From Escherichia phage OLB35, in the sequence record MH992122.1: a stretch of 64,000 nt of DNA. One strand, written 5' to 3'. The notes beneath the pieces were generated by a model. The model was not told the origin of the DNA and searched no databases. It saw only the letters and a list, made by a program, of their open reading frames with translations. The translations under genes were made by a program, and so were the position numbers. Positions 1 through 64,000 of the stretch are shown in pieces; position 1 is the first letter of the stretch, and every line of letters begins with the position of its first letter.

Positions 1-96
1 GAACCTGAAGAAGAAGAAAAGAAAGCTAAAGCTTCGGAAGACGACGCTGATGAAGGCGATGACGACGAAGACGAAGATGATGAGGACGATGAATAA
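1..96 (+). CDS. 67: prohead core protein gp67, C-terminal fragment (runs off window start)
   Basis: Open frame from position 1, acidic Asp/Glu-rich tail, TAA at 94-96 overlapping the ATG of the next gene; sits upstream of 68-21-22-23 as in T4. Confidence 0.6.
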
Positions 97-521
97 TGTA
101 TCTTATCCCTGAATCTTATGAATTGGTACTCGAAAATGTCGAAGCACTTATTCCTGAAGCACAGGGCCGAATCGATGCATTGTCTTCTGCTCTCGATATT
201 GACGATATAAATACTATTATCGAGAACATGCTTGAAACTGAAACGGATTTAGCTGTTGCAATGGCTTCCATTATTAATGAAGAGCAGTTAAATGAGTTTA
301 TCGTTAAACATGTTTCTTCTCGTGGTGAAGTCACCCGCACTAAAGACCGTAAAACTCGTGAACGTAACGCGTTCCAAACAACCGGTCTTTCTAAAGCAAA
401 ACGTAGACAAATCGCTCGTAAGGTCGTTAAAGCTAAAAAAGCTAACCCTTCAGGCCAAGTTAAAGGCATGCGTAAGCGTAAAAAAGCTCTTAAACGTCGT
501 AAAGCATTAGGATTAAGCTAA
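96..521 (+). CDS. 68: prohead core protein gp68
   Basis: 141 aa ORF with basic Lys/Arg-rich C-terminus, located between 67 and 21 as in T4; length matches T4 gp68. Confidence 0.7.
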
Positions 522-1162
522 TGAATAAACCCGAGTTACTTATTGAAACTTGGGGTCAACCCGGTGAGATTATTGATGGCGTTCCAATGTTGGAATCTCA
601 TGATGGAAAAGATTCTGGCTTAAAACCAGGGCTTTATATAGAAGGTATTTTTCTTCAGGCAGAGGTTGTTAACCGAAATAAACGTTTATATCCTAAACGT
701 GTTTTGGAAAAAGCCGTAAGCGACTATATTAAAGAACAAGTCGCAACCAAACAAGCCCTTGGAGAATTAAATCATCCACCTCGTGCAAATGTTGACCCTA
801 TGCAAGCCGCTATCATTATTGAAGATATGTGGTGGAAAGGAAACGATGTATATGGACGTGCTAGAATTATTGAAGGTGACCATGGTCCCGGCGATAAATT
901 AGCTGCTAATATACGAGCTGGTTGGATTCCAGGTGTTTCCTCTCGTGGTCTTGGTTCTTTAACCGACACCAATAAAGGGTACCATATCGTGAACGAAGGA
1001 TTTAAATTAACCGTCGGTGTAGATGCCGTATGGGGTCCTTCTGCTCCAGATGCTTGGGTTACTCCTAAACAAATATCAGAATCAGAAAATTCGGTGGAAA
1101 TCACCAAAAACAGTGCTGATGAAGCATTTAAAGCTCTCGCAGAGAGTTTAAAAGCATTATAA
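521..1162 (+). CDS. 21: prohead core scaffold protein and protease gp21
   Basis: 213 aa, start overlaps stop of 68, position and length match T4 gp21; recognised from sequence memory. Confidence 0.88.
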   Translation: MNKPELLIETWGQPGEIIDGVPMLESHDGKDSGLKPGLYIEGIFLQAEVVNRNKRLYPKRVLEKAVSDYIKEQVATKQALGELNHPPRANVDPMQAAIIIEDMWWKGNDVYGRARIIEGDHGPGDKLAANIRAGWIPGVSSRGLGSLTDTNKGYHIVNEGFKLTVGVDAVWGPSAPDAWVTPKQISESENSVEITKNSADEAFKALAESLKAL

Positions 1163-1165
1163 ATA
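1158..1165 (+). promoter_or_regulatory. late promoter TATAAATA for gene 22
   Basis: Exact TATAAATA about 30 nt upstream of the gene 22 ATG, overlapping the gene 21 stop. Confidence 0.7.
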
Positions 1166-1195
1166 ATAATGTAATCTAAACCACAGGACACTAAA

Positions 1196-2008
1196 ATGAT
1201 CAAAGAACAACTTTTGAAAGAAGCTCAGAATATCGAGACTTCAGTTGCTCTTAATAGTGTTTTCGAATCAGTAGAACTGTCTCCGGACGTTAAAGCTAAT
1301 TTCAGCACTGTATTCGAAGCCACCGTTAAGCAGGAAGCAGTCAAACTAGCTGAATCTCATATCAAAGCTATCGCCGAAAAAGCCGAAGAAGAAGTTGAAA
1401 AGGCTAAAGAAGATGCTGAAGAGAAAGCTGATAAAAAATTGGCTGAACAAGCTTCTAAATTCCTGGACCATCTTGCAAAAGAATGGCTCGCAGAAAACCA
1501 AATCGCAGTTGATAAAGGCATTAAAGCTGATTTGTTCGAATCCATGCTTGGTGGTCTGAAAGAACTGTTTGTTGAACATAACGTTGTTGTTCCAGAAGAA
1601 TCTGTAGATGTTGTAGCAGAAATGGAAGAAGAGCTGGCCGAACATAAAGAAGAAACCGCTCGTTTGTTCGAAGAAGTTACCAAACGTGATGCATATATCA
1701 ATTACGTTCAGCGTGAAACCGCTATTAATGAAAGCGTAAAAGACCTGACTGAATCTCAGAAAGAAAAAGTTATTGGCCTGGTTGAAGGTATGGATTATTC
1801 TGACGCATTTGGTACTAAGTTAACTGCTATTGTAGAAATGGTTAAAGGTTCTACTAAAGAAGAAGCCGCTATTACCGAAAGTATAAATACAGTTGACAAT
1901 GACGCTGCCGGTCTTAATTTTGTTGCCGAAGCAGTTGACACTACCACAACTCAGGTAGAACAGAATTCTAATGTAAGTTTATATGCGAAAGTCGCATCTC
2001 GTTTCTAA
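1196..2008 (+). CDS. 22: prohead scaffold protein gp22
   Basis: 270 aa acidic coiled-coil-like protein immediately upstream of the major capsid gene; late promoter TATAAATA 30 nt upstream. Confidence 0.85.
   Translation: MIKEQLLKEAQNIETSVALNSVFESVELSPDVKANFSTVFEATVKQEAVKLAESHIKAIAEKAEEEVEKAKEDAEEKADKKLAEQASKFLDHLAKEWLAENQIAVDKGIKADLFESMLGGLKELFVEHNVVVPEESVDVVAEMEEELAEHKEETARLFEEVTKRDAYINYVQRETAINESVKDLTESQKEKVIGLVEGMDYSDAFGTKLTAIVEMVKGSTKEEAAITESINTVDNDAAGLNFVAEAVDTTTTQVEQNSNVSLYAKVASRF
1882..1889 (+). promoter_or_regulatory. late promoter TATAAATA for gene 23, inside the 3' end of gene 22
   Basis: Exact TATAAATA about 135 nt upstream of the gene 23 ATG, as known for T4 P23. Confidence 0.65.
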
Positions 2009-2025
2009 TTTAAAGGTTAACACAA

Positions 2026-3594
2026 ATGACTACTATCAAAACTAAAGCTCAGCTCGTAGACAAATGGAAAGAACTGCTGGAAGGTGAAGGCCTGCCGGAA
2101 ATCGCTAATAGCAAGCAGGCTATTATCGCTAAAATCTTCGAAAACCAGGAAAAAGATTTCGAAGTATCCCCTGAATATAAAGACGAGAAAATCGCTCAGG
2201 CATTTGGTTCTTTCTTGACCGAAGCTGAAATTGGTGGTGACCATGGTTATAATGCTCAGAACATCGCAGCAGGTCAAACCTCTGGTGCAGTAACCCAAAT
2301 TGGGCCGGCAGTTATGGGTATGGTTCGTCGTGCTATTCCTAATCTGATCGCTTTTGATATTTGTGGTGTTCAGCCTATGAACAGCCCGACCGGTCAGGTA
2401 TTTGCTCTCCGTGCAGTATATGGTAAAGACCCTATCGCTGCTGGCGCTAAAGAAGCTTTCCATCCGATGTATGCCCCAGACGCGATGTTCTCTGGTCAGG
2501 GTGCTGCTAAGAAATTCCCAGCTCTGGCTGCTGACACTACTACTGTTGTAGGTGATATCTATACTCACTTCTTCCAAGAAACTGGTACTGTATATCTGCA
2601 AGCTTCTGCTGTCGTAACACTTGATTCTGGTGCAACTGATGCAGCTAAATTAGATGCAGAAGTTAAGAAACAAATGGAAGCTGGTGCACTGGTAGAAATC
2701 GCTGAAGGTATGGCTACTTCTATCGCTGAACTCCAGGAAGGTTTCAACGGTTCTACCGATAACCCATGGAATGAAATGGGCTTCCGTATCGATAAACAAG
2801 TTATCGAAGCTAAATCTCGCCAGCTGAAAGCTGCTTACTCTATCGAATTAGCACAAGACCTCCGTGCAGTACACGGTATGGATGCTGATGCTGAACTGAG
2901 CGGTATTCTGGCTACAGAAATTATGCTAGAAATCAACCGTGAAGTTGTTGATTGGATTAACTACTCAGCACAGGTCGGTAAATCTGGTATGACCCTGACT
3001 CCTGGTTCTAAAGCTGGTGTATTTGACTTCCAGGACCCGATTGATATCCGTGGTGCTCGTTGGGCCGGTGAAAGCTTTAAATCTCTGTTGTTCCAGATTG
3101 ATAAAGAAGCAGTTGAAATTGCTCGTCAAACCGGTCGTGGTGAAGGTAACTTCATTATCGCTTCCCGTAACGTAGTTAACGTACTGGCTTCAGTTGATAC
3201 TGGTATTTCTTACGCTGCACAGGGTCTGGCTTCTGGTTTTAATACCGACACTACTAAGTCTGTATTTGCCGGTGTACTTGGTGGTAAATACCGCGTATAC
3301 ATCGACCAGTATGCTAAACAGGATTACTTCACCGTTGGTTACAAAGGCGCTAACGAAATGGATGCAGGTATCTACTATGCTCCTTACGTTGCACTTACCC
3401 CACTGCGTGGTTCCGATCCTAAGAACTTCCAGCCGGTAATGGGCTTTAAAACTCGTTACGGTATCGGTGTTAACCCGTTTGCTGAAAGTTCCCTGCAGGC
3501 TCCAGGTGCTCGCATCCAGTCCGGTATGCCGTCTATCCTGAACAGCCTTGGTAAGAACGCTTACTTCCGCCGTGTATATGTAAAAGGCATCTAA
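2026..3594 (+). CDS. 23: major capsid protein gp23
   Basis: 522 aa; near-identical over long stretches to remembered T4 gp23 (e.g. GPAVMGMVRRAIPNLIAFDICGVQPMNSPTGQVFALRAVYGKDP). Confidence 0.97.
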   Translation: MTTIKTKAQLVDKWKELLEGEGLPEIANSKQAIIAKIFENQEKDFEVSPEYKDEKIAQAFGSFLTEAEIGGDHGYNAQNIAAGQTSGAVTQIGPAVMGMVRRAIPNLIAFDICGVQPMNSPTGQVFALRAVYGKDPIAAGAKEAFHPMYAPDAMFSGQGAAKKFPALAADTTTVVGDIYTHFFQETGTVYLQASAVVTLDSGATDAAKLDAEVKKQMEAGALVEIAEGMATSIAELQEGFNGSTDNPWNEMGFRIDKQVIEAKSRQLKAAYSIELAQDLRAVHGMDADAELSGILATEIMLEINREVVDWINYSAQVGKSGMTLTPGSKAGVFDFQDPIDIRGARWAGESFKSLLFQIDKEAVEIARQTGRGEGNFIIASRNVVNVLASVDTGISYAAQGLASGFNTDTTKSVFAGVLGGKYRVYIDQYAKQDYFTVGYKGANEMDAGIYYAPYVALTPLRGSDPKNFQPVMGFKTRYGIGVNPFAESSLQAPGARIQSGMPSILNSLGKNAYFRRVYVKGI

Positions 3595-3618
3595 TCTTAA
3601 TTGATTAAATCTTATTTT

Positions 3619-3636
3619 GGGAGACTTCGGTCTCCC
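3619..3636. terminator. bidirectional intrinsic terminator hairpin GGGAGAC-UUCG-GUCUCCC after gene 23 and after the antisense 89 aa ORF
   Basis: Perfect 7 bp GC-rich stem, UUCG tetraloop, T-runs on both sides. Confidence 0.8.
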
Positions 3637-3646
3637 ATTTTTGGTT

Positions 3647-3916
3647 TTATTTCTGTGCAATTTCGATGTAAGTTTTCAAAATATTTTGCCAATTAGGCAT
3701 ACCTTCTTGGACATATGCTGGAGAACCGTCTTTGTTTTTGAATGATGCAAGTTTATCAGTGGCCCAATAGCCTTTAGCTCGAGCTTCAGAATCAACTTTC
3801 ATCCATACTTTGTTGAAGGCATTACCATTAACTTTTGCACCATATTTTTCTACTAACTTAACTGCTTCAGCTTCCAGAACTTTTAAAGTATCTCGTAAGA
3901 AACGTGCTTTAGTCAT
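3647..3916 (-). CDS. hypothetical early protein, antisense to the late head genes
   Basis: 89 aa ORF with RBS GAGGAG and its own GTTTACA/TACTAT early promoter; occupies the 23/24 intergenic site where T4 carries segD; no GIY-YIG motif. Confidence 0.55.
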   Translation of the reverse strand: MTKARFLRDTLKVLEAEAVKLVEKYGAKVNGNAFNKVWMKVDSEARAKGYWATDKLASFKNKDGSPAYVQEGMPNWQNILKTYIEIAQK

Positions 3917-3946
3917 TTTGTTTACTCCTCTGTAGTTGATAAGTCT

Positions 3947-3976
3947 ATAGTATCACATACCAAATACGTTGTAAAC
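3947..3976 (-). promoter_or_regulatory. T4-type early promoter for the 89 aa antisense ORF
   Basis: Reverse strand GTTTACA, 17 nt spacer, TACTAT, then RBS GAGGAG and ATG. Confidence 0.55.
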
Positions 3977-3982
3977 AATCTT

Positions 3983-3990
3983 TATAAATA
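3983..3990 (+). promoter_or_regulatory. late promoter TATAAATA for gene 24
   Basis: Exact TATAAATA 26 nt upstream of the gene 24 ATG. Confidence 0.7.
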
Positions 3991-4016
3991 ATCTATATCA
4001 CATAAGGAAAAATGCA

Positions 4017-5300
4017 ATGAGTAAAATCCAAAAATTATTGCGTGAATCTACAACGTCTACTAGCAACTCAATTGGTCGCCCAAATCTCGTTGCTTTGACT
4101 CGCGCTACGACTAAATTAATATATTCTGACATTGTAGCAACACAAAGAACTAATCAACCTGTTGCTGCTTTTTATGGTATTAAATATCTTAACCCAGACA
4201 ACGAATTAACGTTTAAAACTGGTGCTACTTATGCAGGTGAAGCTGGATATGTAGACCGAGAAAAAATTACCGAGCTCACAGAAGAATCAAAAGCCACACT
4301 AAATAAAGGTGATTTTTTCAAATATAATAATATCGTTTATAAAGTGTTAGAAGATACACCATTTGCAGATATTCAGGAAAGTGATCTAGAATTAGCTCTT
4401 CAGATTGCGGTCGTTCATTTAAAGGTACGGCTATTTTCAGATGCAGCGGTAACAAGCAAATTTGAAAGCTCTGGTAGCGAAATTTCTGATGCAAGATTCC
4501 AGATTAATAAATGGCAAACTTCAGTCAAATCTCGTAAACTTAAAACTGGCCTCACGGTTGAATTAGCGCAAGATTTAGAAGCGAATGGATTTGATGCCCC
4601 TAACTTCTTAGAAGATTTGCTTGCTACTGAAATGGCTGATGAAATTAATAAAGATATTCTTCAGTCTTTAATTACTGTATCGAAACGTTATAAAGTTACT
4701 GGAATTACTGACACCGGATTTATTGACTTGAGCTATGCTTCCGCTCCAGAAGCAGGTCGTTCGTTATATCGAATGGTGTGTGAAATGGTATCACACATTC
4801 AAAAAGAGTCAACTTATACTGCAACGTTTTGCGTAGCTTCAGCTCGTGCAGCTGCTATTCTTGCTGCTTCAGGTTGGTTAAAACATAAACCAGAAGATGA
4901 TAAGTATCTTTCACAAAATGCTTATGGATTCTTGGCAAATGGATTACCTCTTTACTGCGATACTAACAGTCCATTAGATTATGTGATCGTTGGCGTAGTA
5001 GAAAATATCGGCGAAAAAGAGATTGTAGGGTCCATCTTTTATGCTCCATACACTGAAGGAATGGATTTAGACGACCCGGAACATGTCGGTGCATTTAAAG
5101 TTGTAGTTGATCCGGAAAGCTTACAACCGTCTATAGGTTTATTGGTTAGATATGCTTTATCAGCAAATCCTTACACAGTAGCAAAAGATGAAAAAGAAGC
5201 GAGAGTAATTGATGGCGGGGACATGGATAAAATGGCAGGACGTTCAGACTTGTCTGTTTTACTCGGTGTTAAATTGCCTAAAATTATTATAGATGAATAA
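4017..5300 (+). CDS. 24: capsid vertex protein gp24
   Basis: 427 aa, same length as T4 gp24, position after 23; late promoter upstream. Confidence 0.9.
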   Translation: MSKIQKLLRESTTSTSNSIGRPNLVALTRATTKLIYSDIVATQRTNQPVAAFYGIKYLNPDNELTFKTGATYAGEAGYVDREKITELTEESKATLNKGDFFKYNNIVYKVLEDTPFADIQESDLELALQIAVVHLKVRLFSDAAVTSKFESSGSEISDARFQINKWQTSVKSRKLKTGLTVELAQDLEANGFDAPNFLEDLLATEMADEINKDILQSLITVSKRYKVTGITDTGFIDLSYASAPEAGRSLYRMVCEMVSHIQKESTYTATFCVASARAAAILAASGWLKHKPEDDKYLSQNAYGFLANGLPLYCDTNSPLDYVIVGVVENIGEKEIVGSIFYAPYTEGMDLDDPEHVGAFKVVVDPESLQPSIGLLVRYALSANPYTVAKDEKEARVIDGGDMDKMAGRSDLSVLLGVKLPKIIIDE

Positions 5301-5308
5301 ACGAAAAA

Positions 5309-5324
5309 GGGACCTTACGGTCCC
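5309..5324. terminator. bidirectional terminator hairpin between convergent gene 24 and rnlB
   Basis: GGGACC-TTAC-GGTCCC flanked by A-run and T-run. Confidence 0.7.
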
Positions 5325-5331
5325 TTTTTCG

Positions 5332-6339
5332 TTATGATACTAATTCAATCCATGCAGGACGCAGAACATCTTGCACCATTCGGACTAATTCTTTCTTAAC
5401 AAGATTCGGATTATCAGATGATGTTAATACAATACCTTCACGAGAAGTTTCTTCCAGAATATCTTGAACAGTCAATCCCATCACTTTGCCAAAATCTTTT
5501 GGCGTTACAGCCCCAATCTTAGAAATCACATTGTTAACACGATTTAATGTAACATAACAAGCTAGAACATCAAGCAAGTTTTTGTCAATTTCGGTTAATG
5601 GAACCTGAGTTTTAATAGGCTTATCAGACTTTTTCTTTTCACTGAATTTAGAGTTCTTGCACTTAATAGCTACACGAGTACCGTTTGGCAGCCATTTAGG
5701 GAAACAAGGCTTCAGAACATAACCTTCTGCAGTATTATCACCAATAACATTAGCATCAAATACACAATTATTTGCTTCGACAAGGTCTTCCGATGCCGTA
5801 GTGTTATAAGCGGCTAAGACGGAATCAAGGTCATTTGGAATCATGATAAGAGAATCAAATGTTCCACGACCAAGCATTGGTGCCATTTTAAAACCGAATT
5901 CATTACAGAAATCTTGCATTTCGTAATCACTCATGTAATAAGTATCACCGCTTTCCGTGTTTATGATGATATCGAATACATAGAAATCTTTTTCACCGTA
6001 GTCAACACCTTTCTGAATTCCACCACCAGCGAATTCACCAAAGATTTGATATGTCACTGGCACTGAAGTTGAAATACTGCCCATGACTTCTTGAACACCT
6101 TTAATAGCCTTATCATACTTCTTGAGTACGATTTCATAACCATAAAAATCTTCTGCTGGAAGAATAGGGCCTGTGCGCTTGGCGCATGTGACGTTGTCAC
6201 GTTCAATTATTAACGAGAAGTTAGTCCCATGGATTTTCTCACGTGCTACCCAAACACCAGTAGTCAAACCATTAGTGTAGAGTTTTTCAATAAACTTAGA
6301 GTTGTAGTGGTTTTCAAGACTGCTGTATTTCTTAAACAT
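5332..6339 (-). CDS. rnlB: RNA ligase 2 (Rnl2)
   Basis: 335 aa; N-terminus [21 protein letters not shown] and nucleotidyltransferase motif I (EKIHGTN) match T4 Rnl2. Confidence 0.9.
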
Positions 6340-6458
6340 AAATCACCATTATAAATAATAATATCAAAATAATTAGCAGAGACTCTATCTCCGACCCGAT
6401 GTTTAATTTGAATGGATAGAACCTAGATTCATTATACCATCAAAAAATGTAAAGCATA

Positions 6459-6710
6459 TTAGAACTTGATTTCTATCCAATGTCCATCACGTTGGTCATG
6501 ATTAATTTTGTACTGAAAGCCGTTATCACGAAGCCATTGACCGACTTGCTCGGTGATAGTTAAATCATTCTTTGATGGATAGTACGTGAATTGTGTCTGG
6601 CCTTTGTCAGCGGCTTTCTCTGCCATCACAGAGAAGTTAGTAATAAAATCACTCAACAAATTGGCTTTAGTGGCCAGAGCCCTTTCTCTTAATTCCTGTG
6701 CAAAACTCAT
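6459..6710 (-). CDS. hypothetical protein (T4 24.2-like by position)
   Basis: 83 aa ORF between rnlB and hoc. Confidence 0.5.
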   Translation of the reverse strand: MSFAQELRERALATKANLLSDFITNFSVMAEKAADKGQTQFTYYPSKNDLTITEQVGQWLRDNGFQYKINHDQRDGHWIEIKF

Positions 6711-6907
6711 TTCTTCACCTTTTTGTTAATCAAACGTTTACGGTATACAACTTTTTCTTTTGCTTTAAACTTTGACCGAGCTGTCTCGGCTTTAGTCCAT
6801 AGTAATCCAACTTCTTTAGGTTGTAAACCAATTTTTTGAGAAATTTCTACGAATGAAAATCCCGCCTCATGTAATGTATAAACTTCAACTTCAGCTCTCA
6901 TAATCAA
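6707..6907 (-). CDS. hypothetical protein (T4 24.3-like by position)
   Basis: 66 aa ORF, stop overlaps start of the downstream ORF. Confidence 0.45.
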   Translation of the reverse strand: MIMRAEVEVYTLHEAGFSFVEISQKIGLQPKEVGLLWTKAETARSKFKAKEKVVYRKRLINKKVKK

Positions 6908-6982
6908 TCCCGTATTATTTGGTTTGTGCCATTATATACATCAATCTCAAGTTGTGTTTTGTATGCTTTAAAAACGAAGAAA

Positions 6983-6996
6983 GGGGCCGAAGCCCC
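6983..6996 (-). terminator. terminator hairpin after hoc
   Basis: GGGGC-(UUCG on transcribed strand)-GCCCC immediately downstream of the hoc stop; coordinates approximate. Confidence 0.6.
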
Positions 6997-7002
6997 TTAC
7001 GA

Positions 7003-8133
7003 TTATGGATATGTATAGATGATACCAGTTTCCAAAGCAGTTTTATGGATGATGTATCCATTACGTGATTCTTGAACATCAACTTCTGGATAGTCTTTCA
7101 TCATCTTCTGAAGAGTGTAACGATCCAGGTAGTATTTACTATCTGGATCTTCAGTTTTCCAATCTTTACCTTCTTCAGTCATTTTTTGGATTTCATCCAT
7201 AACCCACCAACCGCACCAGATGTAAGCTGAAGTACGATGTGGAAGAGGATGAACATAAGGTAATTCACCTTCTGGTTCAATTGGAGTCCGTTCAGCAATA
7301 ACAACTTCAGCGGTTGAACTAATTGTCTTTGAAGTATAATTATCTTTAGTTAATACTGCTTCAACTTTAATTGTATGAGTACCCGCTGAGGAGGTATCAA
7401 TACTGTAAGTATCGGTAGAATTACTTTCTGCTACGTTGTCTTTCTTCCAAGTATAAACAATAGCAGTACCACTAGGTTGACTGCTTACAGATGCTGTTAA
7501 AGTTGTTGCTGTTCAATAATGTTGCCGCCGGAGAAGCCGGAGTAACAGCGATGGTAGAATTATTGTCTTCTTATTAACAGTGATAGTTGTTGACGCTTCA
7601 GCTATTTCTGGATTTCCTGCGGAAAGTGCCGTAATTTGGGCAACACATTTAATTTTTTTAACTCCGCTTGTGGTAGGAGTGTAATTGAATGTAGCAGAAG
7701 TTGCTTCGCTCACAGGAGAACCGTCAACGTGCCATTGATACGTAGCAGATGCGCCTGACGGTTGAGAAGCTAAAGCCGCAGTAAATTTAACAGCTGTTCC
7801 GATTACTCCAGCAGCAGGGCTATCAGGAGTTATAGCCAGAGTAGTTGTCTGAGTTTTATTTTTAACTGTGATAGTTGCAGTAGTTTCTGCTGTTTCAGCT
7901 TCAGCTTCTGGAACTGTATTTGTTGCAACTACTTTAATAGTCTTTTGACCGGCAGGTCCTTTTAGAGTATAATCCATTGTAGCAGCCGTAGAATCCTGCG
8001 CTATACCATCCAAAGTCCAGACGTTAGTAATAGTACCATCTGGAGTTTCACCTGCAGGTGTAGCAGTGAATGTTTGTGAACCTCCAATAACCCCTGTAGG
8101 AGTTAAAGGAGATAACGTGACAGTGAACGCCAT
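7003..8133 (-). pseudogene. hoc: hoc (highly immunogenic outer capsid protein) interrupted by an in-frame stop within a short out-of-frame segment
   Basis: Total span 1131 nt = 377 codons, as in T4 hoc; the N-terminal 206 aa ORF (7513..8133) and the C-terminal ORF (7003..7200) are in the same frame; the ORF ends ...KKTIILPSLLLRLLRRQHY-stop, while the Hoc-like sequence in this ~60 nt stretch is in another frame and frame 0 resumes Hoc-like right after the stop. Confidence 0.7.
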
Positions 8134-8142
8134 AAGTTATCC

Positions 8143-8811
8143 TTATTTTAATGTTACGAAAGAAGAATTACGAGTTTCACGAATTAGAACTGATCCATCG
8201 CGATTAATATAATAAATTAAGCTAAATAATGTTTGGTGGGCAGAAGCGTGCACAAAACTAGTTGGGCGAGATTTCCAATCTGGGGTTTCGGCTATCCATT
8301 GATAAATCCACCAAGGAACAGTAACATACCCTGGGCCTTTGCCTAATTTAATGAGTGTAGGACTAAAATTTTCAGGCAGAACAAATTTTACTTCTTTATT
8401 TACCTCTGACTCAGGCTCTTTTTCAGATTCAACAACCTGAGTAATTGCTTCTTCGAATTTATCATGGTCGAATTCTTTTTCTTGTTCGACAACTTCTAAT
8501 ACTTCAACTTGGTCTGTTGGAGAATCAAACAACAGAATAGCTTCTTCTTTAACTTCTTCGTTGGTGAAATTAACACCGTCCACATCATCTGCGGCAGTAA
8601 TTAAATCGGTGATAGATAATCCATCAGTTTCAGGTAACGGTTCATCAGCCAGTGCGTTAAGAGCTTCTTCGATATCAATAACAATATTATCGAATGATTT
8701 TGTTTTCTTAACACTAATGCCAAATTGTTCCGCATATTCAAACAGTTTAGCTTTGGCTTCCTTTTTATCAGAAAGAGCACGTAACTCTTCAATATAGTCT
8801 TTATCGATCAT
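8143..8811 (-). CDS. inh: inhibitor of prohead protease (Inh), by position and size
   Basis: 222 aa acidic protein between hoc and uvsW as in T4 (T4 segE absent); identification mainly positional. Confidence 0.6.
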   Translation of the reverse strand: MIDKDYIEELRALSDKKEAKAKLFEYAEQFGISVKKTKSFDNIVIDIEEALNALADEPLPETDGLSITDLITAADDVDGVNFTNEEVKEEAILLFDSPTDQVEVLEVVEQEKEFDHDKFEEAITQVVESEKEPESEVNKEVKFVLPENFSPTLIKLGKGPGYVTVPWWIYQWIAETPDWKSRPTSFVHASAHQTLFSLIYYINRDGSVLIRETRNSSFVTLK

Positions 8812-8824
8812 GGTATTTCCTCAT

Positions 8825-8832
8825 TATAAATA
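8825..8832 (+). promoter_or_regulatory. late promoter TATAAATA for uvsW
   Basis: Exact TATAAATA 29 nt upstream of the uvsW ATG in the 50 nt inh/uvsW divergent gap. Confidence 0.7.
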
Positions 8833-8861
8833 TAACTATATTTATTACATGGTAATTTGAC

Positions 8862-10376
8862 ATGACTGACATTAAAGTACATTTTTATGATTTTAGTCAC
8901 GTGCGCATTGAATGCGACGAAAGCGTGTTCTATGAATTACGCGACTTTTTTAGCTTTGAAGCCGATGGGTACAAATTCAACCCGCGTTACAAATATGGGA
9001 ACTGGGATGGTAGAATTCGACTTTTAGATTACAATCGTTTGTTACCATATGGACTTGTAGGACAAATAAAAAAGTTCTGTAACAATATGAGTTATTCTGT
9101 ATGGATTGACCCTAAAATCTTTGAGACCGAAGACCTTACCAGGGAAGATTTTGACGCATGGCTTTCTAAACAAGAAATTTATTCAGGCAACGCCAAAATC
9201 GAACCACATTGGTATCAAAAAGATGCAGTATATGAAGGTCTAGTTAATCGTCGTCGAATTTTAAACCTTCCGACATCAGCAGGTAAATCACTAATCCAAG
9301 CACTTTTAGCTCGATATTATCTAGAGAACTATGAAGGTAAAATTCTCATTATCGTCCCTACAACAGCATTGACAACCCAGATGGCTAATGATTTTGTTGA
9401 TTATCGCTTGTTTAGTCATTCGATGATTAAGAAAATTGGCGGTGGTGCCGATAAAGCGGACAAATCTAAAAACGACGCTCCAATTATTGTTGGCACATGG
9501 CAAACGGTAGTTAAGCAGCCTAAAGAATGGTTCTCTCAGTTCGGTATGATGATGAACGATGAATGCCACTTAGCAACAGGCAAAAGTATTTCTTCAATCA
9601 TCTCAGGATTAAATAATTGTATGTTTAAATTCGGTTTATCCGGCTCATTAAGAGACGGAAAAGCCAATGTAATGCAGTACGTAGGTATGTTCGGCGAAAT
9701 CTTCCGTCCTGTTAGCACGTCTAAATTAATGGAAGACGGACAGGTAACTGAGCTTAAGATTAATAGTATTTTCCTTCGTTATCCGGACGAATTCGCCACT
9801 AAATTAAAAGGTAAAACATACCAAGAAGAAGTTAAAATTATTACCGGACTAAAACGACGTACAAAGTGGATTGCCCAACTTTCAGTCAAATTGGCCAAGA
9901 AAGACGAGAACGCCTTTGTAATGTTTAAACACGTTACACACGGTAAAGAAATATTTGAAGCTATTAAAGAGCTTGGATACGAAAAAGTTTATTACGTATC
10001 AGGTGAAGTTGATACTGAAACACGTAACGCGCTTAAAGTCATGGCAGAAAATGGTAAAGGCATTATTATTGTCGCATCATATGGAGTATTCTCTACTGGT
10101 ATTTCAGTCAAGAATCTTCATCATGTTATTTTTGCCCATGGTGTTAAATCAAAAATTATCGTACTTCAAACAGTAGGTCGTGTGCTTCGTAAGCATGGTT
10201 CTAAAGCTGTTGCTACAGTTTGGGATCTCATCGATGACGCAGGTGTAAAACCTAAATCATTAAATACTAAAAAGAAGTATACTCATCTTAATTACTTGTT
10301 AAAACACGGTATTGATCGTATCCAACGTTACGCTGATGAGAAATTTAACTATGTAATGAAAACAATTAATTTATAA
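8862..10376 (+). CDS. uvsW: UvsW DNA/RNA helicase
   Basis: 504 aa; Walker A LPTSAGKS and DECH box; long identity to remembered T4 UvsW; late promoter upstream. Confidence 0.95.
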   Translation: MTDIKVHFYDFSHVRIECDESVFYELRDFFSFEADGYKFNPRYKYGNWDGRIRLLDYNRLLPYGLVGQIKKFCNNMSYSVWIDPKIFETEDLTREDFDAWLSKQEIYSGNAKIEPHWYQKDAVYEGLVNRRRILNLPTSAGKSLIQALLARYYLENYEGKILIIVPTTALTTQMANDFVDYRLFSHSMIKKIGGGADKADKSKNDAPIIVGTWQTVVKQPKEWFSQFGMMMNDECHLATGKSISSIISGLNNCMFKFGLSGSLRDGKANVMQYVGMFGEIFRPVSTSKLMEDGQVTELKINSIFLRYPDEFATKLKGKTYQEEVKIITGLKRRTKWIAQLSVKLAKKDENAFVMFKHVTHGKEIFEAIKELGYEKVYYVSGEVDTETRNALKVMAENGKGIIIVASYGVFSTGISVKNLHHVIFAHGVKSKIIVLQTVGRVLRKHGSKAVATVWDLIDDAGVKPKSLNTKKKYTHLNYLLKHGIDRIQRYADEKFNYVMKTINL

Positions 10377-10388
10377 GGGCTTCGGCCC
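10377..10388 (+). terminator. short GC hairpin GGGC-UUCG-GCCC between uvsW and uvsW.1 (attenuator-like)
   Basis: Directly after the uvsW stop and before the uvsW.1 RBS; no strong T-run. Confidence 0.4.
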
Positions 10389-10401
10389 TTAGGAGATAAA
10401 A

Positions 10402-10635
10402 ATGGTACTTGAATTTAAACAATTTTTATACGAAGCATCTATTGACGAATTCATGGGTAAAATTGCTAGTTGTCATACCTTAGAAGGGCTTGAAGAATTG
10501 GAAGCTTATTATAAGAAACGTATAAAAGAAACGGAATTAAAAGATACAGACGATATTTCTGTCAGGGATGCCTTAGCAGGTAAGCGTGTCGAACTTGAAG
10601 GCGACAATGATGAGGATGAGGAAGAAGACTTCTAA
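10402..10635 (+). CDS. uvsW.1: UvsW.1 small acidic protein
   Basis: 77 aa ORF directly after uvsW with RBS GGAG; matches T4 arrangement. Confidence 0.7.
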   Translation: MVLEFKQFLYEASIDEFMGKIASCHTLEGLEELEAYYKKRIKETELKDTDDISVRDALAGKRVELEGDNDEDEEEDF

Positions 10636-10693
10636 TTAAAAAAAGGCCCGACCTTTTTGGAAGGGCCAAAAACCATAGGCAAAAAAGGTAACA

Positions 10694-10861
10694 CTATAGT
10701 AAAAGTTGGGTTTCGTTCAATTGCTCTTCTGAACTTTCTGAAACCGGCAATTGTTGTACATAATTATAACAAGGACCAGGATGTGCTGGACCTTTGTCTG
10801 TTTCAACAACCAATGCAGAATCGATTGGAGTTTTACAGACAACACAAATCTTATCTGACAT
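10694..10861 (-). CDS. small Cys-containing protein (55 aa, MSDKICVVCKTPIDS...), T4 uvsY.-2-like by position
   Basis: Below the 60 aa track threshold; hand-translated from reverse strand; RBS GGAGG 6 nt upstream, late promoter TATAAATA upstream; CxxC plus a further Cys. Confidence 0.5.
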   Translation of the reverse strand: MSDKICVVCKTPIDSALVVETDKGPAHPGPCYNYVQQLPVSESSEEQLNETQLLL

Positions 10862-10890
10862 GATTGCCTCCTAAGTTGAAATTACATATC

Positions 10891-10898
10891 TATTTATA
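10891..10898 (-). promoter_or_regulatory. late promoter TATAAATA for the 55 aa Cys-containing ORF
   Basis: Reverse-strand TATAAATA about 30 nt upstream of the ATG at 10861. Confidence 0.55.
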
Positions 10899-11118
10899 CT
10901 ACTCGCATGCACATATCAATACCCATATCTTTTGTATAAAAATACTCGTCGATGTACCCGGCAAACTTCCCTTTAATATAAAGGACGTCTTCACCACAAG
11001 GGTGGTCTGCCAGGATACGAATATCCTGACGTCGTAGACGATACTTTTCCATTAAGAATTTAATTTCTGTTTCAAATTCTTCATCATTATTAAAGGCATC
11101 TTCAATTGAATAACGCAT
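10894..11118 (-). CDS. hypothetical protein (uvsY.-1-like by position)
   Basis: 74 aa ORF immediately downstream of uvsY on the minus strand, start overlaps uvsY stop. Confidence 0.45.
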   Translation of the reverse strand: MRYSIEDAFNNDEEFETEIKFLMEKYRLRRQDIRILADHPCGEDVLYIKGKFAGYIDEYFYTKDMGIDMCMRVV

Positions 11119-11531
11119 TATTGCCCCGCTTCAAATTCTCGCATATCTTGGATATGTTTAAGTGCAAAACTACGAGACTTGACTGCATCAAGTGCACCAC
11201 TACAGAACTCAAGTAAAATTCCCCAGTATTGTAAAGTAGTCTCTATTTTAAGCACATCTTTATCTGCAGCCAGGACAGTTTTCATTTCAGATTTCTCATA
11301 TCGGTCCATACTGAATTCATCACCGTCACCTCGTCCCGAGTAGTAGTCTAATCTTGCTTTTAGAGCAGTTTTCTTCTGAGTCTCTATACGCAACATTTCT
11401 TTACGAATAAATGAGTGTTTACGCAGCCATTTGCTGTATAACTTAACATTATTCGCCGTCTCATATTGCAACTTTGTCGTATCAATAGCTAAGTCTGCGT
11501 CTAACTCTTCCTGTAAATCTTCCAGCTTCAT
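11118..11531 (-). CDS. uvsY: UvsY recombination mediator
   Basis: 137 aa from internal ATG (MKLEDLQEEL...); strong identity to remembered T4 UvsY; the track ORF extends further upstream but a MotA-box middle promoter lies in that extension. Confidence 0.9.
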   Translation of the reverse strand: MKLEDLQEELDADLAIDTTKLQYETANNVKLYSKWLRKHSFIRKEMLRIETQKKTALKARLDYYSGRGDGDEFSMDRYEKSEMKTVLAADKDVLKIETTLQYWGILLEFCSGALDAVKSRSFALKHIQDMREFEAGQ

Positions 11532-11586
11532 AATGTTCTCTCTTTTAACTAATAATCTCCCGGCTGTATCGGAAGGACCTAAAACC

Positions 11587-11611
11587 ATTATACATAGGTT
11601 GCCTTGAAGCA
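11587..11611 (-). promoter_or_regulatory. MotA-dependent middle promoter for uvsY
   Basis: Reverse strand reads aaTGCTTCA (MotA box), 12 nt spacer, TATAAT, about 55 nt upstream of the uvsY ATG. Confidence 0.6.
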
Positions 11612-12010
11612 TTACACTCTATTGCTTGATGCTAACTGAAGTTTGATTTGTTCGATATCATCAGGGTTATCTACGACCGAAAATCTAATCTCTACTATAA
11701 CCGTATAGTCATCATATACTGGCGTTACACTTACAGAAAGTTTGTCGATGCGTGGCTCATAGTTACGGACGGCTGCTTGGATATTACGCTCAATAGTATC
11801 GGCTGTAAGTGGTGTCATGTTCTCGAAAAGTTCATCAACCAAATCGCATCCAAATTCAGGGTCGAAGGGGCGTGAGCCTTTTCTAGTTGTCACTATGCCA
11901 AGAAGACTATTTTTAATAGAACGAAGTCCTACAGAACGAGCAACGTCCTTGTTCCAATCCATACGCATTTCTGGGTCGATATCTGAATAAAGTTTATTGA
12001 TATTAGACAT
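11612..12010 (-). CDS. 25: baseplate wedge protein gp25
   Basis: 132 aa; near-identical to remembered T4 gp25 (..RPFDPEFGCDL..IEQIKLQLASSNRV). Confidence 0.9.
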   Translation of the reverse strand: MSNINKLYSDIDPEMRMDWNKDVARSVGLRSIKNSLLGIVTTRKGSRPFDPEFGCDLVDELFENMTPLTADTIERNIQAAVRNYEPRIDKLSVSVTPVYDDYTVIVEIRFSVVDNPDDIEQIKLQLASSNRV

Positions 12011-12636
12011 TATAGTAACTCAAAGAATTCTTTGAGGCCTCGTATTGTGTGAACGTGTGACGCCCCACATTTGGGACATTTAATAGGGGTTGCCAGATAA
12101 ATTGATGGCGACACCAAAAGATTTTTAATATTGATCATGTCATCTTCTGTTATAAGGCCGTAAAGGTCGTTTATTTCTGCTTCAGTTAAATCTTCAACAG
12201 GGATGGACTCTCCATTGACAAAAACAGCCTCAATACATGAAGCAATCATTAATGCGATATTTTTATCATCAAATAATTTAGGTTGACGGAACTTAATTTT
12301 AATACCGCTGAACGAATACCAGGGATCGGCCTGTTCATCTAATTGAGTGTGCAATAAATTCATATAGACTTGAAATGAATGCCCACAGGAACAATTCCAG
12401 GTGTGTTCTTGATTCACTTCACCTAATGAATGCGCCCAAAGATTTACCAACAATAGCTCGGCTTCTTGTTTAGACAAGTTTTTAGCATTAGAGCAATTAG
12501 TGATAATATTGTTCACTGCTGATTCAATAGTACCAGTAGCCCGAGCACCTATGAGCCCTAAATATTCTTTTAAAGTAAAGGCCCTACAATTCACTTCTTT
12601 ATCACCTAAACGTACGGTAAACGTATATTTGTACAT
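12010..12636 (-). CDS. 26: baseplate hub protein gp26
   Basis: 208 aa, same size and position as T4 gp26; divergent late promoter shared with gene 51. Confidence 0.85.
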   Translation of the reverse strand: MYKYTFTVRLGDKEVNCRAFTLKEYLGLIGARATGTIESAVNNIITNCSNAKNLSKQEAELLLVNLWAHSLGEVNQEHTWNCSCGHSFQVYMNLLHTQLDEQADPWYSFSGIKIKFRQPKLFDDKNIALMIASCIEAVFVNGESIPVEDLTEAEINDLYGLITEDDMINIKNLLVSPSIYLATPIKCPKCGASHVHTIRGLKEFFELL

Positions 12637-12654
12637 GTTAACTCCTTTATTGTG

Positions 12655-12666
12655 TATTTATAAATA
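12655..12666. promoter_or_regulatory. palindromic divergent late promoter TATTTATAAATA serving gene 26 (minus) and gene 51 (plus)
   Basis: 12 nt palindrome containing TATAAATA on both strands, centred in the 47 nt gap between divergent 26 and 51. Confidence 0.65.
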
Positions 12667-12683
12667 ATAGAAAAGGAGTAATT

Positions 12684-13436
12684 ATGGCTAATATAATTCG
12701 TTGTAAATTACCGGATGGTGTTCATCGTTTTAAGCCGTTCACTGTGGCGGATTATAGAGACTTTTTACTAGTTAGAAATGATATCGAACATCGTTCGCCG
12801 CAAGAACAAAAAGAAATAATTGCCGATCTGATTGATGATTATTTTGGCGAGTACCCTAAAACATGGCAACCATTTATATTCCTGCAAGTTTTTGCAGGAT
12901 CTATAGGCAAAACAAAAGTTCCCGTTATTTTCACTTGCCCTAAATGCTCTAAAGAAAAAACTGCACCATTTGAGATATATCAAAAAGAACTAGTCGAACC
13001 TGAACTTGATGTTGCTGGTATAAAAATACGTTTTTCTTTCCCTGAAAAGTTTTATGACAATAAAGCATTAATGATAAGTGAAAACATAAAAGAAATATAT
13101 TATAATGATGAATGGTACCCATGGAATGATTTGACTGAAGAGAACCAAATCCAAGTAATAGAAGCAATAGACATTGACTCTCTCGAGAAGGTTATTGCTT
13201 CTATGAACCCTATTAATTTGACCCTTAGATTAGGTTGTTGTGAACGCCATGTTAAAACATATACTGATATCTTAGAGGTTTTTAAATTGTTAGTTAACCC
13301 TGATGAGATTTTTACATTCTATCAGATAAACCATTCACTAGTAAAGAGTCAATACACATTGGATTCTATTATGCAAATGATTCCTGTTGAACGTGGTATT
13401 GCTTTAACATTAGTAGAAAAGGACCATAAAAAATGA
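12684..13436 (+). CDS. 51: baseplate hub assembly catalyst gp51
   Basis: 250 aa, position between 26 and 27, late promoter upstream. Confidence 0.85.
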
Positions 13437-14605
13437 CAGTATTCCAACGTCCAGGATATCCTAACTTAAGCGTTAAATTATATCAAGATTATTCGGCTTG
13501 GCAAGAAAATAGATACGTTGAACTCGCGGCAACAATAACAACTTTAACCATGCGAGATTCACTATATGGAAGAAATGAAGGGATTCTTCAATTTTATGAC
13601 ACTAAAAACATCCACACTAAAATGGATGGTAGACAGATAGTCCAAATCTCTGTTTCAAATTCAAACACACCTCTCCAAGTTAGAACTCGAATTTACGGAT
13701 GTAGACATTATTCTGTGTCTGTGGACTCAAAAGGTGACAATATTATTGCAATTGAGCTTGGAACAATACATTCTATAGAGAACCTTAAATTTGGGCGACC
13801 ATTCTTCCCAGACGCAGGCGAATCTATACGTGAAATGCTAGGTGTCATATACAAAGACCGTACGTTAATTACTCCGCCAATAAACACTATTAATGCTTAT
13901 GTTCCTGATATTCCTTGGACAAGCACATTTGATGATTATTTGGCATATGTCAGAGAATTAGGACTTGCTACAGCGAGTGATAAGTTCGTATTCGTATGGC
14001 AAGATATTTTAGGCGTAAACATGATTGACTATGATACTCTTATTGGTCAGGAAGGCATTAAGATGATTGTAGGTGAGCCAAATACCGTAGGTCAGTATAT
14101 TCAAGAGCTTGAGTATCCATTAGTATGGGATTTTACCTGGATGACTAAAGCCAACCAATTTACAAGAGACCCTATTAAAAACGCCACAATATTCGCCCAT
14201 TCATTTTTAGATACATCTATTCCGGTTATTGTTACAGGTGATGGTGATAATGCTATTCTTGTGTCAAGATCTGGTGGATATTCTGAAATGACCTATCGTA
14301 ATGGATTTGAAGAAGCAAGTCGTCTTCAGACAATGGCTCAATACGACGGTTATGCTAAATGCACTACTACAGGCAATTTTAACATAACGCCTGCTACTAA
14401 AATTATATTTGTTGACCAAAAGAACCAATTCAAATCCGAATTTTACGTGGATGAAGTTATTCATGAGTTATCAAATAACAACTCACAAACTCATCTGTAC
14501 ATGTTTACCAACTCAATGGTGTTAGAACCTGTTAACCCAGTTAAGGTTAAAAATGAACTTAAATCTGATTCTACCTCTAAAGAAAATAATTCTACCACAG
14601 TCTAA
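13433..14605 (+). CDS. 27: baseplate hub protein gp27
   Basis: 390 aa, T4 gp27 size, start overlaps stop of 51. Confidence 0.9.
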
Positions 14606-15086
14606 TAAAAAGGTAATGATTCCCAAATTAGGGCTCAAACATTATAATCTTTTAAAGGACGTTAAAGGCCCTGATGAAAACATGAAAATCTTAGCTGATT
14701 CTATTTGTAAAAATATGAGTCCTGCTGATTTTGATTTTGCATGTCTACATATATTGGAATTTAATAACAAACTTAAGTCTGAAGTTGAAAAAGACGGATT
14801 CATATATAAGCTAGATGACGTCTATGTATGCCAACGAACAGAATTCCAATTCCAAGGCAATACTTTTTATTTTAGACCTCCAGGCAAATTTGAACAATTC
14901 GCTACAATCAGTGAAATGTTATCAAATTGCTTAATAAAAGTTAATGACGAAGAGAAAGAAATTTCTTTCCTTGAGATGCCTGCTTTTGTAATCAAATGGG
15001 CAGAAGACCTTTCGACAACTATTGCTATTCCAGGCCCTAATGGTCCTATTAAGGGTATAGCAGAAATTATTGGATTGCTTGAATGA
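14553..15086 (+). CDS. 28: baseplate hub distal protein gp28
   Basis: 177 aa, overlaps 3' end of 27 as in T4. Confidence 0.8.
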
Positions 15087-16858
15087 AACCTGAAGAAATG
15101 AAATCCATGCGTAGAAATAAGGTCATTGCCGATAATAAACCACAAAAAGTAGCTGCATCAGCAGCTACCGATTCATTAGAAGCATTGAATGACATTTCAT
15201 CAAAACTAGACGATGTCCAAGCCGCGTCTGAACTCACATCACAAAGTGTAGAAGATAAAGGCAATGGAATTATTGAATCAATTGGAGACTTAAAGAATTC
15301 GACAGATAATACTGCTGAAGGCACAGAGCTTATCGCAGAAGTTATTGAAAAACAAACTGAAGTCACTAAAAGTATAAACGAAGTTTCTAGTGCAATAAGC
15401 TCTAAGTTAGACCGATTAGCTACATTATTAGAGCAAAAATTACAAACATCTACCGCTATTCAAAATACAGGAGGCACCTCTCTTGAAGTAATTGAGAACG
15501 CAATACCTGTTAAAGTGGTTGAGAATGAAACTTCTGATGAGTTGTTTAAAGCATTCCCTACACCTGAAAAGATTGATAATAAGCCAGACGAAGATTTCTT
15601 CCCGGCTCCGGTTCAAGAAAGTGCTAATTCTACTTCTTCTGATTCTAAAGGTGGAATTAGCTTTAAATTGAGCGATAAAATTGCAATGCTCACCAAAACA
15701 GTTCAAACCGGGTTTAATAAATCAATATCAATTTCAGACAGAATTGCTGGAATGCTTTTCAAATACACTATAACGGCTGCTATTGAAGCAGCAAAAATGG
15801 CCGCACTTATTCTTGGTATTGTTATCGGTATTGATTTATTGATAGTCCATTTCAAATATTGGACAGACAAATTCACTTCTGCCTGGGATTTATTTGATGA
15901 AAACTTTACTAAATTCTCCGATGAAGCTAAAGAGTGGGGTAAATTCTTAAGTGATATATTCACTTCTATTGACTCGATAAAACAATTGTGGGAAGCTGGA
16001 GACTGGGGTGGTTTAACCGTTGCTATTGTCAAAGGTGTAGGAACAGCATTAATGAACTTAGGTGAACTAATTCAATTAGGAATGGCTAAACTCTCCGCGT
16101 CTATATTGCGTGCTATAGGTTTTGGTGATACCGCGGACGAAATAGAAGGACGTGCTTTGGAAGGATTCCAAGAAACTACTGGGAACAAATTAAAGAAAGA
16201 AGACCAAGAGAAAGTCGCTAAATATCAAATGAAGCGTGACGATGGGGAATTAGGAACCGTTTCTAAAGGTCTTGATATGTTACAACGCGGCAAAACATTC
16301 GTTACTAACTGGGTTCGTGGTAATGACAATAAAGAAGAGTTTAGTACAAGCGATGAGCGTGCTGCGGAATCAGCAAAATTAAAAGAGCTACCTGAAGAGG
16401 AGCGTAAAGAGGCATATATAAAAGCTAATGAAACTCGTGCGGCACTGGTTAGATTTGAGGATTATATCGATAAAATCGATATGACTAATCCAGAAAATGC
16501 TAAAAACGTCGAGAAGTCTTATGCTGATTTAAGTAAACTTATTAAAGACCCTGAACTTAATAAAACTCCTGTTGTTAAAAAGGAAATAGATGCTAGATTT
16601 GAAAAGCTAAATAATAAAATGGCTGAAGCCAAAAAGGCTCAGACAACAGTTAAGCCTGAATCTTCAACTAAATCTCCGGAAGCAAAACAAGTTCAGTCAA
16701 TAGAGAAAGGACGTGCTTCTGAATCTAAACAACAGCAACCGGTAGCGGCTATTAGTAACACAAATAATGTCGTCAAAAAGAATACCGTAGTCCAGAATAT
16801 GACCCCTGTAACAAGTACAACGGCTCCTGGAATTTTCCATGCCACCGGTGTTAATTAA
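15083..16858 (+). CDS. 29: baseplate hub / tail length determinator gp29
   Basis: 591 aa, T4 gp29 size and position. Confidence 0.9.
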   Translation: MKPEEMKSMRRNKVIADNKPQKVAASAATDSLEALNDISSKLDDVQAASELTSQSVEDKGNGIIESIGDLKNSTDNTAEGTELIAEVIEKQTEVTKSINEVSSAISSKLDRLATLLEQKLQTSTAIQNTGGTSLEVIENAIPVKVVENETSDELFKAFPTPEKIDNKPDEDFFPAPVQESANSTSSDSKGGISFKLSDKIAMLTKTVQTGFNKSISISDRIAGMLFKYTITAAIEAAKMAALILGIVIGIDLLIVHFKYWTDKFTSAWDLFDENFTKFSDEAKEWGKFLSDIFTSIDSIKQLWEAGDWGGLTVAIVKGVGTALMNLGELIQLGMAKLSASILRAIGFGDTADEIEGRALEGFQETTGNKLKKEDQEKVAKYQMKRDDGELGTVSKGLDMLQRGKTFVTNWVRGNDNKEEFSTSDERAAESAKLKELPEEERKEAYIKANETRAALVRFEDYIDKIDMTNPENAKNVEKSYADLSKLIKDPELNKTPVVKKEIDARFEKLNNKMAEAKKAQTTVKPESSTKSPEAKQVQSIEKGRASESKQQQPVAAISNTNNVVKKNTVVQNMTPVTSTTAPGIFHATGVN

Positions 16859-16866
16859 GGATTATT

Positions 16867-17976
16867 ATGATTAGTGTAAAAGAAATAGTAGTAGATGCAA
16901 AGGATTTAAATAAAGCAATCCCAGTCTCAGAAAGTGCTGGGCAAAGCACTAAAACCGAAACAACTACTAAAACTTATGTTGCTCAATTTCCTACAGGAAG
17001 AGCAGCCGGAAATGACTCCACAGGAGACTTCCAGGTAACAGACCTTTATAAGAATGGATTATTATTTACCGCGTACAATATGTCTGCACGCGATTCAGGA
17101 TCCCTCAGGAATTTACGTCCGGCATACGCTGGTACTTCATCTAATGGTATCATATCAGATTTAACTGATAATGTGAAAGATGCAGTGACTAAATTCTCTA
17201 ATGGGTTGCTTCCTGCCGGAGCTAATAAATCTACTATAAATAAAACTCCTGTTGCTAATATACTTTTGCCACGTTCCAAATCTGACGTTGATACAACTTC
17301 ACATCGTTTTAATGATATCGGTGATAGCCTTATTACTAAAGGTGGAGGTACTGCTACAGGTGTTTTAAGTAACATTGCTTCTACTGCAGTTTTTGGTGCA
17401 TTAGATTCTATTACTCAAGGGCTTATGGCTGATAATAACGAGCAGATTTATACGACTTCTCGTAGTATGTATGGTGGTGCCGAGAACCGTACTAAAGTCT
17501 TTACATGGGATTTAACTCCACGTTCAACTGAAGACCTTATGGCTATTATAAACATTTACCAGTATTTTAACTATTTCTCATATGGTGAGACCGGTAAATC
17601 ACAGTACGCCCAAGAGATTAAAAGTTATTTAGACGAATGGTATCGTTCAACGTTTATTGAGCCTATGACGCCAGATGATGCAGTAAAAAATAAGACATTG
17701 TTTGAAAAGATTACTGCGTCATTAACAAATGTATTAGTTGTAAGCAACCCTACAATTTGGATGGTTAAAAACTTTGGTTATACGTCTAAATTTGATGGAT
17801 TAACTGACGTATTTGGCCCGTGTCAAATTCAAAGCGTACGTTTTGATAAAACTCCAAATGGACAATTTAATGGTCTCGCTGTTGCTCCTAACTTACCATC
17901 AACATTTACGTTAGAGATAACAATGCGAGAAATTATTACATTAAACCGTTCTTCACTTTATGCGGGGACTTTCTAA
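16867..17976 (+). CDS. 48: baseplate tail tube cap gp48
   Basis: 369 aa, position after 29. Confidence 0.9.
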   Translation: MISVKEIVVDAKDLNKAIPVSESAGQSTKTETTTKTYVAQFPTGRAAGNDSTGDFQVTDLYKNGLLFTAYNMSARDSGSLRNLRPAYAGTSSNGIISDLTDNVKDAVTKFSNGLLPAGANKSTINKTPVANILLPRSKSDVDTTSHRFNDIGDSLITKGGGTATGVLSNIASTAVFGALDSITQGLMADNNEQIYTTSRSMYGGAENRTKVFTWDLTPRSTEDLMAIINIYQYFNYFSYGETGKSQYAQEIKSYLDEWYRSTFIEPMTPDDAVKNKTLFEKITASLTNVLVVSNPTIWMVKNFGYTSKFDGLTDVFGPCQIQSVRFDKTPNGQFNGLAVAPNLPSTFTLEITMREIITLNRSSLYAGTF

Positions 17977-18938
17977 TGTACTCTTTAGAAGAATTTAATA
18001 ACCAAGCTATAAATGCAGATTTCCAACGAAACAATATGTTTAGTTGTGTATTTGCTACTACGCCATCGACCAAATCGTCTTCACTAATTTCGTCAATTGG
18101 TAGTTTTGCTTATAATAACTTAGGGTTGGATTCCGATTGGCTAGGATTGTCTCAAGGTGATATCAATCAGGGCGTAACAACCCTGATTACAGCAGGAACA
18201 CAGAAATTAATTCGAAAATCAGGTATAAGTAAATATCTGATTGGAGCAATGAGTCAACGTACGGTACAAAGCTTGTTAGGTGAGTTCACAGTAGGAGCTT
18301 ATCTGATAGACTTCTTCAATATGGCATATAATAATACAGGTTTAATGATTTATTCTGTAAAAATGCCTGAGAACCGATTATCTTATGAAACGGATTTCAA
18401 CTATAACTCCCCGAACATCAGAATTACCGGCCGTGAAATGGACCCGTTAGTAATAAGCTTTAGAATGGATTCCGAAGCATCTAACTTTAGAGCAATGCAA
18501 GACTGGGTAAACTCGGTCCAAGACCCTGTAACAGGTCTTCGCGCTTTACCACAAGACGTCGAAGCAGATATTCAGGTTAATTTACATGCACGAAATGGTT
18601 TACCACATACCGCCGTCATGTTCACTGGATGTATTCCTGTTAGTGTCTCTTCTCCTGAGTTAACGTATGATGGTGATAATCAGATAACAGTTTTTGACGT
18701 AACATTTGCTTATCGCGTTATGCAATCAGGTGCTGTAAATAGACAGGCTGCTTTAGAATGGCTGGAATCAGGACTTATTAGTAGTGTTTCAGGAATGTTT
18801 GGAAATAATCAAAATGATTCTGGGCTAGGAAGTGCAGTATCAAGACTTTCTAGATTAGGTGGGACTGCTGGAGGTGTGTCTAATATAAACACATTGACAG
18901 GTGTGGTGAATTCTGCATCAAGAGTTTTAGGTCTATAA
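17976..18938 (+). CDS. 54: baseplate tail tube initiator gp54
   Basis: 320 aa, start overlaps stop of 48; T4 gp54 size. Confidence 0.9.
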   Translation: MYSLEEFNNQAINADFQRNNMFSCVFATTPSTKSSSLISSIGSFAYNNLGLDSDWLGLSQGDINQGVTTLITAGTQKLIRKSGISKYLIGAMSQRTVQSLLGEFTVGAYLIDFFNMAYNNTGLMIYSVKMPENRLSYETDFNYNSPNIRITGREMDPLVISFRMDSEASNFRAMQDWVNSVQDPVTGLRALPQDVEADIQVNLHARNGLPHTAVMFTGCIPVSVSSPELTYDGDNQITVFDVTFAYRVMQSGAVNRQAALEWLESGLISSVSGMFGNNQNDSGLGSAVSRLSRLGGTAGGVSNINTLTGVVNSASRVLGL

Positions 18939-18946
18939 GAAAAAAA

Positions 18947-18963
18947 GGGAGACGTTGTCTCCC
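18947..18963. terminator. bidirectional terminator hairpin between convergent gene 54 and the alt-downstream ORF
   Basis: GGGAGAC-gtt-GTCTCCC with A-run before and T-run after. Confidence 0.7.
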
Positions 18964-18972
18964 TTTAGGGGT

Positions 18973-19266
18973 TTATTTACGGAATGAAAGGAATGCTGGT
19001 GCTCGGAATGGAGTATCATCTTTAGAGTATTTAACTAATACGACCATTGGTACCTCTGTTTCTAAATGACCTGTCAGTACACCGATAAAAATTTGATCAG
19101 TGTGCTCAGGGTCACGAAAGTTTTTAAGAGGTTCCATAGCAATATGGAATGCACCTGGGAATACTCGATTCAATTCGTCAATCACAGCTTCGTTAAAAAC
19201 ATCATCCGCTGGGATAGCATCTTCAACTACTAGTTCTTGACCATTAAAGCGAAGCATAGATTTCAT
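18973..19266 (-). CDS. hypothetical early protein downstream of alt
   Basis: Real start likely the internal ATG (MKSMLRF..) because an early promoter sits inside the longer track ORF. Confidence 0.5.
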   Translation of the reverse strand: MKSMLRFNGQELVVEDAIPADDVFNEAVIDELNRVFPGAFHIAMEPLKNFRDPEHTDQIFIGVLTGHLETEVPMVVLVKYSKDDTPFRAPAFLSFRK

Positions 19267-19295
19267 AACGTTTTCCTCATGTTGTTGATGGGATG

Positions 19296-19325
19296 ATAGT
19301 ATCACACATCCATGTGCTTGTAAAC
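19296..19325 (-). promoter_or_regulatory. T4-type early promoter at the 3' end of alt
   Basis: Reverse strand GTTTAC, 18 nt, TACTAT, driving the downstream small ORF. Confidence 0.5.
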
Positions 19326-21412
19326 TATCCTTGAACAAATTTAAATGGAACCGATTCCAAATCCATTAAAGATGCTAACAGTTTCAATCCTTTAGGAGCA
19401 CTAGTTTTTTCTACAAATGTGGAGAACGATACCGGCTCATCTGATTCGATTTCACCAGTCATAGCAACCACCTCGCCTGTTTCCATGAGAACATCGCCAT
19501 CGTAAATGACTGCTTCATCCAACTGGTCCGAGGACATGACTTCAGCTTGAATAAATTTAAGGTTGGATTCTAAACCTGCACCGGTGTCAGATGACGCATC
19601 TGTAATTTTATTTATCTGCAAGAGAATGCCTCTAGGCAAAATAATTTCTTGCTCATTAGGGTGATTACTCAACTGTCCTGGATAAATCACGTTAACTTTA
19701 TGAGCGCCATCAATAGCCCATCCAACGTTAACACGGATTTGTTCTGGTGCATGCATAGCTGTTCTTACTTGACTAGGAGAAATAGTAACACCTTCGTCAT
19801 TATTGTCAATGCTAAGCTCTTTGCGAACTTCTTCAGGAGCAAGTCCAAGGGCAACGTTCTCTTTAAACCCGCCGAAAATAATAGGAGCTAGTGAAGTAGA
19901 AACATAGTTTCTGAAGTAGAATACCTTATTTTTAACCATTGCTTCGTAAATAGGCATTCTGATAGACTGAGCTCTATACAACGTTAGTCCTTCAGGTAAA
20001 CGGTCTCCATTTAAAAACGCCGAATCAAGACCATCAATAGCGCGTTTAACTTCATCTTCATCTGCAACATCATAAAAATCCGGTTTATAACGTCCTAACA
20101 ACATATTATTGATATCGGTATACGCAGAAGAGGCATATTCACGAATAGCTCGTTTTTCAGCAACAGAGTATTGTTTAGGGTCACGATTCATTGTTATATT
20201 AAAGGTGCCTCTAGCCGATTCTCGTGCATAAGTATACATCACATTAGACAAGAACGCTGATTTACGTTGTTTCCAAGTTTTTTCAGATACTTCAGCTAAA
20301 ACGTCGTCAGCCAGTTGGAAATTATCTCGTCTAAAATCTTCAAACCATTCGTCTCTAATAGAGTCTGCAATTTCGTTTGCAGCTTCAACAAAAGCAGCTA
20401 ATGCTTTAACAGATGTTGTTTTTTCAGTTTTAATTTTCTTAGCAAACTTTTCTAAAGTCGGCTTAATAACACTACCATAAGAAACTTCATCAGCAAATCT
20501 AAAGGATTCATCAATACGATTATAAATCTTATTTTCGATATCAGCAACTAAAGTGCCTTTTGCTGTAGACGATGCTTGGGCTAGTACGATTTCATATGCT
20601 TCAGGAAGTAATTCAGCTGTAGCTGGGCCACTAACTTCTTTAGCAGAATTTTCGTATTTCTGGAATAGCTCACCTTCTTGGCGGTCAGCTTCTAAAGATT
20701 GACTTGCTGCAATAGCGCGACGAGAAATTTTAGTACGAGCAATAACAGGCTTATCTTTACGTTTTTCTTCTACAGCAGCAATAGAACCAGCGATAGCCGT
20801 TTCTTTGGTGACTTTTTCGCCAGTCTTTTTACTCACATAAACTTCACCAACATCAGAATCTACTTTCGTGTACAACTCTGTGTTAATGTTAGGGATGCCT
20901 TTAATATCTTCAATGTTGGCATTTTTACGAACCATCATCACATATGTGTGTTTACCTGTGAATTGATACATTGCAGACAATACTTTAAAACGACCACCGG
21001 TTTTAGTAGAAACTAAACGAGCAAGAAGAGTTTGAAGTTGTTGTCCACGTCCTTTCAATTTCTTGGTAGGGAATCGGAACAAAACTGCATCCATACGAAG
21101 AGCTTTAACCTGTTCATACACTGTATTGAAAATGGTGTTGATTGCATCAATAGGAGCAGGACCAAGACCATTTTTCAATTCAGCGAGATTACCCTTTTCA
21201 GAAAGACTCATAATAACGACATGAGCGTATTTGTCACCAAGTTTAACTTGTTTTACAGCATCGCCTTCGGAAAGGTAAGAGAATAAACGAACTACGATGT
21301 TTGTATCGATATCACCAATTTTCCAGACTTGTGGAACTTTGGCTTTAGGGTTCAAATTGACGACAGGAAGACTGCCTTCAGATTCAAACACTTCATTTAA
21401 TTGTTCAGACAT
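19325..21412 (-). CDS. alt: Alt-family ADP-ribosyltransferase
   Basis: 695 aa between 54 and ligase as in T4; ART R-S-E signature elements (YRAQS, YVSTSL, EQE). Confidence 0.8.
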   Translation of the reverse strand: MSEQLNEVFESEGSLPVVNLNPKAKVPQVWKIGDIDTNIVVRLFSYLSEGDAVKQVKLGDKYAHVVIMSLSEKGNLAELKNGLGPAPIDAINTIFNTVYEQVKALRMDAVLFRFPTKKLKGRGQQLQTLLARLVSTKTGGRFKVLSAMYQFTGKHTYVMMVRKNANIEDIKGIPNINTELYTKVDSDVGEVYVSKKTGEKVTKETAIAGSIAAVEEKRKDKPVIARTKISRRAIAASQSLEADRQEGELFQKYENSAKEVSGPATAELLPEAYEIVLAQASSTAKGTLVADIENKIYNRIDESFRFADEVSYGSVIKPTLEKFAKKIKTEKTTSVKALAAFVEAANEIADSIRDEWFEDFRRDNFQLADDVLAEVSEKTWKQRKSAFLSNVMYTYARESARGTFNITMNRDPKQYSVAEKRAIREYASSAYTDINNMLLGRYKPDFYDVADEDEVKRAIDGLDSAFLNGDRLPEGLTLYRAQSIRMPIYEAMVKNKVFYFRNYVSTSLAPIIFGGFKENVALGLAPEEVRKELSIDNNDEGVTISPSQVRTAMHAPEQIRVNVGWAIDGAHKVNVIYPGQLSNHPNEQEIILPRGILLQINKITDASSDTGAGLESNLKFIQAEVMSSDQLDEAVIYDGDVLMETGEVVAMTGEIESDEPVSFSTFVEKTSAPKGLKLLASLMDLESVPFKFVQG

Positions 21413-21452
21413 AGTGTTTTCCTTTTAGTAATAATTTATATTTATGCCAAAA

Positions 21453-21468
21453 AGAGCCCGAAGGCTCT
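21453..21468 (-). terminator. hairpin AGAGCC-(UUCG)-GGCUCU upstream of alt
   Basis: Stem-loop followed on the transcribed strand by UUUUGG; overlaps the stop of the upstream small ORF. Confidence 0.5.
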
Positions 21469-21677
21469 TAATCCACAATCGGAAGCAAAGTACGATAAAC
21501 TTCAAAATTAGGGCCTTTTTCGTACTTATCAAAATTGTCCATAAAAATATTATAGGAATCGTTATTAGGAAAATCTAATACAATTTGGGAACAAGAGGTG
21601 GAAACATCACCACCATCTTTATTAGCGACAACTACTGTTTCTAAATAAGCTTTCATTATAAACCTGTCTGGGACCAA
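21468..21677 (-). CDS. hypothetical small protein
   Basis: 69 aa ORF between ligase and alt, overlaps ligase stop; start uncertain. Confidence 0.35.
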   Translation of the reverse strand: MVPDRFIMKAYLETVVVANKDGGDVSTSCSQIVLDFPNNDSYNIFMDNFDKYEKGPNFEVYRTLLPIVD

Positions 21678-23149
21678 GGTCCAAATACGTCTTCAAATGA
21701 ATCCGCTTCTGTTTTATCAAAACGGAACCCTTTAATAATTGGAAGGAAAATACCTACAGTACCTTCACGGCCTTTAGAATGAACCCAACCATTACATTCG
21801 CAATCAGCAATACGTCCAATCAATTTACCTTCACGAGCTTCAGCCATTAATCGTTCACGGTCTAAATCATGACGCTCATCTAAAGGAATAAGAACCTTTA
21901 CACCGTCAACTGTTTTATGAGTTGTATCTTTAAACCCTGAACCACAATCGGTTGTAATACGACGACAACGTGATACAAGTTCGACACCACCTAATTTGTT
22001 AGGGTCTTTAGAGTGTTCATAGTATCCTACAACTTCTAAAGCGATATCAATAACTTCTTTAAATTTAATTAGGTTCTTAGAGCGTTTGTTTTCCCAATAT
22101 GAATCACGGTTTTTAAGGATAATACCTTCAAGACCTTGGTCAACATATTTTTTATAAACCACTTTAGCTTCGTCAAGATTACGAACTAACTGATTTTCAA
22201 TTGGCTCAATTCGCTTAAAGCCTTCAGCCATATTTTCAAGAGCAGCAAAACGAACATCGTATTTCTGACCTTTAATTTTGCCATCAGAATAGACTTCATC
22301 TAAAGGAACATAGTCCCAGGCTTGAAGAACCATACCTTCAGCTTCTTTAGGAGAAATAGTCCCTTGAAGAGATTTATTTGCTAAACCGTTTGAAGTGCTA
22401 CGGTCTGCAACTTGTACTTCTTCGGATTCTTCATTATCGCCAAATAAGAACGACAGGTCATTTCCTGAGCTCACAGCCTTTTTAATATCAAATGAATGAT
22501 AAACTAATTCGCCGTCGATTAAAACCCCATTAGGGTGTCTTTCACGGGCTTCTTTAGTCATTTCCATTAGTTCATCTGCTAATAGGGTAAGACCATGGTA
22601 TTCGTTACCGGCACGAGAAAAGAATTGAACACCGTCATCACGAACTTCAGCGAAACAACGAGCACCATCTGCTTTTAATTGAGCAAATGCAGGCCATTTA
22701 ATATTTTTAGTAATCAATTTCTCGTCATATGCAGATGCTAACATCTGCGGTTGCAATTGAATAAGTCCAGGCCATACCTTATTCGCGATAGACACTGAAG
22801 CACCTACTTCAAGGTCTCGCATCATTACACGGCGTAGTACTTCAACATCATCAGGTTTACCGTCGGCGATATAACCCATGAGCTCTTTAATTGCTGCATT
22901 ACCAGTGAGTTTACGAGTGGCCAATGTGAACTCAATAAAATCCAACATGTCATCTAATTCAAGAAGACCATACGCTTGAGACCTTTCACCTGGTCCTGGC
23001 CATTTCTTAATATAATACTGGATACCACGTGCATATGTTAAACGATACACACGTTCAAGTAATTTGTTGTCCTTATTTTTCTTAAGGATTTCCTGTTTTG
23101 TTTTAGTAGAACCGATCGCAGCTATTTGGTTTAAAATATCTAAAATCAT
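21656..23149 (-). CDS. 30: ATP-dependent DNA ligase gp30
   Basis: 497 aa; adenylation motif KADG (AFAQLKADGARCF); long identity to remembered T4 ligase. Confidence 0.95.
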   Translation of the reverse strand: MILDILNQIAAIGSTKTKQEILKKNKDNKLLERVYRLTYARGIQYYIKKWPGPGERSQAYGLLELDDMLDFIEFTLATRKLTGNAAIKELMGYIADGKPDDVEVLRRVMMRDLEVGASVSIANKVWPGLIQLQPQMLASAYDEKLITKNIKWPAFAQLKADGARCFAEVRDDGVQFFSRAGNEYHGLTLLADELMEMTKEARERHPNGVLIDGELVYHSFDIKKAVSSGNDLSFLFGDNEESEEVQVADRSTSNGLANKSLQGTISPKEAEGMVLQAWDYVPLDEVYSDGKIKGQKYDVRFAALENMAEGFKRIEPIENQLVRNLDEAKVVYKKYVDQGLEGIILKNRDSYWENKRSKNLIKFKEVIDIALEVVGYYEHSKDPNKLGGVELVSRCRRITTDCGSGFKDTTHKTVDGVKVLIPLDERHDLDRERLMAEAREGKLIGRIADCECNGWVHSKGREGTVGIFLPIIKGFRFDKTEADSFEDVFGPWSQTGL

Positions 23150-23415
23150 TTGATATCCTCGATTTTGGTTACGGTTCTATTATAAGCCACTTCATCTAGA
23201 AGCGATTTCAGCGTTTTCTGATAAGTGGTAATCCGTTTACCGAGTCCTTCAACATAGTATTCTGAAATGTAGATGAACCCTTGTTCAACGCACTCTTTAA
23301 ATATTTCTGCGTCTTTTACTGAACGAAACAACGGCCAGTCTCGAAAGAACATGTTAACATGACCGTAGTCGCGTGTGGTGTTTTTGCCATCTGTAATATC
23401 ATGAACTACAAACAT
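23146..23415 (-). CDS. hypothetical protein (30.1-like by position)
   Basis: 89 aa ORF, start overlaps stop of upstream ORF. Confidence 0.45.
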   Translation of the reverse strand: MFVVHDITDGKNTTRDYGHVNMFFRDWPLFRSVKDAEIFKECVEQGFIYISEYYVEGLGKRITTYQKTLKSLLDEVAYNRTVTKIEDIK

Positions 23416-23424
23416 AATTAACCC

Positions 23425-24249
23425 TTAACAATTTTTAGACCAAGTCCATTTAGACGAATCTAAAGGAAAGTTTTGAATCGTCCACCATGGCTGCATATCG
23501 GTTGGTCCTGGGGTTCGCCAGGTATATGGAGTACGTGTTGTCGAGGGGCCACCAATTTGATTAGGCCATGCGCCTGGACTTGTTGCACCAGATTCTTTAA
23601 GCAAATCGGCCAATCGTTTTAAAAGGTCTTCACGATCTGAATTTGAATTATGCTCGGGTGGAACCAATCGAGATTCAATATCATCCCACGTGTGTACACG
23701 TTGTGCAGTGCGAGGAATATCATCACGTTCACCACGAGCCAACCAATAAATCGGTACATTAAGAATTTCTGCCGCATGGTCACAGTGATGAGCTAAATCG
23801 TCAACGTAACAAATCACGTTATATTTTGTTTTAGCTAGTTCGAATAATTGTTCCTTTGAAGAATCATGACCACACATCATTACTTCAGAGAAAGCGCCTG
23901 GGAACAAAGCGTTCAAATTAAATTGTCTATTCAATCGAGCATCAATTGAATCACCTAGCGCCGTCACGGCTACAAAATTATAGTCTTCTTTTAGTTTATT
24001 GATAACTCGAAGAGCATCCGAATAAGGCGCTAAGTAACGAATAAAATCAGAGCGATTATATTTTTCTATTAATTGTTTACCGAGGTTATCGTCGGTATTG
24101 AATAGTTTACCAGGAGAAATAAATTTTTCGTCCTGAATCATTTTTAAAATATGTTCTAATGGAAGATTATATTTTTGGGCAAAATAAGGAAGTCCGGATT
24201 GCCAACTTAAACATACACCATCAATATCAGTCAAAATAGTAGGCTTCAT
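23425..24249 (-). CDS. HAD-superfamily hydrolase-like protein (30.2-like)
   Basis: 274 aa; N-terminal HAD motif I ILTDIDGV; Trp-rich C-terminal tail. Confidence 0.55.
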   Translation of the reverse strand: MKPTILTDIDGVCLSWQSGLPYFAQKYNLPLEHILKMIQDEKFISPGKLFNTDDNLGKQLIEKYNRSDFIRYLAPYSDALRVINKLKEDYNFVAVTALGDSIDARLNRQFNLNALFPGAFSEVMMCGHDSSKEQLFELAKTKYNVICYVDDLAHHCDHAAEILNVPIYWLARGERDDIPRTAQRVHTWDDIESRLVPPEHNSNSDREDLLKRLADLLKESGATSPGAWPNQIGGPSTTRTPYTWRTPGPTDMQPWWTIQNFPLDSSKWTWSKNC

Positions 24250-24713
24250 AAAGAGTCTCTTAATAGGTTTAACACATCAATAAATTCAGCTTCAGTTAGT
24301 ATTGTATCATCTTTTGTTAGGTGGCTAGCCATGCTGTGCTTCAAAATTTTTCCTTTAGAGGCTTGTAAGGCATCACGAAACCCCTTATTTTGGATCGCGG
24401 CTTCAAAATATGCATTTGTGTATAATTCTTTCCACGCTTCGGAGTATCTTGAAAACGGAACTCCTAACCAGAAGAGAGTTCCATGGTCCTGGGCTCTTGC
24501 ATAAGACCTTCCAGCTTGCTGTGCAGCCAATCCAGACAACCCAAATATACGTCTTTGTTGTTCAACATTTTTCACCTTACATCCTTGGAGAAATCCTTCA
24601 AGACCTCCGAATTGAATACCATCCATAACAAAAGGCCATTGAGCAAAGTTACTTAATGCACATGACGGCCACTTGAAATTACTTCTTATTTCTAATTCAG
24701 ACATCTTTAACAC
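24246..24713 (-). CDS. NADAR / YbiA (DUF1768)-like protein (30.3-like)
   Basis: 155 aa; segment ALSNFAQWPFVMDGIQF resembles the YbiA/NADAR core (SNFAAWP..DG); family call from memory only. Confidence 0.5.
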   Translation of the reverse strand: MLKMSELEIRSNFKWPSCALSNFAQWPFVMDGIQFGGLEGFLQGCKVKNVEQQRRIFGLSGLAAQQAGRSYARAQDHGTLFWLGVPFSRYSEAWKELYTNAYFEAAIQNKGFRDALQASKGKILKHSMASHLTKDDTILTEAEFIDVLNLLRDSL

Positions 24714-24909
24714 TTATAATTTCAACATCAGCCCAATGGCCGTAACTAGGCAGACGGTCTTCAATAGATAAACCACCGTCATTTTTAAGCATTTTAATTG
24801 TCTTGATAAATGGTTCATCCTGTGGATGAATAGGCGAGCAGTCAGTTACACGATAAGTAACTTCGATCATTTCTGTACCAAACAATTTCTGGATTAGTTT
24901 TTTAAGCAT
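24697..24909 (-). CDS. hypothetical protein
   Basis: 70 aa ORF in the 30.x early block. Confidence 0.4.
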   Translation of the reverse strand: MLKKLIQKLFGTEMIEVTYRVTDCSPIHPQDEPFIKTIKMLKNDGGLSIEDRLPSYGHWADVEIISVKDV

Positions 24910-24913
24910 TTTA

Positions 24914-25201
24914 TTAGAACCTCATCTGAAAGCCATGTGATTTAACATTACCGCCGCCAATATCAGAAATGTTAATTTCACTTGCAATCGAAGGATCGAT
25001 GTCAATTTCACGATTAAGTTTAGTGATAGCTAAAGTATCATGCCCATTTACTGTACGAAACTCCAAAGGACATACTACGTTGACATAGTGTTTAATTGAC
25101 TCGCTAGTAGGTTGCAAATGGACCGGAAGGTCTTTAGGTGCTTTAGAGAAAACAACTTCACAAAAGTTTTTGCGGGTATCAAAATAAGTGGTCATAAACA
25201 T
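24914..25201 (-). CDS. hypothetical protein
   Basis: 95 aa ORF with RBS GAGGAAAAT, preceded by a terminator hairpin. Confidence 0.4.
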   Translation of the reverse strand: MFMTTYFDTRKNFCEVVFSKAPKDLPVHLQPTSESIKHYVNVVCPLEFRTVNGHDTLAITKLNREIDIDPSIASEINISDIGGGNVKSHGFQMRF

Positions 25202-25217
25202 AATATTTTCCTCAATT

Positions 25218-25233
25218 GGGAGCCGAAGCTCCC
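25218..25233 (-). terminator. hairpin GGGAGC-(UUCG)-GCUCCC in the 30.x block
   Basis: Between the stop of ORF 25241..25606 and the start of ORF 24914..25201. Confidence 0.5.
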
Positions 25234-25240
25234 AGTTAAA

Positions 25241-25606
25241 TTAGATATCGAATTCATTAAGAACTACATCAAAGATTGCTTCGAGATGTTCAGGTTTAGC
25301 TCGGTTACTCAGGATATGACGAATCCAAGTTTTAACCAAAAGTTTACGATTAACACCGTTCCAGCAAGGATGAGTACCTAAATCACGCTGACGGAAATCA
25401 TCATCTAATGCAATTTTAAAATTTGAACCTTCCATCGTGATTGAAACCGTGATGCCATTTTCAAATCGCATATAAACGTAATTAGGAGTCATGCACTGTT
25501 CGATTTCACAAACTGTACCGTTTTTGTGTTTCCATAAGCAAATAACTTCAGAAGAACCAGCGATACCGTTAGAAACATATTTACGTTCGAAGTTGATGTA
25601 GTTCAT
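25241..25606 (-). CDS. hypothetical protein
   Basis: 121 aa ORF in the 30.x early block. Confidence 0.45.
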   Translation of the reverse strand: MNYINFERKYVSNGIAGSSEVICLWKHKNGTVCEIEQCMTPNYVYMRFENGITVSITMEGSNFKIALDDDFRQRDLGTHPCWNGVNRKLLVKTWIRHILSNRAKPEHLEAIFDVVLNEFDI

Positions 25607-25680
25607 TTTATTCTCCAGATGTTTAAGTTGTTTGTTAGTACAGGTCTATAATAACATAACCTGTACCAAAGTAAACTGTT

Positions 25681-26049
25681 TTATGCAACTTTAATCCAAT
25701 TGTCTAAATTTAAAACACCTTTGGCTTTCATTTTTTCGATCAGGTTATCTGCTGTAATGCGTCCATTTTGATACCATGTAACATCTTCAGAGTAACCAGT
25801 TTCTTCGTCAACATATGTTTCTGAACGAATTTTACCTGTAATAATAGTTTTTAATTCGTATGTGTCACCTGTGAAAAAGTTTGCTAACACAATTTTCCAA
25901 GAGAAATCATTTGAAGGACCTTCAGGAGTTGTACAACCTACGATCTCAAATTGCTCTTTGTATAACATCCACTGGAATTCTTTAATTTCGATAGCTTTAT
26001 AACCGTCGTGGTCTTTACATTTGATGTATGAGTTCAGGTTGATTTTCAT
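25681..26049 (-). CDS. hypothetical protein
   Basis: 122 aa ORF with its own early promoter (TACTAT / GTTTAC) and RBS. Confidence 0.5.
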   Translation of the reverse strand: MKINLNSYIKCKDHDGYKAIEIKEFQWMLYKEQFEIVGCTTPEGPSNDFSWKIVLANFFTGDTYELKTIITGKIRSETYVDEETGYSEDVTWYQNGRITADNLIEKMKAKGVLNLDNWIKVA

Positions 26050-26090
26050 TTTGTTCTCCAGTTTGTTTTATTGATTAGGTGGTACAAGTC

Positions 26091-26119
26091 TATAGTAACA
26101 CATCCTACAGGAGAGTAAA
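26091..26119 (-). promoter_or_regulatory. T4-type early promoter
   Basis: Reverse strand GTTTAC, 17 nt, TACTAT, directly after the UUCG terminator hairpin. Confidence 0.55.
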
Positions 26120-26156
26120 CATTTTTTTAAACTTTTTCTGCCCTAAACGCACAAAA

Positions 26157-26174
26157 GGGAGACCGAAGTCTCCC
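26157..26174 (-). terminator. terminator hairpin GGGAGAC-UUCG-GUCUCCC (18 nt identical to the gene 23 terminator)
   Basis: Directly after the 58 aa ORF stop, followed on the transcribed strand by a T-run, then an early promoter. Confidence 0.75.
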
Positions 26175-26179
26175 TAAAA

Positions 26180-26356
26180 TTATGCAACAACCTTTCCAAA
26201 ACGAGAAGCATCATCTCGAAGAACTGCACGTGCTCTGCGCATGATCTTCTCAACTGTTTGATTAATACGAGAGTTCGACCCACGCTTGTATCCAGCGCGT
26301 TTAGAATCACCGACTTTCTTTTCAACTGCTTTCTTTGCTTTAGTTTGTTTTGCCAT
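26180..26356 (-). CDS. small basic Lys-rich protein, 58 aa (MAKQTKAKKAVEKKVGDSKRAGYKRG...)
   Basis: Below the track threshold; hand-translated; followed by UUCG terminator hairpin; the overlapping track ORF 26143..26325 in another frame looks non-protein-like. Confidence 0.5.
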   Translation of the reverse strand: MAKQTKAKKAVEKKVGDSKRAGYKRGSNSRINQTVEKIMRRARAVLRDDASRFGKVVA

Positions 26357-26623
26357 TATAAATTCTCTTTAAATGAAAATGCAGGACTTATTGACATTGC
26401 CTGCTCAAGCCCTCAAGGGGAACATAGGTTTTGGATATTTAACGACAGGATAACCATAAACCCGTCATCATACCATATAGCTCTTATCTGTTGGGGGTAG
26501 CATGCACTTACCGCTATAAGAACAACATTCAAGAGGTACACCGTAAAACTGCCGGGGTCTTATTCTAAAATATAATGATTCGCAAATCATTAATCAGACA
26601 ATTCGACGGCTCCTCGATTTAAC

Positions 26624-26872
26624 TTACTTCAGGGTAATAACAAAATGACGTACTGCTTTACGAGCTGCTGAAGCCAAAGGCTTAGCATATTTCAGTTCAT
26701 CTTTTGCTTCCAGTTCAGCAGCCAGAGTAGCCTGAGCAGGATTCAGATGTTTGAAATACTGTAAGATTTCCAGTGCTTCGGCTTCAACATCAATTGAAGC
26801 GCCGTAGTTTTCGTGACCGTTATTCCATGCGTTGCGTTGCAGATCAAGAGCGTGTTGTAGTTGTTTAATCAT
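26624..26872 (-). CDS. rIII: RIII lysis inhibition accessory protein
   Basis: 82 aa, near-identical to remembered T4 RIII (MIKQLQHALxLQRNAWNNGHENYGASIDVEAEALEIL..). Confidence 0.9.
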   Translation of the reverse strand: MIKQLQHALDLQRNAWNNGHENYGASIDVEAEALEILQYFKHLNPAQATLAAELEAKDELKYAKPLASAARKAVRHFVITLK

Positions 26873-26996
26873 TTTAAATTCTCAATTCGAGATAATATTT
26901 AGTAGCCACGTTCGTCTGAATTTCACCTTCTTTCGACAAGTCTCTCAGTTGTAGGCTACCGCTTAGAAGAGTGTTCTCTTCATATAGTTATTTATA

Positions 26997-27329
26997 TCAC
27001 TTATAAAGACACGGAATAGCTTTATAGTGGCATGTTACGAATTTCTGTTTAATTTCTTTAGGTTGTTTAAGTCCCAAAGCCACAAATGGATGTGGAACAT
27101 TTCGAATTTGTCCAACTGGTAGTGGAGTCAAATCACCGACTTCAACAAAACCTTCAGGAACATCAGGACCTACAGAATGAACTACACATAGTTCAGGAAC
27201 TTCACCTTGAACACGTTTACCAATCACAAGTCCTGATTCGGTAACTTCTTCATCACCTGCTTGAGCGGGTTCAGAAACCAGAATGACATATTCACCAACA
27301 GCACGAATTGGGAGTTGTACTTCAGACAT
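26997..27329 (-). CDS. 31: co-chaperonin for GroEL gp31
   Basis: 110 aa; near-identical to remembered T4 gp31 ([29 protein letters not shown]...). Confidence 0.9.
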
Positions 27330-27386
27330 CTTATTTCCTTGTTGTTTGACGATAGATTAATAATACCATACTATTCGTAAAGCATA

Positions 27387-27695
27387 TTACATAAGAAGCA
27401 AACGTTCGACCGGAGTACCATCAACCGAAATTACTTTATCAAGGCGGAAAGAACGCCACTGACCTAACTTGGTATCGAATGCTCGAACTGATTCACGAGG
27501 TTCAGAACGAACTTCTGTTGATGGGTTACTATTTTCATATTTGACTTCAAGTTCATCGCGCGAAGCAAACATCGTACGAACATCACCGTTAGCCTTTTCA
27601 AATACAACACAATGAACGCCTACAGACAGAATAGTTTTAATACGTTCACGAAGAACCATAGTTTCTTGTTCAGTTAAAATCATATTATTCACCAC
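27387..27695 (-). CDS. hypothetical protein (31.1-like by position)
   Basis: 102 aa ORF between cd and 31. Confidence 0.45.
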   Translation of the reverse strand: MVNNMILTEQETMVLRERIKTILSVGVHCVVFEKANGDVRTMFASRDELEVKYENSNPSTEVRSEPRESVRAFDTKLGQWRSFRLDKVISVDGTPVERLLLM

Positions 27696-28266
27696 AAAAG
27701 TTTCGGATTTGTTCCCAATTCAGAGAACGAAGATTATTACGAGAGTACTGAATTACTTCAATACCAGCTTGTTTTAGAATATCTGCCCAATTTTCAGGAG
27801 ATCGGTCGTATAATTCTGCGTATACGACCTTTTTAATACCTGACTGCGTAATAGCTTTAGTACAATCAGGACATGGAGAAAGCGTCGTATATAACGTAGC
27901 ACCTTCAATAGAATTACCTTTACGAGCGGCAAACAAAATTGCATTCAATTCTGCATGGATTTCATTATTAGCAGACCATGCACTATGAGCAGCTCGATGT
28001 TCTTTGGCTAAAACAAAATTATCTACCCGTCCAAATGCTGTAGTGCCTTCTTTATGTCCAGCAACGATGACCGGACTTGGTTTATTCTTCAACCAACCAT
28101 TTTCAGATGCATGTTCGCAACAGTTAACGCCACCTGCAGGTGAACCGTTATATCCAGTAGAGATAATGCGTCCATCTTTTTCAATGACGGCACCAACTTT
28201 CCATGAACAACATTTTGATTCTTGAGAAATCAGATATGCAATCTGAAGGTATGTGCTAGCTTTCAT
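27685..28266 (-). CDS. cd: dCMP deaminase
   Basis: 193 aa, T4 Cd size; zinc-binding deaminase motifs CEHAE-like (NCCEHASE) and PCPDC. Confidence 0.9.
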   Translation of the reverse strand: MKASTYLQIAYLISQESKCCSWKVGAVIEKDGRIISTGYNGSPAGGVNCCEHASENGWLKNKPSPVIVAGHKEGTTAFGRVDNFVLAKEHRAAHSAWSANNEIHAELNAILFAARKGNSIEGATLYTTLSPCPDCTKAITQSGIKKVVYAELYDRSPENWADILKQAGIEVIQYSRNNLRSLNWEQIRNFCGE

Positions 28267-29258
28267 TATTGAACCTTATTAATATAAGTTAACAGCTCTT
28301 TAGTTTGTTCCCAACTGATGCACGCATCGGTAACGGAAACGCCATAGGACATATTATTAGAAATTTTTTGATTTCCTTCATGTAGGAACGATTCTATCAT
28401 AATTCCTTTGACCAAATCATTAGCTGCTAAATTTTTACCAATACCAATTTGATTGCTATAATGCCCATCAGCGTTTGCATGGCTACAGTCAACCATTACA
28501 TAATGATTCAGACCTACTGCCCTTGCTTTGTTAGAAGCTTCTTGAATATCAGAAGAATGATAGTTCGGGCCGTTGGTCCCGCCACGCAATACGATATGCG
28601 TATTCTGATTACCTTCAGCTTCAACAATGCCTACAGTACCATCGACGTCCATACCCATATACCGATGAGGCCAGGCGGCACTATACATCGCGTCTGTAGC
28701 TACTTTAATAGAACCATTGGTTGCGTTCTTGAAGCCTACGCACATCGGTAGACCCGAAGCAATTTCACGATGTGTCTGACTTTCAGTCGTACGGGCGCCA
28801 ATAGCAACCCATGAGAAAATACCAGAAAGATACTTAATCGTGAATGGGTCTAATACTTCAGTTGCTAATGGAAGTCCCATACGTAGAAGTTTACGACACA
28901 ATGTTCGTGCAACTATAAGACCGTGGTTCATATCAAAACTTCCGTCAAGATATGGATCATTTACAAGACCTTTCCAACCTACGGTAGTTCGAGGCTTTTC
29001 AAAATAAACGCGCATCACTAACAGAACATTAGGAAGACGAGTTTGAAGTTCAGCCAGACGTTTGCCGTATTCAACCGCAGCAATAGGGTCATGAATTGAA
29101 CAAGGACCTACAACAATAAGTTTGCGTGGGTCTTCACCGTTCATAATCGAATTAACTTGTTCGCGATGAGAAGCCACTTGTGATGCGTAAGCTTCCGACA
29201 AAGGAATAATCTCAGCCAGTTCTTTTGGAGAAATAAGTTTTCCGACGACAGGTAACAT
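28266..29258 (-). CDS. class I (AroG/AroF/AroH-type) 3-deoxy-D-arabino-heptulosonate-7-phosphate (DAHP) synthase
   Basis: 330 aa; conserved blocks GPCSIHDP, VMRVYFEKPRTTVGWKGL, GARTTESQ, GFKN, ILRGG, DCSHAN, ESFLHEGNQ, TDACISW, matching E. coli AroG including the metal ligands Cys/His/Glu/Asp; stop overlaps cd start. Confidence 0.9.
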   Translation of the reverse strand: MLPVVGKLISPKELAEIIPLSEAYASQVASHREQVNSIMNGEDPRKLIVVGPCSIHDPIAAVEYGKRLAELQTRLPNVLLVMRVYFEKPRTTVGWKGLVNDPYLDGSFDMNHGLIVARTLCRKLLRMGLPLATEVLDPFTIKYLSGIFSWVAIGARTTESQTHREIASGLPMCVGFKNATNGSIKVATDAMYSAAWPHRYMGMDVDGTVGIVEAEGNQNTHIVLRGGTNGPNYHSSDIQEASNKARAVGLNHYVMVDCSHANADGHYSNQIGIGKNLAANDLVKGIMIESFLHEGNQKISNNMSYGVSVTDACISWEQTKELLTYINKVQ

Positions 29259-29378
29259 AACAATCCTTAGGAGATATAAACAGATTCTGATTCAACAATA
29301 CCTTTAACCGGATTAGACAGGCTAAGTTGGTAGTGCTCAGATTTATGACCATTCTCGATAGTAATGAGATAGCTCTCA

Positions 29379-29615
29379 TTATAGTGTTCCATATACTCGA
29401 GTTGCTTCAACAAGACCATCACTGCCTAATTTAAGATTAGTAATTTGGTCACCATCTTTAGGATTAACGATTATGAGAAAAGAACGTGGAGATTCTTGAA
29501 TAACTCGTAATGTTGCATCCTGGAAACGTTCAGACACTTTATTGATGAGTGCTTGAGCAAATTCTTTTACTTTAATCTGAAATTCGTGTACTGTAATTGG
29601 ATTTTCACTTAGCAT
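29379..29615 (-). CDS. hypothetical protein
   Basis: 78 aa ORF in the cd to pseT variable block. Confidence 0.4.
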   Translation of the reverse strand: MLSENPITVHEFQIKVKEFAQALINKVSERFQDATLRVIQESPRSFLIIVNPKDGDQITNLKLGSDGLVEATRVYGTL

Positions 29616-29672
29616 TTCAATTTCCTCATTGTTGGTAGAGTCATCATATCACAACTCTACGGTGTTGTAAAC

Positions 29673-29948
29673 TTAAATTGCAAAACATTTAATTTCTTGT
29701 GAATCGAAATCAACTTCACACTGAATTACTAGTTCAGCATCAAGACCAAACACAACAATCACATGAGCCGAGCTGGGCAACAATGTAACAGACACAGAAT
29801 CCACTTGGTCAGGCACCAGAGTATTCAAAACGTAGAGTAGTTCAGAGTGGACCTTAAGCTCGGTAGCAGTATCCAGCTTATCAAAGAAATGATTTGCGAT
29901 AATCTGACTAAAAACGACCTTTACAATTTCAGAATATTTAGGGAACAT
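29673..29948 (-). CDS. hypothetical protein
   Basis: 91 aa ORF with early promoter upstream. Confidence 0.4.
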   Translation of the reverse strand: MFPKYSEIVKVVFSQIIANHFFDKLDTATELKVHSELLYVLNTLVPDQVDSVSVTLLPSSAHVIVVFGLDAELVIQCEVDFDSQEIKCFAI

Positions 29949-29955
29949 AATTACC

Positions 29956-30180
29956 TCAGTGTACAGTATTTACTTTAACTCTAACGACAAATTGCTCGGT
30001 CGGTTCGCCTACAGGAACAAACTCTACATGATATTCGCCTTTGTAACGAGTATTCAGGTCGTTACGAATTTCGGTAAGCTTGTTGATTAATGTAGAACTC
30101 ATATTAAGTCCTACTAATTTACGAAGCATTTTGTATGCTTCATCTTCGATTTCATGATGTTTATCGTACATAATTTTCAT
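29956..30180 (-). CDS. hypothetical protein
   Basis: 74 aa ORF. Confidence 0.4.
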   Translation of the reverse strand: MKIMYDKHHEIEDEAYKMLRKLVGLNMSSTLINKLTEIRNDLNTRYKGEYHVEFVPVGEPTEQFVVRVKVNTVH

Positions 30181-30351
30181 TTAACCATTCAATTGCCTGG
30201 TCGACGTTATCAAATATACCACCGTCCAAACGTTCTTCATGCTCATAGTCCAGCACATCAATACCGAACTGTCCATTTACTAAAGGCCAGGCTACAAACA
30301 AATATTCTTTATGCTGTTCGATGGCCTCAATCACTTCATATAATCGTTTCA

Positions 30352-30352
<1 letters not shown>
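30161..30352 (-). CDS. hypothetical protein
   Basis: 63 aa acidic ORF, stop overlaps next start. Confidence 0.4.
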
Positions 30353-31438
<1,086 letters not shown>

Positions 31439-31439
<1 letters not shown>

Positions 31440-31738
31440 TATTTTATTCCTAAGAAAGTTTCAAGAATACGAATGTTATGCTCGCGTCGGTCTTTATTAA
31501 TTTCAGCAACGTTTTTATTAATTGACGTACTTCTAACGTTTGAAGAAATAAATTTAATCATATGACTTTTGAGTTGTTGCAAATCCAACCCTTTTTCTTT
31601 AGCAGCTTTACGAAGAGCTTTACCTGCTTCATCTAGTGCCTTTGCAGCATCTTTGTCATAATTGTCAAGTGACGTTCCACGGCAGATATCAATATACTCA
31701 TCAGACCGTTTTATGTAATTCTCTAGTAATGTTTTCAT
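31439..31738 (-). CDS. hypothetical protein
   Basis: 99 aa ORF with early promoter upstream. Confidence 0.5.
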
Positions 31739-31766
31739 TTAGATTTCCTCAATTATCCATAGGAGC

Positions 31767-31796
31767 ATTATACTCTGCTCCCGAGAGTTTGTAAAC
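31767..31796 (-). promoter_or_regulatory. T4-type early promoter with palindrome across the -10 element
   Basis: Reverse strand GTTTACA, 18 nt, TATAAT lying in the loop of GGAGCA..TGCTCC. Confidence 0.5.
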
Positions 31797-32020
31797 TATT
31801 TTACTAAAGATTCGATATACTCATGAAGAGCTTTAGTCGCTACTGCCCACTTGTTCTGATATTCATTTTTCAGATTAGCACGAGACTGAACTAACAAGCG
31901 GTCATTAGTCGGAGGCAAAGATTCTAATCGTTGAATCTGGCGCCCATAAATCATAGCCGCCATTTCAGATTCATAGATAAGCCCTTTAATGTATTCATGC
32001 TGTTCTTTAGTCATTGGCAT
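31796..32020 (-). CDS. hypothetical protein
   Basis: 74 aa ORF. Confidence 0.45.
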   Translation of the reverse strand: MPMTKEQHEYIKGLIYESEMAAMIYGRQIQRLESLPPTNDRLLVQSRANLKNEYQNKWAVATKALHEYIESLVK

Positions 32021-32301
32021 TTTTCCTCTTTTAAACCACTACGATAATAACATAACATAGTCTTCTGGTCATGTACATATCTTTTTACGTCGTTTAACCA
32101 GATACGAAATTCTTGAGAGTCTTCAAATGGCATTCCAACCCATGGATTACCATCAATAACCTTTACTTGCCATTTCTGGTTATATTCAACAATAGATTCA
32201 GGCCATTGCGGATGTAAAGTTTCTTTAGGGCTTAAGGGCACATCCTGGGCACATCCAGCCAAAATACCAATAGATAATACAACTGCGGCTAATTTAATCA
32301 T
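32011..32301 (-). CDS. outer-membrane spanin (o-spanin) lipoprotein, T4 pseT.2-like
   Basis: 96 aa; signal peptide with lipobox LAGC; follows the i-spanin with a 4 nt overlap. Confidence 0.7.
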   Translation of the reverse strand: MIKLAAVVLSIGILAGCAQDVPLSPKETLHPQWPESIVEYNQKWQVKVIDGNPWVGMPFEDSQEFRIWLNDVKRYVHDQKTMLCYYRSGLKEEKCQ

Positions 32302-32654
32302 TCTGAGAGCTTCCTGAGGTCTTCTGCAAAGGAATCGAAGGACCTGTTGATTTGTTTTTCGACCAATCCTGGCTTACTTGCCACCACGTTCTTCTTCTTC
32401 GAATCCTTACGGAGCTTTTCATTTTCAGCCTTAAGTTGGTCAACTAAAACACGGTTCTTATAAGTCATTTCTTCGATTGACTGATATTGAACTTTGAAGT
32501 CGTCTAATACTTTAGCATTGTTTTTAGCAGCCTCTTTAACAGAGGCTAATTCAGTATTCAACGAATCAACTTTGTTGTTTAAGACAACTATTGTTACCGT
32601 AGAAACTAGAGCAAAAGCTGCTACTATAGCATAAATCGGATTTACTTTAAGCAT
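32298..32654 (-). CDS. inner-membrane spanin (i-spanin), T4 pseT.3-like
   Basis: 118 aa; N-terminal transmembrane helix (IYAIVAAFALVSTVTIVVL) then charged coiled-coil-like periplasmic domain. Confidence 0.7.
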   Translation of the reverse strand: MLKVNPIYAIVAAFALVSTVTIVVLNNKVDSLNTELASVKEAAKNNAKVLDDFKVQYQSIEEMTYKNRVLVDQLKAENEKLRKDSKKKNVVASKPGLVEKQINRSFDSFAEDLRKLSE

Positions 32655-33142
32655 GTTTTAATAATCTCAATGATTTCATCTCGGGATAATCCATTGATAA
32701 GAACGGTTTTCAAACCATCACACTGGATTTTGTACGATTCAAACATTACACACAACTCTTCTGCTGTATGATACGGGCTTGAAATTCCGAGACGGTTGAA
32801 TTTGTCGGTAAGAGGGTCGCAAATGATGTAGAATTTTATACCTGCGATATGTACGTTTGGTTGACTAATATTAATGAACACATTAGCGTCATATTTAGTC
32901 AAATTGTTTTGAAGAAATTCAACCATGGCATTAACCGCTTCCGGCATTGCTTCACGTTTTTCTTCAGCGTATCGAGTAGAATACTCTTTTTGTTTTACTT
33001 TCTTTTTAAGATTTTTGGCCAGTGTAACACGGAGGTCAGTAAGATAACCAACCGGACGTCCTTTCTTAAAGACTCGGATTCCGTCAGTTGTGTCTCCAAA
33101 AGCGGTTACGACCATATCGTTAGTAATCAATTGCATATTCAT
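32642..33142 (-). CDS. alc: Alc-like protein (host transcription unfolder), by position and size
   Basis: 167 aa from internal start MNMQLITND...; early promoter directly upstream; located between spanins and rnlA as T4 alc. Confidence 0.6.
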   Translation of the reverse strand: MNMQLITNDMVVTAFGDTTDGIRVFKKGRPVGYLTDLRVTLAKNLKKKVKQKEYSTRYAEEKREAMPEAVNAMVEFLQNNLTKYDANVFINISQPNVHIAGIKFYIICDPLTDKFNRLGISSPYHTAEELCVMFESYKIQCDGLKTVLINGLSRDEIIEIIKTCLK

Positions 33143-33172
33143 AATTTTCTCCTCGTGTTGTTGATAAAAGCC

Positions 33173-33202
33173 ATAGTAACACCATCCTTGGTGTTTGTAA
33201 AC
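33173..33202 (-). promoter_or_regulatory. T4-type early promoter for the alc-like gene
   Basis: Reverse strand GTTTAC, 18 nt, TACTAT, then RBS and ATG at 33142. Confidence 0.5.
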
Positions 33203-33204
33203 CA

Positions 33205-34338
<1,134 letters not shown>

Positions 34339-34355
34339 TCAGTTAGTTTTTTTAA

Positions 34356-34385
34356 ATTGTACCACAATCCTTGTGGTATGTAAAC
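34356..34385 (-). promoter_or_regulatory. T4-type early promoter for rnlA
   Basis: Reverse strand GTTTACA, spacer, TACAAT, upstream of rnlA ATG; overlaps the denA stop. Confidence 0.45.
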
Positions 34386-34795
34386 TACTTTTTCTTATGT
34401 TGGATATTCCAAGGCGGGTTGAACTTTTTGATAAAAAGCGGTTCTTCAAGGTCCATTGTTGCGATGGTCATTGAACCAAGTTCGTTGGTGACTGAAAGGT
34501 CAAAACATTGGCGGGCCCAGAATTCAACCTTTTTGCCTTGCATTAAGGCATCCAAAATCATAAGTGATTTTCTTGAATCTGAAGTCTGGTCTTTTCGATT
34601 TATGGCTGTTCGATAATAGTTAATGCGTTTCTTTAAATTCTTGGTTTTACCAATATACACAAGTTCGTCATCTATAGCAATAGCGTATATGACATTTTTC
34701 TTATTAGGGGCATCAATGGTTTTAATTGTTGCATCTTCTAATAGCTCCAATTCTATATATTTAATAAAGGAATATTCGGCGGCAATATCTTTCAT
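34385..34795 (-). CDS. denA: endonuclease II (GIY-YIG family)
   Basis: 136 aa as T4 DenA; GIY-YIG-like VIYAIAIDDELVYIGKTKNLKKRINYYR. Confidence 0.75.
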   Translation of the reverse strand: MKDIAAEYSFIKYIELELLEDATIKTIDAPNKKNVIYAIAIDDELVYIGKTKNLKKRINYYRTAINRKDQTSDSRKSLMILDALMQGKKVEFWARQCFDLSVTNELGSMTIATMDLEEPLFIKKFNPPWNIQHKKK

Positions 34796-34803
34796 AATAA
34801 AGT

Positions 34804-34817
34804 GGGACCGAAGTCCC
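34804..34817 (-). terminator. hairpin GGGAC-(UUCG)-GUCCC between nrdB and denA
   Basis: Lies in the 26 nt gap between the nrdB stop and the denA start. Confidence 0.5.
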
Positions 34818-34821
34818 GTCC

Positions 34822-36000
34822 TTAGAAATATTTTTTGTATGAATTGATTACATTTTGGTCTACATCATTATCAATTTGTGCGACAAGATAAGAACTGATT
34901 TCAACTTCCTGAGGAGCTGCTTGAACTAAATCGGAGTTCAGATATTCACGAATCCAAGGATAAGGATGTTTGGTCGGAGCATCAGTAATTGGACACGGCA
35001 AACCACACTGTTTCATACGAGACACAGTCAAGTAATCAACAAAAGCACACATACTCTGTGTATTGATACCTGGACATGTACCGTCTTTAAAGAGGTGTGC
35101 AGCCCATTCCTTCTCTTGACTATTTACTTCCATAAAAATGTCAACTGCTTCTTGTTCACATTCTTTAGCAATTTGAACCCACTCATCGCCATCAGTACCA
35201 GATTGAAGTTGACGGATAATGTATTGAGTACCCTTGAGATGGAGTTGTTCGTCACGAGCAATGAACTTCATAATCTTTGCATTGCCTTCCATAATTTCCA
35301 TATTTTTATGGAAGTTGAAAGTACATGCGAAAGATACATAAAAACGAATAGCTTCCAAGGCGTTGATAACATGCAAACAGAGATAAAGAGACTTCATTAG
35401 GTCATGTTTACATTCTTCCATGTGCATAAGACTATTTGAATATGCATCTAAATCATATTCGTTTTCGGAAAAACACTTAAAAATTTCTTTAGCATTTTCC
35501 CATTCACGGGTTTTAATCAGAACGTCATCATAATAACGTCCAATGGATTCAGCTCGTTTCATAATAGCTTCATCTAATACAATTTCATCAAATACCTTCG
35601 ATGGATCGGTATAAAGATTTCGCATAATATGAGTATACGAACGAGAGTGAATAGTTTCACTGAATGTCCATGTTGCGACCCATGTATCTAATGAAGGGTC
35701 AGAAATAAGTGCCATAAGTACCGCAGATGGGGCCCTGCCTTGGATAGAATCTAATAATGATTGATACTTAAGATTGTTTGTAAAGATGTCCTGTTGGAAC
35801 TGAGGAAGCTTATTGAACTGCGCAGAGTCCAACATCAAGTTTACCTCTTCTGGGCGCCAGAAAAATGACAAGGATTTTTCTATAAGTTCTTCGAAAACTT
35901 TATGACGCTGAATATCATATCGTGCGAGGCCAAGACCAGAACCAAAGAACATCGGTTCATTCAAAACATCGACTTGTTGCGTGTTAAAAACTGTACTCAT
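34822..36000 (-). CDS. nrdB: ribonucleotide reductase small subunit, uninterrupted
   Basis: 392 aa continuous ORF (no intron), position upstream of denA, T4 NrdB-like. Confidence 0.95.
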   Translation of the reverse strand: MSTVFNTQQVDVLNEPMFFGSGLGLARYDIQRHKVFEELIEKSLSFFWRPEEVNLMLDSAQFNKLPQFQQDIFTNNLKYQSLLDSIQGRAPSAVLMALISDPSLDTWVATWTFSETIHSRSYTHIMRNLYTDPSKVFDEIVLDEAIMKRAESIGRYYDDVLIKTREWENAKEIFKCFSENEYDLDAYSNSLMHMEECKHDLMKSLYLCLHVINALEAIRFYVSFACTFNFHKNMEIMEGNAKIMKFIARDEQLHLKGTQYIIRQLQSGTDGDEWVQIAKECEQEAVDIFMEVNSQEKEWAAHLFKDGTCPGINTQSMCAFVDYLTVSRMKQCGLPCPITDAPTKHPYPWIREYLNSDLVQAAPQEVEISSYLVAQIDNDVDQNVINSYKKYF

Positions 36001-36054
36001 TATATTTTCTCACTTAGTTATAACTCATCCATGAGTAAATTATAATCAAAAGTC

Positions 36055-38310
36055 TTAAAGCTTACAAGCAGAACAATCTTCAGCTTTAGGTGTTTCTAAT
36101 TCATAGTCATCTGTACCTGACCCATCACGAGTGTTATGATAGTAGAGGTTTTTTCCGCCAAAGTACCAGAAGTAAAGCAGATCGTCAAGCATTACTGACA
36201 TTGGCACTTTACCTTTCTCAAATACTGCAGGGTCATAGTAAGTATTAGCAGAAGCAGATTGGCACACCCATTTCAACATGATAGCAACTTGGGTCAAATA
36301 AGGTTTATTACCTTTCTTAGCAAGTTTCCACGCATAGTCGTAAAGACTCATGTTATGTTCGATATTAGGAACAACCTGTCGGAAGTTGCCTTCTTTAGAT
36401 TCTTTAATACTTACTGGACCGCGTGGTGGCTCTATACCGTTTGTGCTATTTGAGACTTGACTGCTTGACTCACAAGGCATGAGTGCAGACAACGTTGAGT
36501 TACGAATTCCGTGTTCTTTGAGTTCAGCTCGAAGTTCTTCCCAGTCGCAGACGTAGTTCGGGGCTGCGATTTGGTCAATCTTTTTATTGTACCAGTCGAT
36601 AGGTAATTCGCCTCTAGACCATTTAGTGTCTGAATAATACTCACAACGTCCTTTTTCTTTGGCGAGTTTGATTGATGCTTTGATAAGGCCATATTGCAAT
36701 CTCTCGAACAATTCATGAGTCAAATCGTTAGCGTCTTCATATGAAGCAAAGTTAGAAGCTAACCATGCAGCATAGTTCGTCACACCGACACCGAGATTTC
36801 GACGTTTTTTAGCTTTTAAAGCTTCTGGGACCGGATAATCTTGATAGTCTAACAGGTTATCAAGTGCACGTACTTGTACTTCGGCCAGTTCATTAATTTT
36901 ATCTTGGTCTTGCCAATCAAATTTATCTAATACAAAAGCGGATAACGTGCATAAACCAATTTCAGCATCAGGGCCATTCACATCATTAGTTGGAATAGCG
37001 ATTTCACAACATAAGTTACTCTGACGAATTGGAGCTTTTTCACGAATAAATGGAGTGTAGTTATTCGTGTTATCAACAAACTGTGGATAAATTCGAGCAG
37101 TACCAGAACGTTCAGTCATGAACAATTCAAAGAGTTCTAGTGCTTTGATTCTTTTCTTTCTGATTGTTGGGTCTTTTTCAGCTTTCTCATAAAGCTCACG
37201 GAATTTATCTTGATCTTCAAAGAACGAGTAATATAGTTCGCCTGACATTTCGTGAGGGCTAAATAAAGTAATATAATCATTTTTGCCAAGGCGTTCCATC
37301 ATGAGGTCATTAATCTGAATTCCATAGTCCATATGTCGAATACGGTTTTCATCCACGCCTTTGTTATTTTTCAGAACTAATAGGTTCTCTACTTCTAAGT
37401 GCCACATCGGATAATACGCTGTAGCAGCACCACCACGAATACCGCCTTGAGAACAAGATTTTACTGCAGTTTGGAAATGCTTCCAGAATGGAATAACACC
37501 CGTATGTCGAACTTCACCCATACCGATCTTAGAACCTTCTGCACGAAGCATACCAACGTTGATACCGATACCAGCTCGTTTAGAAATATATTCAATAATT
37601 GATGCCGAAGTTTTGTTAATAGATTTTAACGAATCGCCGGCTTCAATAACTACACAACTAGAGAACTGGCGAGTTGGAGTACGAGCACCTGCCATAATTG
37701 GAGTAGGCAATGAAACTTGATGAGTAGAAACGGCATCATAAAAACGAATAATATGTTTCAAACGGTCATGAGTTTCGTCTTGATGTAAGGCCATACCGAT
37801 AGCCATGATAGCAAACTGTGGAGTTTCATAAATCTTCCCAGTTGTTTTATCTTTAACCAGGTATTTTTCTTTAAGCTGCATAGCACCAGCATAAGTCAGA
37901 TCAAAATCTCGCTCATGTTTAATCCGAGAATCAAGATAAATGATTTCTTCTGCAGAATATCTAGATAACAACTCAGGATCATATTTGCCTTCATTAACAC
38001 AATACGAGATATGGTCGATAAAAGCAGGAGGTTCAAACTGACCATACACATCTTTACGAAGTGCAAACATTAATCCTTTAGCGGCAACATATTGATAATC
38101 AGGTTCTTCAACAGAAATCGAGTTAGCTGCAACTTTAATACAAATCTTCTGAATATCTTTGGTGCTCATCCCGTCAACAAGATGGGTCTTAATTTCTTCG
38201 TATAATTCATATGGGTCGATTTGTGTTCCTTCACACTGCCAAGTTAAGACTTGAATAATTTTCTGTGCATCAAAATTTTGGGATACACCACTGCTCTTAG
38301 TTACTTGCAT
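36055..38310 (-). CDS. nrdA: ribonucleotide reductase large subunit
   Basis: 751 aa; active-site NLCCEI motif; T4 NrdA size. Confidence 0.95.
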   Translation of the reverse strand: MQVTKSSGVSQNFDAQKIIQVLTWQCEGTQIDPYELYEEIKTHLVDGMSTKDIQKICIKVAANSISVEEPDYQYVAAKGLMFALRKDVYGQFEPPAFIDHISYCVNEGKYDPELLSRYSAEEIIYLDSRIKHERDFDLTYAGAMQLKEKYLVKDKTTGKIYETPQFAIMAIGMALHQDETHDRLKHIIRFYDAVSTHQVSLPTPIMAGARTPTRQFSSCVVIEAGDSLKSINKTSASIIEYISKRAGIGINVGMLRAEGSKIGMGEVRHTGVIPFWKHFQTAVKSCSQGGIRGGAATAYYPMWHLEVENLLVLKNNKGVDENRIRHMDYGIQINDLMMERLGKNDYITLFSPHEMSGELYYSFFEDQDKFRELYEKAEKDPTIRKKRIKALELFELFMTERSGTARIYPQFVDNTNNYTPFIREKAPIRQSNLCCEIAIPTNDVNGPDAEIGLCTLSAFVLDKFDWQDQDKINELAEVQVRALDNLLDYQDYPVPEALKAKKRRNLGVGVTNYAAWLASNFASYEDANDLTHELFERLQYGLIKASIKLAKEKGRCEYYSDTKWSRGELPIDWYNKKIDQIAAPNYVCDWEELRAELKEHGIRNSTLSALMPCESSSQVSNSTNGIEPPRGPVSIKESKEGNFRQVVPNIEHNMSLYDYAWKLAKKGNKPYLTQVAIMLKWVCQSASANTYYDPAVFEKGKVPMSVMLDDLLYFWYFGGKNLYYHNTRDGSGTDDYELETPKAEDCSACKL

Positions 38311-38397
38311 ATATTCCTCAGTATAGGTTGATAGACATTACTCCAAACGGGATAGTATTTATCCCGTTAATTTATTATACACTTTTAAACTGAAGCG

Positions 38398-38652
38398 TTA
38401 ATTATTCTTAGCAATAATTTCTTTGTATTCTTTAGGTGTCAAGACTGTGATATCGAAATAAACCAATGGTTCTTTTTCCATACCGTAACCACCACAAAAT
38501 TCACGATATTCATAAATTCGTTCATGTGAATAACAAATGAATCGTTCACCTTTAACTGTGATTTCACTATTCGGTGAAGGGATATCTAGTTCGGTAGGAT
38601 TTTTCATTTCAAAAATTGTGGTACCATATGAATTAATAAAACGTAAAATCAT
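38398..38652 (-). CDS. hypothetical protein (nrdA.1-like by position)
   Basis: 84 aa ORF between td and nrdA. Confidence 0.45.
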   Translation of the reverse strand: MILRFINSYGTTIFEMKNPTELDIPSPNSEITVKGERFICYSHERIYEYREFCGGYGMEKEPLVYFDITVLTPKEYKEIIAKNN

Positions 38653-39513
38653 TTATACCGCCATTTTAGCTTTGATAGTTGGATGAGATTCGTAATTTTT
38701 AAGAACGAAATCAGAATGTGTCATCGTTCCAGTAACCCAGTCCATTTGGATTTTTGTAGGCCAATTCTCAAAATTACTAGGCCAATTAATTTCAAGAGAA
38801 CACAACTCTTTAGGTTCACGACGAAGAACTTCTTTGCATTGTTCTACATGATTGCTGTAGATATGCGTGTTGCCGCCTGAGAACACTAAATCACCTGGGA
38901 TAAGGTTACACATCTTCGCTACAATATGCGTCAAGGCAGCGTATGAGGCAATGTTGAACGGCAGGCCCAAGAAAACATCTACACTGCGTTGATACCATTG
39001 TAAATCAAGATGCCCATTACGCACATTGAACTGATAGAACATGTGGCAAGGAGGAAGAGCCATTTGATTTATTTCGGCCGGATTCCAGGCAGAAACAATT
39101 TGACGACGATCAGTTGGTAATTTTTTAATACTGTTGATTGTTTCAACTAATTGGTCCACACCACCGAAATCACGCCATTGTTTACCATATATAGGACCAA
39201 GTTCGCCGCTATGATATCCAAGGTCTTTTGCCTGATTTTCATAGTTGTCGTCCCAAATAGTTTTACCTTCAATTAGACTACCATGAGTACGAAGACGTAA
39301 TTCATTAACATTAGTAGAACCGGACATGAACCACAATAACTCGGCAATACAAGCTTTCCATGCTAATTTCTTAGTTGTTACTGCAGGGAATCCTTTAGTC
39401 AGGTCCCAACGTAATTTAGTTCCGAACAGAGCAATTGTTCCTGTGCCTGTACGGTCGTCTGTTTCGTAACCGTTTTCAAGGATATTTTTAATTAAATCTT
39501 GGTATTGTTTCAT
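38653..39513 (-). CDS. td: thymidylate synthase, uninterrupted
   Basis: 286 aa continuous ORF, identical length to spliced T4 Td. Confidence 0.95.
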   Translation of the reverse strand: MKQYQDLIKNILENGYETDDRTGTGTIALFGTKLRWDLTKGFPAVTTKKLAWKACIAELLWFMSGSTNVNELRLRTHGSLIEGKTIWDDNYENQAKDLGYHSGELGPIYGKQWRDFGGVDQLVETINSIKKLPTDRRQIVSAWNPAEINQMALPPCHMFYQFNVRNGHLDLQWYQRSVDVFLGLPFNIASYAALTHIVAKMCNLIPGDLVFSGGNTHIYSNHVEQCKEVLRREPKELCSLEINWPSNFENWPTKIQMDWVTGTMTHSDFVLKNYESHPTIKAKMAV

Positions 39514-39526
39514 TTAGCACCTATAA

Positions 39527-40740
<1,214 letters not shown>

Positions 40741-40768
<28 letters not shown>

Positions 40769-40983
40769 TCAGCTTTAAACGATTCAACATCAGAGTGGTA
40801 AATCCAGAATCCTGCACTTTCACCATCTTCATAGAGTGGACATCCATCGCATTCATCTTCCCAACCCATATCGCGTAAAAGATGTTCAGCTTTTTCAACA
40901 AGTTCAGCGTCTTTACCGACGATGTTGAAGTACCATTTACCTCTAACTTCAGAATCTTTGATGCTCTGGCGTTGCAATCTCAT
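40741..40983 (-). CDS. hypothetical protein (frd.2-like)
   Basis: 80 aa ORF with early promoter upstream. Confidence 0.45.
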
Positions 40984-41046
40984 TTTATTCTCCTCTTCAC
41001 TTTTATTTGATAGGGCTACTATAACATAACCCTATCTTGTTATAAA

Positions 41047-41439
41047 CTACTTTTTAAAAGTTTTTTGCAAAAGTTTGATGATTTCGTCGACGTTGGTTTC
41101 ATCTACGATACAATGGATTTTTGTTACACCTAAAGTTATACCTTCGTTAGTAGGTTGAGGCTTTACTAAATCTACCTCAATAAAGTATTTGAACTCGTCA
41201 GGATAAATCTCAAAATAAGTTTCAATTTCACCACCGGCAGAACATACAGTACCATCTTCCATAGTTACACTTACTACGTTTGACGTATCGCTATCATAAT
41301 CAGGTTCCATTCCGTTTACAACAAAACTAGGCCCGTGGAGTTCAATTAATTTTAACATCTTAGCGTTATTGTGTGGTGCTTCTTGAACAAAGTCGTCTTT
41401 AAATAAAGGGTTAATGATATAAGATTTTCCGATTTCCAT
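41047..41439 (-). CDS. hypothetical protein (frd.3-like)
   Basis: 130 aa ORF behind a terminator-plus-early-promoter cassette. Confidence 0.5.
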   Translation of the reverse strand: MEIGKSYIINPLFKDDFVQEAPHNNAKMLKLIELHGPSFVVNGMEPDYDSDTSNVVSVTMEDGTVCSAGGEIETYFEIYPDEFKYFIEVDLVKPQPTNEGITLGVTKIHCIVDETNVDEIIKLLQKTFKK

Positions 41440-41468
41440 TTTGATTTCCTCATGTTGTTGATAAGTCT

Positions 41469-41497
41469 ATACTAACACATCCAGGGAAGAAGTAAAC
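41469..41497 (-). promoter_or_regulatory. T4-type early promoter
   Basis: Reverse strand GTTTAC, 17 nt, TAGTAT, paired with the gene 32 terminator hairpin. Confidence 0.55.
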
Positions 41498-41528
41498 AAC
41501 TTTTTCGGCAATTTACAGATACTCAAAA

Positions 41529-41546
41529 GGGAGACCGAAGTCTCCC
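41529..41546 (-). terminator. terminator hairpin GGGAGAC-UUCG-GUCUCCC after gene 32 (third identical 18 nt copy)
   Basis: Follows the gene 32 stop; transcribed strand reads hairpin then UUUUGAG; early promoter follows. Confidence 0.75.
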
Positions 41547-41552
41547 AATTTA

Positions 41553-42452
41553 TTATAGACCAGCTAACAGGTCATCAAGGTCGCCATCATCAGAAGACGA
41601 GGAACTCATGAAGTCATCTTCAGTTTTTGCAGAACTAAAGGCTTCCATGTCTTTATCAAAATCGTCAAGGTCAGAAGCAACTTTATCTGCAACAGAAGCT
41701 GCTGCGGCTGCTGCACCACCAAGAGCGGCAGTACCAAGAACCTTAGCGAAAGATTCATTTAATTTTTCAAAGGATTTGAACTGGTCTTTAGCCGTCAAAG
41801 TAGTAAGGTCTACCATCTGGTCGTATAGTTCTTTCTGGAATGCTTCGTCATTAATACGAGGAATTTCAGATTGACCCAAGAATTTAGATTCGTCATAGTT
41901 GCTAAAACCAGAAACCTGCTTAGCTTTCAGAACGAAGTTAGCACCTTCAAACGGACAAGTAACATCAACTGGAGTTTCACCCATTTCGGTATCAACTGCA
42001 ATCATTGCATTGATTTTGTCCCAAATCTTTTTACCGAAACGATATTTAAATACTTTACCTTCGTTATCTGGAGCTTGAGGGTCTTTAACAACCAGAATAT
42101 TAGCCCAATAAGAAGTTTTACGTTTCAGTTGAGAATATTCAGTTTTGTTGGTATTGTACAGGTCATTTTTACTAATGTACTGACATACAGGACAAGAGTC
42201 GTAATCACCATGTGTAGAAGAGCAATTTTCAATATACCATTTACCATTTTTCTTGAAACCGTGGTTAACAAGAATTGCAAATGGTAGTGCATCATCAGTT
42301 TTTGCTGGCAAGAAACGAATTACCGCTTGACCATTACCTGATGCATCTAGCTTCAGCTTCCATTCGCCTTTATCTTCTGAAGAGAAACCTTTGTTACCGT
42401 TCAGTTTAGCCATTTGAGCAGCGAGGTCAGCAGTAGATTTACGTTTAAACAT
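41553..42452 (-). CDS. 32: single-stranded DNA-binding protein gp32
   Basis: 299 aa; zinc site [12 protein letters not shown]; acidic C-terminal tail; AT-rich leader upstream. Confidence 0.95.
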
Positions 42453-42533
42453 GGATTATTACCTTTTATTTAGATTATTTAATTTATTTACAGTTGGTTG
42501 CTACGACACTTATACCTCGTAGCTGGTATGATT

Positions 42534-42541
42534 TATTTATA
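42534..42541 (-). promoter_or_regulatory. late promoter TATAAATA for gene 32
   Basis: Reverse-strand TATAAATA about 80 nt upstream of the gene 32 ATG, followed by an AT-rich leader with TTAAA-type repeats. Confidence 0.55.
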
Positions 42542-42570
42542 AAGTAATTTTAACACACAAGAAATAAAGC

Positions 42571-43224
42571 TTAATACTTACATGATTTGATTGTTTCTAT
42601 GAACAATTTCTTAGCAGCATTTCCATCGATTTGGAGTATTTTTCGATATGCCTTTAATTTGGTAGAATAATTTTGCCAGACTAAATTGTCAGTAAGTTCG
42701 TCATGCTTATCTATAATATTCAAGAATGAATCCAACAACAAGAAGGTTTCAAATGAAATTATATTGCTTTGTAGCAATTTAAATATGTAGCTCGACTGAA
42801 CTTTATTATTATAATCAAATATCTCTTGAAGCGCACTAACTTCCACTTTCTTACTGAAATAGTAGATGTTACGTACATCTTCAGCAAACGTCTCCTTGGC
42901 TTGTTTGAGACGTCCAATATATTCCCTATAGAAAACTAATGCATCAGCGTCTGAGATCTCACCAATCCATGCATCTTGGTTAGCAACTAAGTTACTGATG
43001 AATATCAAAGTGAGTTCCTTTAACTTATATTTCTCTGCTAGTTTCTCAAAGAAATATTTATCTCGGCGTTTTTGATACGCATTATCCGAAACACGCATGC
43101 ACCAGTTATATTTGATTACGTCATACCGACCACCAAAATGGTTTTTGCACATCAAGTATAGTTTATATACCGATTTTCCGTTAATATAACGTTCTCCATC
43201 AGGAGGCATGCGTATTTTAATCAT
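42571..43224 (-). CDS. 59: helicase loader gp59
   Basis: 217 aa as T4 gp59; N-terminus MIKIRMPPDGERYINGKSVYKLYLM. Confidence 0.9.
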   Translation of the reverse strand: MIKIRMPPDGERYINGKSVYKLYLMCKNHFGGRYDVIKYNWCMRVSDNAYQKRRDKYFFEKLAEKYKLKELTLIFISNLVANQDAWIGEISDADALVFYREYIGRLKQAKETFAEDVRNIYYFSKKVEVSALQEIFDYNNKVQSSYIFKLLQSNIISFETFLLLDSFLNIIDKHDELTDNLVWQNYSTKLKAYRKILQIDGNAAKKLFIETIKSCKY

Positions 43225-43900
43225 ATTTCCATCCGGGCCATTTTGAAGATTTAAGTCTATATGTAACTAAAGACGCAGAAATATTAAAAACATTTGAAAC
43301 TTCTTTACACGAGGCGTATTTTATACCATCAATAATTATAGGTTTTTGTTTTTTAATAGTTCTTTCTTTAGAATGCGGCTTTGAATTTGCTATTCTAAGA
43401 GCTTCTTTGGTTGAATCAGGCATCGGCTTATTCGTTTTTCGCCCTTTTCGGACTTTACTCAAGGCCAATTTGTGAGCTTCAGATAGTTTCTTACCCTTAT
43501 TAGGTGACGGTATTTTTCTTTCTAGTCTTGTTTTAGATACTTTAGCCTTAGTCTCTTCAGATCTAGGTTTACCTAATTTAGAAAGTGAAATAGACCTTTT
43601 AGCTTCATCACTTTGTTTTTTACCAGGACCACCTTTACCACCGGGAACTAAGTTATAAGTATCATCTCGCAAAACAAAATCTTCGTTAACCAATTCTGCT
43701 TCTTTTTTATAGGCGTCCTTGTCATTATCATATTCATAAAGAATTTCGGTATAAAAATTTTTTAGTCCATATTTAGCTTTGGCCGCTAATATAGCGCGGC
43801 CTGATCCAATATACCAATCTTTCTCTTTATGTTTTTTGTGTACGCCTATATAAATTTTACCATTTATTTTATTGGTAGTTTTATACACAACGTATTTCAT
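43217..43900 (-). mobile_element. free-standing GIY-YIG homing endonuclease (Seg / I-TevI-like) with NUMOD3-type repeats and C-terminal DNA-binding domain
   Basis: 227 aa; GIY-YIG core VYKTTNKINGKIYIGVH..E..YNLVPGG; Lys/Ser-rich linker repeats; wedged between 33 and 59 with 4 and 8 nt overlaps. Confidence 0.8.
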
Positions 43901-44235
43901 AATAAGAAATCTAACGTATTAGTTTTTTCACCACGAGCAACTGATGGGCGAAGCATGTTTTCGTCAATTGCTTCGCTTGTAATTTTTTCAACAATTCCTG
44001 TAGGAATAAATTTAGCAAATTGTGTTTCTGGAATAGAATTTTCTTCCAAGAAAGCAGTTGTTGCTTCTAAATAAGACATACCAAATTGTTCAACCATGGA
44101 TTCGATAATGAATCCGTTTTCTTGACGGTCAAGCAATTTAGCGATATCATCTTTATCGTGTTTTACTGCTAATTCTTGTTCAGATAAACCGGTCTCATCA
44201 ACCGGTTTAATATCACTTAGTGAAAACTGTGTCAT
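43897..44235 (-). CDS. 33: late transcription co-activator gp33
   Basis: 112 aa, T4 gp33 size and position. Confidence 0.9.
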   Translation of the reverse strand: MTQFSLSDIKPVDETGLSEQELAVKHDKDDIAKLLDRQENGFIIESMVEQFGMSYLEATTAFLEENSIPETQFAKFIPTGIVEKITSEAIDENMLRPSVARGEKTNTLDFLL

Positions 44236-44482
44236 AAAGCTCGACTACCTCTTCGTTTTCAGCTTCAAATTGGTCACGAGCATCTTTATGATAAAGAGCT
44301 AACAAACGATTAAACATTTTTCCATCGACGCCAAGCTCTTCTTTAGCACGAGTACGAATGTCTTTAATCAGTTCATTATAACCAGAAATTTTAAGTTTGT
44401 TATCGGAAGCTTCCTTGACTAGTTTAGCCAGTTCTTCACCATGCACATCTTGATTAAATTCAACTGCTTCTTTCTTAGCCAT
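44213..44482 (-). CDS. dsbA: double-stranded DNA binding protein DsbA
   Basis: 89 aa as T4 DsbA, overlaps gene 33 start. Confidence 0.85.
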   Translation of the reverse strand: MAKKEAVEFNQDVHGEELAKLVKEASDNKLKISGYNELIKDIRTRAKEELGVDGKMFNRLLALYHKDARDQFEAENEEVVELYDTVFTK

Positions 44483-44489
44483 GTTTACC

Positions 44490-45407
44490 TCAGAATTCGT
44501 TAATTACACTTGTTAATTTAGAAAGACCAGATTTTACAAAGTATGAATAAATCTTGCCTTTAGGTTGTGGTTGATATGAGTTATAATACTCTATAATGGT
44601 TGAAGCAATATTATCAGGAATATAATCAAAATCAATTAGAACTAAATTTTCCTGATACCGTTTATATTCTTCTGCACTTAATAATACTTCAGCTTGAGAA
44701 CGGTCATTGGCAATTGCTTCAATAATCGTTGTTTTCATGCTTGGAGTTCGTTCGCCTTCAACTCGAGTAAACCAGAAGTCACCACGAACTCGAACAGACG
44801 CAACACCATCTTTACGGTCGCCTTTAAGAATTTTAGTCATGCAATCAATTTCAGCAGAACCATTCTTAATTTTAACCCATTTTTTCTGCGGTGGCGACCA
44901 CTGTTTAACGTTAGGGTACTTGTGTAATTGTGTAAAGTCACCATCTGATGCAACAATACACACCTTATGACCAGCTAATGACAAATATTTAGTTAATACA
45001 CCGATATGGTCATCCGCTTCGTATTTGTCAATATCCATTACAACGTATGGCATATATTTCTTAATCTCATCAACAACTTGATGAAGTGCAGTAAAATATC
45101 CTTCCCAATCCCACTTTGAAGCTTCACGATCGGTTTTACGATTTTTCTTATAATAGTAAGCAAAGTCACGACGCCAATATCCAGAAGTAGCGTTATCCAT
45201 GCACAATACAAATTTTGTATAACCTTGCTTACGGAACATCACTACGTTTTTACGAATTGAATTCAAGACTACATGGCGAACCATCGGAACAGTAATTTTA
45301 TCACCGTCTTCAAAGTTGTTTAATGCAGCTGCCAATGCAATGTTACTAAAGTCGGCAAGTGCAATACCTTCTTTGTAATCTTCATTCAACATCATTTCTA
45401 AATCCAT
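44490..45407 (-). CDS. rnh: RNase H (5'-3' exonuclease)
   Basis: 305 aa as T4 Rnh; position upstream of dsbA. Confidence 0.9.
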   Translation of the reverse strand: MDLEMMLNEDYKEGIALADFSNIALAAALNNFEDGDKITVPMVRHVVLNSIRKNVVMFRKQGYTKFVLCMDNATSGYWRRDFAYYYKKNRKTDREASKWDWEGYFTALHQVVDEIKKYMPYVVMDIDKYEADDHIGVLTKYLSLAGHKVCIVASDGDFTQLHKYPNVKQWSPPQKKWVKIKNGSAEIDCMTKILKGDRKDGVASVRVRGDFWFTRVEGERTPSMKTTIIEAIANDRSQAEVLLSAEEYKRYQENLVLIDFDYIPDNIASTIIEYYNSYQPQPKGKIYSYFVKSGLSKLTSVINEF

Positions 45408-45485
45408 ATGAACCTCTTGTTCAGTTAGTCAACTTGGACTATAGTAACATACTAGTTCGAAAGCGTAAATAGTCTTTTACTCATT

Positions 45486-45493
45486 TATAAATA
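45486..45493 (+). promoter_or_regulatory. late promoter TATAAATA for gene 34
   Basis: Exact TATAAATA 34 nt upstream of the gene 34 ATG. Confidence 0.7.
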
Positions 45494-45527
45494 GTAAAAT
45501 AGAACACATAATGATAAGAGGACTACC

Positions 45528-48500
45528 ATGGTTGACATCAAACGTAAGTTCAGGGCCGAAGATGGTCTTGACGCAGGCGGTGATAAGATAGTTAACGTTG
45601 CGCTTGCTGACCGCACAGTTGGCACCGATGGCGTGAACGTTGACTTTTTGGTGCAAGAAAACACCGTACAGAATTATGACGATACGCGCGCGTATACAAA
45701 AGATTTTATTGTTCTTTATGATAATCGTTTTTATCAAGCTTTAAACGATATTCCAGCTCCGGCAGGCCCTTTCTCTTTGGCTAAATGGAAGGCAACTCGT
45801 ACAGATGCAGAATGGATTACAGTTCAAGGCGGAGATTTCCAATTATCAGTAGGTAACTCTATCGCGGTTGATACTTCAGCTGGCACTGATATTAATTTCA
45901 CTTTGCCTCAAAATCCTTTAGATGGCGATACAGTTATTTTGTCTGATATTGGCGGTAGAGTAGGCTATGTAAAAGTTCAAATTACTGCAGCGGCTCAAAG
46001 TATTGTAAACTTTAGAGGACAACAGGTTCGTTCAGTTTTAATGACGCACCCAAAATCTAAAATGGTCTTCATTTTTAGCAACCGCCTATGGCAAATGTAT
46101 GTTTCTGATTACGAACGTAATGCAGTCACAGTAACTCCTGCTAAGCCATATCAGGCGCAACCTAATGATTTTATCATTCGACGTTTTACATCAGCCGCTC
46201 CTATTAATATTACATTGCCTCGTAATGCTAATAATGGCGATATTATTAATTTAGTTGATTTAGACAAATTAAACCCATTATATCACACAATTGTCAAAAC
46301 TTACGATGATACAACTTCTATACGAGAAGCTGGTGTTCATGTAGCAGAAGGACGTAATACTGCGGAAGCATTCTTTGTTTATGATTCTGCTAATAGCTTA
46401 TGGCGTGTTTGGGAAGGTGACCAGAAATCTCGTTTACGTATAGTTCGTAATGATACTGATTTACGCCCTAATGAAGAAGTTCTTGTTTTTGGAACTAATA
46501 ATGATACAATCTCGACGGTAAATCTTACTTTGCCTACAGATATTTTGTCTGGTGATACTGTTAAAATATCGTTGAATTATATGCGTAAAGGGCAAACTGT
46601 AAAAATTAAAGCTGCTGAAGGCGATACAATTGCTAGCAGTATTTCTTTATTACAGTTCCCAAAACGTTCAGAGTATCCACCTGATGCACAATGGGTTTCT
46701 GTTAGTGAGCTGGAATTTAATGGCGATACTTCGTATGTACCTGTACTTGAGTTAGCTTATATAGAAGATTATTCATCTGAAACAAAATATTGGGTAGTTC
46801 AACAAAACACTGTAACCGTCGAACGAGTCGATGCATCGAGCAATACAACTCGAGCTCGTTTAGGTGTTATTGCTCTTGCTTCTCAAGCGCAAGCAAATGT
46901 CGATTTAGAAAATGCTCCTGGTAAAGAACTGGCTATTACTCCGGAAACATTAGCAAATCGTACAGCAACTGAAACTCGTCGTGGTATTGCTCGTATTGCA
47001 ACAACTGCACAAGTTAACCAGAATACCGATTTTGCATTCCAAGACGACTTGATTATTTCTCCTAAGAAATTGAACGAACGTACAGCAACTGAAACCCGTA
47101 GAGGTGTTGCTGAAGTTGCAACTCAGGCTGAAACTAATGCTGGCACAGATGATACCACTATTATTACTCCTAAGAAATTGGATGCCCGTCAAGGTTCTGA
47201 AGTTTTATCTGGTATTGTAAAATACACATCTACGACTGGTACTACAGCGGCTACTGTTCGTGGTAATGCTGGGACTAACGTTTATAACAAAGCCGTAGAT
47301 AATTTAACTATTTCTCCAAAGGCTCTTGACCAGTATAAAGCTACCCCTACTCAACAGGGCGCAGTAATTCTTGCTATTGAAAGTGAAGTTATCGCTGGTG
47401 AATCACAAGCCGGTTGGGCTAATGCTGTAGTGACCCCTGAAACACTACATAAGAAAACTTCTACTGATGGACGTATTGGTTTAATTGAAATTGCTACGCA
47501 AGCAGAAACTAACACTGGAACTGATTATACTAGAGCAGTAACGCCTAAGACGTTAAATGATAGGAAAGCTACGGAAGGATTATCCGGCATAGCCGAAATT
47601 GCTACGCAAGTTGAATTTGATACTGGAACTGACGATACTCGTATCTCGTCTCCACTGAAAATTAAAACTCATTTTGATTCTTCTGACCGTACCAGTGTTA
47701 ATTCTGATTCCGGACTTATTGAAGAAGGAACCTTGTGGAACCATTATACTCTTGATATTTCTAAAGCAAATGAAACACAACGTGGTACACTTCGCGTAGC
47801 GACTCAGGCAGAATCTAATGCCGGAACTTTAGATGATGTTCTTATTACTCCTAAAAAACTTTTAGGGACTAAGTCCACTGAAACGTCTGAAGGTGTGATT
47901 AAGGTTGCTACTCAAGATGAAACTGTAACGGGAACTTCCACTAATACCGCTGTATCACCTAAGAATTTAAAATGGATTGTCCAGGATGAACCAACATGGG
48001 CTGCTACTACGGCAATTCGTGGATTCGTTAAAACTTCATCCGGTTCTATTACATTCGTTGGTGACGATACTCAAGGTAGTACCCAGGATCTGAATCTTTA
48101 CGAGAAAAATAGTTATGCTATTTCTCCATATGAATTAAACCGTGTACTTGCTAACTATTTGCCATTGAAAGCTAAAGCCGTAGATAGTAATCTGTTAGAT
48201 GGTCTAGATTCTCTCCAGTTCATCCGTAGAGACATCGACCAGACGGTTAATGGTTCTTTAAGTCTTACTAAACAGACCAACCTGAGTGCTCCTTTAGTAT
48301 CTACAAGCACTGCTTCTTTTGGATCTGAAGCATCTGTTACTCGTAGATTAACTCTTAATGACTCTAGCGGTTCCGAAATAGTTTTCACTAAAGGAACCCA
48401 ATCTCTTAGTAATAAAGAGAATTTCGTTGTTAGAGCATGGGGTAATAGCGCTACAGATGGTGCCCGTGATACAGTATTTGAAGCTGGTGACGAAACCGGA

Positions 48501-49361
48501 TACCATTTCTATTCTCAGCGCGCTTCTGATAATAAAGTATCATTTAATATTAATGGAACACTTTATTCAACAGGCATTGTTTCTACAAATGGATTAAATG
48601 TTACAGGTGTTTCTACCTTTACCGGGCCTATTAGTGCTACAGGCGAAATTGTTTCTAGTTCTCCTATTGCATTCAGAGCTATTAACGGTAACTATGGTGT
48701 TATGCTTTATAATGCTGGTAACAGTTCTTATATTGCATTAACTAACTCAGGTGACCAGACCGGGACGTTTAATAACTTACGCCCGATTACGATTAACAAT
48801 GCCACAGGATTGGTTCGTCTTGACAACGGTGTTCAAATCACAAGTGGCGCAACAATAACTACCGGTGGGTTAACTGTAAATAACAGGATTATTTCTAACG
48901 GCGTTAAAACTGCTACGGTTTATACCGATAAACCAACAGCTTCTACTGTAGGTTTTTGGTCTATTGACATTAACGATTCTGCTGTATATAGCCAATTCCC
49001 TGGATACTGGACGCGTGATAACAAAGGTAACCGTGACCAAGAAATTAAATATCCTGGTACTTTGACTCAATTTGGTAATAGCTTAGATTCGCTTTATCAG
49101 GATTGGATTTGTTATCCTACAGGTGCAAATGGTGGTAGTATTCGTTATACTCGTACCTGGCAGAAAAATAAAGATGCTTGGACTTCATTTGCAATGGTAT
49201 TTGATAGTGGCAACCCACCTTCACCTAGCGATGTCGGTGCTATCCCATCTGATAATGCTGTTATTGGAAACCTTACTGTTCGAGACTTCTTACAATTAGG
49301 AAATGTGAGAATTGTTCCAGACCCGGTTAACAAAACCGTTAAATTTATATGGGTTGAATAA
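45528..49361 (+). CDS. 34: long tail fibre proximal subunit gp34
   Basis: 1277 aa; late promoter upstream; internal tandem ~40 aa repeats typical of gp34. Confidence 0.9.
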   Translation: MVDIKRKFRAEDGLDAGGDKIVNVALADRTVGTDGVNVDFLVQENTVQNYDDTRAYTKDFIVLYDNRFYQALNDIPAPAGPFSLAKWKATRTDAEWITVQGGDFQLSVGNSIAVDTSAGTDINFTLPQNPLDGDTVILSDIGGRVGYVKVQITAAAQSIVNFRGQQVRSVLMTHPKSKMVFIFSNRLWQMYVSDYERNAVTVTPAKPYQAQPNDFIIRRFTSAAPINITLPRNANNGDIINLVDLDKLNPLYHTIVKTYDDTTSIREAGVHVAEGRNTAEAFFVYDSANSLWRVWEGDQKSRLRIVRNDTDLRPNEEVLVFGTNNDTISTVNLTLPTDILSGDTVKISLNYMRKGQTVKIKAAEGDTIASSISLLQFPKRSEYPPDAQWVSVSELEFNGDTSYVPVLELAYIEDYSSETKYWVVQQNTVTVERVDASSNTTRARLGVIALASQAQANVDLENAPGKELAITPETLANRTATETRRGIARIATTAQVNQNTDFAFQDDLIISPKKLNERTATETRRGVAEVATQAETNAGTDDTTIITPKKLDARQGSEVLSGIVKYTSTTGTTAATVRGNAGTNVYNKAVDNLTISPKALDQYKATPTQQGAVILAIESEVIAGESQAGWANAVVTPETLHKKTSTDGRIGLIEIATQAETNTGTDYTRAVTPKTLNDRKATEGLSGIAEIATQVEFDTGTDDTRISSPLKIKTHFDSSDRTSVNSDSGLIEEGTLWNHYTLDISKANETQRGTLRVATQAESNAGTLDDVLITPKKLLGTKSTETSEGVIKVATQDETVTGTSTNTAVSPKNLKWIVQDEPTWAATTAIRGFVKTSSGSITFVGDDTQGSTQDLNLYEKNSYAISPYELNRVLANYLPLKAKAVDSNLLDGLDSLQFIRRDIDQTVNGSLSLTKQTNLSAPLVSTSTASFGSEASVTRRLTLNDSSGSEIVFTKGTQSLSNKENFVVRAWGNSATDGARDTVFEAGDETGYHFYSQRASDNKVSFNINGTLYSTGIVSTNGLNVTGVSTFTGPISATGEIVSSSPIAFRAINGNYGVMLYNAGNSSYIALTNSGDQTGTFNNLRPITINNATGLVRLDNGVQITSGATITTGGLTVNNRIISNGVKTATVYTDKPTASTVGFWSIDINDSAVYSQFPGYWTRDNKGNRDQEIKYPGTLTQFGNSLDSLYQDWICYPTGANGGSIRYTRTWQKNKDAWTSFAMVFDSGNPPSPSDVGAIPSDNAVIGNLTVRDFLQLGNVRIVPDPVNKTVKFIWVE
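46880..47960 (+). repeat. coding tandem repeats within gp34 (repeated ..ATETRRG.A.IATQAE.N.GTDD..ITPKKL.. units)
   Basis: At least six degenerate repeats of a ~40 aa unit visible in the translation; bounds approximate. Confidence 0.6.
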
Positions 49362-49369
49362 GAGGTTAT

Positions 49370-50494
49370 ATGGAAAAATTTATGGCAAGGTTTGGACAGG
49401 GATACGTCCAAACGCCGTTTTTATCGGAAAGCAATTCAGTTAGATTTAAACTAAGTATAGCGGGTTCATGCCCGCTTTCAACAACTAATCCGTATATTTT
49501 GTTCCAAAATGAGCCTTTAGGGTTGCAGTCTTTTGGTATTGGACTAAATGTTAGGGTAATAAATCCGGAAAATGGAACTATAGTTGATAGTAAATTATAC
49601 AATTTTGCGCCTACAAATAATGCAACTTCGGCCGCGTTTATTTCGTTTGTTAATACATACGCAGATAATTTCATTTTCGCATTTATTTCTAATAACAAAT
49701 TTAATTTGCCGCCAGAAATAATTGAATGGTTTAAAGCTGCTGGGAGTTCAGTTATACCGTCAATTGAAGTTGCTAGTCTTGTTGATATTTCATATTCAGC
49801 GTTTTATGTTTCAGGTAAAAATACTATTGCATTAGAACACATAAAATACAGTAATAAGAAAACAATTTCTGATTACGCAACTCCATTAGATATTGTATAT
49901 GACTCTATTGCTGATATAGGTGCTACCGGCTATCCTAGACGTACATATGAAGCTCTAGAAACGTTTTTATCTCCTGTTGGAGGAACTAACAATGAAATAA
50001 AAAGGGTGCCTACATCATCCCTTGTTACTCCTATCGCAAACTATGGATTAAAGCCTACAGATTTTCTTTATTTGAAATTTCAATTAATGGCTGATGAAGC
50101 ATTACTAGAGGAAGGAACCACAAGACTTTCAATTCGTTTCTTTAAGACTCCATCTAGCTCTCCTATATTGTCTAAAGATATAAACTTTGACGGAACTGCT
50201 GGAGTGTGGAAGTTATACGAAGAATATGTTGAAATACCAGCCGAAGCCGATGGCTTTACAGTATATTGTTACCGTACGGCCCCAGTCGGTCAAGGTGGAC
50301 TAAGAAATGTTATTTTCACTGAAGTATCATGTAACGGAAGTATAGCAAAACCTGCCGAGTTTGGCCTAAATGGTATTCGTGCTAATTACATCGATGAATC
50401 ATTAATTGGTAATGATATAATGGACTTGCCTACCCAGTTATCTAACGACACGGGTAAGGTATTTGGGCAAGAATTTAAAGAGTACACAGAATAA
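49370..50494 (+). CDS. 35: long tail fibre hinge connector gp35
   Basis: 374 aa, position after 34. Confidence 0.85.
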   Translation: MEKFMARFGQGYVQTPFLSESNSVRFKLSIAGSCPLSTTNPYILFQNEPLGLQSFGIGLNVRVINPENGTIVDSKLYNFAPTNNATSAAFISFVNTYADNFIFAFISNNKFNLPPEIIEWFKAAGSSVIPSIEVASLVDISYSAFYVSGKNTIALEHIKYSNKKTISDYATPLDIVYDSIADIGATGYPRRTYEALETFLSPVGGTNNEIKRVPTSSLVTPIANYGLKPTDFLYLKFQLMADEALLEEGTTRLSIRFFKTPSSSPILSKDINFDGTAGVWKLYEEYVEIPAEADGFTVYCYRTAPVGQGGLRNVIFTEVSCNGSIAKPAEFGLNGIRANYIDESLIGNDIMDLPTQLSNDTGKVFGQEFKEYTE

Positions 50495-50495
50495 A

Positions 50496-50511
50496 GGAGA
50501 CTTCGGTCTCC
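50496..50511 (+). terminator. terminator hairpin GGAGAC-UUCG-GUCUCC after gene 35
   Basis: Hairpin followed by TTTT, then the gene 36 late promoter. Confidence 0.75.
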
Positions 50512-50519
50512 TTTTCGCG

Positions 50520-50527
50520 TATAAATA
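50520..50527 (+). promoter_or_regulatory. late promoter TATAAATA for gene 36
   Basis: Exact TATAAATA 26 nt upstream of the gene 36 ATG, just after the gene 35 terminator hairpin. Confidence 0.7.
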
Positions 50528-50553
50528 CTTTAATATTAATAAGGAGACACGAA

Positions 50554-51210
50554 ATGGCCGATTTAAAAGCCGGAAGTACAGTTGGTGGTTCCGTCATATG
50601 GCATCAAGGCAATTTTCCTTTAATGCCAGCTGGCGATGACATCCTATATAAAACATTTAAATTATACACCGAATATAACAAGCCAAAAGCGGCTGATAAC
50701 GATTTCGTATCTAAAGCAAACGGCGGGACATATCTCAAAAAGGTAATCTTTAACGAAGGTGTTGCAGTCAAAACAGCTGATGACCAAACGAATGGTATTT
50801 TTTCTGGTGGTGGTGACGCCGCGACATTCGACCAAACAAACATGGATATTGTTTCATGGTATGGTATTGGGTTTAAATCATCTCAAGGTACCGGTGAAAG
50901 AACTGTTGTAATTGATACTCGCACCGGTAATATAAGTTCTAAAGGCGTTATTGAAGCATCTCAATTCAGAGCCACAACGTTAGCACCTTTAAATAATTAT
51001 GACCTTACTCGCAAAGATTATGTTGATAGTCAAATAAATACAGTTAATGCTAATGCAAACAGTCGTGTACTCCGTTCAGGAGATACTATGACCGGGGCGC
51101 TAACCGCCCCAAACTTTTTCTCACAGAATCCTGCATCTCAACCCTCGCATGTTCCGCGATTTGACCAAATTGTTATTAAGGATTCTGTTCAAGATTTCGG
51201 CTATTATTAA
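50554..51210 (+). CDS. 36: long tail fibre distal connector gp36
   Basis: 218 aa, late promoter TATAAATA upstream. Confidence 0.85.
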   Translation: MADLKAGSTVGGSVIWHQGNFPLMPAGDDILYKTFKLYTEYNKPKAADNDFVSKANGGTYLKKVIFNEGVAVKTADDQTNGIFSGGGDAATFDQTNMDIVSWYGIGFKSSQGTGERTVVIDTRTGNISSKGVIEASQFRATTLAPLNNYDLTRKDYVDSQINTVNANANSRVLRSGDTMTGALTAPNFFSQNPASQPSHVPRFDQIVIKDSVQDFGYY

Positions 51211-51218
51211 GAGGACTT

Positions 51219-54200
51219 ATGGCTACTTTAAAACAAATACAATTTAAAAGAAGCAAAACTGCAGGAGCACGTCCTGCTGCTTCAGTATTAGCCGAAGGTG
51301 AATTGGCTATAAACTTAAAAGACCGTGTACTTTTTACTAAAGATGACCAAGGAAATATTATTGATCTAGGTTTTGCTAAAGGTGGTAGTATTGACGGGAA
51401 TGTTATTCATACTGGCAATTACAACCAAACTGGTGATTATACTTTAAATGGCGTCTTCACACAGACGGGTAATTTTAATTTAACTGGTATTGCTCGAGTA
51501 ACTCGCGATATTATTGCCGCCGGGCAGATTATGACTGAAGGCGGTGAACTTATTACAAAAAGTTCAGGCACAGCACATGTTCGTTTTTTCGATAACAATA
51601 GTCGCGAACGCGGAATCATTTATGCCCCGGCTAATGATGGTTTAACTACACAAGTACTTAATATCAGGGTTCAAGACTACGCCGCTGGTGATGAAAGCAC
51701 CTATGCATTTTCGGGCAGCGGACTATTTACTTCACCTGAAGTATCAGCATGGAAATCTATTTCGTCTCCACAAATTCTGACCAACAAAGTCATTACAAAT
51801 GGGAAGAAGACCGGCGATTATGATATCTATTCATTATCAAATAACGTTCCATTGTCAGAAAGCGAAACGGCTATTAACCACCTCCGTGTCATGCGAAATG
51901 CTGTTGGTTCTGGTATTTTCCACGAAGTTAAAGTTAATGATGGAATAACCTGGTATAGCGGAGATGGATTAGACACTTATCTTTGGTCGTTTACCTGGAG
52001 CGGTGGAATTAAATCCAGTCACTCTATTTCTATCGGTTTACCAGGCGGTAATAAAGATTATTCAATATTAGGACCATCTTCGATTGCTCTTGGCGATAAT
52101 GACACCGGGTTAAAATGGCACCAGGATGGATATTTCCATACAGTAAACAATGGAACAAGAACTTTCATCTACGGCCCTGCAGAAACACAAAGCCTTAGAA
52201 AAATGGTTATGGGTTATTCTCCAGATGGGCTTCTTATGACAACGCCACCGACAGAAAACTATGCTTTGGCTACTGTTGTTACTTACCATGATAATAACGC
52301 ATACGGTGACGGTCAAACTCTTTTAGGATATTATCAAGGCGGTAACTATCATCATTATTTTCGCGGTAAGGGTACTACAAACATTAATACTCACGGCGGT
52401 TTGTTAGTTACTCCAGGTAATATTGATGTTATTGGCGGTTCTGTTAATATAGATGGTAGAAATAATTCTTCTACACTAATGTTTAGAGGCAACACAACAG
52501 GATACAGCTCGGTTGATAATATGGATATTAAAGTTTGGGGTAATACGTTTGTTGATCCAAGCGGAGGTATCCGTAAAAACGTCATGGAAATTTCTGATGC
52601 AACTAGTTGGATGAGCTATATTCAAAGACTTACAACAGGTGAAGTAGAAATGAACGTTAACGGTTCATTTGAATCATCTCGTGTTACTGCTGGAGATAGG
52701 GGAGTTTACACAACAGGCGAAATTTCATCTGGAGCAGTGAATGCGCTTCGTATTTGGAACGCAGATTATGGAGCTATTTTTAGACGTTCAGAAGATAGTC
52801 TTCATATTATTCCAACTGCTTACGGTGAAGGTAAACACGGCGATATCGGTCCACTTCGCCCGTTTAGTATGGCTTTAGATACTGGTAAAGTTACTATTCC
52901 AGATTTACAATCAAAATACAATACGATCACTGCGAACGGCTATATTAAATTTGTTGGCCATGGTGCAGGCGCTGGTGGTTATGATATTCAATATGCTCAA
53001 GCAGCTCCTGTTTTCCAGGAAATCGATGATGATGCTGTAAGCAAATATTATCCTATTGTTAAGCAGAAGTTTTTAAACGGTAAAGCAGTTTGGTCTTTAG
53101 GTACCGAAATTAATTCGGGTACATTCGTTATTCATCATCTGAAAGAAGATGGATCACAAGGCCATACATCTCGTTTTAATCAAGACGGCACAGTTAATTT
53201 CCCTGATAACGTTCTGGTCGGCGGCGGCGAAGCTGCTATTGCTCGTAATGGTAATATTTTCTCGGATATTTGGAAAACGTTTACTTCAGCAGGCGACGTA
53301 ACTAATATTCGCGATGCAATAGCTACTCGTGTTGCTAAAGAAGGCGATACGATGACAGGCGCTCTTTGGATTAATAAAGATGCTGCTGGAATAGTTCTTA
53401 ATCCTCCTTTGGCTAGTGATTCATCATTTATTCGTTCTGATACGGCCGGGGTCAATAATTGGTATATTGGTAAAGGCGGTGCCGACAATGGTCTAGGTTT
53501 TTACAGTTACATTACACAAGGCGGTGTATACATAACAAATACCGGTGAAATATCGCTTTCTCCTCAAGGACAAGGAACATTTAATTTTAATAGAGACCGC
53601 CTTTATATAAATGCTAGTCAATGGATTGCACATAAATCTGGCGCTTGGGGCGACCAATGGGGCTTAGAAGCTCCTGTATTTGTGGATTTTGGTAGCGTTG
53701 GTAATGATAGTTATTATCCTATTATCAAAGGAAAATCTGGTATTACTAATGAAGGTTATGTATCTGGTGTTGATTTCGGTATGCGACGCATTACTAATAC
53801 ATGGGCACAAGGTATTATCCGTGTAGGTAATCAGGAAAACGGTTCCGACCCACAAGCTATCTATGAATTTCACCATAGCGGTACTTTTTACGCACCCGGT
53901 CTGCTTAAATCTAGTCGTGTTTCTGCGGGTGGTGGTGACCCTGCGTGGGGTAGTCCTTGTATTGTATTAGGTGACAACGATACCGGATTTCTTTGGGAAG
54001 CAGATGGTATTTTCAACGCATATGCAAACGGCCAAGGCGTATTCAGTTTTAGAGCTGGTCTCGCACAAACGTTCGGTAACGTATCGTTAAACGTTAACGC
54101 AGGTATGTATGTTCGTGATAACATTGATGTTAACGATGTTTATATCCGTTCTGATATTCGTTGTAAGTCAGAAATTAAGCTTATTAAGAACGCTCAAGAG

Positions 54201-54470
54201 AAATCTAAACTCTTAGGCGGCTATACTTATCTGCTTAAAAACTCTGTTACAGACGAAGTTAAACCGTCTGCAGGTTTGATTGCTCAGGAAGTTCAAGAAG
54301 TATTGCCCGAACTTGTTTCTGAAGATAAAGAGACCGGACTGCTTCGTTTGAACTATAACGGTATTATCGGTTTAAATATTGCTACAATCAACGAGCATAC
54401 TGACGAAATCAAGGAATTGAAATCCGAAATTGCTGAGTTGAAAGCATTAATTAAATCATTGATAAAATAA
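51219..54470 (+). CDS. 37: long tail fibre distal subunit gp37 with C-terminal intramolecular chaperone (peptidase S74-like) domain
   Basis: 1083 aa; C-terminus [29 protein letters not shown]...[16 protein letters not shown]...coiled coil matches the endosialidase/T5 pb1 auto-cleaving chaperone signature. Confidence 0.88.
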
Positions 54471-54475
54471 TAAAA

Positions 54476-54490
54476 GGGCCTTCGGGGCCC
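54476..54490 (+). terminator. GC hairpin GGGCC-UUCG-GGCCC between gene 37 and gene 38
   Basis: Between the 37 stop and the 38 RBS GGAGG; no long T-run, so probably a partial terminator or RNA stabiliser. Confidence 0.5.
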
Positions 54491-54501
54491 TGGAGGTTTA
54501 T

Positions 54502-55281
54502 ATGGCAGTAGTAGGAATTCCTGGTTGGATTGGGACTTCAGCCGTCGCTGAAACAGGCCAACGTTGGATGACAGCAGCTTCTAGAGAATTGCGTCTTGGT
54601 AACCCGTCTTGGATGTCACAATTTGCTGGTAGGTCCCGTGAGATTATTCATACGCTTGGAGCTGACCATAACTTTAATGGTCAATGGTTCCGAGATAGAT
54701 GTTTTGAGGCGGGTAGTGCGCCTATAGTGTTTAATATCACCGGAAATTTGGTATCATATTCTAAAGACGTTCCTTTATTCTTCATGTATGGTGATACACC
54801 AAATGAATATGTTACTTTGAATATTCATGGTGGAGTTCATATGTGGGGACGAGGTGGTAACGGTACTGTAAACGGAAACCCAGGCACAAATGGCGGCGAT
54901 GTAATCCAAAATGATATCGGCGGAAGACTTCGTATTTGGAACTATGGCGTTATTGCATCAGGCGGGGGCGGCGGTGGTGCAGTGTCATTACAGAATAGCT
55001 GGGCGCCAAATGCTACAGCAGGTGGCGGTGGTGGTAGACCATTTGGCATCGGTGGCGGTGGCGTTAATTGGCCGGGTGGTAATGCTAGTTATGACTCCCC
55101 GGGCGGTGCCGGTTACACTTCCCAATTCGGCGGAGGCAATGGCGGCGATGCCGGTGGATGGGGCGGAGATGGATGGGGTAATCACTTATCTAGATCTGGC
55201 GGTGGTGCTCCTGGCAGAGCAGTATTCGGAAGTTCACCTTCATGGGGTGCTACAGGCACAATCTACGGCTCCTGGATTTAA
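54502..55281 (+). CDS. 38: T2-type gp38 receptor-binding adhesin with glycine-rich motifs
   Basis: 259 aa; conserved N-terminal gp37-attachment domain followed by poly-Gly tracts separated by short variable segments. Confidence 0.85.
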
Positions 55282-55287
55282 ACGATA

Positions 55288-55295
55288 ATACCTCT
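55288..55295 (+). promoter_or_regulatory. late promoter TATAAATA for holin t
   Basis: Exact TATAAATA 19 nt upstream of the t ATG. Confidence 0.7.
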
Positions 55296-55314
55296 CAATT
55301 ATAAATATTGATAA

Positions 55315-55986
55315 ATGGGAGGTAATATGGCAGCACCAAAAGTATCATTTTCGCTTAGTGATATTTTATTTGGGTTGCTAGACCGCATTTTCAAAGATAA
55401 CGCCTCTGGAAATATTCTTATTTCCAGAGTTGCTGTTGTAGTTCTTTTGTTCCTAATGGCACTAATATGGTACAAAGGGAATATTTTTATGGATTATTAC
55501 GTGAGGTCTAAATATGATACTTACACAGAAGTAATTCAAAAAGAAAGAAATACACGATTTGAATCTGCGGCTTTAGAACAACTACAAATAGTCCACGTCA
55601 CATCAAGGGCGGATTTTAGTTCGGTGTATTCTTTCAGACCTAAAAATCTAAATTATTTCGTCGACCTTATTGCGTATGAAGGTAAGTTACCTAGCACAGT
55701 AACTGAAAAATCTATGGGAGGATTTCCTGTCGATAAAACGACAGCAGAATATTCAGTCCATTTAAGTGGACTTCACTTTACTTCTAAAACAGATTTTGCT
55801 TTCTTACCTACCAAATCAAAAACTCCGGAACTGGCATATATGTATAGTTGTCCTTACTTCAATTTGGATAACATATACGCTGGAACTGTTTCTATGTATT
55901 GGTATAAGGGGTCGGATGTGTTAAATGAAGAACGCTTGGCCGCAATATGCAACCAAGCTGCAAGGATATTAGGGCGGGCTAAATAA
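55315..55986 (+). CDS. t: holin T
   Basis: 223 aa; near-identical to remembered T4 holin (MAAPxxSFSxSDILFGxLDRxFKDNA..); single TMD; late promoter upstream. Confidence 0.95.
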   Translation: MGGNMAAPKVSFSLSDILFGLLDRIFKDNASGNILISRVAVVVLLFLMALIWYKGNIFMDYYVRSKYDTYTEVIQKERNTRFESAALEQLQIVHVTSRADFSSVYSFRPKNLNYFVDLIAYEGKLPSTVTEKSMGGFPVDKTTAEYSVHLSGLHFTSKTDFAFLPTKSKTPELAYMYSCPYFNLDNIYAGTVSMYWYKGSDVLNEERLAAICNQAARILGRAK

Positions 55987-56259
55987 TTAGTTGTTAGAAT
56001 ACATCGTCAAATGGCGATAAATATTTTCAAAACCTTCATTGAATTCACTAATCAGTGTTTTCTTTTCTTCGGCAGTTAAATTTGTAATTAGTTTTCTGAA
56101 CGAATTCTGATTTAGCTGCCGACCATCTTTTTTAATTCCAATCTCATTCAAGAATCCGATAAAATTTGCTCGGTCTTCAACAATATCTTCCCTAGAGAAT
56201 TTAATCAAAATAGAAGCAACAGTAATAATTTCACGTACAATTTCAATATCTTTATTCAT
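55987..56259 (-). CDS. asiA: anti-sigma70 factor AsiA
   Basis: 90 aa; near-identical to remembered T4 AsiA (MNKxIxxVREIITVASILIKFSREDIVE.RANFI.FLNEIG). Confidence 0.95.
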   Translation of the reverse strand: MNKDIEIVREIITVASILIKFSREDIVEDRANFIGFLNEIGIKKDGRQLNQNSFRKLITNLTAEEKKTLISEFNEGFENIYRHLTMYSNN

Positions 56260-56293
56260 AACGTTTTATTCATTCCACTTAATTGTTAGGAGT

Positions 56294-56323
56294 ATAGTAC
56301 CATTATCAGTGTTGATTGTAAAC
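56294..56323 (-). promoter_or_regulatory. T4-type early promoter for asiA
   Basis: Reverse strand GTTTACA, 18 nt, TACTAT, about 35 nt upstream of the asiA ATG. Confidence 0.55.
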
Positions 56324-56467
56324 AGCTTTTTCTACGCTTTTAACATAATCAATGTAGTCTTCCTGTTCATACGAGTGTAAGGCTAAGAACGAGGCCAATA
56401 GTTCATTATAGATTAAAGCCTCACGCTCACGTTCGGCCTCTACTACGTTCTGAAGATTATGACTCAT
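56306..56467 (-). CDS. hypothetical small protein
   Basis: Short ORF from internal start (MSHNLQ..) between the arn-like ORF and the asiA promoter; weak. Confidence 0.3.
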   Translation of the reverse strand: MSHNLQNVVEAEREREALIYNELLASFLALHSYEQEDYIDYVKSVEKAVYNQH

Positions 56468-56759
56468 ATTGTTCCTTATAACTATCAATGTAGTCCTGTA
56501 TGTCAAAGAACGACATTTCATATTCTAGGACATTAAGAGCCCGTTCTTCAGTATAGTCAGAACCAAATACGATAGTGATTTCACCAGGCTTCATGTGATT
56601 GAAATCAACGCTAAAAGGAATACGAGAACATACTTCATCTGCCATATCGACGATAACACTACGATATACTTCTCGGTTAACCTGATAAAGCTCTGCAAGT
56701 TCTTCACATCGAATAACAAGTTCAGTGGCAGGATTTTCTTTGATTTTAGTAAACATAGT
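56457..56759 (-). CDS. acidic protein, possible Arn (anti-restriction) homologue by position
   Basis: About 100 aa from internal start MFTKIKENPATEL..; acidic; sits next to asiA as arn does in T4; sequence identity not verified. Confidence 0.4.
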   Translation of the reverse strand, partial: TMFTKIKENPATELVIRCEELAELYQVNREVYRSVIVDMADEVCSRIPFSVDFNHMKPGEITIVFGSDYTEERALNVLEYEMSFFDIQDYIDSYKEQYES

Positions 56760-56839
56760 CTTTACCCTTATGTTTTTGTTTACGCTTAGATTGAAGTTCT
56801 GATTTCTTCTTGTCCTTATGGACAGAAGCCTTATTGAAA

Positions 56840-57058
56840 TCATGTTTTGCTACAAGATTGTTCATAATGATTTATAACCTCATTTAAACATTTATCGGTA
56901 AAAGAAAACTTTTTAGCCACAGAACATTCGATAATGTGCTCTTTCAAATCTTTAGAGTCAGTATAACCCATCTCAGTAATAAAGTGGCGAATTAAAGCTT
57001 TATTCTTATCATTAACAGAATTAAAATAATCTGCTTTAGAATCAATTATTCTCATCAT
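56840..57058 (-). CDS. hypothetical protein
   Basis: 72 aa ORF in the asiA to motA block. Confidence 0.4.
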   Translation of the reverse strand: MMRIIDSKADYFNSVNDKNKALIRHFITEMGYTDSKDLKEHIIECSVAKKFSFTDKCLNEVINHYEQSCSKT

Positions 57059-57323
57059 CTAATTTCCTTAATTGATATTGCAACGAGCTAATAATTTCTT
57101 CGTTCATTTTAATATACATGTCACGCAAGAAAGGTTTTAACCCATCACGAATAATTGCTAACGTATCACCTTTACATAAATTAACCAAATAAGGATGATC
57201 TAAAGCGTCCCAACCAGGCTGATTAGCATACATGCCATAGTTTTCTTCCATCATATGATTAAGACGTTTGATATCTTGGATACGTGATTCAATAGCATCT
57301 TTCTGGAGTTGTTTAATATTCAT
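57042..57323 (-). CDS. hypothetical protein
   Basis: 93 aa ORF. Confidence 0.4.
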   Translation of the reverse strand: MNIKQLQKDAIESRIQDIKRLNHMMEENYGMYANQPGWDALDHPYLVNLCKGDTLAIIRDGLKPFLRDMYIKMNEEIISSLQYQLRKLDDENN

Positions 57324-57784
57324 TAATAAAGGTCCTCTGAATAAAGTTCTTTCTCACTTCCACCACGTTCAATACGTACCTGTCCAGCATACGTTGCAAT
57401 AATCATTGCTTCTTCACGCGTCCAGTAATTAGAGTATTGGTCAATAAAGCCTTGGTCGTCACCACAAACTTGTTGCGAGACTAATTGAGGACCAACTATA
57501 TCAAGTACTTCAGCCATATCTTTAGAGTAATGATGAACTCCAGGAATAACCAGAGTTCCACCGCTCTTCAATTTAAACCTATTAGCTGCACATACTATAA
57601 CACGTTGAACTTTTTGGTCATTGTTCCAATAGCACGTTTGCCAACAGATTTCAGGAACTTCATTCATTATATCATCAGCAGAATAATTATAACCGTAGGA
57701 CTGGAATTTTTCTGCTAGACTTTCAGGAGTCTCACGAGACAAGGCTAAATCTAATAGCTCTAAGCGTTCTTTAAATGATTTCAT
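57323..57784 (-). CDS. hypothetical protein
   Basis: 153 aa ORF; conserved-looking blocks ([17 protein letters not shown]) but no family assigned. Confidence 0.45.
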
Positions 57785-58110
57785 TTAAACCATTCCTTAA
57801 TACGTTGCCAAATAGATTTTTGTGCTTGTTTATTTACACCAATCGAACGAATAACCGGTTGTGACTGCTGATATTCTTTATAATCTTCTTTATAGATTTC
57901 GTAAGCTGCATCAACAAATGAACTGATCGCTGCCATGTAGTTTTTACGAAGGCCAAATGGCGCGTCATTATTTTCACGAATAACCGTATATTGGCCTGCT
58001 TTAATCTTTACAATTGTCCCTAAATAAGCTCCATGGTACCAAATATCCCATCCTTCCTGAGTAGGTTCTGCACATTTACGAAGTTCGTTAATAATATTCA
58101 GCTTATTCAT
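57781..58110 (-). CDS. hypothetical protein (motA.1-like by position)
   Basis: 109 aa ORF downstream of motA. Confidence 0.45.
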
Positions 58111-58120
58111 TATGTATTCC

Positions 58121-58753
58121 TCACAGTACGTTAGTTACAAGGGTAATGATTTCTTTGGACACATTAGGGAAGTCAATGTAAGTATATTTACCACCGATTT
58201 TAATCTTAACATCATTTTCAAGAGAAGTAAACAGCTTTGATTCAGTTTCTGACATGTTGTATGCAAAGATTCTAAGAGCGCCATCTCGTCGAATTTCAAT
58301 TTGGCGAATGCCTAGAACTCGTTTAGCGAATCGAACTTCTAAGTTACTACGGTTTTCACCAATTTCTTTAACTTCAACTTTATCTTTAATATTTTCAAAA
58401 ACAAAGTTTGCTAGTTCATGCATTTCAGGAGTAACTCCACGTGCTTTTCTGGTGTTACGTTTCTGAAGAAGTTCTGGAGCATTTTCTTGAGCAAATAGGT
58501 CTGCAGCTTTTTGGATAATATCCATTGCTTCGCCTGTTGCTACAAGTCCATCACCGGATTTTTCGACTAAACCTTTCTTAATCAATACACCAATGTTAGA
58601 GTTAACAACTGATGCATTGTATTCCGCTTCCAGAGCTTCACGGACATTGGCAGCAGTGGTGAAGTTGTTCTTAATGATATAAACCATTATTGCAGCGGTT
58701 TTTTCATTCAGAGCGTTTTCAGAAGCTTTGATGATGTAAGTAACTTTAGACAT
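58121..58753 (-). CDS. motA: middle transcription activator MotA
   Basis: 211 aa from internal start MSKVTYIIKAS..; strong identity to remembered T4 MotA; early promoter directly upstream. Confidence 0.9.
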   Translation of the reverse strand: MSKVTYIIKASENALNEKTAAIMVYIIKNNFTTAANVREALEAEYNASVVNSNIGVLIKKGLVEKSGDGLVATGEAMDIIQKAADLFAQENAPELLQKRNTRKARGVTPEMHELANFVFENIKDKVEVKEIGENRSNLEVRFAKRVLGIRQIEIRRDGALRIFAYNMSETESKLFTSLENDVKIKIGGKYTYIDFPNVSKEIITLVTNVL

Positions 58754-58820
58754 TTTATTTCTCCAATTTAGTATTTGTTTTGATAGGTCTATAATATCAT
58801 GTTTGAAGCACATGTAAACT
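58745..58820 (-). repeat. direct repeat copy 1: promoter + 5' UTR + first three codons cassette
   Basis: About 76 bp near-identical to 59064..59141. Confidence 0.7.
58790..58819 (-). promoter_or_regulatory. early promoter for motA (copy 1 of duplicated cassette), with embedded TGCTTCA MotA-box-like motif
   Basis: Reverse strand GTTTACA tgTGCTTCAaacatgat ATTATA; 37 nt upstream of motA ATG. Confidence 0.55.
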
Positions 58821-58827
58821 TTATTTT

Positions 58828-58847
58828 GGGCTCTTTTTCAAAAGCCC
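58828..58847 (-). terminator. hairpin GGGCU..AGCCC after the 71 aa ORF
   Basis: 5 bp stem with 10 nt loop, A/T-rich flanks, precedes the motA promoter. Confidence 0.45.
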
Positions 58848-58856
58848 TGGTAAAAT

Positions 58857-59072
58857 TTACAAACTCATTTCTTTAATAAGGCTAATAAGTTTTGCCTTTT
58901 TAGAACGAAGCTTTTCTAAATGATGTCCATTTGAACCGCGAACCACTAAAGAATTGATTTCAACTTCTAAGAAATTTAATTCTTCAACAAGTGCTTTACG
59001 GAGAGCATTCATACCAGGTTTAACTTTACCGAAACGAGTAGTTGTGTTTTGGGTTAATTTCATTTTAGACAT
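58857..59072 (-). CDS. hypothetical protein flanked by duplicated promoter cassettes
   Basis: 71 aa basic ORF; shares its first three codons (MSK), 5' UTR and promoter with motA. Confidence 0.5.
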   Translation of the reverse strand: MSKMKLTQNTTTRFGKVKPGMNALRKALVEELNFLEVEINSLVVRGSNGHHLEKLRSKKAKLISLIKEMSL

Positions 59073-59141
59073 TTTATTTCTCCAATTTGGTTGTTTTGTT
59101 TTGATAGGTCTATAATATCATGTTTGAAGCACATGTAAACT
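59064..59141 (-). repeat. direct repeat copy 2: promoter + 5' UTR + first three codons cassette
   Basis: Differs from copy 1 by a ~5 nt insertion and two substitutions. Confidence 0.7.
59111..59140 (-). promoter_or_regulatory. early promoter (copy 2 of duplicated cassette) for the 71 aa ORF
   Basis: Identical -35 / spacer / -10 to copy 1. Confidence 0.55.
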
Positions 59142-59167
59142 GTTTTGTGAGAAAAAAATGCACAAAA

Positions 59168-59181
59168 GGGAGCCGGCTCCC
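59168..59181 (-). terminator. palindrome GGGAGCCGGCTCCC after gene 52
   Basis: Perfect 14 nt palindrome with T-run on the transcribed strand, precedes promoter copy 2. Confidence 0.55.
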
Positions 59182-59257
59182 TAATCATGTTTGTCTAACC
59201 AATACAGCCAAATCACTAGTGCAGCTATTGCACCGAGAAATCCTAAGGCTAGGGCAC

Positions 59258-60583
59258 TCAAAGTGCCTCCAAGTCTTTAGTGTACTCTGTCACAACATCA
59301 GTAGACTTCCAATACTCATTTTCTTCTTTCTTAGCTTTAGCTTCTTCTGCCAGTTTACGTGCTTCGTCAGAAGTGATATGGAAGATGTTAAGACCTACCA
59401 GTTTATCGACATGTTCTTTATACATTTCGATTTGTGCTAGCTCTTCAGTCAAAGCTTTACGAGTCTTGCCTTGAATCACAATTTCGCCACTGATAACTTT
59501 TTTGATGAAGTGTGCCTTAGCAAAAGCCAGTTTAAATGCTTTTTCAGATTCAAGGATTTTGTTGTCAATACGTTTCTGAACGTAAGTCTTACGGACTTCA
59601 ACAAAATCTTTGATTAAGTCCACTACGTTATCGTAGACCGCTAATTTACCCTTTTCATTAATCACTGTGATGTTTTGTGAACGACGTTCGATGAGACTAA
59701 AATCTTTCATGATTTTTTCATGACGTAGCTCTTCGTCATCTGGAAGCGAGTACTCTTTACGGAACTTCACCTTAAACCCAAAGCCGTGTTCACCACAATC
59801 ATCTTCCCATGAGATTAGACCTTTGTCTTCCAACGGGTCAAGAACCTTACTCACATACGTTTCACGGTCGAATTTATATGGGATTTCAGTTATCTGCATT
59901 TGAGTACGAGATGTGAACTTGTACGTTCCGTGAATCTCATAACGCCCATCAACTTCATGCACTTCACCACGGAATTCTGGAAATTCAACTTTTGGCTTAG
60001 TGACATTTTTACCTTGAAGAGCTTGTAATACAGCCTTTTTGACCGATTTAAAACTATGAGGCAGAATATTTGTTGCGTAACCGGTTGCAATACCAGAGAC
60101 ACCGTTCAAAAGAACTGTCGGAATAATAGGAAGATAGAATTTTGGTGGAAGGTGTTCTTTATCTTCATGTGCTGGAGCATATTCAGTATCTTTATATACG
60201 TTATAGAAATTTTTGCTTACACGAGCAAAAATATAACGAGATGCTGCAGCTTTTTGGACTGTTCTAGAACCAAAGTTGCCTTGGCCGTCTAACAGTGGAT
60301 AGTTGTTATTCCACGTATTAGCCATCAATGCACCTGCATCTTGTGCAGAAGATTCGCCATGATGATAACCTAAATCTGCAACACCTCCTGCAATTGACGC
60401 AAGTTTATGAAATTTTTCTTTATTACCACGAGCCAAATCTAATGCCCGATGAACAACAAAACGTTGAACCGGCTTAAATCCATCAATCATGTTTGGGATT
60501 GCACGGTTTTCAACGGTGTACATCGCATATACTAAGGCTTCGTTATCAATAATACTTTTTAGATTACGAGAATTCAATTGCAT
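59258..60583 (-). CDS. 52: DNA topoisomerase II medium subunit gp52
   Basis: 441 aa; long identity to remembered T4 gp52 (MQLN.R.LKSIIDNEAL.YAMYTVENRAIPNMIDGFKPVQRFV). Confidence 0.95.
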   Translation of the reverse strand: MQLNSRNLKSIIDNEALVYAMYTVENRAIPNMIDGFKPVQRFVVHRALDLARGNKEKFHKLASIAGGVADLGYHHGESSAQDAGALMANTWNNNYPLLDGQGNFGSRTVQKAAASRYIFARVSKNFYNVYKDTEYAPAHEDKEHLPPKFYLPIIPTVLLNGVSGIATGYATNILPHSFKSVKKAVLQALQGKNVTKPKVEFPEFRGEVHEVDGRYEIHGTYKFTSRTQMQITEIPYKFDRETYVSKVLDPLEDKGLISWEDDCGEHGFGFKVKFRKEYSLPDDEELRHEKIMKDFSLIERRSQNITVINEKGKLAVYDNVVDLIKDFVEVRKTYVQKRIDNKILESEKAFKLAFAKAHFIKKVISGEIVIQGKTRKALTEELAQIEMYKEHVDKLVGLNIFHITSDEARKLAEEAKAKKEENEYWKSTDVVTEYTKDLEAL

Positions 60584-60587
60584 ATTT

Positions 60588-60728
60588 TCACCATATTAAT
60601 GAATGAATATCCATTATAACATCTGAAATGAAAAGCACTACTTGGATTAGTCCAAACATCACACCGTAGTACAGAACCGTAAGCAACAACAAGAGCCCTA
60701 AGGCTCCTGCTAAGATTTTCTTAATCAT
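60588..60728 (-). CDS. small hydrophobic membrane peptide, 46 aa (MIKKILAGALGLLLLLTVLYYGVMFG...)
   Basis: Below track threshold; hand-translated; stop 5 nt before gene 52 ATG; T4 has ac/52.1 small genes here. Confidence 0.45.
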   Translation of the reverse strand: MIKKILAGALGLLLLLTVLYYGVMFGLIQVVLFISDVIMDIHSLIW

Positions 60729-60874
60729 TACTCGCCTTTTAATACGTTAAAAAGAGCTAAGACCGCTAAGGTGCCTTGTGATACGGCCTGTTGAAATACT
60801 GTTGTTTCGCCTGTAACTAAAGTACTAACGAATAAAAACGACCAACACAGTAATGCAATAATCCATGTTACCAT
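60728..60874 (-). CDS. small hydrophobic membrane peptide, 48 aa (MVTWIIALLCWSFLFVSTLVTG...)
   Basis: Below track threshold; hand-translated; stop overlaps ATG of the next small ORF (TAATGA). Confidence 0.45.
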   Translation of the reverse strand: MVTWIIALLCWSFLFVSTLVTGETTVFQQAVSQGTLAVLALFNVLKGE

Positions 60875-60925
60875 TTTATTACCTCACAAATAAATTAAAG
60901 GTCTAACTTAATAGGCCCGTATAAA

Positions 60926-61372
60926 TTAGTAACTCTGCAGAATGAATTTGAAATTATCTGCCAGAAGACGGTTCATTTCAGTGAGTGTTTGATATTCTGA
61001 TGTATGATTGCGAGTGAATGCCAGAGCCAATTGTCCTTTACCATAACCAGTAGTCAGTGGTTTCATGTTCTTAGCTGCAACAAAGATTACGTCATATTCA
61101 ATATTGTTAGTGCCCATGGTACGGGCTAGTTGCGAACGGCCTTGACGAATGTGAGAAAGAATTGCATCCAACCCTTGTTTAGAACGTTGACGTCCTACAA
61201 AAAATCGTGCTGCTACTTGTCGCCAATCAGATGAACCTTTAACAAAGAAGTAAAAACCTTCACGAGAACGAAACTCTTTAGAAACTTCGGAACCGTATTC
61301 GCCATTACGAACTACTGCAACAACTTCACCGCCAACTGCCAGAAGGTCTTTACGAGTTAAATATTTAGACAT
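60926..61372 (-). CDS. ndd: nucleoid disruption protein Ndd
   Basis: 148 aa; blocks RFxVGxQRSKQG, SHIRQxRSQLART, [22 protein letters not shown], EMNRxLADNFKF match remembered T4 Ndd. Confidence 0.85.
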
Positions 61373-61416
61373 GCTAATTTCCTCAATTGATTAATGTTTT
61401 TGTAATCCATGAGAGC

Positions 61417-61446
61417 ATTATACTCTGCTCTCAAGAGTTTGTACAA
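61417..61446 (-). promoter_or_regulatory. early promoter for ndd with palindrome across the -10 element
   Basis: Reverse strand GTTTGTACAA-type -35 variant, 18 nt, TATAAT within AGAGCA..TGCTCT palindrome; close copy of the 31767 promoter. Confidence 0.45.
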
Positions 61447-61448
61447 TT

Positions 61449-61649
61449 TTATTCGGCCATATCAGAACGTTCAAAAAGCTCTTCAACGGTTAAACATTCG
61501 GTGTCATCCTCAATAAAGAATCGGGTCCAACACGTTGGGGCGATGCAGTTATGAGTTTGTCCGGCTATAGAAGCTACACGAATAAGCTGCTGGCCATTAT
61601 TCAGGACAAATTTTTCACCAATTTCAACATCTTTAAAAAGCTTAGCCAT
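61449..61649 (-). CDS. hypothetical protein
   Basis: 66 aa ORF with early promoter upstream. Confidence 0.45.
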   Translation of the reverse strand: MAKLFKDVEIGEKFVLNNGQQLIRVASIAGQTHNCIAPTCWTRFFIEDDTECLTVEELFERSDMAE

Positions 61650-61666
61650 TTTGTGTTCCTCATGTT

Positions 61667-61729
61667 TTGATAAGACTACTATATCATAGTCCTATTTAGT
61701 TGTAAACACTTTTTATGGAATTAAAGATG
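61667..61729 (-). repeat. direct repeat copy A of an early promoter region
   Basis: 63 bp, about 95 percent identical to 62179..62241. Confidence 0.65.
61678..61707 (-). promoter_or_regulatory. T4-type early promoter (repeat copy A)
   Basis: Reverse strand GTTTACA, 18 nt, TATAGT. Confidence 0.5.
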
Positions 61730-61899
61730 TTAAAGCCAACCATGTTCCAGTGAACGAACATGCAATGTAAAAACCAGTATCACAAATTGTTCTTAGTACA
61801 ATAAGAAGTGCATTTTTCATAAGTACCTCAATGCAATTGAAAATATTATACAAATCATAGGGATACTAAGCAACCATATTCCAATCCACATTTTAGAGC

Positions 61900-62163
61900 T
61901 CATATCTCAACTTCCGCGAGTTCCATATATCCTTTGTTGATAACCTCTTTAAGGTCTTTAGAAAGAATAACACCAAAATGGTCATTCATATGTCCATTAA
62001 CTAAACGAGTTATTTCGGCTTCGGATGACATATAAGGCACGTCTGAGTCCCAATGAGATAGACCTAAATGAGTATAAATCATCCCTTCGTCATCTGCAGT
62101 GTTGTACATTGAAACAAACTCACCAGTCACTTTATGTTTTGCGTAGAAAAATTTAAATTTCAT
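61900..62163 (-). CDS. hypothetical protein
   Basis: 87 aa ORF with near-identical copy of the same early promoter. Confidence 0.45.
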   Translation of the reverse strand: MKFKFFYAKHKVTGEFVSMYNTADDEGMIYTHLGLSHWDSDVPYMSSEAEITRLVNGHMNDHFGVILSKDLKEVINKGYMELAEVEI

Positions 62164-62178
62164 GATGTTATCCTCTTT

Positions 62179-62241
62179 TAGATAGGACTACTATATCATA
62201 GTCCTACTTAGTTGTAAACACTTTTTATGGAATTAAAGATG
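62179..62241 (-). repeat. direct repeat copy B of an early promoter region
   Basis: 63 bp, about 95 percent identical to 61667..61729. Confidence 0.65.
62190..62219 (-). promoter_or_regulatory. T4-type early promoter (repeat copy B)
   Basis: Near-identical to copy A. Confidence 0.5.
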
Positions 62242-62266
62242 AAGATACCAACCGTTGTAGTTGCTC

Positions 62267-62842
62267 TTACGAACGATTTTCTTTAGGTCTTACGAACTTT
62301 ATAGAATAAGAGAAGACGTCAGGTGAGGTTTCTTTGACATTCAATATAATAATACAGTCTGCAACTCGATGATTCAGGAAGGGCCCTATGTTGATTCCGT
62401 TGCCACCCGGATAATCACCACTGTATCCTGTGGTAACAGAAATCCATTTAGAATCCATCTGATGTGTCTTGACTTCTACACGAATTCCACAATATTTAGG
62501 ATGGGCTAACACGTCCCACGCATATGTGTACGGGTCTTCAAGGTCTTCGTTACCGCCATTGACATACCCATCAAGCCAATTTGCTACTACATACTCTGCA
62601 AAGACTGCAACCTTACAACGTCGAACTACGTCTTCTTTTATTTGACCTGGATCTTGTTTCAACGAGTACCGAGCAGTGTCAGCAATCTTCACCTTCATTT
62701 CACTAGTCAAAAACTCATTCGACAGGATAAATGTCGGAAGACTCTTCAGTCTCAACAACCCCAAGTTCGTCTTTACCATAGATACCTCTGATGTGTAGTT
62801 CACCAAAATAAATGCGGTCACCTTCTTCAAGATATTCAGCAT
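62267..62842 (-). CDS. possible endonuclease IV (DenB-like) by position; start uncertain
   Basis: 191 aa ORF downstream of rIIB where T4 carries denB; overlaps the next ORF in another frame; identity not verified. Confidence 0.45.
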   Translation of the reverse strand: MLNILKKVTAFILVNYTSEVSMVKTNLGLLRLKSLPTFILSNEFLTSEMKVKIADTARYSLKQDPGQIKEDVVRRCKVAVFAEYVVANWLDGYVNGGNEDLEDPYTYAWDVLAHPKYCGIRVEVKTHQMDSKWISVTTGYSGDYPGGNGINIGPFLNHRVADCIIILNVKETSPDVFSYSIKFVRPKENRS

Positions 62843-63002
62843 CTACAGGTGGAATTTCAATAACAACTTCGTCACATTCTAACCAGCCGTAGTGTGCATC
62901 ACCAGGATGTTTTACTAATTTAGCACAATAAACTGATTTACACTTATGATGACCGCGAAGATTAGCAATTTTGGATTCTGATACGTCAAATGGATGAATC
63001 AT
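62715..63002 (-). CDS. hypothetical protein; start uncertain
   Basis: Track ORF reaches 63041 but that overlaps the rIIB terminator hairpin; internal start MIHPFDV.. more plausible; overlaps the DenB-like ORF. Confidence 0.3.
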   Translation of the reverse strand: MIHPFDVSESKIANLRGHHKCKSVYCAKLVKHPGDAHYGWLECDEVVIEIPPVDAEYLEEGDRIYFGELHIRGIYGKDELGVVETEESSDIYPVE

Positions 63003-63023
63003 AATTACCCCTAAAGAAAAAAA

Positions 63024-63039
63024 GGGGACCGAAGTCCCC
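63024..63039 (-). terminator. terminator hairpin GGGGAC-(UUCG)-GUCCCC after rIIB
   Basis: 5 nt downstream of the rIIB stop, followed by T-run on the transcribed strand. Confidence 0.7.
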
Positions 63040-63044
63040 AATTA

Positions 63045-63980
63045 TTATTCTGCAAATAATTCAGTAACGTCTGAAATTACTTCATAACGACAAGTACGCA
63101 TCTTAGCATCACCATAGTCAACTGGGATGGATACAACATCACGTGGATGAACTTTAACCTTCACAACTTTATCTGAGCTTGAACCAAAGTGGCGAATATA
63201 AGATTTAGCACAAACGTGGAGACCGCGAGAACAGGTTTGAGTATCATCGTCGTTAACTCGAGTACGAGGCATTGAAACAACTTTACCTGGGGAGTTATCA
63301 AATGTACCACTATAGCAGTCTAAATAGTCCTTACGAACTACTTTCCACGCATAGAAATACCCATCTTCAGTGATTTCAATATCGTTTGCAACCAAGAAGT
63401 CGAATAAACGTTGTACAGCTTTTTCGCTTGGGTTTTCTAACAGGTTTTCAAGGAACGGCAGATAGAATTTAAAGTCTTCGCCTTTTTCCATGGAATCAAT
63501 AATACGATTAACCAGTCCTGAACGAATTTCTATACCTTGATAAAATAAACTACCACCTTCAATAGTAACATTACCGTCAACAAACTTAGTAATAGCTTTC
63601 TTGATGTTAATAAGTTCGACAGCTTTACTAAGGTTTCCTGCGACCAGATTAGCTTTAATTTCTTCAAAATTTGCATGACTTGATGGGGTCGCATTGTATG
63701 CTACGCGTCCTTCAATGATTGAAATAAATTTAGATGATGCGTTCCATACGATTTCTGGACGATGTCCGCCGATAATAGGTTCATTATTTTCTTGGACTTG
63801 TTCTTCGTCTTCAAATTCAGCGGCTTTCTCTTCAGCTTTAAAATTCTTAACAATCTTACGAAGAGTGTCAGTGGAAATATTGAAGTAATCAGCAATTTCC
63901 CGACGGGTCCATTGGCCTGATTTAACCAGATCGTAAGCTTCTAACTGTTCTTCTTGAGACAAGCATTTAATATTGTACAT
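63045..63980 (-). CDS. rIIB: rIIB membrane-associated lysis inhibition protein
   Basis: 311 aa; long identity to remembered T4 rIIB (MYNIKCL...SRLFDFLVANDIEITEDGYFYAWKVV...DDDTQTCSRGLHVC.KSYIRHFGSS). Confidence 0.95.
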   Translation of the reverse strand: MYNIKCLSQEEQLEAYDLVKSGQWTRREIADYFNISTDTLRKIVKNFKAEEKAAEFEDEEQVQENNEPIIGGHRPEIVWNASSKFISIIEGRVAYNATPSSHANFEEIKANLVAGNLSKAVELINIKKAITKFVDGNVTIEGGSLFYQGIEIRSGLVNRIIDSMEKGEDFKFYLPFLENLLENPSEKAVQRLFDFLVANDIEITEDGYFYAWKVVRKDYLDCYSGTFDNSPGKVVSMPRTRVNDDDTQTCSRGLHVCAKSYIRHFGSSSDKVVKVKVHPRDVVSIPVDYGDAKMRTCRYEVISDVTELFAE

Positions 63981-64000
63981 AATGTTTCCATAATGTTTCC

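Follow-up and report, generated by a model that had tools for sequence, protein, structure and literature searches.

The junction between gene 52 and motA of Escherichia phage OLB35 is very probably a pair of PeSL-type cassettes, in which two copies of one promoter-leader module, driving a 71-aa ORF (orf71) and motA, recombine with each other. PeSLs (promoter-early stem-loops) are cassettes found on either side of ORFans, which are deleted, inserted or replaced by means of them (Arbiol et al. 2010, PMC2839356). The locus is a well-documented new instance of this already described shuffling, with no new mechanism, and its value lies in one 320-bp unit that shows recurrent deletion, gene conversion and cross-genus transfer. 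All positions refer to the window, that is, the whole 64,000-nt stretch of record MH992122.1 that was analysed.

Organization of the gene 52-motA junction

The phage is a member of Mosigvirus (the RB69 group) and not T4 itself; over positions 58000-59400, the window has 98-99% identity to CCU7, PECP20 and Shf125875. The ORF list places the coding strand of gene 52, orf71 and motA on the minus strand. The order of transcription is gene 52, a 26-aa ORF, a terminator-like hairpin, repeat copy A, orf71, a GAAA hairpin, repeat copy B, motA and an arn.4 homologue (Table 1). Gene 52 is thus the upstream neighbour of the cassette and, from its orientation, its transcripts head toward it. The 81-nt CDS of the 26-aa ORF is annotated identically in HX01, and T4 has motA.1 at that position; this ORF gave no PHROG match.

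Table 1. Coordinates of the features of the gene 52-motA junction in the window
Feature	Position	Strand	Evidence or content
Gene 52, topoisomerase II medium subunit	59258..60583	-	441-aa ORF; Pfam DNA_topoisoIV E = 1e-77; annotated gp52 in Shf125875 and RB69
26-aa hydrophobic ORF; its TTG start codon overlaps the stop codon of gene 52	59181..59261	-	translation LSALALGFLGAIAALVIWLYWLDKHD, then stop
Terminator-like hairpin upstream of copy A	59152..59181	-	stem 59168-59181 GGGAGCCGGCTCCC, then T-run TTTTGTGCATTTTTTT; fold
Repeat copy A, promoter-leader of orf71	59064..59149 (86 nt)	-	repeat search, gapped alignment, hexamer positions
Copy A elements	-35 GTTTAC 59135-59140; TGCTTCA 59125-59131; TGn 59118-59120; -10 TATTAT 59112-59117	-	
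Copy A leader	GGAG SD 59080-59083; ATG TCT AAA 59064-59072	-	
orf71, 71 aa, phrog_6200	58857..59072	-	ORF; PHROG E = 1.1e-39, residues 1-71 of 71
Stem-loop between the orf71 stop and copy B	58828..58847	-	GGGCUUUU-GAAA-AAGAGCCC; 8 bp, GNRA loop
Repeat copy B, promoter-leader of motA	58745..58828 (84 nt)	-	repeat search, gapped alignment, hexamer positions
Copy B elements	-35 58814-58819; TGCTTCA 58804-58810; TGn 58797-58799; -10 58791-58796	-	
Copy B leader	GGAG 58761-58764; ATG TCT AAA 58745-58753	-	
motA, activator of middle transcription; lies downstream of the cassette	58121..58753	-	Pfam MotA_activ E = 2e-39, MotCF; phrog_1345 E = 5e-90

A first-pass annotation of this DNA had described a hairpin before each repeat. 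Both hairpins exist, but only the upstream one carries a U-run. Its loop is C(UUCG)G in relatives, and the window lacks the two T's found in CCU7 and SHSML-52-1; the PhAPEC2 record annotates a terminator at the same position. For the second hairpin with its extension, the sense strand folded at -15.3 kcal/mol (z = -3.35) and the antisense strand at -9.8. As it has no U-tract, it is not a canonical intrinsic terminator; it probably serves for attenuation or to stabilise the 3' end. Comparison across genera revealed compensatory and wobble variation in this stem, pair 2 being A-U in JS98, G.U in VR5 and G-C in the window, and pair 6 changing from C-G to U.G. A search of positions 57000-61000 against Rfam returned no match at E <= 1.

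Two copies of an early promoter-leader module

The direct repeats of about 76 bp that had been noticed at 58745 and 59064 are real and lie at those positions. The gapped alignment of copies A and B has 86 columns, 79 of them identical, and includes uninterrupted matches of 46 and 25 nt; the copies are spaced 319-321 bp apart. The repeat search resolved them into two segments offset by a 2-nt indel (58774-58828 vs 59095-59149, 55 nt, 95%; 58745-58781 vs 59064-59100, 37 nt, 86%). The 34-mer promoter core GTTTACATGTGCTTCAAACATGATATTATAGACC occurs exactly twice in the 64-kb window, with 0 occurrences expected from 100 shuffles.

Each copy consists of GTTTAC, a 17-nt spacer containing TGCTTCA, TGn with TATTAT, CCTATCAAAAC, GGAG, 7 nt and ATG TCT AAA. 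The early promoter, 5'UTR, RBS and first three codons (MSK) that the annotation had assigned to the repeats are therefore present in both. Its promoter reading, GTTTACA / ATTATA, holds for the -35 element, but for the -10 element TATTAT is the better reading, since it goes with an extended -10 TG and places 17 nt between the two hexamers. An A/T-rich stretch precedes GTTTAC (CACAAAACA and CAAAATAAA), and the SD and start codon form the 3' end of both copies. The two copies match the consensus TTTACW-N17-TAYWAT given for T4/PST-type PeSL promoters (Comeau et al. 2014, PMC4122927), and the succession of hairpin, early promoter, SD and ATG agrees with the published PeSL anatomy (PMC2839356, PMC4122927), as had been proposed. 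Read from the consensus, copies A and B are T4-type early promoters. In a generic sigma70 scan, promoter-like sites were no more numerous than in shuffles; this promoter/terminator scan, which placed the palindromic terminator on the non-coding strand, was used for hexamer positions only.

A short inverted repeat, CATGT...ACATG, is found in the A-type spacer. It was considered as a PeSL-style internal stem-loop and dropped, since it is missing from the B-type and Dhakavirus copies.

The TGCTTCA motif had been taken as a hint that motA is autoregulated. Several features favour such a functional MotA site, acting on motA and also on orf71: the motif fits the MotA-box core TGCTT(t/c)A, both copies have it, Dhakavirus and related contigs have the form TGCTTTA, and of the roughly 17 early promoters of GTTTAC type that the window contains these two alone have TGCTT in the spacer. 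Deviant boxes are also tolerated by MotA (PMC2988021), and the arrangement of TGCTTCA upstream of a TAnnnT -10 with TGn resembles a MotA-dependent middle promoter. A functional MotA box, however, lies 12±1 bp from the -10, is centred at -30 and replaces the -35 (PMC2988021), whereas in copies A and B the motif ends 7 bp before TATTAT and is accompanied by the strong consensus -35 GTTTAC, which middle promoters lack. By geometry, these are early promoters. The window does contain eight TGCTTYA-N11-13-TAnnnT sites, all on the minus strand, against 1.9 expected. The heptamer by itself has 56 occurrences in the 64 kb. Moreover, O157tp3 has the mutated form CGCTTCA and ESCO47 the mutated form CGCGTCA, the motif is not in forward orientation in the T4 motA promoter, and its two copies represent one evolutionary event instead of independent occurrences. 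Autoregulation through TGCTTCA is thus unsupported, and we consider it unlikely.

Regarding the leader, RegB cuts the T4 motA mRNA within the GGAG SD, and its strong sites follow the consensus GGAGRAYARAA (PMC2988021, PMC3014915). Both leaders of the window read GGAGAAATAAA, which agrees with this extended consensus at 9 of 11 positions. RegB control common to orf71 and motA is a reasonable inference from this match.

Coding status and distribution of orf71

orf71 matches the profile of phrog_6200, a family without known function, over its full length. A tblastn search detected it in 93 phage records, 76 of them at >=87% identity (Mosigvirus) and the remaining 17 at 72-77% (Dhakavirus and one Tequatrovirus). 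Compared with JS98, orf71 shows 73% nucleotide identity and a dN/dS of 0.21, and its neighbours give very similar values (motA 74%, dN/dS 0.23; arn.4 78%; gene 52 3' end 73-75%). By these values, orf71 is a real gene under purifying selection, whose divergence between Mosigvirus and Dhakavirus has kept pace with that of the adjacent genes. Its product begins with MSK in Mosigvirus, like MotA, and with MNK in the Dhakavirus orthologue; the Mosigvirus repeat reaches through the SD and three codons.

The AF2 model of the protein (pLDDT 76) consists of a disordered basic N-terminus, which is conserved, and a helical hairpin of a generic kind. No match was found in Pfam, and Foldseek returned nothing from the PDB at E <= 0.001. 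A word-indexed sequence search yielded 8 clusters with no informative relative, and a profile search of 1.8 billion representatives recovered the protein's own family together with two spurious matches (an RTX protein and a chemoreceptor). No orf71 was found at another locus, all contexts inspected lying between gene 52 and motA. Because it is missing from RB69 and from about half of the Mosigviruses, orf71 is, by its distribution, a dispensable accessory early protein.

Loss of orf71 by recombination between the repeats

Alignment of the motA-gene 52 interval across relatives, as the first-pass annotation had proposed, was carried out on the ~155 Mosigvirus records matching 58000-59400 at >=90% identity. 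orf71 is encoded in 76 and missing in ~79 of them, counts that contain near-duplicate isolates and RefSeq/GenBank pairs. Its presence varies among relatives that are 95-99% identical. Records without the ORF, RB69 included, match in two pieces and span ~319 bp less, which is one repeat period. They retain one promoter-leader, a chimera of A and B that links the gene 52 terminator directly to motA. The idea that orf71 can be lost through recombination between the repeats is thereby borne out in about half of the close relatives.

Analysis of the chimeric junctions distinguished several types. In O157tp3, 308Ecol101PP, ESCO47 and two IMG/VR contigs, the A flank, A spacer and A UTR are joined to the motA codons, placing the crossover within the 25-nt SD-ATG run. 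The RB69 junction combines the A flank with a B-type UTR and implies a crossover within the promoter core. In mar005P1, moskry and AV113, an A flank is followed by the B-type spacer TTTTGCTTC and an A UTR. As deduced from these mosaics, the junction types require at least two independent deletion events and probably a third; the B-type spacer of the last group could be ordinary polymorphism instead of a mosaic, so that the secure classes are two. An exact-pattern scan of IMG/VR for motA starts gave only 5 loci, and isolate genomes were used instead.

In neighbour-joining trees, one for motA and one for the end of gene 52, both shallow and without support values, genomes with and without the ORF are interspersed, and the outgroup JS98 carries it.

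Homogenization of the two copies

Copies A and B have the same 41-nt promoter core in each of three genomes, those of the window, JS98 and VR5. Lineage-specific changes in this core (ATG/TTC/TTA, TGCTTC/TGCTTT and TATTAT/TACTAT) are found in both copies. Most Mosigviruses with the ORF have ATGTGCTTC in copy A and TTTTGCTTC in copy B; the window has ATGTGCTTC in both. Compared with CCU7 and SHSML-52-1, it differs by 4 substitutions in 481 nt, three of which fall in copy B, all to the copy-A state. No database record identical over this 481-nt segment was found, the best reaching 98.5%. Judged from these alignments, copies A and B of a given genome are kept alike by gene conversion. Part of the A/B identity could come from selection on the promoter sequence instead of conversion.

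Gain and exchange of cassettes across genera

Gain, which the first-pass annotation had envisaged for the ORF, is seen as transfer of cassettes, but in other lineages (Manna and Sf21). Salmonella phage Manna, a Tequatrovirus, is 96-97% identical to T4 in the flanks, and its orf71 is 95.4% identical to that of JS98, whereas the flanks of Manna and JS98 share 65-71%. The left junction of this transfer lies in the T4 motA 5'UTR right before the SD, and the right one inside promoter B. A replacement is seen between JS10 and JS98, whose flanks are 97-98% identical and which nevertheless carry a 75-aa ORF (orf75) and orf71, respectively. The orf75 of JS10 (Dhakavirus) and that of Sf21 (Tequatrovirus) share 99.1% of their nucleotides, against 64-80% in the flanks; orf75 is present in 168 records. 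A Dhakavirus-like metagenome contig has the order 52 - orf75 - orf71 - motA with the hairpin-promoter module repeated. The 52-motA gap therefore exists in at least four occupancy states (none, orf71, orf75, both).

Alternative explanations of the polymorphism

The first-pass annotation had regarded orf71 as a cassette-borne insertion, which would make it a recent arrival in a 52-motA gap formerly free of ORFs in this lineage. T4 and RB69 do lack orf71, and the same cassette did insert in a Tequatrovirus, Manna, so the mechanism exists. A recent import should, however, resemble the Manna case, in which the ORF is far closer to its source than the flanks are, whereas between Mosigvirus and Dhakavirus orf71 has diverged no less than the surrounding genes (73% vs 74-78% nt). 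The outgroup Dhakaviruses carry orf71 at the same place, and the genomes without the ORF have chimeric A/B promoter-leaders, as deletions predict. Because the divergence of orf71 from its Dhakavirus orthologue equals that of motA, arn.4 and gene 52, we read its presence as ancestral in this lineage, its absence as derived and its loss as recurrent; a recent insertion appears improbable.

One could also dispense with cassette behaviour altogether and attribute the likeness of A and B to selection alone, the ORF polymorphism being a single old deletion spread by recombination in the flanks. Both copies must indeed stay strong early promoters with a good SD, and free recombination in T4-type phages could spread one deletion allele and produce interspersed trees. 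Function, however, does not demand identity, as the other early promoters of the window vary widely in spacer and UTR. In three lineages, neutral-looking, lineage-specific changes are common to both copies, and the window-specific changes in copy B all match the A state. At least two junction classes (the RB69 and O157tp3 types) argue against a single deletion, and whole cassettes are 95-99% identical across genera while their flanks are at 64-80%. Together, these points make selection alone a very remote explanation, and we retain the recombining cassette pair.

Proposed behaviour of the cassette and relation to known systems

In the model of two recombining copies, host sigma70 RNA polymerase would initiate at both copies right after infection, as the sequence and knowledge of T4 suggest, and transcripts of gene 52 would terminate at the upstream hairpin. 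Transcripts from copy A would traverse orf71 and then probably read on into motA, because the GAAA hairpin lacks a U-tract. Through RegB-type GGAG and A-rich leaders, orf71 would receive the same brief immediate-early expression as MotA. On the comparative evidence, crossovers remove orf71, the hairpin and one promoter and leave motA intact behind a chimeric promoter-leader. The promoter-leader and hairpin modules also act as linkers for swapping orf71 or orf75 cassettes among Mosigvirus, Dhakavirus and Tequatrovirus, all at this single locus.

The locus resembles PeSLs in being built from a stem-loop, an A-rich stretch, an early promoter, an SD and a start codon, in the repeated copies around a small ORFan that varies among close relatives, and in the single chimeric element left by deletion. 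The crossover positions likewise correspond to those between the -10, SD and ATG in sequenced PeSL mini-circles (PMC2839356). Unlike PeSLs, it adjoins the essential regulator motA instead of lying within a large hyperplastic region, and what is repeated belongs to motA itself, namely its promoter, its leader and the first three codons. The stem-loops also differ from those of PeSLs, being placed upstream of the -35 element and unlike each other, one a terminator-like hairpin and the other the GAAA hairpin without a U-run. A further difference is the explicit evidence of gene conversion and cross-genus exchange at a single locus.

The T4 motA region, whose early promoter and RegB-sensitive leader have been described (Uzan et al. 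1990; Sanson & Uzan 1993, cited in PMC2988021 and PMC3014915), shares the terminator, GTTTAC-type early promoter, GGAG SD and A-rich stretch before motA, as well as the gene order 52 - small ORF - motA - arn.4. T4, however, lacks orf71 and has a single copy, whose spacer (AACCAAAGCATACTGTGG) is different. In the window the leader is present twice in full, and a second gene would thereby inherit motA-type control.

orf71 is also reminiscent of the lambdoid morons (Hendrix et al. 2000) in being one accessory gene that comes with a promoter and a terminator and that some relatives have and others lack. Morons reportedly insert by illegitimate recombination and are often oppositely oriented. At the present locus, by contrast, the regulatory sequences are substrates of homologous recombination and orf71 is co-oriented with its neighbours.

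These comparisons mark the gap between gene 52 and motA as a hot spot of exchange, small in size, beside an essential regulator. More tentatively, the gap may be a landing pad common to Mosigvirus, Dhakavirus and Tequatrovirus, where incoming ORFan cassettes would gain MotA-like, RegB-limited immediate-early expression; the motA promoter-leader and the conserved GAAA hairpin would then act as portable recombination linkers. As a speculation, the products of orf71 and orf75 could stand in for each other as accessory factors, with a role in the early-to-middle switch or in countering host defences. That orf71 is dispensable is useful for the annotation and engineering of RB69-like therapeutic phages, and the 52-motA site tolerates insertions and would provide ready-made early expression signals. 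At least one more repeated promoter pair is located in the window, at 61665-61741 and 62177-62253.

Candidate middle promoters and early-promoter modules

The motif TGCTTYA-N11-13-TAnnnT, which has the canonical MotA-box geometry, was enriched in the window, with eight matches against 1.9 expected, all of them on the minus strand only. On sequence grounds, these eight sites are candidate middle promoters.

Between 61665 and 62253, two closely similar early-promoter modules enclose an 87-aa ORF (61900-62163), with a 66-aa ORF downstream, and the -10 element of the modules is spanned by the inverted repeat AGGACTA...TAGTCCT. This pair is probably a further cassette of the PeSL type (promoter-early stem-loop), located in the ndd-proximal region. 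Short inverted repeats also bracket or overlap the -10 element at several GTTTAC-type early promoters of the minus strand, such as GTACAGGT...ACCTGTAC at the 25675 promoter, and resemble the PeSL subclasses whose stem-loop overlaps the promoter. One promoter-like segment recurs at a distance of 29.6 kb.

Features located in the window and at the related loci
Feature	Position	Strand	Description
TGCTTYA-N11-13-TAnnnT matches (four of eight)	6431-6456, 27360-27384, 44583-44607, 47743-47768	minus	
Early-promoter module pair	61665-61741, 62177-62253	minus	77 nt, 90% identical, 512 bp apart
GTTTAC-type early promoters with inverted repeats at -10	near 25675, 29671, 31795, 19324, 34384	minus	
Promoter-like repeated segment	31755-31800, 61405-61450		46 nt, 85% identity
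Terminator 3' of gene 52	59168-59181		GGGAGCCGGCTCCC
26-aa hydrophobic ORF	59181-59261	minus	TTG start, overlaps gene 52 stop
75-aa ORF	L026 (metagenomic Dhakavirus-like contig) 2667-2894; JS10 locus 1301-1528; Sf21 locus 1301-1528		
Diverged in-frame direct repeats	46932-47966		63-nt unit, five copies, 60-73% identity

Variation around gene 52 and motA

The terminator following gene 52 is a C(UUCG)G hairpin, GGGAGC-TTCG-GCTCCC, in the nearest relatives; compared with these, the window copy has lost the two loop T's. The loop is inverted (CGAA) in RB69 and PhAPEC2, and the stem is one pair longer in moskry and ESCO47. The 26-aa ORF, directly preceded by GGAGG and annotated in some relatives only, occupies the position of T4 motA.1 (49 aa), where JS98-type phages carry another small membrane ORF.

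The gap between gene 52 and motA is filled by an unrelated 75-aa ORF in JS10, Sf21 and about 130 Tequatrovirus records, with 99% identity between genera. In Sf21, the GAAA hairpin has had its 3' arm replaced by the JS10 flank of copy A, the upstream promoter-leader, an arrangement suggestive of passage of the 75-aa ORF cassette through an intermediate that was circular and permuted.

In-frame repeats

The repeats at 46932-47966, accompanied there by 42- and 69-nt families, probably encode a recurring peptide motif of a structural (fibre-like) gene.
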